Below, piece by piece: positions 1 through 64,000 of a DNA stretch of 64,000 nucleotides. Source of the stretch: Malacoraja senta (taxonomy: Eukaryota); the NCBI GenBank assembly GCA_038087875.1, contig CM075992.1, forward strand, positions 2,730,001 to 2,794,000, read 5' to 3'. The notes beneath the pieces are model-generated. The model was not told the origin of the DNA and ran no database searches. It saw only the letters and a program-made list of their open reading frames with translations. The position numbers and the translations under genes are program-made. How positions within the stretch are numbered: the stretch's first letter is position 1; the number at the start of each line of letters is the position of its first letter.

Positions 1-885
1 TTTGTAAGTTTCTATAAGATCCCCTCTCAATCTCCTAAATTCTAGAGAGTATAAACCAAGTCTATCCAGTCTTTCTTCATAAGACAGTCCTGACATCCCA
101 GGAATCAGTCTGGTGAACCTTCTCTGCACTCCCTCTATGGCAATAATGTCCTTCCTCAGATTTGGAGACCAAAACTGTACGCAATACTCCAGGTGTGGTC
201 TCACCAAGACCCTGTACAACTGCAGTAGAACCTCCCTGCTCCTATACTCAAATCCTTTTGCTATGAAAGCTAACATACCATTCGCTTTCTTCACTGCCTG
301 CTGCACCTGCATGCCTACTTTCAATGACTGGTGTATCATGACACCCAGGTCTCGCTGCATGTCCCCTTTTCCTAGTCGGCCACCATTTAGAAAATAGTCT
401 GCTTTCCTGTTTTTGCCACCAAAATGGATAACCTCACATTTATCCACATTATACTGCATCTGCCAAACATTTGCCCACTCACCCAGCCTATCCAAGTCAC
501 CTTGCAGTCTCCTAGCATCCTCCTCACAGCTAACACTGCCCCCCAGCTTAGTGTCATCCGCAAACTTGGAGATATTGCCTTCAATTCCCTCATCCAGGTC
601 ATTAATATATATTGTAAATAGCTGGGGTCCCAGCACTGAGCCTTGTGGTACCCCACTAGTCACTGCCTGCCATTGTGAAAAGGACCCGTTTACTCCTACT
701 CTTTGCCAGCCAGTTCTCTATCCACATCAATACTGAACCCCCAATGCCATGTGCTTTAAGTTTGTATACTAATCTCTTATGTGGGACCTTGTCAAAAGCT
801 TTCTGGAAGTCCAGATACACCACATCCACTGGTTCTCCCCTATCCACGCTACTAGTTACATCCTCGAAAAATTCTATAAGAAGGC
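1..885 (-). mobile_element. CR1-clade LINE fragment (ORF2 RT region, degenerate)
   Basis: Minus-strand translation gives CR1 RT motifs (LIEFFEDVTSSVDRGEPVDVVYLDFQKAFDKVPHKRL), broken by frameshifts; same family as 43060-45105. Confidence 0.9.
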
Positions 886-936
886 TAACCATCTTACTGT
901 AATGCCTCAGCTCCCTGTCCCACCCTATTCTGACAA

Positions 937-1240
937 GTGTTCAGTTCCGTTCAGAGATACAGCGTGGCCCACCGAATCCGCGCCGCCCAGCGATCCCCAT
1001 ACACTATACCCAGTACTATCCTACACACACTAGGGACAATTTACAAATTTACCAAGCCAGTTATCCTGCACATCCATAAGACCTGGGAGTGTGGGAGGAA
1101 ACCGGAGCTCCCGGGGAAAACCCACGCAGATCACGGGGAGAACGTACAACTCTGTACAGACAGCACCCGTAGTCAGGATCGAACCCGGGTCTCTGACGCT
1201 GCAAGGCAGCAACTCTACCGCTGTGCCACCTTGCCGCCCA
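937..1240 (-). mobile_element. HE1-type tRNA-derived V-SINE
   Basis: tRNA-like head GGCGGCAAGGTGGCACAGCGGTAGAGTTG...GGGTTCGATCC (A/B boxes), central V-domain-like block and CR1-like 3' tail; many copies in the window. Confidence 0.85.
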
Positions 1241-1329
1241 GGTGACCAGCCCAATTACAGTTGTGCATTTTGACTGCCTCCATGAAATTACCCTGCAACC
1301 AGTGATTTCACTGCCATGGGGAGAAGGGT

Positions 1330-1703
1330 CATAGAAACATAGAAAATAGGTGCAGGAGTAGGCCATTCGGCCCTTCGAGCCTGCACCGCCATTCAATATG
1401 ATCATGGCTGATCATCCAACTCAGTATCCTGTACCTGCCTTCTCTCCATACCCCCTGATCCCTTTAGCCACAAGGGCCACATCTAACTCCCTCTTAAATA
1501 TAGCCAATGAACTGGCCTCAACTACCTTCTATGGCAGAGAATTCCACAGATTCACCACTCTCTGTGTGAAAAATGTTTTTCTCATCTCGGTCCTAAAAGA
1601 CTTCCCACTTATCCTTAAACTGTGACCCCTTGTTCTGGACTTCCCCAACATCGGGAACAATCTTCCTGCATCTAGCTTGTCCAACCCCTTAAGAATTTTG
1701 TAA
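1330..1703 (-). mobile_element. CR1 LINE 3' end
   Basis: Encodes ...RTRGHSLRISGKSFRTEMRKTFFTQRVVNLWNSLP followed by a 3'UTR with a TTCTATG-like tail. Confidence 0.9.
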
Positions 1704-4700
1704 GTGTCGCAGAGCAAAGCTGACATCGGGCCAAATACATGGCAGCCAAGAATCATCCAAGATCACTGGCAAGCAAAATGGGAATGACTTACAAACTATA
1801 CATGTAAAAGCTTATCCCACATGCAGTTGCTGGCAGCTGTCACATATGATTTGAATAAGGAAAAAGCAGAATTGATTATCATATCCAAATAGGCTCATGA
1901 ACAGATTTAAATCATTCAGTAAAGGGCAGGGTTGTGGCTTGAGTCAGGTTCGCAGAAAACCAAAGCAATTGCAGATGGTGAATAATTTACTTGCCAAGAA
2001 ATATGGTCATGATTGACGTACTTGCATTTGCTTGCAAGTCACCGAGCTACACCAAGAATAATTCTCTACAAACCTATATAATGAGGAAGAATGCAGATGA
2101 GGTATGGTGGAGAGGGCGTTGAGCTAACAGAGATCAAAGATATCCAATTCAAATTGGCAATCTGGGCCACCCTGGACTGGTGGAAATTGAACAAGTCACG
2201 TGCTGCCACATTGATTTAGTTACCATATGTTGCCTCCTGACTGTCTTCTTGTACAAATCAATAGAAGCAAGTAAAAAAACAACCTTTCTGGCGCATCTCC
2301 AAATCTTTTTCTCGTTAGCTGCACATTGTTTGCTATTGAACCAACCTGGCAACATTGGCATTAAATATGTTTGGAGTGATACGGGTGACTCAGCCATAAC
2401 AGGCAGGTTGGACATGTGATGACATTTATTTCAGCATTGCTTTTCCCACTCCTCTAGGCTAGGGCGATGGGTGTGACTGCAGCGATGCAGAAACATGTTC
2501 CCATCAACGTGGCAAAGGAGAATTATTTAGGATCTCTCGCAACCACAATGATCCAGAGAAACAAAATGGAAAACTAAAAACAAAATGTTTAGTTTTGTTT
2601 ATTCTTGTCACATCTACCGAGGTACTGGGAAAAGCTTACAAAGCAAAGACAATACACGAGTACAATCAAGCTGTCAACAGTGCACAGATAAAGGATTCAA
2701 TATTTAGAGCAAAGATATAACATTGGTCCAATTAATGATAGTTTAACTTTGAGGTTCAGGCAGTCTCTATGGAAACCCAGCAGCCAACATAATATACAAG
2801 TAAGATGACAAAGCATCTATTTAGGTCACAAAGTGCTGGAGTAACTCAGTGAGTCAGGCAGCATCTCTGGAGAACATGGATTGGTGACATTTCAGGTCAG
2901 GATCTTTCTTCAGACTGATGAAAGATGGACAAGCATCCAGTGGATACCAAGTGAATTATCCCGTTTGTTTACACCTATCCAATAGCAGAGTAAAATCTTG
3001 CTTAAATGTCTGACAAGCAGCACCTCAGTGCCAGGCGTCAGACTGGGATGTGTGAGATGGAACTGTAGATGCTGGTTTAAACCGAAGATAGACACAAAAT
3101 GTTGGAGTAACTCAGCGGGACAGGCAGCATCTCTGAAGAGAAGGAATGAGTGATGTTTTGGGTCGACACCTAGTTTGAAGAACTGTCAGACTGGGATTAT
3201 ATGCTCACTTCCATATAAATTAAGCCCACAACCTCCTGACTCGGGTAAACTCCACAGTTGAAACAAATCTAGAAAAAAAACTACTGAAAGATTCAATGAA
3301 GTGCATTCAGCAGTAATGACAAAACCGAATAAAATCAAGATTCAGCCACAAGCCTTCCTCATTCCATTTCTCATTTCTCCGCCTATGTAAAACATTCTTA
3401 AGTTTCATGCATGAATAACCTGCTCCCCTGATATGCAACTGGGTTACATACAGTAACTCAAGTCAAGAAAAGAAAAGTTAATACTTGTAAAAGCAAGCTT
3501 TGAAACCAAAGCTTTAAGAACCAGTTTTAATTAACTACTTGAATGCTAGAAATTGATATTTGATCACAAATCCTGAATACCACTGGCAAGGGCAACATTT
3601 ATTGTCCATTCATAATTGTTTCTCGAACTGTCTTCGAGGGCTTGCTCTAGCTCTCTCTGCACTTTAATTAATTAATGATTCAGGATCAAAGTGTATCTTT
3701 TTCAGGAATTGAGACTGCACTGGGAATGTTCCAGTAGTCAAAAGAACAATTGTAAGAGAAGGGAATGCAAGTGTGGCATCAACCGGAGAAAGCTTACAAT
3801 ACAATAGAGAGAAGGGCACCAAGGTTTCACAGTCAGGTCATACAAGAACACAATCATTTACTCATCCATGAGGTGAAACTCCAGATGAGTTTTGACCATG
3901 TTCTAATCTGCATTAATAAAATACAGCTATAAATTATCAGCCGTAACTTCTTCCCCAGTTAATGAAAAGATCATAAACAACAGTTACCAAGTAATGCCCA
4001 CATCTATATCATCCAAGGCCTGCGAGTCAATACTTTTACTATAATTCTCTCAATTATTTAAAGGAAAATCGTTGAGAACAATTTTAAATATATAATTTCT
4101 GCACAATTTCCTTCACTCAACAAGATAAAGTTTAACCATTAGAAATAATACATTCTTGTAACAGTTGTACGATCACAGATAAAATATATTGTACTACAAA
4201 TATAGTTTACCCACATCCAAAAACATTACATGTTCCTTATGTCACCTTACCACTGGATTGATGAGAGCCAAGTATTCCAGGCTTGGTTTTAACATACATA
4301 TTTGAAACCAAGTAGATTATTTAACTTAATGTCCAATTATTTAATGCTCATTACAAACACACAAGGCTGACAGCTTGACAATAAAAATAAAAACATGAGG
4401 AACTTCTACTCTCTAAACTGTATACATTAAAAAATTATGAAAATCAAAAAGGATGAATGTGGAAATTAAAACAAGAGGAACATTGTAAATCACTCGAAGT
4501 TGCGTTTCTTAATTCAGTTTCTTGCTCATACATTTTCACATGGACACATGAAGCAAAAGGATCAGTGAAATATTAAATTGACTTTATATTGACTCCTTAT
4601 TGTAGCATCCAAAGGCAATTTGCAGCAATGCAATCCACAAATAAATGATTACTTATAACTGTTTTCACTCCGATCTGGTGAGGTCTCTTGAATGTCCCAA

Positions 4701-5294
4701 AATTACAAATCCAATCTTCATTACCAGAGAGCAGTAATCTGCTGTCCCGCTGAGTTACTCAAGCTTTTTGCGTCTATCTTCGGTTTTAACCAGCATCTGC
4801 AGTACCTTCCTACACATCCTTTCTATACTAATCTCCATTAGTAGTACGGGTGTCAGGCGTTATGGGGGGAAGGCAGGAGAATGGGGCTAGGAGGGAAAGA
4901 TAGATGAGCCATGATTGAATGGTGGAGTAGACTTGATGGGGCGAATGGCCTAAATCTGCTCCTATCACTTATGACCTTATGATCTACAATCCATCCATCG
5001 TTATGGATATACTCCATACACTATACTACATAATTTCCCAATCCATTGTTTGTGGGGGGGTTTCCAATCGTTGTCACCTCTAGTGAGGTGAAATTGATTA
5101 TTCCTTTCACACAGGAGGGCAGTTTTAATTTCAATTTCTACTGCTTCTTTCCTTTGCAATTTTGCTTTTCAACATTTACAATACACACATGCATCCAATG
5201 TCTAAATATGACTCACTGTTCCTGTCTATTATCAATCCCTAGACTCATTCATGACATCAGCGTCTTGCTATTATCCATTTGGTTTATCTCCTCT

Positions 5295-5810
5295 CATGTT
5301 CCTTTACTCAACACCCAATGATATGAATATTGATTTCTAACTTCAACTAGCCCTTGCTTTCCGTCTCTCTCCGTCCTTCCCCCGCCCGAGTTCTCCGACC
5401 ATTTTCACTCTCCTCCTTATTAATTTTACTGTTTGTATGCCTCGTTGTCACTCCCCCCCCCCCCCCCCCCCAGCCAACAATGAATCATTCTACGTTTCCT
5501 TGATCATCATCAGCTTTGATCTGTGCAGGAAGGAACTACAAATGCTAGTTTACATCGAAGATGTTTACACCAAAATGCTGGAGTAACTCAGCGGAACAGG
5601 CAGTATCTCAGGAGAGAAGGAATGGGTGACGTTTCAGGTCGAGATCCTACTTCAGATCTGTCATTTTCCCACCTGACCCTTCCATATCTCCAGTCTCTCA
5701 GTCCCCTGACTCTCAGTCAGAGGAAGGGTTCGACCCAAAACGTCACCCATTCCCCACATTCAGGATACTGCCTGTCCCACTGAGTTACTCCAGCATTTTG
5801 TGTCTATCTT
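5295..5810 (+). mobile_element. Penelope-like element 3' end/pseudo-LTR with a nested inverted unit
   Basis: Contains the GGGTTCGACCCAAAACGTCACCCATTCC...GAGTTACTCCAGCATTTTGTG unit found throughout the window; an opposite-orientation unit is nested at about 5525-5655. Confidence 0.55.
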
Positions 5811-5982
5811 TTGTTTTATTCGTTCTTGTACCCTGCTACTTGCACCCTGTTTCTGCATTCGTTGCATAAATGTCGGGACTTTTTTTTCCTCTCCCTCTTT
5901 CTTTTCAAGGCTCTGGGCCGGAGGCACCGTCGAGTGCCAGTGACCATCGAGCTGTCAGGAGCAAGATCTGGGGCTGGTTTAC

Positions 5983-6302
5983 CTTCACTCGCCAGTTGCA
6001 CAACCTCAGCCGCTGCTGCCGGACTGAGCCAGTGAAGCAGGGCCCGGGGGCCTTTCCGCTGCCAGGCCGCAGACGATCCCGATTCTTGACAAGTCTGGCG
6101 TCGACCTCCGGATAATCTCAACCAGAGGCCAAATCCGTCGGCGATTCCTCCTCCGCCGCTCCCGGGTCGCGCTCCCACCTCCTTCTCCAGTCCCAGTCCC
6201 AGTCCCCGCCGCCTCGCTCCCTGGCGTCCGCACCACCCACCTCCCGCAAGTGACGACACGTCCGGCACTGCCGCTGGAACAGCATGCTGGGAGTTGTAGT
6301 CC
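5983..6302 (-). promoter_or_regulatory. CpG-rich promoter and probable non-coding first exon of a leftward gene (possibly TYK2 by synteny)
   Basis: GC/CpG-rich island; minus-strand donor AAG|GTAAAC at 5983/5982; ZNF143-type motif at its upstream edge; no recognisable coding match. Confidence 0.6.
6283..6302 (-). promoter_or_regulatory. ZNF143/Staf (THAP11-associated) promoter motif
   Basis: Minus strand reads GGACTACAACTCCCAGCATG, matching the vertebrate ACTACAAYTCCCAG promoter element. Confidence 0.8.
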
Positions 6303-6346
6303 ATGAGGTGAGGTCATTAGTCCCATCTTCACCGCTTCAGGTGAGG

Positions 6347-7250
6347 CAAGTTCAAGTTCAAGTGAGTTTTTATTGTCATGTGTCTCTGATAGGACAATGA
6401 AATTCTTGCTTTGCTTCAGCACAACAGAACATAGTAGGCATTGACTACAAGGCATTCTATAAATATATACACACATGAATCAATATACTGATAAAGTGCA
6501 AATAACAGTATTGGCTAATAAAGTTCAGTGTTATGTCCGAGCCAGGTTTAATAGCCTGATGGCTGTGGGGAAGTAGCTATTCCTGAACCTGGTCGTTGCA
6601 GTCTTCAGGCTCCTGTACCTTCTACTTGAAGGTAGTAGGGAGATGAGTGTGTGGCCAGGATGGTGTGGGTCCTTGATGATACTGCCAGCCTTTTTGAGGC
6701 AGCGACTGTGATAGATCCCCTCGATGGAAGGGAGGTCAGAGCCGATGATGGACTGGGCAGTGTTTACTACTTTTTGTAGTCTTTTTCTCTCCAGGGCGCT
6801 CAAGTTGCCGAACCAAGCCACGATGCAACCGGTCAGCATGCTCTCTACTGTGCACCTGTAGAAGTTAGAGAGAGTCCTCCTTGACAAACCGACTCTCCGT
6901 AATCTTCTCAGGAAGTAGAGGCGCTGATGTGCTTTCTTAATAATGGCATCAGTGTTCTCGGACCAGGAAAGATCTTCAGATATGTGCACGCCCAGGAATT
7001 TGAAGCTCTTGACCCTTTCAACCATCGACCCGTTGATCTAAACGGGACTGTGGGTCCCCATCCTACTCCTTCCAAAGTCCACAATCAGTTCCTTGGTTTT
7101 GCTGGTGTTGAGGGCCAGGTTATTGTGCTGGCACCATATGGACAGTTGCTCGATCTCTCTTCTATACTCTGACTCATCCCCATCAGTGATATGTCCCACA
7201 ACAGTGGTGTTGTCAGCGAACTTGATGATGGAGTTCGCACTATGTCCGGC
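6347..7250 (-). mobile_element. Rex1/Babar-type LINE, 5'-truncated, young
   Basis: ORF 6531..7025 (FKFLGVHISEDLSW...KKAHQRLYFLRRLRR...FYRCTVESML) is the typical Rex/Babar C-terminal region; CTTGA(A)-type repeat tail. Confidence 0.85.
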
Positions 7251-7597
7251 AGAGATTCAAGTCAAGTCAAGTCACTTTTATTTTCTATGTTTCTATTGGG
7301 GAGAAGGCAGGCACGGGTTATTGATAGGGGACGATCAGCCATGATCATAATGAATGGCGGTGCTGGCTCGAATGGCCGAATGGCCTGCTCCTGCACCTAT
7401 TTTCTATGCTTCTATGGTTCTATTTATATAGCACATTTAAAAAACAACTCTCGTTGGCCAAAGTGCTTTACATTGGTATAAGAATAGTATAACAAACAGC
7501 AGTGGTTCATAGATTAAATACAAACATCACTACATACATATATAGCCCTCGCTCAGAGGATGTTAAGAAAGGCTTGGGAGTACAGATGAGTTTTAAG

Positions 7598-7627
7598 CAA
7601 AGATACTAGAGTACTCTAGTATCTTTG
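7598..7627. mobile_element. 30-bp perfect palindromic insertion with 8-bp TSD (hAT-like micro-element)
   Basis: CAAAGATACTAGAGT|ACTCTAGTATCTTTG flanked by GTTTTAAG at 7590-7597 and 7628-7635. Confidence 0.7.
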
Positions 7628-7959
7628 GTTTTAAGTCTCGACTTAAAGGAGTCGATGGAGGGGGCAGTTCTGATGGGATGAGGGATGCTGTCCCACAGTC
7701 TAGGAGCTGCAACTTGCTTCAATTTGCTCCTCCGTCCTCCAACCTCATCTACTGTATCCGTTGCTCAAGAAGTGGACTCTTATACATCAGCAAGACCAAA
7801 CGTACAATGGGTGACCATCTCGCAACATAAGAAATACATACAAAAAAACAATAATACAATAAATGATCAATTATACTGGGTAACCCAACATTAGTGGTTG
7901 ACATGGAAATTATTGGCTTACAATTTGTTCCTCGCAAGTGTTAAATGAAGGAGTCAGGA

Positions 7960-8238
7960 TGGCCCTATGATGTAGCTGCTTCCTGACAGTGCCAGAGACC
8001 CAGGTTTGATCCTGACCTCAGGTGCTGGCTGCGTGGAGTTTTCACACTCTCCCTATATGACCGCATGGGTTTCCTCCCAAATCCCAAAGATGTGCAGGTT
8101 TATACATTAATTGGCCTATGTAAAATTCTCCCTAGTTTGCAAGGAATAGAATAGAACTGGTGTGAACGGTTGATCCTTTTACATCATCACCTTTCATAGG
8201 ACTCGGTGGGACGAAGGGCCTGTTTCCATGCTGTATCT
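7960..8238 (+). mobile_element. HE1-type V-SINE (diverged)
   Basis: V-domain-like block and GAAGGGCCTGTTTCC...(CTAAA)n tail. Confidence 0.75.
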
Positions 8239-10084
8239 CTAAACTAAACTAAACTAAATCATCCTATGATTGTGTTGAAAAGCAATGTGTTCATTATGTT
8301 CAATCTGTCCACTAAATGCTGACGCAAGTGCCAAAACATTATATCAGGAAACCTGACCCCTTGATGGAGTGCTAAGCTGTATATTAAGTTATAATATTCT
8401 CTCAGTTGGTCTTCAGGTGCCATTCAACTGAGATAACCGTAATTTAAAGGTTTTAAAAGTACGTAGGCACATTTATGACCTTGATAACTATCCAACAATA
8501 GCATCTTTAATCTGGTTAACTATCCCCAAGATGCTCCACAGGAACACATATCAATTAAAATTTGACAGATATCCGAGCAAGACACCAAAAGCTGGAACAA
8601 AGAGAAGTGTTTTAAAGATAGAAAGGTTTGGAATGGATTTCCAGAGTTCAGGACCAAGATTCAGGTGAAAGCACGGCCACCTGAGGGACAATAGAAATCA
8701 GGGCTTCACAATAATGAAAAATTGGAGGAGATCCTGTAACTTTTAACCAGACAATAATCTGTGGATGTGTAGGAAGGAACTGCAGTTGCTGGTTTACATA
8801 GAAAATGCGGGAGTACCTCAGCGGGACAGGCAGCATCTCTGGATAGAAGGAATGGGTGACGTTTTGGGTCGAGACCCTTGGATCATGTGTTTTATGGCTC
8901 TGACACAATGAATACTTTAAAGTAATTACTCGCATGGGTTCTATTAGGTCATGTTTTACTACAGGCAACAAAATAATCACAAATGATAGGTAAAAATTAT
9001 GTTTACATTTTTTTTTAATTTCTTTGCATTCGTGAAGCAAAAAGTGTACAGTTGCAACATTCAAGGTTTGAGTGGCTGGTCGGAGAAATCACAGGTTATA
9101 CCACAGAAAACAGTTCCGACCAGAAATATAAATTATTTAATCCGGGCAGCAGTGAGCTGGGAAACTCCACTGGGACTAGCCTCAAGAGCCAGTTGTTGTG
9201 ACATTGGAACAGTGACCTTGATCTCAGTATAATGTGTGCAACGATAATATTGCAGAGGGTAAAAGAAGTTAGATATCATTCAAATGGATTCAATGAAATT
9301 CATGCTAAGATGAGGGAATTTAATATTCACATTCAAGTATAAAACCATTAAAATTATAATGCAGATTACACAGTCACATCTGTAACCTTTGTAGAATGTG
9401 GAAGAGAAAGCAGCATTCTATTTGATTAAATATACAAACAATGAAAGGTTGTGATTGTGAAATGAAATATTGGGAACAGATTGAAAGATAGAATATAAAA
9501 TATAATGATTTTGATTAACCTAAAATAATTAAGTGACTTGTGATGATCATCAAGTTATTGATTCTGCCCCCAATGTTGTAAAATTATTAACAACAAGCCT
9601 AACCTAATGATCTGCAGATTGAGGACTTTTGAGAGGTTATTCTTTACCAGAAACGGTAGCAGGGGCTAAAAGAGCAGGTTAGAAGCTGCAATGAGTCACG
9701 ACCTTCCTCATTCCTTAACAAGGACGAACGAGGAACATGAGAGAATACTCTCTGCTTGACAGGACTGTAACATTCATGAAGCTCAACAATCTCTAGGGTA
9801 AAGCAGTGGTGTCTTGTTCACTCCACCCATTAGTCATGTACCACTGAGTGCAAGATACATCATCTGCAAAATGCAATGCAACAATTTCCTCATGCTGTCA
9901 GAATAATACTTCTTAAACCAGCAACCTCTATTATCAAGAAGGAAAAAGCTGACAAATCCTCATCACGGCAATTAATTAACAAACCTTTGTTGATCCTTTT
10001 AGCACAAGACATTTATATCACATGGTGGACATGATCTCACCAGGACCCTTAACAATGCCAGACATCTGTGGGTAGTGCAGGTAT

Positions 10085-10760
10085 CTGATTGTGGACTTTG
10101 GAAGGAGTAGGATGGGGACCCACAGTCCCGTTTATATCAACGGGTCGATGGTTGAAAGGGTCAAGAGCTTCAAATTCCTGGGCGTGCACATCTCTGAAGA
10201 TCTTTCCTGGTCCGAGAACACTGATGCCATTATTAAGAAAGCACATCAGCGCCTCTACTTCCTGAGAAGATTACGGAGAGTCGGTTTGTCAAGGAGGACT
10301 CTCTCTAACTTCTACAGGTGCACAGTAGAGAGCATGCTAACCGGTTGCATCGTGGCTTGGTTCGGCAACTTGAGCGCCCTGGAGAGAAAAAGACTACAAA
10401 AAGTAGTAAACACTGCCCAGTCCATCATCAGCTCTGACCTCCCTTCCATCGAGGGCATCTATCACAGTCGCTGCCTCAAAAAGGCTGGCAGTATCAACAA
10501 GGACCCACACCATCCTGGCCACACACTCATCTCCCTACTACCTTCAGGTAGAAGGTACAGGAGCCTGAAGACTGCAACGACCAGGTTCAGGAATAGCTAC
10601 TTCCCCACAGCCATCAGGCTATTAAACCTGGCTCGGACATAACACTGAACTTTATTAGCCAATACTGTTATTTGCACTTTATCAGTATATTGATTCATGT
10701 GTGTATATATTTATAGAATGCCTTGTAGTCAATGCCTATGTTCTGTTGTGCTGAAGCAAA
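10085..10760 (+). mobile_element. Rex1/Babar-type LINE, 5'-truncated, young
   Basis: ORF 10091..10642 is almost identical to the ORF at 6531..7025; (CTTGA)n tail. Confidence 0.85.
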
Positions 10761-11500
10761 GCAAGAATTTCATTGTCCTATCAGAGACACATGACAATAA
10801 ACTCACTTGACTTGACTTGATCTCACAGCAATCCCAATACAATCTTGACTTCCAGTGCTGTGTGTATGAACCTTGCACATTCGATCTACAACAATTTGGA
10901 TTTCCCCAAGTGCTCCAGTTTCCACCTACAACCGAGTGAAAGCCAGTTGCTGTAAACTACTCCTCTGTGTAAGTGCATGGCAGATATTAATGGCCATGCG
11001 AGGAAAAATAGGGAACTGAAAAATCAGTGATGGGATTGATGTGAAAGCCAGCAATGACTCAACTGATTGCTATGACTCCCTTCCATGTTGTATGAAAAGA
11101 TGAAATCTTTATTTTTGTACTCAAATTTTCTTGAAATAAAGTCAACATAAAGATCATACTTTCCTAATTACTTGTACTTCCATGTTAACTTTCAGTAATC
11201 GGTGTGCAAGAACACTAAGGTCCTGAACACACGCTGACTTGAATCTCTCACCTTTCAGCAAAATATTCACCATTTCTACTTGAACCAAACCTCACACATT
11301 TCCACTTTATATTTCGTCTGCCATTTCCTCGAATGTTCATTTAGACTCAATATCCTGCAGAAGCATCTGTGAATCCTCCACACAACCCACACTGCCATCT
11401 AGCTTTGTAACATATGCAAACTTGAATATATTGCACTTGATACCAGATATCTAGATCCACAGTGTGAACAACTGGACAACTATATTTAATCATGTACCTC

Positions 11501-11817
11501 ACATGTTTCCCATGTTGGGGGAGTCCAGAACCAGTGGTCATGGTTTAAGAATAAGGGGTAGGCCATTTAGGACAGAGATGAGGAAAAAACATTTCACCCA
11601 GAGAGTTGTAAATCTGTGGAATTCTCTGCCAATGGAGGCCAATTCTCTGGATGTTTTCAAGAAAGTTTGATTTAGCTCATAGAGCTAAAGGAATCAAGGG
11701 ATCTGGGGAAAAAGCAGGAACGGGGTACTGATTTTGGATGATAGGCCATGATCATATTGAATGGCTGTGCTGGCTCAAAGGGCTGAATGGCCTGGTCCTG
11801 CACCTATTTTCTATGTT
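11501..11817 (+). mobile_element. CR1 LINE 3' end
   Basis: MFPMLGESRTSGHGLRIRGRPFRTEMRK..QRVVNLWNSLP plus CR1 3'UTR. Confidence 0.85.
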
Positions 11818-12129
11818 CCATTTGCACCCTCATTCGCCATGCACAGAATGACATTTGGGCAAGAAATTCTCTGAGGCACACAACAGCACAGAAGCAGTTT
11901 ACTGCATCACATTTTTATTTGCATATAGTGGCCAGTAACAAGAAAAATGATACAATAACTACCTTGCTCGTAAGCATCAACCGCCTCAGATCAAACAGGT
12001 CACAGTAACACGCAGTATCAACAGCAACATTGGCCTTAGCTGAACAATTATTCTGAGTCACAATGTGTTCAGTGTGCAGTTTCATTAAAATATATGTACA
12101 GAACTTTAGTCAAACCCAGTAGACAATGC

Positions 12130-12345
12130 GAAGGTAGACACAAAATGCTGGAGTAAATCAGCGGGGCAGGCAGCATCTCTGGAGAGAAGGAATAGGTGAC
12201 TTTGCGTCGAGACCCTTCACCAGTCTGAAGGGTCACGACCCGAAACGTCACCCATTCCTTCTCTCCAGAGATGCTGCCCGTCCTGCTGAGTTACTCCAGC
12301 ATTTTGTGTCTACCTTCGATTTAAACCAGCATCTGCAGTTCTTTC
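12130..12345. mobile_element. Inverted pair of Penelope-type terminal units
   Basis: GAAGGTAGACACAAAATGCTGGAGTAA... at 12130 is the reverse complement of ...TTACTCCAGCATTTTGTGTCTACCTTC ending near 12317; hammerhead-like core in the middle. Confidence 0.65.
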
Positions 12346-13110
12346 CGACAGACAATGCGTCGATGTTTTCACCCAGGAAAAACAGCACCTATTAAAATTG
12401 GGACATGTGAATCCCTTGCCTAACCAGTAACTTAAATGAAACATTGCTGCACTACAACCCGAACACTCAAAATCCAAAGTCCTATGACATTTTGTCAATT
12501 CTTCTGCTTTCCCTAGCAATACCTGAAAGTGTGATCGTGGGATACAAACGTTTGGCTGGAGTGATAGCTCAAAGACACCACATTATATTAACTAATTTGC
12601 CGGTCAGAACTACATTTAACTTTGTGAGCATAGATTCCGCTTTTTTTTTTTTTATAAGAACAAAAGATTTTGTCGGATCTTTCCTACTCCAATTTTAGCC
12701 TTCAGCCTTTTCTGTTTCCTTCCAAATTATTACCTCCATTAGGTGACATTTGTCATAAAGTCCACTTTTAGCATTTAAGCAAGCCATGACTTTGTGTGCT
12801 ATCTTTCCCTCTACATTAAATTTATGTGGGGCATAGTTTCACAGCAATTACTATTCACTCTCCAGTGAGCCAATCCTTCAGTAGATGCCTTGAAGACATC
12901 AGTGCAGGGTCTAATGGGGTAACTCGGCAGTGTAGGAGTCAAAATCGGCACTCCACTTGTCTGCATGGCTCAACACCATCTGAAATGGCTAATGAAGCAA
13001 TTGAAAAACAGTGACTCACTCTGACATTAGTTTTTGTTTTGCAGTGACCAGTGGATCCAGTGAGTTACTGCAAACAGTGAAGCAGTCTAGAGGCTGTCAA
13101 AACTTGTATA

Positions 13111-13116
13111 TTTATT
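13111..13116 (-). terminator. Candidate polyadenylation signal of CDC37
   Basis: AATAAA on the minus strand about 155 nt after the stop codon. Confidence 0.4.
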
Positions 13117-13269
13117 AAAATACAAAAAAGCATTTTATGTGTCAGACTTTCAGCTTTCATTCAATAGACTGATGTTCAATTTATGTCAACCCCAGTGGGC
13201 TAGTCAAAAGGATGCAGTTTGTATCTAAGCACAGCACTTAAAGCTAGCAGTTACACAACAAGAACAGGT

Positions 13270-13416
13270 CTATTTTTCTTCCGTGGCTTCCTTTTTAACT
13301 TCTTCATATACAGGATCCTCTTCCCCGGTATTCTTCTCTCCTTCCTCCTCAGCTGCCTTTGCATTAGGGATCCATAGTCCAGAGTCAATGCAGCGCTGCA
13401 TGTTGTACTTGGCTTC
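13270..13416 (-). CDS. CDC37: Hsp90 co-chaperone Cdc37, coding exon 8 (terminal)
   Basis: ttctag|GAA GCC...; EAKYNMQRCIDSGLWIPNAKAAEEE...EEK* (147 nt, TAG stop). Confidence 0.95.
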   Translation of the reverse strand, partial: EAKYNMQRCIDSGLWIPNAKAAEEEGEKNTGEEDPVYEEVKKEATEEK

Positions 13417-13664
13417 CTAGAAGATTCAGAGTGGATTCATTTTTATTTATATGAAACAAGCACGGAAGGCAAAAGGAAACACTGCTACATGGTTTCAGGA
13501 AACCATTCACTATCTCATGCAGTCGACCAACTTTTGTTTGAGAACGCACAGTGAACCATTAAGTTACAACAATTAAACATGACCAAAATGTAACATGGAG
13601 ATAGAAACTGGGGGAACACATCAATAACAGTGCCAATCTTAAGTGTCCCTTTATTTCAGTTGGA

Positions 13665-13925
13665 GTCATACAGCATGGAAACAGGCCCTTCGGCTCAACA
13701 TCAACCAACATGTCCCATCTACACTAGTCCCATCTGCCTGCGTTTGGCCCATATCCTTCCAAACCTGATCAATCCATGTACCTGCCTATATGTTTCTTAA
13801 ACGTGGAGATAGTACCTGCTCAACTACCTCCTCCTGCAGCTCGTTCCATTCAACCAATGCCTTAGTGTGAAAAAGTTACCCCTCAGATTCCTATTAAATC
13901 ATTCCCCCCTCGCCTTAAACCTATG
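13665..13925 (-). mobile_element. CR1 LINE 3' end (HER1-like tail) in CDC37 intron 7
   Basis: Same tail sequence as 62690-62960; shares the GAAGGGCCTGTTTCC 3' motif with HE1 SINEs. Confidence 0.75.
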
Positions 13926-14464
13926 TTTAAGTTGATGGTACTTTTGCCACAAGTCACAACACTGTGGTCCAAGCCCTGATCCAGGGTTTGCACATCCCTA
14001 GACTGATGTTCAAAGAGAGCACAGCATTGTCATTTTTAATCACCAAATCCAATTCAGAATCCTTAAACCAACATTACATTTTCATTATATTTTAAAATTG
14101 CTTTATTGAGTTCACTCAGCTCCAAGATTGTTTTATCATTTGTCCCCATTCAATAAGGAATCTTCAAATACTTTTCCTCTCTAAACTAGCAGGCCAGCAA
14201 ATTGCTCTGCACTCCAAGTGCTGACCTGAAATTTGGTTTCAAGATAACCCAGACAAGAGTTGGCACTGTGACGGAACTTGCACAAGCCATTAAATCCTTT
14301 CATTCAAGAAATCACACCATGCCTTCAGCAGTGAAGATCACAAAATGTAGAACTTAGGAATAGGAGCAGCACCCCACGGGGAGAAAAATAAATACCATCA
14401 GGACAGAATTAAACACGTTGAAACAATTATGTTAGATATTGTGTGAGCCATTCGAATCACTTAC

Positions 14465-14536
14465 TGTTGGTTCCATTTTGCTGATGACATCCTGTAACAA
14501 CTGAATATCTTTTGCATCAAAACAATTCTTCATCTC
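14465..14536 (-). CDS. CDC37: Cdc37 exon 7
   Basis: tttgcag|GAG...ACA|GTAAGT; EMKNCFDAKDIQLLQDVISKMEPT (72 nt). Confidence 0.95.
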
Positions 14537-14856
14537 CTGCAAAGACAACCAACGAAGTTATGAGCAATGTTGCAAAGTTTTAGAACCTGCACAACAAAAT
14601 GCAACTTAAATAACTCAAAATTAATCGGGGATTAACATGAGGAAACTGCTTGAACTGGTAAAGGGAGCTTCTAGCAGAACTGTTACCATTTAGAAATTTA
14701 AAACTATAAATCCCAGTTAATGGAAAGTTACCACACATCAGCGAAGGACACAGATGGGAGAACGACTCAGTACAGCTTTGCCTCTGATGCGACAATGATG
14801 GAATATTTAATAATCTTCCCCAGAGCAAAAGTATCAATTTACAATGATCTACTCAC

Positions 14857-15039
14857 TATTGGAAGATTTTCATACACCTCCACAGGGTCGAGCCCACCAG
14901 GTCCCATGCGCTTCTGGCGTTCCTCCTCTTCATATTCTTTCATTGCCTTTTCTATCCTTGCTTGCGCCCGACCTCGGACCCGCTCCTTAAAGGCTTCAAG
15001 TTCATCATTAAACGCCTCAACGTACTGTTTATCAGCTGT
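14857..15039 (-). CDS. CDC37: Cdc37 exon 6
   Basis: ttccag|ACA...ATA|GTGAGT; TADKQYVEAFNDELEAFKERVRGRAQARIEKAMKEYEEEERQKRMGPGGLDPVEVYENLPI (183 nt). Confidence 0.97.
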
Positions 15040-15477
15040 CTGGAAAGCCATTGTAAACACCTCAATGTTTCCGATTCAATATAACAGCATTAATAACAGG
15101 CATTTCATTATAAGTTTGTTGAAATAGGCAAAACTTGTCAACAGTCAGGACACAAAGGGCTGGAGTAAATCAATGGGTCAGGCAGTCTCGCTGGAAACCA
15201 CAGAGAGGTGACGTTTGTGGTCAGGACCCTTCTTCAGACTGCCTGAACTGCACTGTGTCCTTTGTGTCCTTACACCAGCACTGTGTCCTTTGGTGTAAGC
15301 CAGCATCTGCAGTTCCTTGTCACCACACTTGTCAACAGTCAAGATAAAAAGGTATCTAAGGCAGTTATATCACAATAGAAAATATGATTTTTTTTTAAAT
15401 CCACAGGGAGATAGTCTGAAACAAGATAGTAGACTCAAATTGCTTGAAAATATAACCACTGCAATCCTTTTCCATAC

Positions 15478-15599
15478 CTTGATTTTTGTGAAGAACTGTC
15501 GGAAACAAGCTCTTGGGTCCACTTTAAGGCTCTTGGCAAGTTCCAGGATAAACTGCATACTATTGTTTGGTGGGCTACCTGCCCCATTAGAGCATGTTT
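15478..15599 (-). CDS. CDC37: Cdc37 exon 5 (apparent 1-nt deletion)
   Basis: ctccag|AAA...AAG|GTATGG; KHALMGQVAHQTI(GT-)MQFILELAKSLKVDPRACFRQFFTKIK; 122 nt rather than the 123 needed to keep frame. Confidence 0.93.
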
Positions 15600-16539
15600 C
15601 TGGAGAGGGAATCCATCAAAAATAATTTTAATATTAATTGTCTTTAACAGGCACTCTGAAGATTAGCTGTAGTCACGCTCAATGACAGTAAATTCCTATC
15701 CCATGACTTTGCCTCAATTTAAGTAGGGCTTTCATTTCATTCCCAATGGTCCAACCGTCCCAAGATACACTCTAACCGAGTTCCAGTGGCAGATTACTTT
15801 TAGAACAGTTATCCTATCGTGTATATTATAACACATATGCATGTGTGAAATAGTAATCCCAGAGGCTGAAATAAATAATCTACACATGCAAACTAGATAA
15901 AATATCACGCTGTAAACTGCACAGATGAATTTAAAGTGGCTTTTAAACAATTATATATCTGTAAACCATACGCAGTAAGTATAATGAGCAAACATGTCCT
16001 TATGGAAGAAACATTAATAATCACGCAAAGCTAGCTCACAAGTTCATAAGTGATAGGAGAAGAATTAAGCCATTCAGCCCATCAAGTCTACTCCGCCATT
16101 CAATCATGGCTAATCTATCTGTCCCTCCTAACCCCATTCTCCTGCCCTATTATGCGACACAGTGGATTCATCTGGGTAATATGAACATGATCAAATCTCA
16201 GTACATTGCAACATTTAAGCAGTCATATTGAAGGGTTTTACCAAATTCAATAGGAAGCATCTCACTCAAGCTGAGGAGGCTCTAGCCACGTGGTCTGATT
16301 ATTTTATTCCCCCTGGACTTTCAATGAAACTCAAAAAGCAATGACTCGTTTTGGTGACTGTTAACTATTTGGAAAGTACATCACATCTAATAAACAGGCA
16401 GCCATAATGACGGGAAAGAACGCAGAGGTAAAGACTGGTCATCATCTTGATAAACCGTGGAAAGGGATTCTAGCCGACTTGGGGAGAGCCTTCTCCTACA
16501 CCAAACCCCATCTTCCCATTTTCTAATTGCTCACTGTAC

Positions 16540-16655
16540 CTCTTCAACTTCTAAATCGATGCACCAGATGACCAGGTAATTGGCAGTCTCCTCGCACACG
16601 AGCTGGGGATTATCGGACAGATATTTCTGGCTGTCATCCCAGCGACTGAGCATGC
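16540..16655 (-). CDS. CDC37: Cdc37 exon 4
   Basis: cacag|GC ATG...GAG|GTACAG; (G)MLSRWDDSQKYLSDNPQLVCEETANYLVIWCIDLEVEE (116 nt). Confidence 0.97.
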
Positions 16656-16872
16656 CTGTGTACAGATAGGCAACAACGTTATTTTTCTTCCTCTCTTGAA
16701 ACTGACAGAGCTTCAGGCTTTGCGACTATTCACCTAATAACGTGTAAAACTGTGTGTTGTTTGATTGGTGAATGACCTCTCATTCTAGACAGATACATAC
16801 ACACACACACACAGTGGAGACTCAAGTCAGAATCATCTGTTGCACTGATTGTTGCTGTTATTTTGCAACAGA

Positions 16873-16906
<34 letters not shown>

Positions 16907-17960
16907 GCAGATACAAACACACGCAAAGTAACACTGTGACAAAGTATGTACAACTGCTGAAAACCAAAAAAAAAATTTGATTGTAAAATGCAAAAATCAG
17001 AGATAAATAAGAGGAATGGGAACTGGATTATTTTATATTGGAAATAAGAAAATATTACCCATCTTGTCCAGTAAATGTGATTGCCTTGAATTCCGTCATT
17101 GGTGCAAAAGATCGAGCCCAATATAAAAATAAAGCAAGAACAAAAACTGTCTGGACGTTGTGACTAAGGTCCTCCCGAAGGTCTACTCCGATCCCCCTCA
17201 CCGGCAGACAGGCCAGAAGAAGCCGACTACGAGTGCCTGGCTGCCGGAAAACACCAGCACTCTGGGGTAAAGAGGCCACAGGCAAACAAGCCACAGTTGG
17301 GTCAGATTAATGGTTATTGGACCAATGAATCTGATCCTTGTCAACCCTGTCCTTTACAAAACACAGGAGTTCCAGCCAGGAAGGAAAGGGAAAATGAGAG
17401 GAAGCAGGGCAGGAAGAAAGGAGAGGAGGAAAGGAGAGAACGTGGAAGACCCCTTATTAATTGTGCATCCTCAGTGACGAAGGACTACGCCCCTGTGTGG
17501 ACCTGTACCTTCTTGCACTGTTGCTCGATACTGGGAATAATGCCTACTGCGTGAGGTCACCTTACTATGAGTGCCAGTGTGGTTATAGCTGATTCCACGC
17601 CATGACTAACGCCATAATGTACACAAAATAGGAATTTGAAGGGCAGGCAGAGAAAATAAAGAATAACTTGACCAAACCAACTATTTCAAACCCTCTCTGG
17701 TTCATACAGGCTCAGAGGCCATCTGTGTAAATTGTGCACTACAAAAGGAGACTCCAAGTGAACAGACAACCCAGAGCAGGCCAGAACTGATTTTGGTTCA
17801 GTTTCAGTTGCAAAACCTCAGTTGCTTTCTCAGTCAGGCACACCTGTCATCGCGCATTCTCATCCCATGCCAAGCCAGCGCAACAATCTGGAAATTAACA
17901 TTTTGAAAGCTGACAGAAAGTGGGGCAGTCACTGGACAAGTTCAAGTTATTGCTACTTAC

Positions 17961-18069
17961 CAAAGTGCTTGACCTGTTTCTCATTCTTATCCACAAAGGT
18001 CTTGTGTTTCTTTTCTTTATCTTCGTCTGTTTCAGCGTCATTTGATTCTGAACTTACATTAAAAATGCT
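17961..18069 (-). CDS. CDC37: Cdc37 exon 3
   Basis: ccatag|AGC...TTT G|GTAAGT; SIFNVSSESNDAETDEDKEKKHKTFVDKNEKQVKHF(G) (109 nt). Confidence 0.95.
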
Positions 18070-18849
18070 CTATGGGGCAGAGACAGAAAATGCCAACATT
18101 TACCAAATGTCCACATCTTCAGTGACTTTTAATTGCTAAATCAAAGGGGAAAAAATAATTCCCTTGAAATACATTTCCACCACATATTTGCAACAATTGA
18201 AAATTGTGTATAACTCTTCAATTCTATTTTAGGGAGGTTTTATTTACATTATGTTGATCACTAATAACTTACTACTGTTGGAATGTAATAATTGGATCAA
18301 ATACCAACATGTCCTGCTTGCCCAAAAATGAGTGAAAGTGGACTATAATAGTAAGATTAAACGAGAACTTACCAGTTTGAAGTTTGATCTTTATTTTTAT
18401 GAGGAGTTACGTTGAGGGATTACGTGAAGAGCCCGCCAGGGCGCATGCGCGACATATCTTCAAAGCAGTGGTGTGAAATCACAGATACGGTTGTCGAAAT
18501 AACATAGTAAGATAAGAACAATAATACCAGCTGACCTTTATAATAGAGGGTGGGCGTGGAGGGCACGTAATCCCTCAACGTAACTCCTCATAAAATAAAG
18601 ATCAAACTTCAAACTGGTAAGTTCTCGTTTAATCTTACTATTTTACTTCGGAGTCACGTGAGTGACTACGTGAAGATTTTAAAGCTCTATGATTTCATGC
18701 CACGGAACGAGTCCATGCTTCACACCCTGCTGTCGTAGACTTGAGGAGGAAGTATGTTAACAAATCCAGACATGAATCAATTGTAAAAAGAAACAATAAG
18801 TGATTTATTAACACAAATTATAATAATGACCCCTATCCTTCGGGGCGTA

Positions 18850-19832
18850 TTATAAAACAGAACTCAAAATAGTATCTGCAAAAGTCACAGGCTTAGCAAC
18901 TGGCTTATTATAAAATTCTTGGAAGGTCTTCTCCCTGGACCATCCTGCCGTACCCAAGATGTGATCCATTGGAACCTCCATGTGCCGTGCTGCCGATGTG
19001 GCTGCAGCCCTGGTGGAATGAGATTTGTAAATATCAGTATCCACCCCTGCAGCCCCCAAAACCTGTCGAAGCCACCTAGATATTGTTTGGGTCGATACCC
19101 TGTTGTGAGGTCTTTTGTGGCTCACTAAAAGTGCCAATTCTTTGCCTCTTACTTTAGCTGTTAGTTCTATGTAAAGTAACAGATGTGTCATAACGCATAA
19201 GCGAACATCTGTAGGGTATGCCCGAAACTCTAGTTTAAGGCCTGATGACCCTGGTCTGTTTTGTTTTACCAGTTCATGAATATAAAAAGTTATATCATTT
19301 GTCCCTTTGGCCATCGAGTCCAGACGTAATTTGTGTAGCGATTGCACCCGCTGGGCCGAGACCAGTGCCATCAGCATTACCAATTTAAGGGTAAGTTTCT
19401 CCAGGGACAGGGACGTTGCTGGTGACCAACCCCGAAGCAACGTCAACACAATACTCACATCCCAAATGTTAGAGTATCTTGCCCTAGGGGGATTCGAGTT
19501 AAATATACCCCTCATTAGTTTGGAAACCAAGGGGTGAGACCCCAGTGAATGGTGGTCGAATCCCCGCCACAAATAGGTGGATAGGGCACTCCTGGCGCTG
19601 TTGATGGCACTGTAGCTAAGCCTTTCATCAAAATGAAGGTTAGCCAGGAATCCAGGACATTAGTTACAGTGGCTGAGTTATACTCAACATTAGTCCTGGA
19701 ACAATATCGTTCCCATTTCCTGATGTAAGTCAGGTACTGTTTTCTGGTAGACTCTCTTTGTGCCGCCGCGATCATGTTGATGGTTCGGTCCGTCAGTCCA
19801 AGATCCAGAAGTGGCCTATTCAAATTCTGCAA
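18850..19832 (-). pseudogene. DIRS tyrosine recombinase (split over ORFs 19515..19832 and 18850..19572)
   Basis: Catalytic-type motifs ALVSAQRVQSL, HSTRAAATS and AGWSREKTFQEFYNKP. Confidence 0.9.
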
Positions 19833-20386
19833 ATTAACAGATTAGCCCTGTCATGGCATGGATGACTTTCGCCAGTTACAGGATGGACCATCAAGTCTGG
19901 TCTTTTAGTGATGGCCATACCTGGTTCTGAAACCATGTCGAGAACCACAGGGAACCATGGCTGGGTAGGCCAGTCGGGTACTACCAAAATACCTGACGCA
20001 GAATCTTGTTGTATTTTGCGTAAGACCCGACTGATGAGGCAGAAGGGGGGAAATGCATAGAAAAACAAATTTCCCCAGTGCAGCGAAAATGCGTCCATCG
20101 CTGCTGCCCCAGGGTCTGGTTCCCACGCAACATATGTCGGCAACTGGTGGTTAAGCCTAGATGCAAATAGATCGCTATCTGGTGTTCCATATCTTGCTAT
20201 GATGTCTGCAAACACTTTGGGGTCCAACATCCATTCAGTGTTGTCATTAAATTTCCGTGACCTGGTGTCTGCCACTGAATTAAGTTTACCTGGTAGGTAA
20301 ATAGCAGATATCCAAATGTTTCTCTGGATACACCATTGCCAGATTGAATTGGCCAGATCATCACATAACGATCTGATTCCACCCAT
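19820..20386 (-). pseudogene. DIRS RNase H C-terminus plus DNA adenine methyltransferase-like domain
   Basis: YLPGKLNSVAD..SR (RNase H end), then DLFASRLN...DAFSLHW...YAFPPF...LVVPDWPTQPWF, typical of DIRS1 MT domains. Confidence 0.8.
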
Positions 20387-21737
20387 GTGATTAATATGCC
20401 ACCACAGTGGTATTATCTATTTGCAGGCGAACATGCAAATGATGCATTTTTTAACAGTACGCCTTCAAACCATAGAATGCTCACAACATTTCCAAATGAT
20501 TTATACCAAGTGTATAAAGCAAAGATGATTCATACGCATCCCATCTGCCCCCACAACTGGAGATGGTGTTGGTGGCACCCCAACCTTGAGCGCTGGCATC
20601 AGTCTGTAATACAACTGACGGGTTGCTAATAATAATGGAGCTGTAGGAACGCCGAATGTTATGTGTCCACCATCGCAGTTCCAAAATAGCTTTTGTTGGT
20701 AATTGCATTGGTCTATCGAAATGACCAGCATGATGTTTAAGTGCTCGCACCTTTGCTCTCTGTAAATTTTGATAGTGCAAAGGTCCAAAGTGTGTCGCTG
20801 GAAAAGCAGCTACGATTTTGCCAATTACCCTTGCTACTAGTCTGATAGATGGTTGACTGATGACAGCAAGGTTGCTGCAAACTTCCATTAATTCAGTTGC
20901 CTTTCCCCTAGGTAAAGTCACAGTCATGTGAACTGAATTAATGGTGAATCCCAAATAATCCATAGTCGTGGATGGTGTTAACTTTGATTTATCTGGATGT
21001 ATGATAAACCCCAGTTTCTCAAATAGACCTATGGTAGCTGTAACAGCTAAATAGGCTAATTCGTAGGTTTTATCCACGATTAGTATGTCATCTAAATACG
21101 CCATGACTACATGTTTTTGTTTCCGAAGAACCGCCATAGCTGGTTTCAGTAATTTAGTGAATAATCTGGGGGCTGAGGTCAACCCATTAGGCAGTGCTTT
21201 GTACTGCCAAAGCTGCCCCATCCAGTTAAACTTCAGATATCGGCGGTGATCCTTGTGTATAGGCACCGAATAGTATGCATCTTTTAAATCGATGCATGCC
21301 ATGAAGTAGCCTTCGGAAATCAATTGTTTGGCCGTGACAAAGGTTTCCATTTTGAAGTGAGTATACTGCACAAATGTGTTCAATTGTCTTAAATCAATAA
21401 TGATGCGACATCCACCATCTTTTTTCTTTTTTGTGAAAATGTTTGACACAAATTCTTAAGACTCATGTTGAGATCTCTCAATTACACCCTTAGTATAAAA
21501 CCTCTTAATTTCAGCATGACCATCCAACTTCTCTTGTTGTGATAGAATAAATGATCTGATGGGCGCATGCTGAACCGGAGGAAGGCGTTTGTTTTCGAAT
21601 TCAATTTCATACCCTTGAACACTATGCAGTATATAAGAATCAGAGGTTATTGATCTCCATGCCTCACTAAACCAGTGTAACCTACCACCAACAAGTGTAC
21701 CCATTGCACCCGCTGTCCTGCGAGGAACCAGACCCAC
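20387..21737 (-). pseudogene. DIRS reverse transcriptase/RNase H
   Basis: DLKDAYYSVPI, LPNGLTSAPRLFTK, YLDDILI and TDASAQGWGA; in-frame TAA at 21456-21458 and a frame break near 20480. Confidence 0.92.
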
Positions 21738-21809
21738 CTACCTCCATGGTTACCAGTGGGGTGTTCATCTCTTTTTCTTCTGCTACTTGGCCGATTGAGG
21801 TGCTGGTAT

Positions 21810-22967
21810 TCAGGGTTGGCACATCTTCCACGAAGGTCGCTCTGGGCCGCGGTCTAAAAAAGACCTTTGTCCTTGAGCTGCGGCCTTCGAGCTTTCACCA
21901 GCTTCGATGTGACGTGGCCTGCTGGTGGATGCGTAGGGGTGCTGTCGCCGAGGTATTTTCCCCGATGCCTTGATGAGCCCGGCGGCTTTTGCCTCTTCAT
22001 CCAGGTCTTTAACCTGTTTGGACAGGTTGCCCCCAAATAACAAAATTGGCGGCAGTGTGGTGTTGGTATTACACAGAGCCGCAAATTTGGGGTTCAAGGC
22101 TGGGCGGATGGAGTTCTTACGGAAACAGTTAATCTCGAACTGTGTATTGCAGAGCATCGCCCTGTATCTTGCTGCGCCTCTGTCATTTCCATGTCATCCA
22201 CCGACCAGGCAAATGCTGTAATCCCAGTTGTTAAAAGTTTAAGGGTTTTCTGCATTTGTACCTCCTGTGCCCTTACACCTGCACCAATATGTCCCCAGAT
22301 GGAGGGATTCACTGCTGGGACATTCAGTGAAGTACAGTTCCATGGTGCCAGGTATTTTGCAGTAGTTTCATTAACTGCCTGTTCTTGTAATTGATGGGCT
22401 GATAGGTAGTCAATGCTGGTTGCTAGTTGTTGTTTCAGCGGCTGCCCTGACTGTGGAGGCACCGCAAACTTTTTCACCATGCCCAGCATCTTCTCTTCTG
22501 GCACCCCCCAGCACACTTGAAGTCTCTTCAGCCAACCCTTGTTCGGAGTCAGCCCAGAAATGACTCCCAATGCTCCCCTCTGTCGAGGGAGATACATTGT
22601 GCAGCCCTGAAAAAGGTACTGCCATGGGCTTCCTCGGAAGCCCGTAGTGACTTGACTCCTGCTCACGGAGTTTGTCACGGTGAAGCAATTGCTCCACTAG
22701 CCGCTCCAGACGTGTAATGAGACTACTGTCGCTGTCTGCCGGCGGCGTTTGCTCATGGCCCGACACATCAGAGTCCATGAGCGTGTCCCATCTCTTGGCG
22801 TTCGTGTCAGCCTGTGGCGACCCAGGCTGCACAGGTGCCGGGACAGAGACCGCTGATCGCAAAGATTGCGATGCTGCAGTCGGCCGCTGCTGGCTCCCGG
22901 TACTTCCGCGGTCCTCCTCAGCCAGTTTCTTAGCGGCCCGTTTGGACTTGGTACGGGTCCTGTCCAT
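21810..22967 (-). pseudogene. DIRS gag-like ORF1 (frameshifted)
   Basis: ATG at 22967 (MDRTRTK...); overlapping ORF pieces 22410-22997, 22094-22678 and 21810-22157 lie upstream of RT. Confidence 0.7.
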
Positions 22968-23712
22968 CGTTGTCCTTCCTGGAACAGAAAGACACACGAA
23001 AAACGACCTCAGAGTAAGAAACTTACCTGTAGGTCTCTGTTTTAAGCTTACCGCTGCGGGGAGCGTTCCCCCCCCTGCCTGTCACTCTCAATTGCGCTAG
23101 CGATATGTCGCGCATGCGCCCTGGCGGGCTCTTCACATAATCCCTCAACGTGACTCCGAAGTAAAATAGACCAACGATCAAATAGCCAACTGAAGTTGAC
23201 AACTTGTATTTAATATAGTGTGTTTAAAGGAATGAAACTTCCAAAAGTGCCTGGTTTTTTTTTTTTAACTGACACAATCAAAACAAGACACATTTTCTTT
23301 TCACATTTGGTGAAAATAAAATTTTAAAATGTTTTAAAAGTCACGAGGCAAAATGAGATTGAGTTTTGGATCTAAAAAGGCAAAAAGGGGCAGATGTCCA
23401 TTGTAAAGAAAATGGAGGATGGATAAAAGGCCCAGGCTGGATAAATTTTGGTAGCTAATTAAAAAAACACTTACTGTACACGCTGCTACTTGCAATGCTT
23501 GACCTGCTTCCCATTTTTTCACAAAGGTAAGTAAATAAGTAATTTTTATTTATATAGCACTTTTAAATCAAATCACGTTGAAGCCAAAGTACTTTACAGA
23601 GAAGAAATCAGATTACCATACATCGATATAAAATAAGGTCTTGTTTGCAGTTGACATTCATCCCTGCCCTAACAGTGGACAGTGTGGAATGATGGTTCAA
23701 GATGTCACTAAC

Positions 23713-23994
23713 CTTACTGAATCCCTCTTTACTTAGTGTGTCCACATTCCAAGGCGTTGACTTCTCCTTCTTCTTCAACTGTGTCCCCTTCTTATCCCAA
23801 TCCTTCTCTTCCCTTTTCAGCAGTTTTAGTTCACCATGTAATTTTTCAATCTCTTTCTTTGCATCGTCTGTTTCCGCCACTACCAATTCATTCAGCTTCT
23901 TCTGGCACTCGCCGAGTTTGCGTTTAACATCGGTAGTGCCTTTCTCAAACTCCTCACGCTCTTTCTGTGCCTCCTCCATCCGCTCGACCCGAGC
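23713..23994 (-). CDS. CDC37: Cdc37 exon 2
   Basis: ttgcag|GCT...AAG|GTTAGT; ARVERMEEAQKERE...KKKEKSTPWNVDTLSKEGFSK (282 nt). Confidence 0.96.
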
Positions 23995-24219
23995 CTGCAA
24001 CACAAAGTTGGCAAATGCAACTTCTTTGAGCTGTTAACTATGAGCTCTGAACCTGTTAAGCAAAATCCTAGAAACATAACCTTGGGTCAGCATCATTTTT
24101 TTTGCTGATATAATGACACAAACTAGTTGTCAGTCACGCTTACCAAGACAAGTAGAGAAATAAAATCACTTTGTTTCTATAATAATAATTATCTACGGGT
24201 ATCAAAAGACAGGTTCCCT

Positions 24220-26435
24220 AGAGGGAGGAGAAAGGGTGGGGGAGCAGCAGTAGAGGGGGGGGGAGTGGAGAGAGGAGAGGGAGAGGGAAGAGGGAGGGGG
24301 CGGAGAAAGTAGGGGGAGGGGAGAGAGCGTGGGGGTAGGGGAGAGAGGAGGGGGGAGTGGGAGAGAGGGAGGGGGGTGAGAGGGGGAGGGAGAGGGGGAG
24401 AGGGAGAGAGGGGGGGAGAAGGAAGGGAGGGGGGAAGAGAGGGAGGGGGAAGAGAGGGAGGGGGAAGAGAGGGAGGGGGAAGAGATGGAGGGGGGGAGGG
24501 AGAGGGAAGAGAGGGAGGAGAGGGAGAGAGGGGGAAGAGGGAGAGAGGGGGAAGAGGGAGAGAGGGAGAGAGGGAGAGAGGGGGGTAGAAGGAGGGGGGG
24601 AAGAGAAGGAAGGGGAGGGGAGGGAGGGAGATAGGGAGGAGGGAGAGGGAGAGGGGGGGAGAGGGAGAGGGGGGGAGAGGGAGAGGGGGGGAGAGGGAGA
24701 GGGGGGAGAGGGAGAGGGGGGGAGAGGGAGAGGGGGGGAGAGGGAGAGGGGGGGAGAGGGAGAGGGGGAGAGGGGCGAGAGGGGGGAGGTGGGGAAGAGG
24801 GGGGGAGAGGGAGACAGAGGGAGAGAGGGGGAGAGAGGGGGGGAGGTGGGGAAGAGGGGGGGGAGGTGGGGAAGAGGGGGGGAGGTGGGGAAGAGGGTGG
24901 GGAGGTGGGGAAGAGGGGGGGAGGTGGGGAAGAGGGGGGGGGTGGGGGGGAGGGGGGGAGGTGGGGAAGAGGGGGGGAGGTGGGGAAGAGGGGGGGTGGG
25001 GAAGAGGGGGGGAGCTGGGGAAGAGGGGGGGTGGGGAAGAGGGGGGGTGGGGAAGAGGGGGGGGAGGTGGGGAAGAGGGGAAGAGGGGGGGAGGTGGGGA
25101 AGAGGGGGAGAGGGGGGGAGGTGGGGAGGTGGGGAAGAGGGTGGGGAGGTGGGGAAGAGGGGGGGGAGGGGGGGAAGAGGGGGGGGAGGTGGGGAAGCGG
25201 GGGGGAGGTGGGGAAGAGGGGGGGAGGTGGGGAAGAGGGGGGGAGGTGGGGAAGAGGGGGGGAGGGGGGGGAGGGGAAGAGGGGGGGAGGGGGGGGGAGG
25301 GGGGGGAGGGGAAGAGGGGGGGAGGGGGGGAGGGGAAGAGGGGGGAGGGGGGGAGGTGGGGAAGAGGGGGAGAGGTGGGGAAGAGGGGGGGGTGGGGGAG
25401 AGGTGGGGAAGAGGGGGGGGTGGGGAAGAGGGGGGGTGGGGAAGAGGGGGGGTGGGGAAGAGGGGGGGAGGGTGGGAAGAGGGGGGGGGTGGGGAAGAGG
25501 GGGAGAGGGGGGGAGGTGGGGAAGAGGGGGGGAGGTGGGGAAGAGGGGGGAGGGGGGGAGGTGGGGAAGAGGGGGGGAGGTGGGGAAGAGGGGGGGAGGT
25601 GGGGAAGAGGGGGGGGAGGTGGGGAAGAGGGGGGGAGGTGGGGAAGAGGGGGGGCGGGGGGGAGGTGGGGAAGAGGGGGGGAGGTGGGGAAGAGGGGGAG
25701 AGGTGGGAAGAGGGGGGGAGGTGGGGAAGAGGGGGGGAGGTGGGGAAGAGGGGGGGAGGGGGGGAGGTGGGGAAGAGGGGGGGAGGTGGGGAAGAGGGGG
25801 AGAGGGGGGGAGGTGGGGAAGAGGGGGGGAGGTGGGGAAGAGGGGGGGAGGTGGGGAAGAGGGGGGGAGGTGGGGAAGAGGGGGAGAGGGGGGGAGGTGG
25901 GGAAGAGGGGGGGAGGTGGGGAAGAGGGGGGGAGGTGGGGAAGAGGGGGGGAGGTGGGGAAGAGGGGGGGAGGTGGGGAAGAGGGGGGGAGGTGGGGAAG
26001 AGGGTGGGAGGTGGGGAAGAGGGGGGGAGGTGGGGAAGAGGGGGGGAGGTGGGGAAGAGGGGGGGAGGTGGGGAAGAGGGGGGGAGGTGGGGAAGAGGGG
26101 GGGAGGTGGGGAAGAGGGGGGGAGGTGGGGAAGAGGGGGAGAGGGGGGGAGGTGGGGAAGAGGGGGGGAGGTGGGGAAGAGGGGGGAGGTGGGGAAGAGG
26201 GGGGGAGGTGGGGAAGAGGGGGAGAGGGGGGGAGGTGGGGAAGAGGGGGGGAGGTGGGGAAGAGGGGGAGAGGGGGGAGGTGGGGAAGAGGGGGGGAGGT
26301 GGGGAAGAGGGGGGGAGGTGGGGAAGAGGGGGGGAGGTGGGGAAGAGGGGGGGAGGTGGGGAAGAGGGGGGGAGGTGGGGAAGAGGGGGGGAGGTGGGGA
26401 AGAGGGGGGGAGGGTGGGAGGTGGGGAAGAGGGGG
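24220..26435 (+). repeat. 2.2-kb G-rich polypurine tandem repeat in CDC37 intron 1
   Basis: GGGAGA-type simple repeat to about 24780, then an approximately 20-nt unit GAGGTGGGGAAGAGGGGGG(G); source of the long P/S- and G/R/E-rich ORFs. Confidence 0.95.
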
Positions 26436-26466
26436 AGCAGCGGCCTGCGGGGAGCGGGGCCTGTAC

Positions 26467-26568
26467 CTGGTGCCTCCATCGGAAAAGACTGGCCGTGTCA
26501 ATGTTGGGGTGAGTCTCGTCCTCATCGTCCGACACCTCGATGTGGTCCCACACGCTGTAATCCACCAT
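26467..26568 (-). CDS. CDC37: Cdc37 exon 1 (start codon)
   Basis: GCCATGG Kozak; [40 protein letters not shown], the invariant Cdc37 N-terminus including the CK2 site Ser13. Confidence 0.98.
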
Positions 26569-26720
26569 GGCCACGACCCCGCGCCGGCCGCTCGATCCCT
26601 CCACCCGCTTCTAGAAAACTCCCTGCGCCGCCGGTCCCGCCCACCGCGCACACTTCCGCTTCCGGTCCAACCGGCCACGCCCATCGGCTGCCAATCATCC
26701 GTGGAGGGGGTGGGGCTAGC
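26569..26720 (-). promoter_or_regulatory. CDC37 CpG-rich promoter/5'UTR
   Basis: Tandem ETS/GABP-type sites CCGGAAGCGGAAGTG (26651-26665, minus), CACGCCC box, CCAAT at 26691. Confidence 0.7.
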
Positions 26721-26935
26721 AGCAGGAACAGACCAAGGGCTGAATGCGGCCATTCGGCCCATCATGTCAATGCCATCCGACCATGGCTGATCTATCTTTC
26801 CCTCTCAACCCCATTCTCCTGCAAAGGGATGGGGGAGAAATGAGTAAAAGGACACAAAGTGCTGGAGTAACAGCAGCTTCTCTGGAGAACATGGGCCACC
26901 ATCAAGGGACAGGCACCAAGTGCTGGAGTAACTTC

Positions 26936-27060
26936 TCATCTTTACTATAACCGACCCCTATCGCACTGAACTCATTTTCACATACCTCGACTCCATCCTA
27001 TCCCTCCTGATCCAATCCCTCCCGACCTATGTCCAAGACACCTCACACGCCCTTCGTTTC
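26936..27060 (+). mobile_element. Penelope-like RT relic
   Basis: Translates to ..TELIFTYLDSILSLLIQSLPTYVQDTSHAL, resembling Penelope RT. Confidence 0.55.
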
Positions 27061-27326
27061 AATTCAGTTTAGTTTATTGTCACGTATACAGTGAAAAGCT
27101 TTTGTTGCATACTAACCAGTCAGCAGAAAGGCAATACACGATTACAATCGATCCAGTTACACTGTATAGATACATGATAAGGGAATAACGTTTAGTGCAA
27201 GGTGAAGCCAGCAAAGTACGATCAAAGATAGTCTGAGGGTCATCAACGAGGTAGACATTGTAGTTAGACAAAATGCTGGAGAAACTCAGCGGGTGCAGCA
27301 GCATCTATGGAGCGAAGGAAATAGGC

Positions 27327-27354
27327 AACGTTTCGGGCCGAAACCCTTCTTCAG
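27327..27354 (-). ncRNA. Minimal hammerhead ribozyme-like core in a Penelope-type unit
   Basis: Minus strand CUGAAGA-A-GGGU(UUCG)GCCC-GAAA-CGUU; activity untested. Confidence 0.5.
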
Positions 27355-27869
27355 ACTGATGTAGGGTGGGGGGGGGGGGAGGGAGAAGAAAGGAGAAAAG
27401 GTCTACCTTGTCTACCTTCGATTTTCCAGCATCTGCAGTTCCTTCTTAGACATTGTAGTTAATCTCTGCTCTGTGATTGGTATCTTCAAAGATACAATAG
27501 ATACAAGGAACTGCAGATGCCAACTTAAAAAATAAAATACAAAGTCTGGTGTAACACTGGGTCAGGCAGCATCTCTGGAGAAAAGGCATGGGTGACGTTT
27601 CAGGTCGAGAAACAAAGGTTATATGGTTCATTGCGTCCTTTGTTATAACGAGATCTTGCCATGTTGAAATTGGTAACTGCATTTTCCGCATTTAAACAAT
27701 GACTACACTTCAAAAGAATTTCACTGCTGTGAAGTCCTTTTATACATGCTAAGATTGTGAGAGGGATAAAAACTGGAAGTGATTTATTTATTTGAATGAT
27801 CCATAAGAATGTGTCAGTTGGGGGCCAGAGGATCAACTCATAATGGAATTTAAACATGAAGTAAATTTT

Positions 27870-28180
27870 TAGTTTTTAGTTTAGTTGAGGGATACAGCGC
27901 AGAAACAGGCCCTTCGACCCACCGAGTCCGCACCGACCAGCGATTCCCGCACATTAACACTACCCTACACACACTAGAGACAATTTTACATTTATACCAA
28001 GCCAATTAACCTACAAACCTGTACATGTTTGGAGTGCGGGAGGAAACCAAAGATCTCAGAGAAAACCCACGCAGGTCACGGGGAGAACGTACAAAGTCCG
28101 TACAGACTGCGCCTGTGGACAGGATCAAACATGGGCACCTGGCGCTGTGAGGCAGCAGCAACTCTACTGCTGCGCCACCG
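27870..28180 (-). mobile_element. HE1-type V-SINE
   Basis: tRNA-like head, V-domain-like block and (CTAAA)n-like tail. Confidence 0.85.
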
Positions 28181-28551
28181 TCCTTCAAAAAGGACAGCCG
28201 CATGGTTACTCAGGAACTGCAGATGCTGCTTTACATAAAAGGGACACAAAGTGTTGGAGTAACTCAGTGGATCAGGCAACATCTCTGGAGAATGTAGATA
28301 GGTGACGGGTTTGGATCGGGACCCTTCTGGTGCACTATAAATGCTGGCTTTGCCAATGATGCTCAGATCGTGGGGGAGGGTTGGAGAAGAAAAGCAAATA
28401 CATTAACGTTGTGCTGCCCACTCACTCTAATGATTCACCCGGCAATAGCCATGTTGGTGTTTGCCTGGACTCAACAGAAGCCATTTTGTATTGCGAATAC
28501 ACTTTTAAAACTTGTTTGTGGTTCCTTGGGTTGTAATCCTACTGTTCTCAC

Positions 28552-28575
28552 CAAAGATCCGCTATAGGATCTTTG
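28552..28575. mobile_element. 24-bp hairpin insertion with 8-bp TSD (hAT-like micro-element)
   Basis: CAAAGATCC-GCTATA-GGATCTTTG flanked by GTTCTCAC at 28544-28551 and 28576-28583. Confidence 0.7.
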
Positions 28576-28614
28576 GTTCTCACTGCCCTCTACTGGATGA
28601 GCACTTAATACCAC

Positions 28615-29346
28615 TGGGTGGCGCCACCAGCATTGGCTGCCTCGCCAACAATCTGTTTGTCCTTTCTCCTGTTTTTTAATTAATTTAAGTATGTTTAAAA
28701 GTATGTTTTAGTGTTTCTTGGCTTGTTTTATGTGGGGGGTGGGGGGGAATTGGGGGAAACTTCTTTCAATCCCTTACCTTGGCGGAGATGCGATTTTTCT
28801 CCGTATCGTATCTCCGTCCCCCCTGCGGCCTAACAAGGTGGAGTGGTGCGGCCTTTCCTGAAGACCGGCCCGGCGCTTCAACCCGCGGGCGCTGCGCGGA
28901 CTTTAACATCGGGAACTGAGATCCTTTGCCGAGGATTGTGGAGAGCTCCAACCGCGGGGCATGTAGGCCTTAACACCGTGAAGCCCGCAGTCTCTGGTAA
29001 GAAGTGGCCGACTCGGGAACTCCATGTGTTGCGGAGCGTGTTTCAATCCGTTCCAATGCCGGAGTTTCGATCATACCGACGAGAGGGCTCGGACATCGGA
29101 CCGTCGGCAGCGGCGACAGCAGAGGATTCATCAGCCCCGACCACGGGTAAACAAAGAGGAAGATGATTGAACTTTATTACCTTCCATCACAGTGAGGGAT
29201 GTGGATTCCACTGTGGTGGATGTTTATGTTAAATTTTATTTTATGTGGATATGTGTCTTGTTGCTTTTTACTTGGTATGGCTGTGTGGTAACTTAAATTT
29301 CATTGTACCTTAATTGGTACATGTGACAATTAAATTGAATCTTGAA
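28615..29346 (+). mobile_element. Unclassified interspersed repeat (GC-rich core, TTGAATC-like tail); related copy at about 36745-37220
   Basis: Shared blocks TGGCTGCCTCGCCAACA, CGTATCGTATCTC and CCTTCCATCACAGTGAGG in both copies. Confidence 0.6.
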
Positions 29347-30944
29347 TTAAAAATGGGTCCTTACACAGAACACCACCTGTCTGAACTACTGAATCTCTGG
29401 TGCTGATGTTGCTTAGATTCACCAGTATTACATGCTGCCAGGATGATGCCAATATGGCGCCCAAGCCAGGCGACTCTCTGCATGCAGGTCCCAGAGGTGG
29501 ATCTGCAATCAGGAAGGGTCTCGACCCGAAACGTCACCCATTCCTTCCATCCAGAGATGCTGCCGGTCCCGCTGATTTACTCCAGCTTTTTGTGTCTATC
29601 TTCGATTTAAACCAGCATCTGCAGTTCTTTCCTACGCATCTGCAGTTCCTTCCTACACAAGGTACTCCAGTACGGTGTTATCCACACTTGAAGGTTCTGC
29701 TGAAACCACAGGACCTAACCTGACGTACAGGCAAAACAGCAGGGCCTGCTTCTCATTAGGGAGTCTAGGTGTAGATAAGGAAAATGTCACATGGAATAAT
29801 CCCAAACCTGAGTGGAACTGAGCAACATCTGTATGTCGGGCCTCTGTAGGCACCCATTCTTTCTATCCAGAGATGCTGCCTGCCGGTCCCGCTGATTTAC
29901 TCCAGCTTTTTGTGTCTATGTAATCCCACTTCCGCATCCACTCCATACACACTAGGGGCAGTTTGCAGAGGGCCAATCAAGCTGCAAACCCAAACGTCTT
30001 TGGGATGTGTGAGGAGATTGGAGCACCCGGAGAAAACCCATGCGGTCACAGGGAGAACATGTAAACACCACACAGATACCACCTGGGGTTCGGATCAAAT
30101 CCGGTCTCTGGCGCTGTGAGGCAGAAACTCTGCTGCTGCACCACCGTGCTGCTCATTGTGTTTGTGTGGGGGGGGGGGAGGGGAGAGTGGAAGAAAGCTG
30201 GAAAAGGGCAGGACAAAGCATGACACAGGTGAAGAGGGTTTTTTGATGGGCAAATGTTTGGACAAAGGCAGGAGATGAATAGATAAAATTGTACCTATTC
30301 CTTTTCCGCAGAGATGTTGCCTGACCCGCTGAGTTACTCCAGCATTTTGTGTCCATCTTCGGTGTAAACTGGCATCTGCAGTTCCTTCTTACATGGAACT
30401 GTAAAGTTTGTCATGAGTTCTTTTTGAAAGGAGTAACCTCCTTCACACCACAGAGGGCAGCAAATTGTGAGAAGCTGCAAGCATGTGGAACCTGCCGGTG
30501 TGTTCTGGAAGGAGCCAGACACAAAGTTTATTAAAAATGAGATGATCACTTTAAATAGTTGTGGTATTGTTGGGGGTGGGGGTTCCTGATACTGAACATG
30601 CCGTCAGCTGTGCAAGGTTCAAAGAGGCTTTATCTGGAACGTTGGGTTTTTCAATCCATTACTGGTGTCACCAAACCTAGATTGTTCAGTGATTAATAAC
30701 AGGATCTGCTGGCTTTGATGGCAGTGCCAAGTAACATTCACTGTTTTGCTAATGCCCACACGAATCTGCCCCCAAAATGTAGGCGGGCGACAGACAGGCA
30801 CAGAAACAGGCCCTTCGGCCCACCGAGTCCACTCCGACCGACAATCACATTAGTTCTATGTTATCCCATTTTCACATCCATTCCCTAAATGCTGTGGGCA
30901 ATTTAGAGGCCAATTAACCTGCAAACACGCACATCTTTAACACC

Positions 30945-31490
30945 TGTTAAAACAAGAACCTACTGATAACGAGTTCCAAAAGCTGGACGAGCCATCCCCT
31001 GCGAGCCAAGATAACAGTTCAGACATTCACTCCCTGCTCCATTCCACTAACAAGCAACTCGTCCATGAAGTCACCCCTTATGGTGAATAACAACATTGCG
31101 CTTGCAAAGATACAGGAGCAAAATGCAATGTCCTGTCCTTATGTGAATTTAAACGGATACGTAATGCTGAACATGTTGAAAACACTATGGCCACGCTGCG
31201 GGCCTGTGAGGGTGAGGTTCTACACCCACTTGGAGAAACTGAATTGAACTGCATCGTAGAATCGCAGGCTCACAGACTCAAGTTTTTTTTATTGTTCGAG
31301 GGGAATCTGCAACTCTGCTTTGTATCAGTGCTTGCCAGGATCTCGGCCTGGTCTCCTTTGGGCCTGCAATCCATCAAATCTCTCACACTGAGGGTTCCAC
31401 TCAGCAGATACTCTCACAAACAGAGAACTGATCGACGACAAGCTTGGAAAGCTGCCCATCAAATACAATATCGTGGTTGATCCCACTTCT
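30945..31490 (+). mobile_element. Gypsy-type LTR retrotransposon pol relic (aspartic protease and downstream linker)
   Basis: DTGAKCNVLS at 31109; with frameshifts LLCISACQDLGLV and DDKLGKLPIKYNIVVDPT follow. Confidence 0.7.
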
Positions 31491-31497
31491 GACACCA
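31480..31497 (-). other. Primer-binding site complementary to the tRNA-Leu 3' end
   Basis: Minus strand TGGTGTCAGAAGTGGGAT directly after the LTR end ...TTACA; complements ...AUCCCACUUCUGACACCA of vertebrate tRNA-Leu (CAA-type). Confidence 0.8.
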
Positions 31498-31700
31498 TGT
31501 AATGTCAGTCACACGCACAACATGGTACAACATGTTTATTAAAGTCTACTCACAGTATACTACAGCATGGTGTTAAAGCAAGCGTAACAGCTATTCAGAC
31601 TAACTGTATGAACTGAATTCTGATAATATAAACCGCGTAGTAGGCGGAGCTTCTAATAATAGAGAACTACAATTGGTTAGCATGAAGTAACCAATCTACA
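31498..31700 (-). mobile_element. Short LTR (about 203 bp)
   Basis: TGTA...TACA termini; CCAAT near 31672, GC box near 31643 and AATAAA at 31535-31540 on the minus strand; PBS adjacent. Confidence 0.7.
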
Positions 31701-31723
31701 CCTATGAAATCTCGGTATAGGAT

Positions 31724-31759
<36 letters not shown>

Positions 31760-32571
31760 TTCTTTATTTCGAACAGAATAAAAAATAAAAAGCAAGTATG
31801 AAACAGCATACAAAAAAACCCAAAAAAACAAAACAAGAATATTTATAAAGTGTCATAAACGATATTTATCAATAAATGAGTCGTATGTGTCCGAAAAGGA
31901 GCAGGAAGAAGCCAAAGCTTATTAATTCCCACCCCTTATTCAACTGCTTATAATAGTCTTATACAAACTTAGCAGCTATTAACCCCTATTTCCATATGCA
32001 CACCAAATTATTTACATTTATACACTCATCAAATATTTACAAAGCCATACAAAAAAAGAGAGAAAAATAAAGAAAAAAGAAAAAGAAAAAGAAAATTAAG
32101 CTGAGAAGTAGGTCGCTTCGATGGGATTTGAGGGAGAATTTCTTAAGGGAGAGTGGCTGGAGTCAGGAATGCACTGCTTGAAGAGGCGGTGAAGGCAAAT
32201 ACCCCCACGACATTTAAGAAGCATTTAGCAAGTACTTGAATCACCAACGCATAGAAGGCTAAAAACAAACTGTTGGAGGAACTCAACCAGTCCAGCAACA
32301 GCTGTTGGGGGAAAGGAATTATCAGCATTTCAGGTCAAGACCCCGAGAGTGAAGAGGAAGAGAGCAGGTAGAAAGGGGAGAAGGGGGGGTGGGAGATGAG
32401 ACAGGGATTGGGACTTGAGAGGTGAAAGTGAGGGTGATGGGCAGAAGGAGGCAGGTTTGGGAGCAGGAGCGGTGATGTTTGCAGGCAGAAACCGTGGAGT
32501 GATGGGTGGAAAAAGGCGGACAAGGAAAAAGGATTCCTTTCACCTCCGCAAACCAATGGGCACCAATGGGC

Positions 32572-33942
32572 GAAGTTGCATTCGATGACTGAATTTGAAT
32601 ACTTAAAATGGACTTTGATCCCTCCCCAATCAAGATAACTCACGCATTGGCTTCGAGAGACACAGCGAGCTGTGTGTTTGTGCACAGTGGATCAAATAGA
32701 CACGGCTTAGCAGTCGATTTGCAAGCAGCAACCTGCCCAAGAGTGTAAACAGCAGAAGGAAAAAAAATCGACAATATATTGAAATAGCTATGACCAATGA
32801 ACCAATGCTGATGAAAGTTCAGGTTCCTGGAATGCGAAATTAATGGAAAGTAGAAATAAAACGGGGCGGCACGGTGGTGCAGCGGTAGAGTTGCTGCCTC
32901 ACAGCGCCAGAGACCCGGGTTCAATCCTGACTATGGGTGCGGTTTGTACAGAGTTTTTTATGTTCTCCCTGTGACCGCGTGGGTTTTCTCCGGGTGCTCC
33001 GGTTTGCTCCCACACTCCAGCGGATCAGATTGCAAATCTGGAGAAAAAGATTAGGTGACGTTTTGGGTCGTGACCCTTCTTTAGACTGAATGCCACCACG
33101 GTATCTGCCCCCACCACCAACCCGGGCAGGTGCGTTCAAGGCACCCACCTCTCCCTGTGTACAATAACTTGCCCCACACATCTCCTTTAGACTTTGCCCC
33201 TCTCACCTTAGAAACATAGAAAATAGGTGCAGGAGTAGGCCATTCGGCCCTTCGAGCCAGCATCGCAATTCAATATGATCATGGCTGATCATCCCCATTC
33301 CTGCTTTCTCCCCATATCCCTTGATTCCGTTAGCCCTAAGAGCTAAATCTAACTCTCCCTTGAATACAGCCAGTGAATTGTCACGTGTACTGAGGTATGG
33401 TGGAAAGCTTTTGTTGTGTGCTAACCAGTCAGCGGGAAGACAGTACGTGATTACAATCGAGCCGTCCAAAGTGTACAGATATATGATAAAGGTAATAATG
33501 TGAATGACCTTTAGCATAGTTAAAGTAAGAAATGCTGCAGTCAGAGTAAAGGTTTAAAAGAGTAAAGCGATTGTACAAAGTGATTGCAGATCCACTTCTG
33601 TGACTGAGGGAGTGCCGCACTGTCAGAGGACCAGTACTACGTAATTATATAGAGTTTTGTAGAGTGGGAAGTCGTGATCTATCCATGAGTGAGAGCTCTC
33701 CCTATCCCTGGCAGCTCCAGGCTTGTTGGACTGGGTGTAAAAGTCATGGAACCAGGTTTGTAGGTTAATTGGCTTCGGTAAAATTGTGAATTGTCCCTAA
33801 TGAGTAGGATAGTGCTAGTGTACGGGGTGAGTGCTGGTCGGCGCGGACTCGGTGGACCGAAGGGACTGTTTCCGGGCTGTATCTCTAAAGTCACTCCTCC
33901 ACCTTCGATGCTCTGATGAGAACAAAGCCAGCCAATCTAATC
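32572..33942 (+). repeat. Local duplicated block (copy of 39508-40506 plus sequence matching 52060-52912), flanked by 24-bp direct repeats
   Basis: Near-identical unique sequence starts at 32572 and 39508; TCACCTCCGCAAACCAATGGGCAC at 32540-32563 and 33943-33966. Confidence 0.85.
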
Positions 33943-34074
33943 TCACCTCCGCAAACCAATGGGCACTCTTATGGGCTTCAGCTACTACTGTCTTTTTGTT
34001 GACTGTATAGAGTCAAGAGTGTTTAATTGTCGGATATACAGAAATGGAACAATTACATTCTTTCTTGCAGCAGC

Positions 34075-34635
34075 AATTCTGGAATATGGTGTACAATTTT
34101 GGTCGGCAAATTATAGGAAAGATGTCAACAAAATAGAGAGCGTACAGAGGAGATTTAGTAGAATGTTGCCTGGGTTTCAGCACCTAAGTTACAGAGAAAG
34201 GTTGAACAAGATAGGTCTTTATTCTTTGGAGCGCAGAAGGTTAAGGGGGACTTGATAGAGGTCTTTAAAATTATGAGAGGGATAGACAGAGTTGACATGG
34301 ATAAGCTTTTTCCATTGAGAGTAGGGAAGATTCAAACAAGAGGACATGATTTGAGAATTAACGGACAAAAGTTTAGGGGCAACATGAGGGGGAACTTCTT
34401 TACTCAGAGAGTGGTAGCTGTGTGGAATGAGCTTCCAGTAGAAGTGGTGGAGGCAGGTTCGATTTTATCATTTAAAAATAAATTGGATAGGTATATGGAT
34501 GGGAAAGGAATGGAGGGTTATGGTCTGAGTGCAGGTAGATGGGATTAGGTGAGAGTAAGTGTTCGGCACGGACTAGAAGGGCCGAGGTGGCCTGTTTCCG
34601 TGCTGTAATTGTTATATGGTTATATGGTTATATGG
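34075..34635 (+). mobile_element. CR1 LINE 3' part
   Basis: LEYGVQFWS...VQRRFSRMLPG...RTRGH-like motif...FFTQRVVAVWNELP; (GGTTATAT)n tail. Confidence 0.9.
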
Positions 34636-34689
34636 TCTGTTAACACAATAATAGATAACAGTAGAACAGTACTTTAGGCATTAAACTTT

Positions 34690-34987
34690 GGAGGTGCAGC
34701 TCAGAAACAGGCCCTTCAGCACTCCCAATCCGCTCCAACCAGCGATCCTCACACACTAACACTATCCTACACATGCTAGGGACAATTTTACGGATTTTAC
34801 CAAAGCCAATTACAAACCTGTACATCTTTGAAGTTTGGGAGGAAACCGGAGCACCCGGAGAAAACCCACGTGGTCACAGGGAGAATGTACAAACTCCACA
34901 CAGACAGACAGCACCCGTAGTCAGGATCGAACCCAGGTCTCTGGGGCTGAGAGGCAGCAGCTCTACCGCTGCGCCACTGTGCCACCC
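34690..34987 (-). mobile_element. HE1-type V-SINE
   Basis: tRNA-like head and V-domain-like block. Confidence 0.85.
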
Positions 34988-34989
34988 CT

Positions 34990-35275
34990 TACTTGTTCTA
35001 TACCTTTTCTATTATCACTCGCCAACTTCTCCATAACACCAGTAGTGCTGCCTCAGCACTAATGTGAAATTCATTAATTTTATATCATTTGCTACTTCGA
35101 CCCTCTCTCAAATTCACTTGGAGCATTTCCGATATTTCTCTCCTTTTCTGGATCTCTGTCTCATTTCAGGAGACAAACTGTCCGCTGGCATTTATTACAG
35201 ACACTGACCCTCACAACTACATTGACTGCACCTATTCTCAACCTGTCTTTGGTGAGGATGCCATCTCTTTCTCCC
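34990..35275 (+). mobile_element. Penelope-like RT relic (continues the fragment at about 33943-34010)
   Basis: MGTLMGFSYYCLFV (33959) and LKFTWSISDISL...DPHNYIDCTYSQP resemble Penelope RT motifs. Confidence 0.6.
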
Positions 35276-37224
35276 ACCAGCCCAAGTCTCTCCCCTTTCA
35301 CGCCTGCAGTTCTTCCCCCCCGCCCTCCCTTCCCACTCTCAGTCTGAAAGTGGGAGTAAACCGGAGTTCCCCGGAGAAAACCCACGGGGAGAACGTACAA
35401 ACTCCGTTCAGACAGCACCCGTAGTCGGGATTGGACACAGTTCTCTGTCGCTGTGAGGCAGCAACTCTGCCGCTGAGCTATCCTGCAACCCTGAAATGAA
35501 AGTACATTCACCACCATCCTGTTTTCTGAAACTCCACTGAGGCCAAAGATGTGGCAAATATCGCTGTCACAAGCCATTGCAATTACTTCTTCAGCTTCCC
35601 ACAATGTCCAAGGCTACACTCCGTCAGGCTCTGTGGATTTATCCACCTTAATATTCTTTACGACTATTAGAACTCTTCTTTTGTCATTTGGATATGGTCT
35701 GGTACATCACTGCTCACGTTTGAACACATGAATAATAATCAGTGTCTGAAGAAGGGTCTCGACCTGAAACACCACATATCCATGTTCTCCAGAGATGCTG
35801 CCCGGTCAGCACTTTGTGTCCTTTTTCTCTTTTCTCTCCATTCCTTCGCCTCCCATCATCTTCTCCTCAGTAAACACAGGTGAGAAATGTCCACTTCTTC
35901 ATGATCCTGCCCTCTGCACGCCTATCAGTCCCGTCCACACTGTGTCCAAACCTAGAAGTGAGTCTTGTGTTAAGATCGAGGCTCCCCTGACTTTCTGGTT
36001 CAACACATTGAGAGAGAGAGACTCCCAGCCAACTCTAATCTTGTCCTGTGAATTATTCAAGTCAATGACTCATTGGTATTAAATGCATGGCCTCAAGGTT
36101 ACTGGCAAGACATGTAATATTGCTCTTGAACCAAGTTGAAATGTCACTGAAGTGTCCTCGTACCACAATATCTCAGTGTAGCTCCATCTTATGCACTCTT
36201 CTCTCTATTTGTTGACCAGAGGAGCTGCCTGTGGTCAGAGTCCCGGTGAACCGCAGCCATACTGTGACAGCAGGCCTGGCTCGCCCACCACGGAACCGGG
36301 AGAGGAAAACCACCGAGCTCGGCCAAGGGATTGTAGGTTAATCGGCTTCCGTAAACTGCCAGTAGTGTGTAGGATAGAATTAGTGTATGGGTGAATGCTG
36401 GTTGGCGCAGACTCAGTGGGCCGAAGGGCTTGTTTCCACTCTGTATCTCTAAAAAAAGACTCCTGTCCAAATGTTACTTATTTTGTCACTCATGTTGCTT
36501 TCCGCAATGCACGCAACATCTTGCACTAAACATCTTGCACTAATCTCTACACTGTAAATAGATCGATTGTAATCATGTATTGTCTTTCTGCTGACTGGAT
36601 AGCACGCAACAAAAGCTTTTCACTGTACACGTGACATTAAACTAAACTGAACTGAATGGGGACCCTCGGGCTAACTTTGATCGGACTTTGCTGGCTTTAC
36701 CTTGCATTAAACGTTATTCCCTTATCGTGTATCTGTACACTGTACCAATGGCTGCCTCGCCAACAGTCTGTCTCGTCCATTCCTTCTTTTTTTGTTTTAT
36801 AGTATGTGTTAAATGTATGTTTTAGTGTTCTCCAGCTTGTTTTATGCGGTGGGTAGTTGGGGGAAAACCTTTTAAAATCTCTTACCTCGACGGAGATGCA
36901 ATTTATTTCCGTATCGTATCTCTGTCCACCATGCGGCCTAACATCATGGAGCTGGCGGCCTCTGCTGGAGACCAACTTCGTGAGCTCCAACCACGGGAGC
37001 CTGCGGACTTTAACATCGTGGAGCTCGCGGTCCCGGGTTAGAGACCGACTTCGGGAGCTCCAGGCCGCAGGCGGTTCGACTGCCCCGACGAGGGAGCTTC
37101 GATCGCCCCCGGCTGCGAATGGTTTCACTGCCCTGACCGCGGTGAATAAAGAGGGAAGAAGTTGGACTTTATTGCCTTCCATCACAGTGAGGAATGTGGG
37201 GAATCCACTGTGGTGGATCTAAAT

Positions 37225-37482
37225 GAGGTGAGAAAAAACTTTTTCACCCAGAGAGTTGTGAATTTATGGAATTCCCTGCCACAGAGGGCAATGGAGGCCA
37301 AGTCACTGGATGGATTTAAGAGAGAGTTAGATAGAGCTCTAGGGGCTAGTGGAGTCAAAGGATATGGGGAGAAGACAGGCATGGGTTATTGATAGGGGAC
37401 GATCAGCCATGATCACAATGAATGGCGGTGCTGGCTCGAAGGGCCGAATGGCCTCCTCCCGCACCTATTTCTATGTTTCTAT
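37225..37482 (+). mobile_element. CR1 LINE 3' end
   Basis: RKNFFTQRVVNLWNSLPQRAMEA..GFKRELDRAL plus tail. Confidence 0.85.
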
Positions 37483-38189
37483 AAATGGGTCAATTGTAAT
37501 TATGTAATGTCTTTCGGCTGACTGGTTAGTATGCAACAAACGCTGTTCACTGTACCTTGGTACACGTGAGAATAAACTAAACTGAACTGAACATCGAAGC
37601 CAACTTAGCTGCACTTACCCTGTTCACCGCAGGTTCTCACACGCGATGAAGCAAAAGACAAACAGCGGAGCAGGAATAGTACAGCCCAACTTTTCTTGCC
37701 TGATTTTGAGGAGCTCAGCAGCTTTTGTTTTCGGAACAAACCTTTCTCAAGCGCCATCTTCTCCCACGTAGCAGCAGATGTTTCAGGTCAGACTTGTCCT
37801 GACTCAAAGCGTTGCCTGACCATTACTTCCGCAGATGCTGCCTGACTCGCTGAGTTCTTCCATCACTTTGTGTTTTACTCAGGATTGCAGTGTCTGGAGT
37901 CTCTTGTGTCTCCAGCGGTTTCTCCAGGCTGAACTCCCAAATAATACTGCCTCCATTGAGTGGTGTATTCAAAATTGCACTTCATTTTAGAGATAAAGGC
38001 CCTTCGGCCCACCGATTCCGTGCCAACCAGTGATCCCCATACACTAGCACTATCCTATCCATTTACAATCTTTACCGAAGCCATTAAGTGACCTCATACA
38101 GGATTATAATATTATGTTCATAATTTGGCGGTCTCAAGAACGACAACTGAAGTTTTAAATGAATCTTTATTACACAGGTTCTCTCGACA

Positions 38190-38330
38190 AGTCTGGCCAC
38201 CTCGGTGGTCAGTGCTGAACAGCCGCGCGAAAGCAAAACCACGCGAAAACAAGCAGCCCCTCCCGAGTCACGTGACCGCGGCTTCCAAACGCCGGGTTCG
38301 ATACCTGCGTGCGCCAGTAGTCGCCGCTAC
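38190..38330. promoter_or_regulatory. Small CpG-rich promoter-like island
   Basis: Two E2F-like sites (GCGCGAAA, CGCGAAAA), a palindromic E-box GTCACGTGAC and high CpG density in non-repeat sequence. Confidence 0.45.
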
Positions 38331-39507
38331 AATAAGTTCATAAATGATAGGAGCAGAATTAGGCCATTCAGCCCATCAAGTCTACTCTGCCATTCAGTCA
38401 CTGCTGATCTATCTCTCCCTCCCTCCATCCCTCTATCTCTCCCTCCTAACCCCATACTACTGCCTTCTTGCCATAACCCCTGACACTAATCAATAATCTA
38501 TTACAACATTTAAAAGGCATTTGGATAGGTACTTGGTTAGGAAAGAAGTAGAGGAATGTGGCCCCTAATGCAGGAAAAATGCCCCTAATGCAGGATCAGC
38601 ATCATGATTTGAATGGAAGAGTCTGATTCAAGCGCCTGTTTCTGCACTGTATTGCTCTATGACTCTCTTGAATACACCAGAGCTGGTTAATAAAATGAAA
38701 GCAAATAGCAAACAGCAGGAGGAACTTGGTGGGTCAGGCAGCATCTATGGAGGGAATATGTGCAGGAAGAAACTGCAGGTGCTGGTTTAAACCAAAGATA
38801 GACCCAAAAAGTCTGAAGAAGGGTCTCAACCCATCCCTTCTCTCCAGAAATGCTGCCTGTTCCACTTCCTCTTGCAGCTTGTTCGATATAACCACTTCCC
38901 CTTTCACCTCAAACCTACGCTGTTATTCCAGCATGTTGCGTCTATCTGTGCAGGGAATAGATGGTCGACGTTTCAGGTTGGGACCCTTCATCTGGACTTC
39001 ATCTGCAGTCACTTGTGTCTCAAATTAATACAATCCTCTGCTGACCAATATCTTTGTTGATCAGAGAAGCTGTGAATTTCTCAACTAGAGGAATGGCTAC
39101 ATGCCTGAGCCTAAAGCAGCTTAGCGTGTGGCTGAAGAAGGGATTCGGCCCGAAACGTTGCCTATTTCCTTCGCTCCATAGATGCTGCTGCACCCGCTGA
39201 GTTTCTCTAGCATTTTTGTGTACCTTAGCGTGTGGTTTCCTCTTTGTAACATGAGTAGCTTATATCATACTAGGTGGAAACCACTTGAAAAAACATTGTT
39301 TAATGTCTAACTGCTCCCTGTATGTTGCTACTAATAGCAAAGAGCAGATTCATGCAGAGGTCACTTGGCCCTGCAGGGGCAGCTACTGTAAGAAATGTTG
39401 TTCGTGCAATTTCATAAATAATTTATCTATGTTTGTTCACTAGTTCAGTGAGTGCACGAGAAAGAATGTTTAGAAAAGATTTCTCAAGTTCCAGTAAATG
39501 AAACTAG

Positions 39508-40506
39508 GAAGTTGCATTCGAAGACTGAATTTGAATACTTAAAATGGACTTTGATCCCTCCCCAATCAAGATAACTCGCGCATTGGCTTCAAGAGACACA
39601 GCGAGCTGTGTGTTTGTGCACAGTGGATCAAATAGACACGGCTTAGCAGTCGATTTGCAAGCAGCAACCTGCCCAAGAGTGTAAACAGCAGAAGGAAAAA
39701 AAATCTACAATATATTGAAATAGCTATGACCAATGAACCAATGCTGATGAAAGTTCAGGTTCCTGGAATGCGAAATTAATGGAAAGTAGAATTGAAACGG
39801 GGCGGCACGGTGGTGCAGCGGTAGAGTTGCTGCCTCACAGCGCCAGAGACCCGGGTTCAATCCTGACTATGGGTGCTGTCTGTACAGAATTTTTACGTTC
39901 TCCCTGTAACCGCGTGGGTTTTCTCCTGGTGCTCCGGTTTCCTCCCACACTCCAGCGGATCAGATAGCAAATCTGGAGAAAAAGAATAGGTGACGTTTTG
40001 GGTCGGGACCCTTCTTTAGACTGAATGCCACTATGGTATCTGCCCCTTCCACCAACCCGGGCACTGCGTTCCAGGCACCCATCTCTCCCTGTGTAAAAAA
40101 ACAGAGTAAAGGTTTAAAAGAGTAAAGCGATTGTAAAAAGTGATTGCAGATCCACTTCTGCGACTGAGGGAGTGCCGCACTGTCAGAGGACCAGTACTAC
40201 GTAATTATACAGAGTTTTGTAGAGTGGGAAGTCGTGATCTATCCATGAGTGAGAGCTCTCCCTATCCCTGGCAGCTCCAGGCTTGTTGGACTGGGTGTAA
40301 AAAGTCATGGAACCAGGTTTGTAGGTTAATTGGCTTCGGTAAAATTGTGAATTGTCCCTAATGAGTAGGATAGTGCTAGTATACGGGGTGAGCGCTGGTC
40401 GGCGCGGACTCGGTGGACCGAAGGGACTGTGTCTGCGCTGTATCTCTAAAGTCACTCCTCCACCTTCGATGCTCTGATGAGAACAAAGCCAGCCAAATCT
40501 AATCTC
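39508..40506 (+). repeat. Source copy of the local duplication (contains an interrupted HE1 SINE)
   Basis: Matches 32572-33942 except about 380 bp missing near 40100; runs on into an old CR1 fragment beyond 40506. Confidence 0.8.
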
Positions 40507-40644
40507 TTCTTGTAACTAATGCCCTCCAGACAACAATCTGGTGAATCTTTTCTGCACTCTCTCTATTGCTACCACATCCTTCCTCTAGTGGAAGAATGGA
40601 AGAACTGCATGCAACACTGCATCCAAGTGTGGCCTAACCAATTA

Positions 40645-40937
40645 GTTTAGATTAGAGATAGAGCATAGAAACAGGCCCTTCGGCCCATTGAGCCCGCACT
40701 GACCAGCGATCCCGCACATTAACACACTATCCTATTCTAGGGACAATTTTACATTTTTACCAAGCCAATTAACCTACAAACCTGTACGTCTTTGGAGTGT
40801 GGGAGGAAACCGAAGTTCTCGGAGAAAACCCTCGCAGGTCACGGGGAGAACGTACAAACTCCGTACGGACAGCAACCGTAGCCAGGATCTCTGGCGCTGT
40901 AAGGCAGGAACTCTACCGCTGCGCCATCGTGCCGCCC
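40645..40937 (-). mobile_element. HE1-type V-SINE
   Basis: tRNA-like head, V-domain-like block and tail. Confidence 0.85.
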
Positions 40938-43059
40938 TTCTGTACAGCAGCAACTTGACATCTAAACTCACACACTCAGTACTTTGGCCCAGTAAGTCAA
41001 GCACGCCAAATGCCCTTTTCACTACCCAATCCACCTTTACATTAGACTTTGGAGATACAGCACGGAAACAGGCCCTGGTTTCATTAACTACACAAACAAA
41101 GCAACAGAGGTAGTGGCAGTGAAGCAAGGTATTTTTCCTCAGCTGGGTTACACATCTGAAGAAGTGTCTCGACCCGAAACGCCACCCATTCCTGTTCTCC
41201 AGAGATGCGGACTGACCCGCTGAGTTACACCAGCATTTTGTGTCTATCTTCGGTATAAACCAGCATTTGCAGTTCCTTCCTACGTGTGTGAGCTGTTGCC
41301 TGTTGGTAAGGAACCGCTGCACACCTCATGGGATTATGTGCGATGGTCAACACACTGGTCAACCTGAGGAGCACCTTCAGCAACAGACTGGTCCCACCAA
41401 GATGCAGCACAGAACGCCACAGGAGATCCTTCTTCCCTGTGGCTATCAAACTGTACAACTCCTCCCCCTTCTGTCGTGGGGTAGACTGACCCCGTGGGGT
41501 AGACTGACCCCCCCCCCCCCATTCTTTGCACATCCCCAAGCCTTTCCACTAGTCACTTTAATTTCATGTTTCATATATGTTTCATATATTTTGTGTTCTT
41601 GGCAGATTATCCCTCCTGTCACCATGCAGGTATGGAGAGAAGGCAGGTACAGGATACTGAGTTGGATGATCTGCCATGTTCATATTGAATGGCGGTGCAG
41701 GCTCGAAGGGCCGAATGGCCTACTCCTGCACCTATTGTCTATGTTTCTAAATGAAGTTCTTTGGTGTTGTCTTGTAAAACAGGGTGGGGGGGGGGGGGGT
41801 ATAGCACAGAAACAGGCCATTTGGCCCAAGCAACCCATGCTCCACTCTAACCATCCCAAACTTTACTCATCAAAATCTATACAATCCTTTAAGTGTTTGT
41901 CCAGTCACCCCTTAATCTACATATTCGCTCTGCAAGTGCGATCTGAATCTGTTTGAGAGAAGGGGTTTGTTCTGTATTTCCCTCTGCAGCTTCTTGGTGA
42001 CAGTCTCATTGCTCCGGCCTCTGGTTATTCTCTTCCCTTATGAGTGGAAACATTCCCTCGGCAAAGTCCTTCATCATGTTAAAGACCTGTTAGCTTACCC
42101 GTCAGCTTTCTGCCTCCTGAGGAAAGACATGCCGTGTGTTCAATCTTTCCTGACATTGATACCCGAGCATTTATGGAATCATCCTTATTAATCTTCTTTG
42201 CACGCTCTCTAAACTCCTTTTTATAATATGGTGACAAGAAATGTCGTCAGGAAAGCTGTGGCGTAACCAAGGTTCAATGCCGAGTGTGTAGAAATAAGTC
42301 CTTGTGCTTCATTGCGATGTCAGTGTAACTTTTAGTGACTTTTTTTGTGTGCTGAGGTGGTTTCTGATCCTCTGCCCCACGGTCACTTGATAATCTAAAC
42401 ACTCAATACTTCTGCGCTGATGCATACAAGCGCGGGGACTGAGATAAATAGCTATATTTATGGTGGAGCGATTAACTGCAGGGATGAGCAGGAGACCAGA
42501 ATTAAAGCAGATCTCTCAGGGTGACGGAGAGACCAAAGAAGGGCTTGAAAATTAGGAGGGATTTTAAATCATGAAACTACATCAGCTGACGTTGGTCGGT
42601 AATTATGGGGATGATAAGTGAACAGGACTATGTGTCATAAAAAGGAACTGCAGATGTTGGTTTATACCAAAGATAGGCACAAAATGCTGGAGTAACTCAG
42701 CGGGTCAGGCAGCATCTCTGGAGAAGATGGATAAGGTGATGTTTTGGGTCGGGAGTGAAGAAGGGTCCCGACCCAAAACGTCACCTATCCATGTCCTCCA
42801 GAGATGCTGCCTGACCCGCTGAGTTACTCCAGCACTCTGTGAAACGTCACCTATCCATGTTCTCCAGAGATGCTGCCTGACCCACTGAGTTACTCCAGCA
42901 CTCTGTGTCTATCTAGGACTGGGTGTTATTTCAGGACAGGGGCAGAATGCAGATTGGATGACCATCATTAGTCATTAGTTTATTGTCAGGTGTACTGAGG
43001 TACAGTGAAAAGCTTTTGTTGGTTGCTAACCAGTCAGCGGAAAGACAATACATGATTAT

Positions 43060-45105
43060 AGACAATAGACAATAGGTGCAGGAGTAGGCCATTCGGCCCT
43101 TCGAGCCAGCACCGCCACTCAATGTGATCATGGCTGATCATCCCCAATCAGTACCCCGTTCCTGCCTTCTCCCCATATCCCCTGACTCCACTATTTTTAA
43201 GAGCCCTGTCTAGCTCTCTCTTGAAAGTATTCAGAGAACCGGTCTCCACCGTCCTCTGAGGCAGAGAATTCCACATACTCACAACTCTCTGTGAGAAAAA
43301 GTGTTTCCTCGTCTCCGTTCTAAATGGCTTACTCCTTATTCTTAAACTGTGGCTCCTGGTTCTGGACTCCCCCAACATCGGGAACATGTTTCCTACCTCT
43401 AGCATGTCCAAACCCTTAACAATCTTATATGTTTCAATGAGATACCCTCTCATCCTTCTAAATTCCTGAGTGTACAAGCCCAGCCGCTCCATTCTCTCAG
43501 GATATGACAGTCCCGCCATCCCGGGAATTAACCTTGTAAACCTATGCTGCACTCCCTCAATAGCAAGAATGTCCTTCCTCAAATTAGGGGACCAAAACTG
43601 CACACAATACTCCAGGTGTGGTCTCACTAGGGCTCTGTACAACTGCAGAAGGACCTCTTTGCTCCTATACTGCTCTTGTTATAAAGGCCAACATGCCATT
43701 CACTTTCTTCACTGCCTGCTGTACCTGCATGCTTACTTTCATAGACTGATGTGCAAGGAAACCCAGATCCCGTTGTACTTCCCCTTTTCCCAACTTGATG
43801 TCATTTAGATAGTAATCTGCCTTCCTGTTTTTGCTACCAAAGTGGATAACCTCACATTTATCCGCATTAAACTTCATCTGCCATGCATCTGCCCACTCCC
43901 CCAACCTGTCCAAGTCACCCTGCATTCTCATAGCAGCTATATAAATAAAATCTATTATTATTATAATCCTCCTCACAGTTCACACTGCCACCAAGTTTTG
44001 TGTCATCTGCAAATTTGCTAATGTTACTTTGAATCCCTTCATCCAAATCATTGATGTATATTGTAAATAGCTACAGTCCCAGCTCTGAGCCTTGCGGTAC
44101 CCCACTAGTCACTGCCTGCCATTCTGAAAGGGACCCGTTAATCCCTACTCTTTGTTTCCTGTCTGCCAACCAATTTTCTATCCATGTCAACACTCTACCC
44201 CAATACCATGTGCCCTAATATTTCCCACTAATCTCCTATGTGGGACCTTATCAAATGCTTTCTGAAAGTCCAGGTACACTACATCCACTGACTCTCCCTT
44301 GTCCATTTTCCTAGTTACATCCTCAAAAAATTCCCGAAGATTAGTCAAGCATGATGTCCCCTTCGTAAATCCATGCTGACTCGGGCCGATCCTGTTACTG
44401 CTATCCAAATGTGCGGCTATTTCATCTTTTATAATTGACTCCAGCATCTTCCCCACCACCGATATCAGGCTAACTGGTCTATAATTCCCTTTCTCACTCC
44501 CGCCTTTCTTAAAAAGTGGGATAACATTAGCTACCCTCCAATCCACAGGAACTGATCCTGAGTCTATAGAACATTGGAAAATTATCATCAATGCATCCAC
44601 GACTTCTAGAGCCACTTCCTTAAGTACCCTGGGATGCAGACTATCAGGCCCTGGGGATTTATCAGCCTTCAGTCTACCCAACACCATTTCCTGCCTAATG
44701 TGGATTTCCTTCAGTTCCTCTGTCACCCTAGATCCTCTGGCCACTACTATATCAGGAAGATTGTTTGTGTCCTCCTTAGTGAAGATGGATCCAAAGTACC
44801 TGTTCAACTCATCTGCCATTTCCTTGTTCCCCATAATAAATTCACCCTTTTCGGTCTTCAAGGGTCCAACTTTGGTCTTAACTAATTTTTTCCTCTTCAC
44901 ATACCTAAAGAAGCTTTTACCATCCTCCTTTATATTCTTGGCTAGCTTACCTTCGTGCCTCATCTTTTCTTCCCGTATTGTCTTTTTAGTTATCTGTTGC
45001 TCTTTAAACATTACCCAATCCTCTTGCTTCCTGCTCATCTTTGCTAAGTTGTACTTCTTCTCTTTTATTTTTTATACTATCCCTGACGTGCCTTGTCAGC
45101 CATGG
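43060..45105 (-). mobile_element. CR1 LINE, about 2 kb 5'-truncated copy (ORF2 RT)
   Basis: KSPGPDSLHPRVLKE, NYRPVSLISVVGK, QHGF, YLDFQKAFDKVPH, RPHLEYCVQFWSP and RTRSHSL motifs; (CTATTGT)n tail. Confidence 0.95.
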
Positions 45106-45742
45106 TCAATCGATCCGTCCACATTTTACAGATGCATGATCAAGGAGATATCATGAATAACATTTAGTGCAAGATAAAGCAAGTAACGTTGAATCAAAGA
45201 TAGTCCGAGGGTCTCCAATGAGACCAGGTTTATGAAGTCGAATGTGGAAAGCCAAGTAACAAAGACTATAACACAGTACAGAGAAGTCGAATTAGGCCAT
45301 TCAGCCCATCGGGTCTACTCCACCATTGAATCATTGCTGATCTATCATGACATGGATGAGGGATTCAGATGAATTGAGTGAGTGCTGGAGTCAGGAGTTC
45401 CATAGGTTGAAACAGGAGCTCTCAGTAATGGCGTGATATGTAGTTTGGACCGAGCATGCAAAAAACCTTCAAACACATGGCAGAGATTGTGACAGTGTGG
45501 TGGCTGGGAAATTGATTTTTCAACGGGGATTGACCTCAGATTAATATCTATCTAGTTGACAACATTTCTACTCATCTATCACTTAATGTGTGGTGAGCAG
45601 TCTGATGATTAGTTTAGTTTAGTTTGGTTTATTGTCACGTGTACCAAGATATAGTGAAAAGCTTTTTGTTGCATGCTAATCAGTCAACGGAAAAACTATA
45701 TATGATTACAATCAAGTCGTCCACAGTGTTCAGATACATGAC

Positions 45743-45885
45743 GGGGTGGGAGATTGCAACCCTCACGTGGTCCGCCCTGTTTCGACGAATGCAATCAACC
45801 CAGCGTGCACAATCAAATACGATCAAATAGAACAAGTTGTCCTACAACTTTAGACTGTGCACGCCACACGCAAGAAGAAGAAGAA
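45743..45885 (+). mobile_element. Short element with (AAG)n tail (RTE-like 3' end or SINE); copies at about 46345-46685 and 52374-52497 on the minus strand
   Basis: GGGAGATTGCAACC...CACGCAAGAAGAAG shared by three copies; family assignment is inference. Confidence 0.5.
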
Positions 45886-48842
45886 GATACAGGATAAGAT
45901 TCAAGAGACATTTATTGTCACGTGCACCAATTGTTACAGTGAAATTTGGGGTCACCATACAGCCATATGAATAACAAAAGTACAAAACACGATAGTATTT
46001 TCACATAAACATCCCCTGCACAGCGGAATCAAAGTTTCCTACTGTGAGGGAAGGCCCAAAGTTCAGTCATCCTCCTCTTTGATGTACTTTGATAAAGAGC
46101 ATAGTTTAAGTAATAAATGCTGCTATTGTCGTAGAGGTTTAAAAGAGTGGAGCGATTGTAATGAGTGATTGCAGATCTACTTCTGGGACCAGCATACAGC
46201 GAGTCAATGGGTGCCATTTTTGGACTAAACAGATGATACTCTGAAGAAGGGTTTCAGCCCGAAACGTTGCCTATTTCCTTCGCTCCATAGATGCTGCTGC
46301 ACCCGCTGAGTTTCTCCAGCATTTTTGTGTACCCCAGATGATACTCTTGTTCTTGCATATGGCGTGCACAGCCTAAAGTTGAAAGACAACGTGTTCTGTT
46401 TGATGGTACACAAAAATGCTGGAGAAACTCAGCGGGTGCAGCAGCATCTATGGAGCGAAGGAAATAGGTAACGTTTCGGCCCGAAACGTTACCTATTTCC
46501 TTCGCTCCATAGATGCTGCTGCACCCGCTGAGTTTCTCCAGCATCTTTGTGTACCTTCGATTTTCCAGCATCTGCAGTTCCTTCTTTAACACGTGTTCTG
46601 TTTGATCTTCTGTTTGTGCAAGTCGGGTTGATTTCATTCGTCGAAACAGGGTGGACCACGTGAAGGTTGCAATCTCCCACCCCACAGATGATACTGAGAG
46701 AGTGAAGGTTGGGTGGGGGCAAAGTGGGAGAGGAATTGGGAAGAAATTCCTAGTGGCACAGAAGACAAAAAAAAAATGGGAGCGGCAAAGGTGGAATGAT
46801 GAAAATCTGGATGGGTGACGTTTCGGGTGGAGACCCTTCTGAAGAATGGCATTGACCCGAAACGCCACGGATCCATGTTCTCCAGCGATGCTGCCTGACC
46901 CGCTGAGTTACTCCAACACTTGGTGTCCTTTTGTGTACTGTCCAGCATCTGCAGTTCAATGTGTAGGAAGGAACTGCACGTGTTGGTTTACACCGAAGAC
47001 AGACAAAAAATGCTGGAGTCTGAAGAAGGATCTCAACCCGAAATTCCTTTTCTCCAGAGACGCTGCCTGACCCGCTGAGTTACACCAGCATTTTTTGTCT
47101 ATCCGCAGTTCTCTGTCTCTGCAAGAAAGAAAACCTATTGTGGAGGGAAATGGTCCGAATTACCCTTCACAAATGCTATTCGCAGGTATGAAGTCCAACA
47201 CACCTGTTTTTTTTTACCTTGAGCTGGCCCCGCAGTCACCTGCTAATCTAAACACTGCTGTTAAGTGAAAACAGATGTCTGCGAAGGACCTTTCATCGGG
47301 TATTGTGCGATTTACAGCTGCTGGATTAACTGGGATGTTCCTCTCCTCCCACCTCACCTCTTGTTACCAATGGCATTCTGAGCCAAACCCACCAGCTTGA
47401 TTTTATGTTTCACATTGGCCGTCGCCGAAAAAAAATCGCCTGGTAGGTAGGGCAGGAAACAACACAATCCAATCAACAAAGTACTTTCTCCAGAATTAAA
47501 TTTTAAAATTGTATTTGTTTTATCCTTTCTGGATGGAAGCCTAAACACTGATTAATATTTTTTGCTGTGCTGTGTGCCCCAGGGCTGCAATTAACATACA
47601 ATCTTCCTTATTATGGTTATTTTTATATATTTGATAAATAAGTAAGTGAGTAAGTAAGTTTTTAAGAAGGAACTGCAGATGCTGGAAAATCGAAGGTACA
47701 CAAAAATGCTGGAGAAAATTAGCGGGTGCAGCAGCATCTATGGAGCGAAGGAAATAGGCAACGTTTCGGGCCAAAACCCTTCTTCAGACAAGTTTATTGG
47801 CCAAGTATTCACATACAAGGAATTTGCCTTGGTGCTCCGCCCACAAGTAACAACATGACATACAGTGACAGTTACGAATGACTCAGAAAACACTAAACAT
47901 TAATAATAATAAAACATTAATGATAAAACACCATTGATCAAGCATGTGAACCAACAAAATACCAGATCAAAGGGAGGCTACGGATTTTTGGCTGTTGAGT
48001 AGAGCAACTACTCGTGAATAAAAAGCTGTTTTTTATGTCTGGCGTATGTCTGTCTGTGTAAATATACAGAACCCTGATGCTGTTATTTATTTTGCTGCCT
48101 CCTGATGTGACCGTGATGATGATAGGAGGGGACCTGTTTGCAAGATGCAGCTCGGCAAGTGTAATGGGGGAAAAAAGGCACAAAGTGCCTTGAGGTGAGC
48201 AATTAATAACTGGAATGAGCAGCTCAAGAAATAAAATCGTTGCTCCTTGGAATTTGGGAAAGCAGAAGGTGCTTGATAAATTCATAAGTGAAAGGAGGAG
48301 AATTTGACCATTCGGCCCATCAAGTCTACTCCGCCATTCAATCATGGCTGATCTATCTCTCCCTCCTAACCCATTCTCCTGCATTCTCCCCTTAAGGGCG
48401 TGTCCCACTTGGCCGTCATTTGCGCATCACGATGATGTAGCTTCACATCAACACTATCCTGCACCCACCAGGGGCAATTTTAACATTTACCAAGCCAATT
48501 CACCTACACACCTGTACGTCTTTGGAGTGTGGGAGGAAACCGAAGATCTCGGAGAAACCCCACGCAATCTCGGAGAAGATGTAACCAAGCAATATGTACA
48601 GAATGTGTAAACAAGCAACTTCGGGTCGAGACCTTTCTTCAGACGGGTTACGGATAAGGGAAACAAGAGATAATTTTCATTCATTGTTCGTTAGCTCTCT
48701 ACATCATCGTCTCTATCTCTCGAAAAAAGGGTCTCGACCTGAAACCCATTCCTTCAATCCAGAGATGCTGCCGGACCCGCTGAGTTGCTCCAGTCTTTTG
48801 TGTCTACTCTTTGACTCTTTAGATTACTATCTGAGCGTCAGA

Positions 48843-49600
48843 TTACTATCTAAATGGTGTCAAGTTGGGAAAAGGGGAAGTACAACGGGATCTGGGGGTC
48901 CTTGTACATCAGTCTATAAAAGTAAGCATGCAGGTACAGCAGGCAGTGAAGAAAGCAAATGGCATGTTGGCCTTTATAACAAGAGGAATCGAATATAGGA
49001 GCAAAGAGGTCCTTCTGCAGTTGTACAGAACCCTAGTGAGACCACACCTGGAGTATTGTGTGCAGTTTTGGTCCCCTAATTTGAGGAAGGACATTCTTAT
49101 TATTGAGGGAGTGCAGAGTAGGTTTACAAGGTTAATTCCCGGGATGGCGGGACTGTCATAGGCTGAGAGAATGGAACAGCTGGGCTTGTACGCTCTGGAG
49201 TTTAGAAGGATGAGAGGGTATCTCATTGAAACATATATGATTGTTAAGGGCTTGAACACACTAGAGGCAGGAAACATGTTCCAGATGTTGGGGGAGTCCA
49301 GAACAGGGGGCCACAGTTTAAGAATAAGGAGTAAGCTATTTAGAACAGAAACGAGTAAACACGTTTTCTCACAGAGAGGAGTGGTGAGTCTGTGGAATTC
49401 TCTGCCTCAGAGGGCGGTGGATGCAGGTTCTCTGGATACTTTCAAGAGAGAGCTAGATAGGGCTCTTAAAAATAGCGGAGTCAGGGGATATGGGGAGAAG
49501 GCAGGAACGGGGTACTGATTGAGGATGATCAGCCATGATCACATTGAATGGCGGTGCTGGCTCGAAGGGCCAAATGGCCTACTCCTGCAGCTATTGTCTA
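48843..49600 (+). mobile_element. CR1 LINE 3' part
   Basis: RDLGVLVH...RPHLEYCVQFWSP...WNSLPQRAV; ends about 300 bp before the SLC25 start codon. Confidence 0.92.
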
Positions 49601-49905
49601 TATTCACTCTGCGTTGATTGAGTGTTGTAAGGGGGTGGGAGGTGACATGAAACAGCAGATTGATCCTCCAGCGCTCTCGCTGCTGTGCCAGCGGCAGCTT
49701 CCTCGTCCTGTAGCTTGTGGGTTGCTCCGGGTGTTCGAGGGGGCAGCGAGAGGGCGGCTGCCCATGATGTCTCCCGGGGAGGGAGGGAGGGTGCCGGACA
49801 GACGCGGCGTTACCCCCGCTGTCCCTGCCGCCACACGGAGAGAGGGTGTGTGTGTGGGGAGGGGACTGTGGTGACCGGCGCTAGCGCAGGGAAGGTGCTG
49901 CGGAG

Positions 49906-50119
49906 ATGAGGAAGCGTGGATGGAGCTGGAGCTGGAGCTGGAGCTGGGCGGCGCTGGCCCAGGGCGTGGGAGCGGAGGAAGGAGACAGCGAGCGGGAGAA
50001 GCGATGGACCGACCTCTTCCACCGCTTCGACACCAACCAGGACGGGGCAGGTGGACATCACCGAGCTGGGCGAAGGCCTGCGAGCTATGGGCGTGTTGGT
50101 CGGCGGCGGCACCGAGCAG
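49906..50119 (+). CDS. SLC25A23: Ca2+-binding mitochondrial ATP-Mg/Pi carrier (SCaMC), exon 1 with EF-hand 1; apparent +1 G frameshift
   Basis: MRKRGWSWSWSWSW...REKRWTDLFHRFDTNQDG(+G)QVDITELGEGLRAMGVLVGGGTEQ|GT; paralogue assignment (A23 versus A24/A25) is tentative. Confidence 0.75.
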
Positions 50120-50325
50120 GTCTCTCTCTCTACACCCTCTCCTCACCCCCTCCCACATGTGTCCAGCTCAACCCACGTCCATTGATTGTCACTGCCCCCC
50201 AGTACCCGCCCCAGCTGGGAGACAGAGACCCCCCTCCCGGGGGTGGGGGACAGAGAGGACCCCCACGGTCCCACAGGACAGCTCTGTGTGTGTGTGTGTG
50301 TGTGTGGGGGGGGGGAGCTCACACG

Positions 50326-50378
50326 GGCTCTGGGCTCTGGGCTCTGGGCTCTGGGCTCTGGCCTCTGGCCTCTGGGCT
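50326..50378 (+). repeat. (GGCTCTG)n short tandem repeat
   Basis: About 7 copies of a 7-mer with slight variants. Confidence 0.9.
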
Positions 50379-50569
50379 GAGTCCAGTCAGTGATCGCTGC
50401 TCCCCCGTCTCTCATTTCACAAACGCTGCAACTCCCGATTAGCAGCCAGACCTCACTTTGTGGAACAGGAACCGCAAACCGATCCACACGCAGTCTGAGC
50501 AGGGACATTCCGATTACACACACGGGCATTACAGAGATGGATCCATTACACACCCACACACACGGTGTC

Positions 50570-51410
50570 TGTTGCACTCTCAGTCTGGTACACAGTCTCA
50601 GATACACACACTGTTACACACACACACACACACTGTCACACACCCAGTCTGTCACACACCGTTACACACGCAATATTACACACACAGTCTCTGTTACACA
50701 CACACTGTTACACAGTCTATTATACACACACTGTTACACACTCAGTCTGTTACACACACACTGTTACACACACACACTGTTACACACACACACTGTTACA
50801 CACACACTGTTACACACACACTGTTACACACACACTGTTACACACACACTGTTACACACACACACTGTTACACACACACTGTTACACACACACCGTTGCA
50901 TTCAGTCTGTTACACACACACTGTTACACACTCAGTCTGTTACACACCCAGTCTGTTACTCACACACTGTTACACACTCAGTCTGTTACACACCCAGTCT
51001 GTTACTCACACACTGTTACACACACTGTTACACACTCAGTCTGTTACACACACACTGTTACACACACACTGTTACACACTCAGTCTGTTACACACTCAGT
51101 CTGTTACACACACACTGTTACACACACACTGTTACACACACACTGTTACACACTCAGTCTGTTACACACACACTGTTACACACACACTGTTACACACTCA
51201 GTCTGTTACACACACACTGTTACACACCCAGTCTGTTACACACTCAGTCTGTTACACACACACTGTTACACACTCACTGTTACACACTCAGTCTGTTACA
51301 CACACACTGTTACGCACTCACTGTTACATTCAGTCTGTCACACACACAATATTACACACACACACTGTTACACACTCTGTTAAACATTCAGTTTGTTATA
51401 CTCAGGGTCA
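50570..51410 (+). repeat. CA-rich minisatellite (CTGTTACACACACA / CTGTTACACACTCAGT units)
   Basis: Dozens of 12-16 nt units; source of the H/T-rich ORFs in three frames. Confidence 0.95.
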
Positions 51411-53142
51411 ATGCTGGGACATGATCCCTGTCACACTGGGTCAATGTCACACATACCATCCTATACGACGTTACTGTTACACACAGTCACTTGCTGGGAC
51501 ATCCAGTTAGTTCCTTTTGCACTCATTGTCAGTGAAAGGATAGTAAGAACTAATTGATTCAAAGGCTTAAGTCAGAGTCCAGCGTAGGAAAGGTTGAGCA
51601 GCCACCAATCTGACCCTCTCCAAATAGTTGGGTGTCCTGTACCGGTGCAGAACCTCCCTCCACCTGTTTGCAAGAGCAGAGCCAAAATTCCCTGTTCCTG
51701 CCTGACTCACAACCCGATCATTCAAATCGCTACTCATTGGCCTCGAGTTTATTTATTTAGCCGTTCCACTACTAAATTGGCGAGGTTCCACCATCGGTGA
51801 CGTGGCCCGAGTCCACCCCTGGCTAATCTCTGCGGTCCCAAAACAGGAGACACTCCTCTCGTTACTGCCCCACCTTCAATCATAGAACATAGAACTGCAG
51901 TGCTGGAACAGGCCCTTCGGCCCGCAATATCCGTGCTGGAACATGGTGCCAAGTTAAGCTAATCTCCTCTACCTGCACATGACCCATCTCCCTCCATTCC
52001 CTGCATATCTATGTGGCTTTTAAACGGCACCGGAAGATAGACACAAAAAGCTGGAGTAACTCGGCGGATCAGATAGCATCTCTAGAGAAAAGAATAGGTG
52101 AAGTTTTGGGTCGGGACCCTGCTTCAGGCTGAATGCCACTATGATATCTGCCTCCACCACCAACCCAGGCACCCATCTCTCTCTGTGTTAAAAAACGTGC
52201 CCCAAGTCTATCTCCTTTAAACTTTGCCCTCTCACCTTAGAAACATAGACAATAGGTGCAGGAACAGGCCATTCGGCCCTTTGAGCCAACACCGCCATTC
52301 AATGTGATCATGGCTGATCATCCCCATTCCTGCTTTCTCCCCATATCCCTTGATTCTGTTAGCCCTAAGAGCTTCTTCTTCTTGCGTATGGTGTGCAGAA
52401 CAACTTGTTCTATTTGATCTTATTTGATTGTGCACGCTGGGTTGATTGCATTAGTTGAAACAGGGCGGACCACATGAAGGTTGCAATCTCCCCTCCCGCC
52501 CTAAGTCTAAATCTAACTCTCTCTTGAATACATCCAGTGAATTGTCACGTGTACCGCGGTTCGGTGGAAAGCTTTTGTTGTGTGCTAACCAGTCAGCGGG
52601 AAGACTGTACATGATTACAATCGAGCCGTCCAAAGTGTATAGATATATGATAATTTGAATAACCTTTAGCATAGTTAAAGTAAGAAATGCTGCAGTCAGA
52701 GTAGAGGTTTAAAAGACTGAAGCGATTGTAAAAAGTGATTGCAGATCCACTTCTGTGACTGAGGGAGTGCCGCACTGTCAGAGGGGGCAGTACTATGTAA
52801 TTATACAGAGTTTTGTAGAGTGGGAAGTCTTGATCTGTCCGCGAGTGAGAGAGAGCTCTCCCTATCCCTGGCAGCTCCAGGCTTGTTGGACTGGGTGTAA
52901 AGGTCATGGAACCGGAGCGCAGGAGCAGGGGGAATGCGAAGGGGCTGGAGTGCATGCTGCTGACTTCCCAGCGACGGGCTCTGACAGAGGGGAAATCACT
53001 TTACATCCACATTTAGCCATGACCAGCTCCAGACTGAATGCAAACCATCGCAGCACTGCCTGCTTGGAGAGCTCACTGATGTTTTGAAATGTCACCACAG
53101 GCCAGATCGAGAGGGACTGCACACTGCAAACGGGCAGGCAGT

Positions 53143-53545
53143 CTAGACAATAGGTGCAGGAGTAGGCCATTTGGCCCTTCAAACCAGCACCGCCATTCAA
53201 TGTGATCATGGCTGATCATCCCCAATCAGTACCCCGTTCCTGCCTTCTCCCCATATCCCCTGACTCCGCTATTTTTAAGAGCCCTATCTAGCTCTCTCTT
53301 GAAAGCATCCAGAGAACCTGCCTCCACCGCCCTCTGAGGCAGAGAATTCCACAGACTCACCACTCTCTGTGAGAAAAAGTGTTTCCTCGTCTCCGTTCTA
53401 AATAGCTTACTCCATATTCTTAAACTGTGGCCCCTGGTTCTGGACTCCCCCAACATCGGAACATGTTTCCTGCCTCTAGCGTGTCCAAGCCCTTAACAAT
53501 CTTATATGTTTCAATGAGATTCCCTCTCATCCTTCTAAATTCAGA
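53143..53545 (-). mobile_element. CR1 LINE 3' end
   Basis: Same subfamily as 48843-49600 and the 3' part of 43060-45105. Confidence 0.9.
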
Positions 53546-53609
53546 ACCGTCTACCTCTGCTCACACGAATAATGGCCATGACCTGTTGGGCCTTGTGTCC
53601 AGTTCATGT

Positions 53610-53978
53610 TCATAAGTTCTAGCAGCAGAATTGGGCCATTCGGCCCATCAGGTGTACTCCTCCATTCAATCATAGATGATAGATATTTCCCTCCTAATTC
53701 CATTCTCCTGCCTTCTCCCCATAACCCCTTGCGTATCAAGAATCTGCCAAAAATCTCTACCTTAAAAATACCCACTGACGGCCTCCACAGCGTTCTGTGG
53801 CAGTGAATTCCACGGGTTCAACACTAACTGACTACAGAAATTCCTTCTCACCTTTTTAAAGGAACGTCCTTTTATTCTGAGACTGTGGCCTCTGGTCCAA
53901 GACTCTCCCACTAGTGGAAACATCCTCTCCACATCCACTCTATCCAAGCCTTTCATTATTTGGTAAGTTTCAATGAGA
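53610..53978 (-). mobile_element. CR1 LINE 3' end (different subfamily)
   Basis: LIETYQIMKGLDRVDVERMFPLVGESWTRGHSLRIKG. Confidence 0.85.
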
Positions 53979-54674
53979 CTCCAGAAGTAATGGGTGATGT
54001 TTCGGGGTCGACACCCTTCTTCAGACATGGGTCACCCATTCCTTCTCTCCAGAGATGCTGCTTGACCAGCTGAGTTACTCCAGCATTTTGTGTCCATTTT
54101 CAGTGTAAACCAGCATTTGCAGTTCCTTCCTACACATATCATGACTTAGGGTCTCGACCCGAAATATCACCTGTTCCTTTTCTCCAGAGATGCTGCCTGA
54201 CCCGCTGTTACTCCAGCATTTTGTGTTTACCTTGAGCCATGATATGATCCTTTATAAGAGAGACATGAGGTGCAATAAACTGCAGATGCTGACATCTTGA
54301 GCAAAATACAAAGAGAGGTGCGCCCTCAAATGGCAATCCCGGGAATTGCAGCCAGTCTGGCCTGCATTGTGAGCCATCCAATTTAAAACATAGAGCAAGC
54401 AGTACAGTACATCTCAGGAACAGGCCCTTCGGCCCACAATGTCTGTGCCCAACATGATGCCAAGAAAAGCAAATCTTTTAGGACTTTATTCCTTGGGGTG
54501 CAGGAGGCTGAGAGGTGATCGGTTTATGGAATGAGCTGCCAGAGGAGGCAGTTGAGGCATAATAATACCATTAAAACACCATTAAAAATACATTTTGGAC
54601 AGGTACTTGGATGGGAAAGGTTGAGATGGATATGGGCCAAACACAGGCAGGTGGGACTAGCGTAGATGTAGCAA

Positions 54675-55228
54675 TGTTACAAAATTTTGAGATTTTAAAA
54701 ATCAAGTCTGTAATTTATCCCATCAGATAAAGCATAGAAAGACGTTTAATTTGACACCTAATTCACTTTCATATCTTCAGTATTAAAAAAGTTATGGCCA
54801 TTTTCATACTCGGAAATTAGCATCTTGTTCCCTATACTGCCGTTAGTTCGGGGAAAAGAATCACCGTTTCGCATTTAAAAATGTGAATTAAAGGCCTCTT
54901 AAGAAGCACTTTTATACATAAAATAAACTGCTTTTGTTTACCTGTCCCGTGCGTGAAATCCGTCCCCGTTGTCGGCGTTGACGGCTTTCGAAGCTGATTT
55001 TAAAATAACTCCAGCACTGAACTTGTCGATCGAATAAAAATAAAAAATACACAAAACGCCCGTCGGAACGATTCTTCAGCAAAAGGTTGCACTCCAACGA
55101 AATATAATTCAGGACAAGGTGGGAGAAACCCACGTTTTAACCCCGCCCCCCCCCCCCTCGAAGGCGCCAAAATCGCGCACACGGCCAGTGGCAGAATTGC
55201 AGCGCCGCTGAAGGTAAGTATTGTAACA
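54675..55228. mobile_element. Probable non-autonomous DNA transposon inserted in a CR1 3'UTR
   Basis: Interrupts GGGACTAG..TAGATGG of a CR1 tail; short inverted termini TGTTACAA...TTGTAACA. Confidence 0.45.
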
Positions 55229-56049
55229 CCTAGTAGATGGGGTATGTTGGTCGGCATGGGGAAATTGGGCCGAAGGGCCTGTTTCCCTGCTGTATAAGTT
55301 CAGGTCGGGGGGAGTTCCCCCCGCCACGGGTACCATGTAATCCCGTGCTACCTGCTCCATGGTCGGATAGTCGGCGACTAAACCGTCTCCCCCACCTGGT
55401 TTGCCAGGTAAGGAGGGGGCTGTGGACCCCCAGCAGGACCAAAAACAAGACCTGTCAAAGGGCGAATGAGCTCCTAGCGAGCCAACAGCCATCCACCCTT
55501 CAGTAAAAGTTGCGATCACTGTTGTACATAGCGTTGTGAAGAATGAGGATAAAGCACACACACACACACACACATCAAAATCCTATACTTCCAGTGGCGG
55601 AAGTCCGTAGGAACTGGAGGACAGAGATGTGTGGTGCGTCCGTCACCGTTCCCGTCGGAAACCAGCACCACTGCATCGCTAATGTTTTCAACGATGATGA
55701 TGATGATGATGATGATGAAGATAACTCTATGACTCCAATCTGCCTACGTATGATCCAGGCCTCTCCATTCCCAGCCCTTGTTCAGCAGGTCTTCACACAC
55801 AGGGACAGGCTTTAATGAGCAGTAGTCGGGCCGTGGGATTAAAATTAAGCTGGTGATTCTGAGATGAAAGCTCAAAATACTGCAATCACCCAGTAAGAGG
55901 AGGGAGAAACAAATGTGCAGCCTCTTGTGTAAAACACCAAGTGCTGGAGAAACACAGCAGGTCAGGCAACATCTGGGAAGGGAGTGGACACACAACGTTT
56001 CAGGTCAGGATCCTTCTTCAGACTGGAACTTCTTGTCATATCATTATGG

Positions 56050-56362
56050 GTGGCAGCGGGTAGAGCTGCTGCCTCACAGCGCCACAGTCCCGGGTTCGAT
56101 CCGTGTGTGTGTGTGTTTTTTTGTTTTTGTTTTTGTATATTCTCTCTGAGACTGCATGGGTTTCCTCCGGGTGCTCCGGTTTCCTCCCACATCCCAAAGA
56201 CGTGCAGGTTTGTAGGTTAATTGACCCTCTGTAAATTGCCTCTTAATGTGTAGGGAGTGGATGAGAAAGTGGGATAACATAGAACTAGTGTGAACAAGTA
56301 ATCGATGGTTGGCGAGGACTCGGTGGGCCGAAGGGCCTGTTTCTGCACTGTAAACTAAACTA
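56050..56362 (+). mobile_element. HE1-type V-SINE
   Basis: Head with GGGTTCGATCC, V-domain-like block and tail. Confidence 0.8.
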
Positions 56363-57404
56363 AATGTATTTTGCCTATGTTTGTACAATTGTTTTTTATG
56401 TTCTTCGTGTTGTGCCCCTCATCATAGCAGAAAATAGATTTCATAAATCAAAATCCCGTCCTGCAAAGTTCAAAGGGATCGCAGCAAAAATGTATAAATC
56501 AAACATTCAGAAATTACCACTACATTAACTGAATCACCAAGATAATGGCTGCTGGCTCGGTGGTGTAGGGATAAGTTATTGCACTGGGAGCCAGAGGCCA
56601 TGATTATTGATCGAGGGTAATGAGTTCAATTCCCACCACACAGCTGGGGAACATAAACTCATGCAATTGAATGATGCAATTGAATGAATTTAGTGATGAC
56701 AGAACTGCTTGCTTGTATCCTGGGAAGGATATCACCCATCCCTTCCCCAGTGTGGCACAGCTTGCCTTTGCTCCTGAGACTCCGTTTCCATCCTGATCTC
56801 GGGGGCTGTCTGTGTGGAGTTTGCACGTTCTCCCATTGACAAAAGCTTTTCAATGTACCTCGATGCACGTGACAATAAACTAAACTAACCATGTGGATTT
56901 CCCTGGGTGCTCCGGTTTCCTCCCACATCCCAAAGACCTGGGGGTTGGTGGTGAATTCACCACTGTAAATGGCCCCAGTTTAGTTTGGAGAGACTGCATG
57001 GAAACAGGCCCTTTGGCCCACCGAGGCCATGATGACCAATGATCACTTCACACTTTCACATTCACTCTCTCCACACTAGTGGTATTTACAGAGGCCAATT
57101 AACCTACAAACCTGCACCTCTTTTGCATATTGGAGGAAACTGGAGCATCCGGAAGAAACCAATGTGGTAACAGGGAGAGGGTACAAACTCCACACAGACA
57201 GCACCCGTCAGGATCGAACCCACTGTGAGGCAGAGTGTATGTAGGTGGTTGATAGATGAAGGGCCTGTGTTTGTGTCTCTATTGATAATATGCAACAACA
57301 GACCCTATGACGTGAATGACTATGGAAACACAAGGAACTGCAGATGCCAGATTACAAAACCCCCCACAAAGTGCTGGAGTAACTCGGCGGATCAGGCAGC
57401 ATCT

Positions 57405-57770
57405 TTCAGTTTAGTTTATTGTCATGTGTACCGAGGTACAGGGAAAAGCTTCTTGTTGTGTGCTAACCAGTCAGCGCAAAGACTATACATGATTAAAATC
57501 AAGCCGTCCACAGTGTACAGATACATGATAAGGGAATAACGTTTAGTGCAAGATTGAGTTCAGTAAAGTCCAATAAAAGATAGTCCGAGGGTCTCCAGTG
57601 AGGTAGATGGTAGGTCTTGGACTGCTCTCTAGTTAGTGGTAGGATGGTTCAGTTGCCTGATAACAGCTGGGAAGATATTGACCCTGAATCTGGAGGTGTG
57701 CGTTTTCACACTTCTGTACCTCTTGCCTGATGGGAGAGCGGAGAAGAGGGAGTGAGACTGGTCCTTGATT
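57405..57770 (-). mobile_element. Rex/Babar-type LINE 3' end
   Basis: Same family as 58476-58890. Confidence 0.75.
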
Positions 57771-57924
57771 ATAAAGATGGTCCGAGGGTCTCCACATCAG
57801 TTGGGATGATTCAGCTCTGGAGGGAATGGATAGGTGAAATTTTGCGTTGGAACACCTCGCAATGATTTGTAAGTCCAGGGACTATAAAGGACGTGCACGG
57901 ACTGCAAACAAACTGTACAAGTTG

Positions 57925-58210
57925 GGGTGGTACGGTGGCGCAGCGGTAGAGTTGCTGCCCTACAGCGCTTGCAGCGCCATCGACCCGGGTTCCATCCTGA
58001 CTATGTTTGCATGTTCTCCCCGTGACCGAGTGGGTTTTCTCCGGGATCTTCGGTTTCCTCCACACTCCAAAGACGTACAGGTTTGTAGGTTAATTGACTT
58101 GGTATTAGTGAAGCTTGTCCCTTGTGTGTGTAGGATAGCGTTAATGTGCAGGGATCGCTGGTGGGCGCGGACTCGGTGGGCGCGGACTCGCACTGTATCT
58201 CTAAACTAAA
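57925..58210 (+). mobile_element. HE1-type V-SINE
   Basis: tRNA-like head, V-domain-like block and tail. Confidence 0.8.
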
Positions 58211-58315
58211 GTGCAGCTGGCCGGCGGCGTGAGATGTGTTTGATCCCTCCCGCCTCTGAGATCACAAAATCAATGGTGTTTCCTTTTTCACCTTCTCTCT
58301 GCTTTTTGCTTCCAG

Positions 58316-58442
58316 GAGATTCTGCGGACGGGCGACACCAATCACGATGGACAACTGGACCTGACCGAGTTCACCGAGTACCTGAGGCAACATGAGAAGA
58401 AACTCAAGCTGATGTTTAACAGCCTCGACCGCAACAATGACG
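58316..58442 (+). CDS. SLC25A23: SCaMC carrier exon 2 (EF-hands 2-3)
   Basis: ttccag|GAG...[52 protein letters not shown](G), 127 nt. Confidence 0.9.
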
Positions 58443-58475
58443 GTAGTGGTGACGTAAACCTCTCTCACTAACACA

Positions 58476-58890
58476 GTTCAGTTTAGTTTATTGTCACGTG
58501 TACAGATGTACAGTGAAAAGCTTTTGTTGCGTGCTAACCAGTCAGCGGAAAGACAATACATGATTACAATCGAGCCGTCCACAGTGTACAGATACATGAT
58601 AAGGGAATAACGTTTAGTGCAAGGTAAAGCCAGCAAAGTCTGATCAAAGATAGTCCGAGGGTCACCAATGAGGTGGATTGTAGTTCAGCACTGCTCTCTG
58701 GTTGTGGTAGGATGGTTTAGTTGCCTGATAACAGCTGGGAAGAAACTGTCCCTGAATCTGGAGATGTGCGTTTTCACACTTCTGTACCTTTTGCCTGATG
58801 GGAGAGGGGAGAAGAGGGAGTGGCCAGGGTGAGACTGGTCCTTGATTATACTGCTGGCCTTGCCGAAGCAACGTGAGGTGTAGATGGAGT
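58476..58890 (-). mobile_element. Rex/Babar-type LINE 3' end
   Basis: KASSIIKDQSHPGHSLFSPLPSGKRYRS..RFRDSFFPAVIRQLN; CTAAA/CTGAA-type tail. Confidence 0.85.
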
Positions 58891-59224
58891 CAGCTGACAG
58901 ATCCCTACTGACCATTACTCATCTACGCTCGTCCCATTTTATTATTTCCAAATTCTTCTGAACCTCCCACCCCACCCTGAATCTTCATCCCCCCCCCCCC
59001 CACTCATCCACACTAGGGCCAATTAGCCTACAAATCTGCACATCTTTGAGATGTGGTAGGAAACCGGAGCACCCAGAGGAAACCCACGCATTCACTCATT
59101 ACCATCTGTAATGGTGACCATGGATTGTCATAAGGACTCTCTGGTTCATTGAAGTCGACCAGGAAAGGAGGTTTGCTCTCCTTACCTGATGTGGCTTCAG
59201 ACAGTGGCTGTGTAGTTGGCTCTT

Positions 59225-59497
59225 TTAGTTTTAGTTTAGAGATACAGCGTGGAAACAGGCCCTTTGGCCCACCGAGTCCGTGCGCGACCAGTGATCCCCG
59301 CGCACTAACACTATCCGCCACACACTCGGGACAATTTACAATTTTACCGAAGCCAATTAACCCACAAACCTGTACGTCTCTGGAGTGTGGGAGGAAACCG
59401 GAGCACCCGGAAAAAAACCCACGCAGGTCACGGGGAGAAAGTACAAACTCCATACAGACAGCACCCGTAGTCAGCATTGAACCCAGGTCTCTGGTGC
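59225..59497 (-). mobile_element. HE1-type V-SINE (head interrupted by a MITE)
   Basis: V-domain-like block and tail; head remnant near 59718-59732. Confidence 0.8.
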
Positions 59498-59503
59498 TGC
59501 CCC

Positions 59504-59717
59504 TGTCCCACTTAGGAAACCTGAATGGAAACCTCTGGAGACTTTGCGCCCCACCCAAGGTTTCCGTGCGGTTCCCAGAGGTTGCAGGTGGTTGCCGGAG
59601 ATTGCAGGTAGTGGAAGCAGGTAGGGAGATTGACAGGAACCTCCGGGAACCGCACGGAAACCTTGGGTGGGGCACAAAGTCTCCAGAGGTTTCCGTTCAG
59701 GTTTCCTAAGTGGGACA
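59504..59717. mobile_element. MITE with about 80-bp terminal inverted repeats
   Basis: TGTCCCACTTAGGAAACCTGAA...GAGGTT is mirrored by AACCTC...TTCAGGTTTCCTAAGTGGGACA. Confidence 0.85.
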
Positions 59718-60437
59718 CCACCATGTCGCCCCAACAACCTCTACCATGTGTAGGAAGGAACTGCAGATGCTGGTTTACACCAAAGATAGACACAAAATAC
59801 CAGAGTAACTCAGCGGGTCAGGCAGTATCTCTGGAGAAAAGGAATAGGTGATGTTTCGGGTGGGAACCCTTCTTCAGACTGGAAGGGTCGTCTTCAGACT
59901 GGAACCGTCTGAAGAAGGATCCTGACCCGAAACATCACCTGTTCCTTTTCTCCAGAAATGCTGCCTGATCCGCTGAGTTACTCCAACACTGTGTCTATCG
60001 AAGATGTCTATGTGAGCTACTCCCAATTTCGTGTTGGAACCCTTCTTCAGGCTAAAGGATAAAGGTTGCGGGGGGGACTGGAGTTGAGAAAAGGCCAGAA
60101 CAAATCATGTTTTATCATGTTCAGTTTGTACATTATGGGCCATCTCCTCAAATTGTGCTTCTGATTTTATTTTTTGTGTTTTTGGAAGGAATTCTGTCCC
60201 TGATTTGTGTATTGGTCTTTATAACTTATTTTTTAAATTCTGATTATATGTTTCCTATAAATCTCTGTAAGGTGTCCTTGAGACCTCGGTATAAGGCGCC
60301 CGTAAATAAAATTCATTATTATTATTATTATCGTGCCTGTTCCTGTGCTGGACTGTTCCATGTTCTATCACTGGGAGTAATGCTTATTTACCTGATCGAG
60401 CCTCTCTATTCTATATTGTTTTGCTGCCTTGGACCAG

Positions 60438-60525
60438 GTGAAATCGATGCGTCTGAGATTCAGCAGGCTCTGTTGAACCTTGGCATTACGATCACACTGC
60501 AGCAAGCCGAGAAGATCTTGCTCAG
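60438..60525 (+). CDS. SLC25A23: SCaMC carrier exon 3
   Basis: accag|GT GAA...CTC AG|GTAAGA; (G)EIDASEIQQALLNLGITITLQQAEKILL(S), 88 nt. Confidence 0.92.
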
Positions 60526-61265
60526 GTAAGACTGGGAGAGGGGTAAACCAGGGATCTCCACCACCAACTTAGGCCGATTCACAAATACAATCCCCATCAC
60601 CATCTACCACCAGCAATGGGAAGGTGGTCATTGATGTTGGATAAGGCTGCATCCCCAGCCTCTCTGGCACCAGCAGCTGTGAGAGCGTTTATAGCTGCCA
60701 AAGTGAACAGACAATTTTGTCTTCCATCTGAGAAGCATGCACCTGTGACACTGTAACACTCAAGAGATTCAAGAGACATTTATTGTCACGTGCACCAATT
60801 GTTACAGTGAAATTTGGGGTCACCATCCAGCCATACGAATAAAAAAAGAACAAAACACGATAGTATTTTAACATAAACATCCCCTGCACAGCGGAATCAA
60901 AGTTCCCTACTGTGAGGGAAGGCCCAAAGTTCAGTCATCCTCCTCTTTGGTGTTCTTTGATGTGATTTTGCACACTCCATCGTAAGTGTGCAAAATAACA
61001 AAGTATTGTGTATTGTTCCCTCGTACCCGACACTATGATCATCTTTAGTGCTGATACTCAAAACTTACACTTGGGTCCCTGAGTGCATCCTCTTTCCAAC
61101 ATCACTGTACCCTCAGTACTGTGCCTCTAACAGTGCGGCACTCCCTCAGTACTGCCTCTCACAGTGTAAATGTGTAAATGGCATAAATGTACGAGGCAGC
61201 CACATCTAAGCAGTGTAATTAGTTGAATGAAACAGCTGTGTAAGTCCTAGCAATTCTCTGTCTCC

Positions 61266-61770
61266 TTGTGTGTGTGTGCCTGTGTGTGTGTATTTATATG
61301 CGTGCGTTTAAATGCGTGTGTGCGTGCTTGTATGCGTGTGTGTGCATACGCGCGCTTGTGTATGTGCGTGAGCGTACCTGTGTGTGTGTTTATATGCGTG
61401 TGTTTAAATGCGCGTGTGTTTATATGCGTGTGTGTGCGTGCGCACACTTGTGTAATGTCGTGAGCGTGCCTGTGTGTGTGTGTGTGTGTTTATATGCGTG
61501 TGTGTGTGCGTGCGCGCACTTGTGTATGTGCGTGAGCGTGCCTGTGTGTATATATGCGTGTGTGTGCGCACTTGTGTATGTGCGTGAGCATGCCTATGCG
61601 TGTGTGTTTATATGCGTGTCTGTGTACATGCATGTGTGTGTGCGTGCGCGCGCTTGTGTATGTGTGTGTGAGCATGCCTGTGCGTGTGTGTTTATATGCG
61701 TGTGTGTGTACATGCATGTGTGTGTGCGTGCGCGCGCTTGTGTATGTGCGTGAGCGTGCCTGTGTATACG
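61266..61770 (+). repeat. TG/CG-rich compound minisatellite
   Basis: Alternating purine-pyrimidine higher-order units such as GTGTGTTTATATGCGTG and GCTTGTGTATGTGCGTGAGC. Confidence 0.9.
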
Positions 61771-61908
61771 AAAGGTTGTGCGACACAAAAGCATTTGGAT
61801 GAGTTGAGATGGAGCAATGTTCACATTGGTTGTAGAGGATGCAACCATTTAGTGAAATACTATAATTGACACTGATTCCTCCGCTGGTTTCTCCTCTCTC
61901 CCACTAAG

Positions 61909-62020
61909 TATGGACAAGGATGGGACGATTACTGTGGACTGGACTGAATTTCGAGACCATTTCATCTTTAACCCGTGGTCGAAAATGGAGGAGATTGTGG
62001 AACACTGGAAACATTCGACG
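61909..62020 (+). CDS. SLC25A23: SCaMC carrier exon 4 (EF-hand 4)
   Basis: cactaag|T ATG...ACG|GTAAGA; (S)[37 protein letters not shown], 112 nt. Confidence 0.92.
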
Positions 62021-62689
62021 GTAAGACACGTGCCCAGCTTGGAGGATATTTAGTTTAGTTTGGTCTGGTTTAGTTGAGTTGAGTTGAGTTGATTTTGGTA
62101 CCATTTCAGGTTTGGTTCCTTCTGCACCACAATTAGTCTGAAGAAGGGTCCCGACCCGAAATGTCCCCATCCATATTCTCCAGAGATGCTGCCTGGCCCG
62201 CTGAGTTACTACAACAATTTGTGTCTTTTTAAAAAATCATTGCATACATGAGGACAATAGGTAACGCAGATAGAGAAACAGGACAGAATATTCACCTATC
62301 CATGTTACAGCTGTAGAGAAAGTGCAGATGTAAAAACTGCAAGGGCCACAACGAGGTAGGTTGGGAGATTGGGAATACGTACATCCACCCAAGAGAGTAA
62401 GTGGGGACTTACTTCAGCAGTCTGAAGAAGGGATCTGAGCCGAAACGTCACCCGTCCTTTTTCTCCAGAGATCCTGCCTGACCCGCTGAATTACTCCAGT
62501 ACTCTGTCTCAATCTCAGCGTAAATGTGGCTTCTCTTTAATGCTATGTGTGAAAAATTATACCGGTGACAGTATGCATTCCTTCAGTACTGCCCTTTAGT
62601 GATAGTCTGTACTTCTATGTGAAAGTCTCCACTGTGGGACTTTGACACCAACCTCCTGCTAAGAGACGAGAGTCTGAAGCTAACAGAGT

Positions 62690-63245
62690 CACAGAGTCAT
62701 ACAGCGTGGAAACAGGCCCTTCGGCCCAACTTGCCCACACTGGCCAACATGTCCCAGCTACACTAGTCCCACCTATCTGCGTTTGGCCCATATCCCTCTA
62801 AACCTGTCCTATCCATGTACCTGTCTAAATGTTTCTTAAATGATGTGATAGTCCCTGCCTCAACTACCTCCTCTGGCAACTCATTCCATACACCCACCAC
62901 CCTTGGCATTAAAAAGTTATCCCCCAGATTACAATTCAATCTTTTTCCCCTTCACCTTCAACCTATATCCTCTGGTTCTTGATTCCCCTACTCTGGGCAA
63001 GAGACTCTGTGCGTGTACCCAATCTATTCCTCTCATGATTTAATACACCTTTATTAGATCCCCCCTCATCCTCCTCTGCTCCAAGGAATAGAGTCCTAGC
63101 CTGCTCAAACTCTTCCTAGAGCTCAGACCCTCGAGATCTGGCAACATCCTCGTAAATCTTCTCTGCACCCTTTCCAGCTTGACACCATCTTTCCTATAAC
63201 ATGGTGCCCAAAACTGAACACAATACTCTAAATGTGGCTTCACGA
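62690..63245 (-). mobile_element. CR1 (HER1-like) LINE 3' part
   Basis: VKPHLEYCVQFWAPCYRKD..RVQRRFTRMLP plus a tail shared with HE1 SINEs. Confidence 0.9.
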
Positions 63246-63253
63246 ACGTCTTA

Positions 63254-63548
63254 GGCACGGTGGCGCAGCGGTAGAGCTACTGTCTTACAGCGCCAGAAAC
63301 CCGGCTTGGATCCTGACTATGTGGTGCTGTCTGTACAGAGTTTGTACGTTCTCTCTGTGACTGCGTGGGTTTTCACCGAGATTTTCGCTTTTCACCCACT
63401 CTCCAAAGATGTACAGGTTTGGAGGTTAATTGCCTTGGTATAATTGTAAATTGTCCCTAGTGTGTGTAGGATAGTGTTAATGTGCGGGGATCGGTGTGGA
63501 CTCGGCGGGCCGAACGGCCTGTTTCCGCGCCGTATCTCTAAACTAAAC
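63254..63548 (+). mobile_element. HE1-type V-SINE
   Basis: tRNA-like head, V-domain-like block and (CTAAA)n tail. Confidence 0.85.
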
Positions 63549-63791
63549 TGTAGTTTCTGAGTCATTCGTAACTGTCACTGTATGTCATGTTGTTACTTGT
63601 GGGTGGAGCACCAAGGCAAATTCCTTGTATGTGAATACTTGGCCAATAAACTTACTTACTTACTTACTTAAAAGACTTCATGCTTCTATGTCAGAGTTCT
63701 GACTGCCTTATACCCCAACACCAAGCCAACTCAAGGCTATTTAAATAAAATGATCCCTTTACCTGAACTTCCCAACCTTCGTTTTTTGCAG

Positions 63792-63950
63792 TTCCTGGAC
63801 ATTGGGGAATCGTTAACCATCGTGGACGAATTCTCGGAGACGGAGCGACTGACTGGGGTCTGGTGGCGGCAGCTCTTGTCAGGGGCCATTGCGGGCGCAG
63901 TGTCACGCACCTGCACTGCCCCACTAGACCGGCTGAAGATCTACATGCAG
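63792..63950 (+). CDS. SLC25A23: SCaMC carrier exon 5 (start of carrier domain, first PX[D/E]XX[K/R] signature); gene continues beyond the window
   Basis: ttgcag|TTC...[62 protein letters not shown], 159 nt. Confidence 0.95.
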
Positions 63951-64000
63951 GTGAGGTGGGCTCAGCCAGAGACAGGGAGGTCCCCTGGGTGACCTGCAGG

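Follow-up and report, generated by a model that had tools for sequence, protein, structure and literature searches.

What kind of event leaves a perfect 30-bp palindrome between two exact copies of an 8-bp sequence in the genome of a skate, Malacoraja senta? The question is raised by positions 7590–7635 of the window, by which we mean the whole stretch of 64,000 nucleotides that was analysed, and it returns at 28552–28575, where a shorter hairpin with the same termini lies within a different 8-bp duplication. A preliminary description had proposed that the two are hAT-type insertions, and that they represent either a family of micro-MITEs made of terminal inverted repeats (TIRs) only, or a recurrent scar left by abortive gap repair or internal deletion of a hAT element. 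We put a probability of about 0.75 on another origin, in which both units are immobile excision footprints of P-superfamily (THAP9-like) cut-and-paste transposons.

Two short palindromic units and their surroundings

At the first unit, exact copies of GTTTTAAG at 7590–7597 and 7628–7635 (plus strand) enclose a perfect 30-bp palindrome at 7598–7627 (scar 1, unstranded), with the coordinates and letters originally given for it. At the second, exact copies of GTTCTCAC at 28544–28551 and 28576–28583 (plus strand), a duplication of the GT..AC type, enclose an asymmetric 24-bp hairpin at 28552–28575 (scar 2, unstranded) with 9-bp arms and a 6-nt centre; here too the letters confirm an insertion with the same termini and a different 8-bp duplication. 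The first 7 terminal nucleotides are common to the two units, and scar 2 is taken to represent a sister family of scar 1. Both carry CA..TG termini, which do not discriminate between P and hAT elements. Both targets start with GT (2/2) and one of the two ends with AC (1/2).

The claim that a transposase made both features, and duplicated the target in doing so, holds; the units with their exact duplications lie far beyond chance. An absence of excess over shuffled sequence had been named as grounds for rejecting it, and this check was run in the window: two units no longer than 60 bp were observed that have 7-bp arms and are flanked by an exact 8-bp repeat, against none in any of 100 dinucleotide shuffles, while the terminal pattern occurs twice against a mean of 0.05 in the shuffles, 0/100 of which reach 2. 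The number of palindromes with 15-bp arms expected in the window is 6.5e-5, and the chance of one exact 8-bp flank match is 1.6e-5. Folding z-scores of about −7 for the units merely restate the palindrome. A relaxed scan of the window for other CA..TG units returned 24 matches (20 in one tandem array, the two known units and two others; control mean 0.6), and longer copies were not found in the window, where neither half matches elsewhere beyond chance level.

Scar 1 breaks a 3' fragment of a LINE reverse-transcriptase frame at 7553–7713 (minus strand), recognised from the reopening of the frame and from paralogous contigs; we take this LINE to be L2-type from its motif. The stop codon of the frame lies at 7553–7555, and the LINE likeness among many paralogous contigs has its left boundary near 7713. 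Deleting the unit together with one duplicate in silico reopens the C-terminal part of the reverse-transcriptase frame. The corresponding empty site, where 7589 is joined directly to 7628 so that 38 bases are skipped and 8 letters fit either side, was present in 8, 3, 6 and 5 contigs of four related runs (among the 21 runs listed); these contigs are paralogous LINE copies, each of them short, and the whole stretch is spanned by none of those listed. Because these paralogous sites are empty and hold the 8-mer as a single copy, the 8-mer at scar 1 is a true target duplication and the palindrome is absent from the host repeat, which bears out the earlier proposal that the insertion lies in an older repeat. 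An empty site of scar 2 was not found, its sole paralogue in the window aligning only downstream of the unit. As to an orthologous scar 1 site, none of the short related-run contigs (mostly paralogous LINE copies) spans it with unique flanks, and run shares of 0.20–0.37 are mostly due to the shared LINE and were not counted as evidence of orthology.

The centre of scar 1 varies among the related-run contigs, with 7 of 12 indel rows falling at 7609–7615 (these being the 12 of 60 rows listed), and two of its centre variants are mirror images of one product. Contig depth over scar 1 does not equal copy number, and is used here solely as evidence that the centre occurs in several forms. Scar 1 is bracketed by a long inverted repeat, made up of two LINE 3' pieces (6469–7037 and 10076–10704, about 3 kb apart) that are nearly identical and oppositely oriented.

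Between the two units lies the CDC37 gene (13272–26570, minus strand), one exon of which matches the protein of Amblyraja radiata at 98% identity and those of other rays and sharks at no more than 83%, which marks the window as skate DNA. Scar 1 is about 5.7 kb beyond the last CDC37 exon, and scar 2 about 2 kb before the start of the gene. A CDC37 intron contains a DIRS-type retroelement (18450–23110) that looks young, with inverted ends and long open reverse-transcriptase and tyrosine-recombinase-like frames, and the first intron holds a tandem repeat of about 2.3 kb (24200–26500) with extreme purine skew (GC skew 0.93). Further along are a CA-rich tandem array (50400–51400) and a mitochondrial carrier gene from about 50000 on the plus strand, with a Pfam Mito_carr domain at 63672–63989.

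Relatives with the same ends in metagenome contigs

Metagenome contigs were scanned for both 12-nt arms no more than 30 bases apart, a pattern blind to units with arms shorter than 12 nt or a length above 54 bp. This gave at least 120 loci, and 102 after the removal of 18 duplicates. The family statistics that follow thus come mostly from other hosts, the skate itself contributing two units and partial contig evidence. Among the matches listed, an exact flanking repeat of 7 bp was found in 80 of 118 testable loci and one of 8 bp in 3, while repeats of 4–6 or 9–12 bp never occurred. The 102 distinct loci listed comprise 65 with exact 7-bp duplications, 13 with one mismatch, 3 with exact 8-bp duplications, 12 with none, 2 at contig edges and 7 others; relatives with the same 12-nt ends therefore mostly show 7 bp (65/102), where both window units show 8 bp. 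As a control, chance matches to the end patterns in viral contigs had a 7- or 8-bp repeat in 0/98 and 0/32 cases. The 7-bp targets among the matches listed are biased towards G48% T64% .. A64% C48% (n=65, symmetrised). A 19-nt end pattern gave no matches in viral contigs, and a single match in prokaryote genomes, which is without a partner arm and was taken as chance.

The metagenome loci are eukaryotic host DNA, as seen from six reverse-transcriptase frames and from a histone-like exon followed by a GT donor in locus L038 (900–995), presumably H2A.Z-like. In three distinct loci a second scar lies 60–800 bp from the first (L005, 462–510; L036, 1489–1514; L051, 323–354), which suggests that scars are dense or that hopping was local. 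In a minority set, 8-bp duplications go together with different inner ends, of which about 16–19 nt are kept (L032, L043, L047 and L086, and also L029, L061, L066 and L085). These loci do not stem from the assemblies that supplied the main 7-bp family, and L047, L085 and L086 have 14 terminal bases in common with scar 1. Horizontal transfer is not claimed, because only 12–14 terminal bases are common to the skate units and their metagenome relatives.

The centres of these relatives are diverse, with 59 different sequences of 25–49 bp among the 102 distinct loci listed. Exact joins of four end variants (21–23 nt) account for 67/102 of them, each simple join being equally a possible deletion from a 40-bp palindrome, and a join model that tolerates a single substitution and no more than 2 nt of filler fits 82/102, leaving 20/102 outside. 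The fit is partly circular, because the loci to be explained were also the source of the end variants; this circularity is reduced, and not removed, by the asymmetric joins and by a shuffle control, in which 40/60 units of at least 30 bp among the loci listed fit the model against 0–8 in 20 centre shuffles. Filler insertions and mixed-end joins are present, and in a check for filler templated from the ends most apparent fillers proved to be end variants. Among the loci listed, the number of loci per possible product rises with microhomology, from 0.21 at 0 nt to 1.0, 4.0 and 29 at 1, 2 and 3 nt.

The units also have a sharp upper length, 97/102 distinct loci listed being no longer than 42 bp where the pattern permitted 54. 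An AACAT motif at position 20–23 is reached by 39 ends, of which 24 join end to end; the other 15 continue with C, G, T and A 4, 4, 4 and 3 times, and these near-even next bases indicate that no shared inner sequence follows. The ceiling per end is thus 21–23 nt in the relatives. The window units are compatible with 16–17 nt, although two units cannot set a ceiling, and the skate ends are without the TAACAT motif. Three readings suit the letters of scar 1: two 16-nt pieces, one from each transposon end, that overlap in a 2-nt microhomology (TA), which is the reading tentatively adopted here; a blunt 15+15 join; or a 17+17 join with a 4-nt overlap. By analogy with the 12+17 joins of the relatives, scar 2 would be 9 nt of one end and 15–17 nt of the other.

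A donor element was also sought. Neither hAT nor P domains were found in 142 window frames of at least 85 aa (low-complexity tracts left out) or in the 120 longest of 205 metagenome-locus frames, and the window and locus frames scanned contained no full-length element with these ends. A P-type query protein sought in prokaryote and virus records was over the cut-off in 0/1, 0/401 and 0/5 cases. As no full-length element or transposase with these ends was found, the assignment to a superfamily draws solely on the ends, the duplication length, the target bias and the anatomy of the scars.

A P-type origin weighed against its rivals

We propose that a transposon would first have inserted and duplicated 8 bp of its target, a step supported directly by the duplication and the empty paralogous sites. 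On leaving, as fly P biochemistry suggests, its transposase would have made a staggered cut, at the very tip on one strand and about 16–18 nt further in on the other, so that part of the terminal inverted repeat would have stayed behind in single-stranded form on each side of the donor break. These overhangs would then have been end-joined, mostly at short microhomologies and sometimes with trimming or filler, a pattern taken from the relatives; the joining route was probably of the polymerase-theta type, the enzyme being our supposition. The product would be a duplication, two end pieces and a duplication, palindromic because both transposon ends are the same repeat. Such a scar would carry no internal transposase-binding sites and would probably be immobile, and each copy would be a record of one separate germline excision. 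We infer here that the enzyme was of P type and cut in staggered fashion, by what route the break was repaired, and that the rules of the relatives extend to the skate units.

The fly P transposase cuts the two strands at different depths, one at the tip of the element and the second 17 bases into the terminal repeat. This long staggered cut is described as unusual and characteristic of P (PMC7776569), and it leaves 17-nt single-stranded tails at the donor site. CA..TG ends and 8-bp duplications are P features too (PMC7776569), and the P target consensus has the core GTCCGGAC (PMC2577343). In Rad51-mutant flies, 14/66 isolates were a 14+2+14 product, that is, a 30-bp palindrome within an 8-bp duplication, which is a join at a 2-nt microhomology and tied for the commonest product; the fly P overhang ends in a TAACAT motif (PMC2895639, isolates in Table 1). 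The fly footprints have the same build as the scars described here, with a duplication, an end piece, microhomology or filler, an end piece and a duplication. They are alike also in their CA..TG ends and GT..AC target core, their 30-bp perfect palindrome in an 8-bp duplication resembles scar 1, and the TAACAT end of the fly overhang is the very motif at which the 7-bp metagenome families stop. The skate units are, however, natural and apparently fixed where the fly ones were induced in mutants, and the end sequence differs; the related families in other hosts keep 21–23 nt per side and duplicate 7 bp.

Other members of the superfamily show parts of the same picture. Galileo and 1360 duplicate 7 bp where P duplicates 8 bp (PMC3698922), and the Galileo target consensus is GTANTAC (PMC4168063). 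Their 7-bp (rarely 8-bp) duplications and GTANTAC target match the metagenome relatives (PMC4168063, PMC3698922), whose GT..AC target bias resembles both GTANTAC and the P core. Galileo and 1360 are long elements, and short two-ended scars are not described in the excerpts of PMC4168063 and PMC3698922. Among vertebrates, the P-like Pdre2/THAP9 elements of zebrafish have short terminal repeats of 13 bp and duplicate 8 bp, and some of their copies are internally deleted (PMC7776569, PMC8230255). Unlike the scars, these deleted copies retain subterminal repeats along with hundreds of bases.

The hAT assignment of the preliminary description had relied on the 8-bp duplications, CA..TG ends and NTNNNNAN target preference. 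The 8-bp duplication and the NTNNNNAN target are indeed likenesses, and both window targets fit that preference, as does the P consensus core. The assignment is nevertheless weak, all three features being common to P and the relatives listed having mostly 7-bp duplications. Some hAT subgroups make 7-bp duplications. In hAT excision (Ac/Ds, Tol2, Hermes) the hairpins form on the flanking DNA, and the footprints described in the excerpts affect the flank, which is either deleted or made palindromic, and contain no element ends (PMC5873905, PMC3878927). The scar units differ in consisting of element ends only, with intact duplications, and do not have the flank-derived form of a hAT footprint.

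We consider it improbable that the units are mobile TIR-only micro-MITEs, that is, 30–42-bp hairpins moved by a hAT or P transposase whose shorter forms arose by later deletions at the centre. Such mobility would explain the exact recurrence of forms at unrelated sites (one 26-mer 29 times and one 40-mer 5 times among the loci listed), and it gains from the fact that each simple join equals a deletion from the 40-mer, from a contig depth of 1700 for one centre variant in one run (depth not being copy number), and from the documented ability of miniaturisation via microhomology to found MITE families (PMC3814204). Recurrence, however, tracks microhomology length, and the 59 forms in the 102 loci listed, together with the centre variants in related runs, lack the uniformity of size and sequence of MITEs; copies so heterogeneous at the centre leave the micro-MITE option of the preliminary description weak. 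Among the loci listed, 78/102 are shorter than 40 bp, and duplications are about equally intact in 26-mers (20/30) and 40–42-mers (15/18), so the short forms do not make up a class that is older and decayed. Further points against mobility are the mixed-end joins and the insertions of filler, and a transposase cutting about 17–21 nt inside, and binding further inside, could presumably not excise such a unit (cf. PMC7776569).

Little chance is likewise given to internally deleted remnants of hAT (or other 8-bp) elements, left by flush excision, little resynthesis from the sister chromatid and end joining (abortive gap repair). Lengths should then be spread out and the copies should have inner sequence in common, whereas the element sequence here stops at 21–23 nt, and 176 kb of flanks contained three more short units and only one unpaired end. 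A hAT source is consistent with the 8-bp duplications, NTNNNNAN targets and CA..TG termini of the window units, and microhomology joining after gap repair is on record (PMC3814204), but the relatives listed have mostly 7-bp duplications and the known hAT footprints, as excerpted, retain no element ends. Of the recurrent scar suggested by the preliminary description, the scar itself probably survives; its derivation from abortive gap repair or internal hAT deletion is improbable, a hard length ceiling not being expected from abortive gap repair. Finally, a transposase outside the P superfamily might also cut deep inside its ends, in keeping with the lack of any transposase tied to these ends in the frames scanned and with skate ends that are without the fly TAACAT. 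We regard this as very improbable, because the long staggered cut is characteristic of P (PMC7776569, as excerpted) and the 7- or 8-bp duplications with GT..AC bias, together with TAACAT at the ceiling of the 7-bp families, point to P.

Putative scars as a possible record of excision

The excision-footprint mechanism is already known in flies, and P-like elements are known in zebrafish; what would be gained here, if the P-type reading holds, is the range and the family-specific cut depth. In the mainly open-access literature searched, we found no account of natural genome-wide P-like footprints in a vertebrate, or of these ends, and an earlier annotation of this end family is possible.

A bolder reading goes further, and as a whole we hold it only tentatively, at somewhat worse than even odds. 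Extrapolating from two scars in this 64-kb window, skate genomes might hold thousands to tens of thousands of fixed P-like scars, which would amount to a fossil tally of transposition events, and of germline end joining, in the past of a vertebrate. Long staggered cutting has been measured for the fly enzyme alone; it might be ancestral across P-like transposases, with a family-specific depth of about 16–19 nt in 8-bp families and 21–23 nt in 7-bp families. Within this reading, the inner cut may be placed by sequence and not by a ruler, since TAACAT is the common stopping point of three end variants that differ in length. The 12–14 identical terminal bases in skate and in non-vertebrate-looking hosts may mark one widely spread lineage.

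If the P-type reading is right, features of 20–45 bp that are probably missed by repeat masking would constitute a readable record of excision, and caution would be due before such palindromes are listed as ultra-short MITEs or regulatory hairpins. The scars would map transposase cut sites without biochemistry and sample the spectrum of end joining in a vertebrate germline, and they would mean that P-like transposons were once active in cartilaginous fish.
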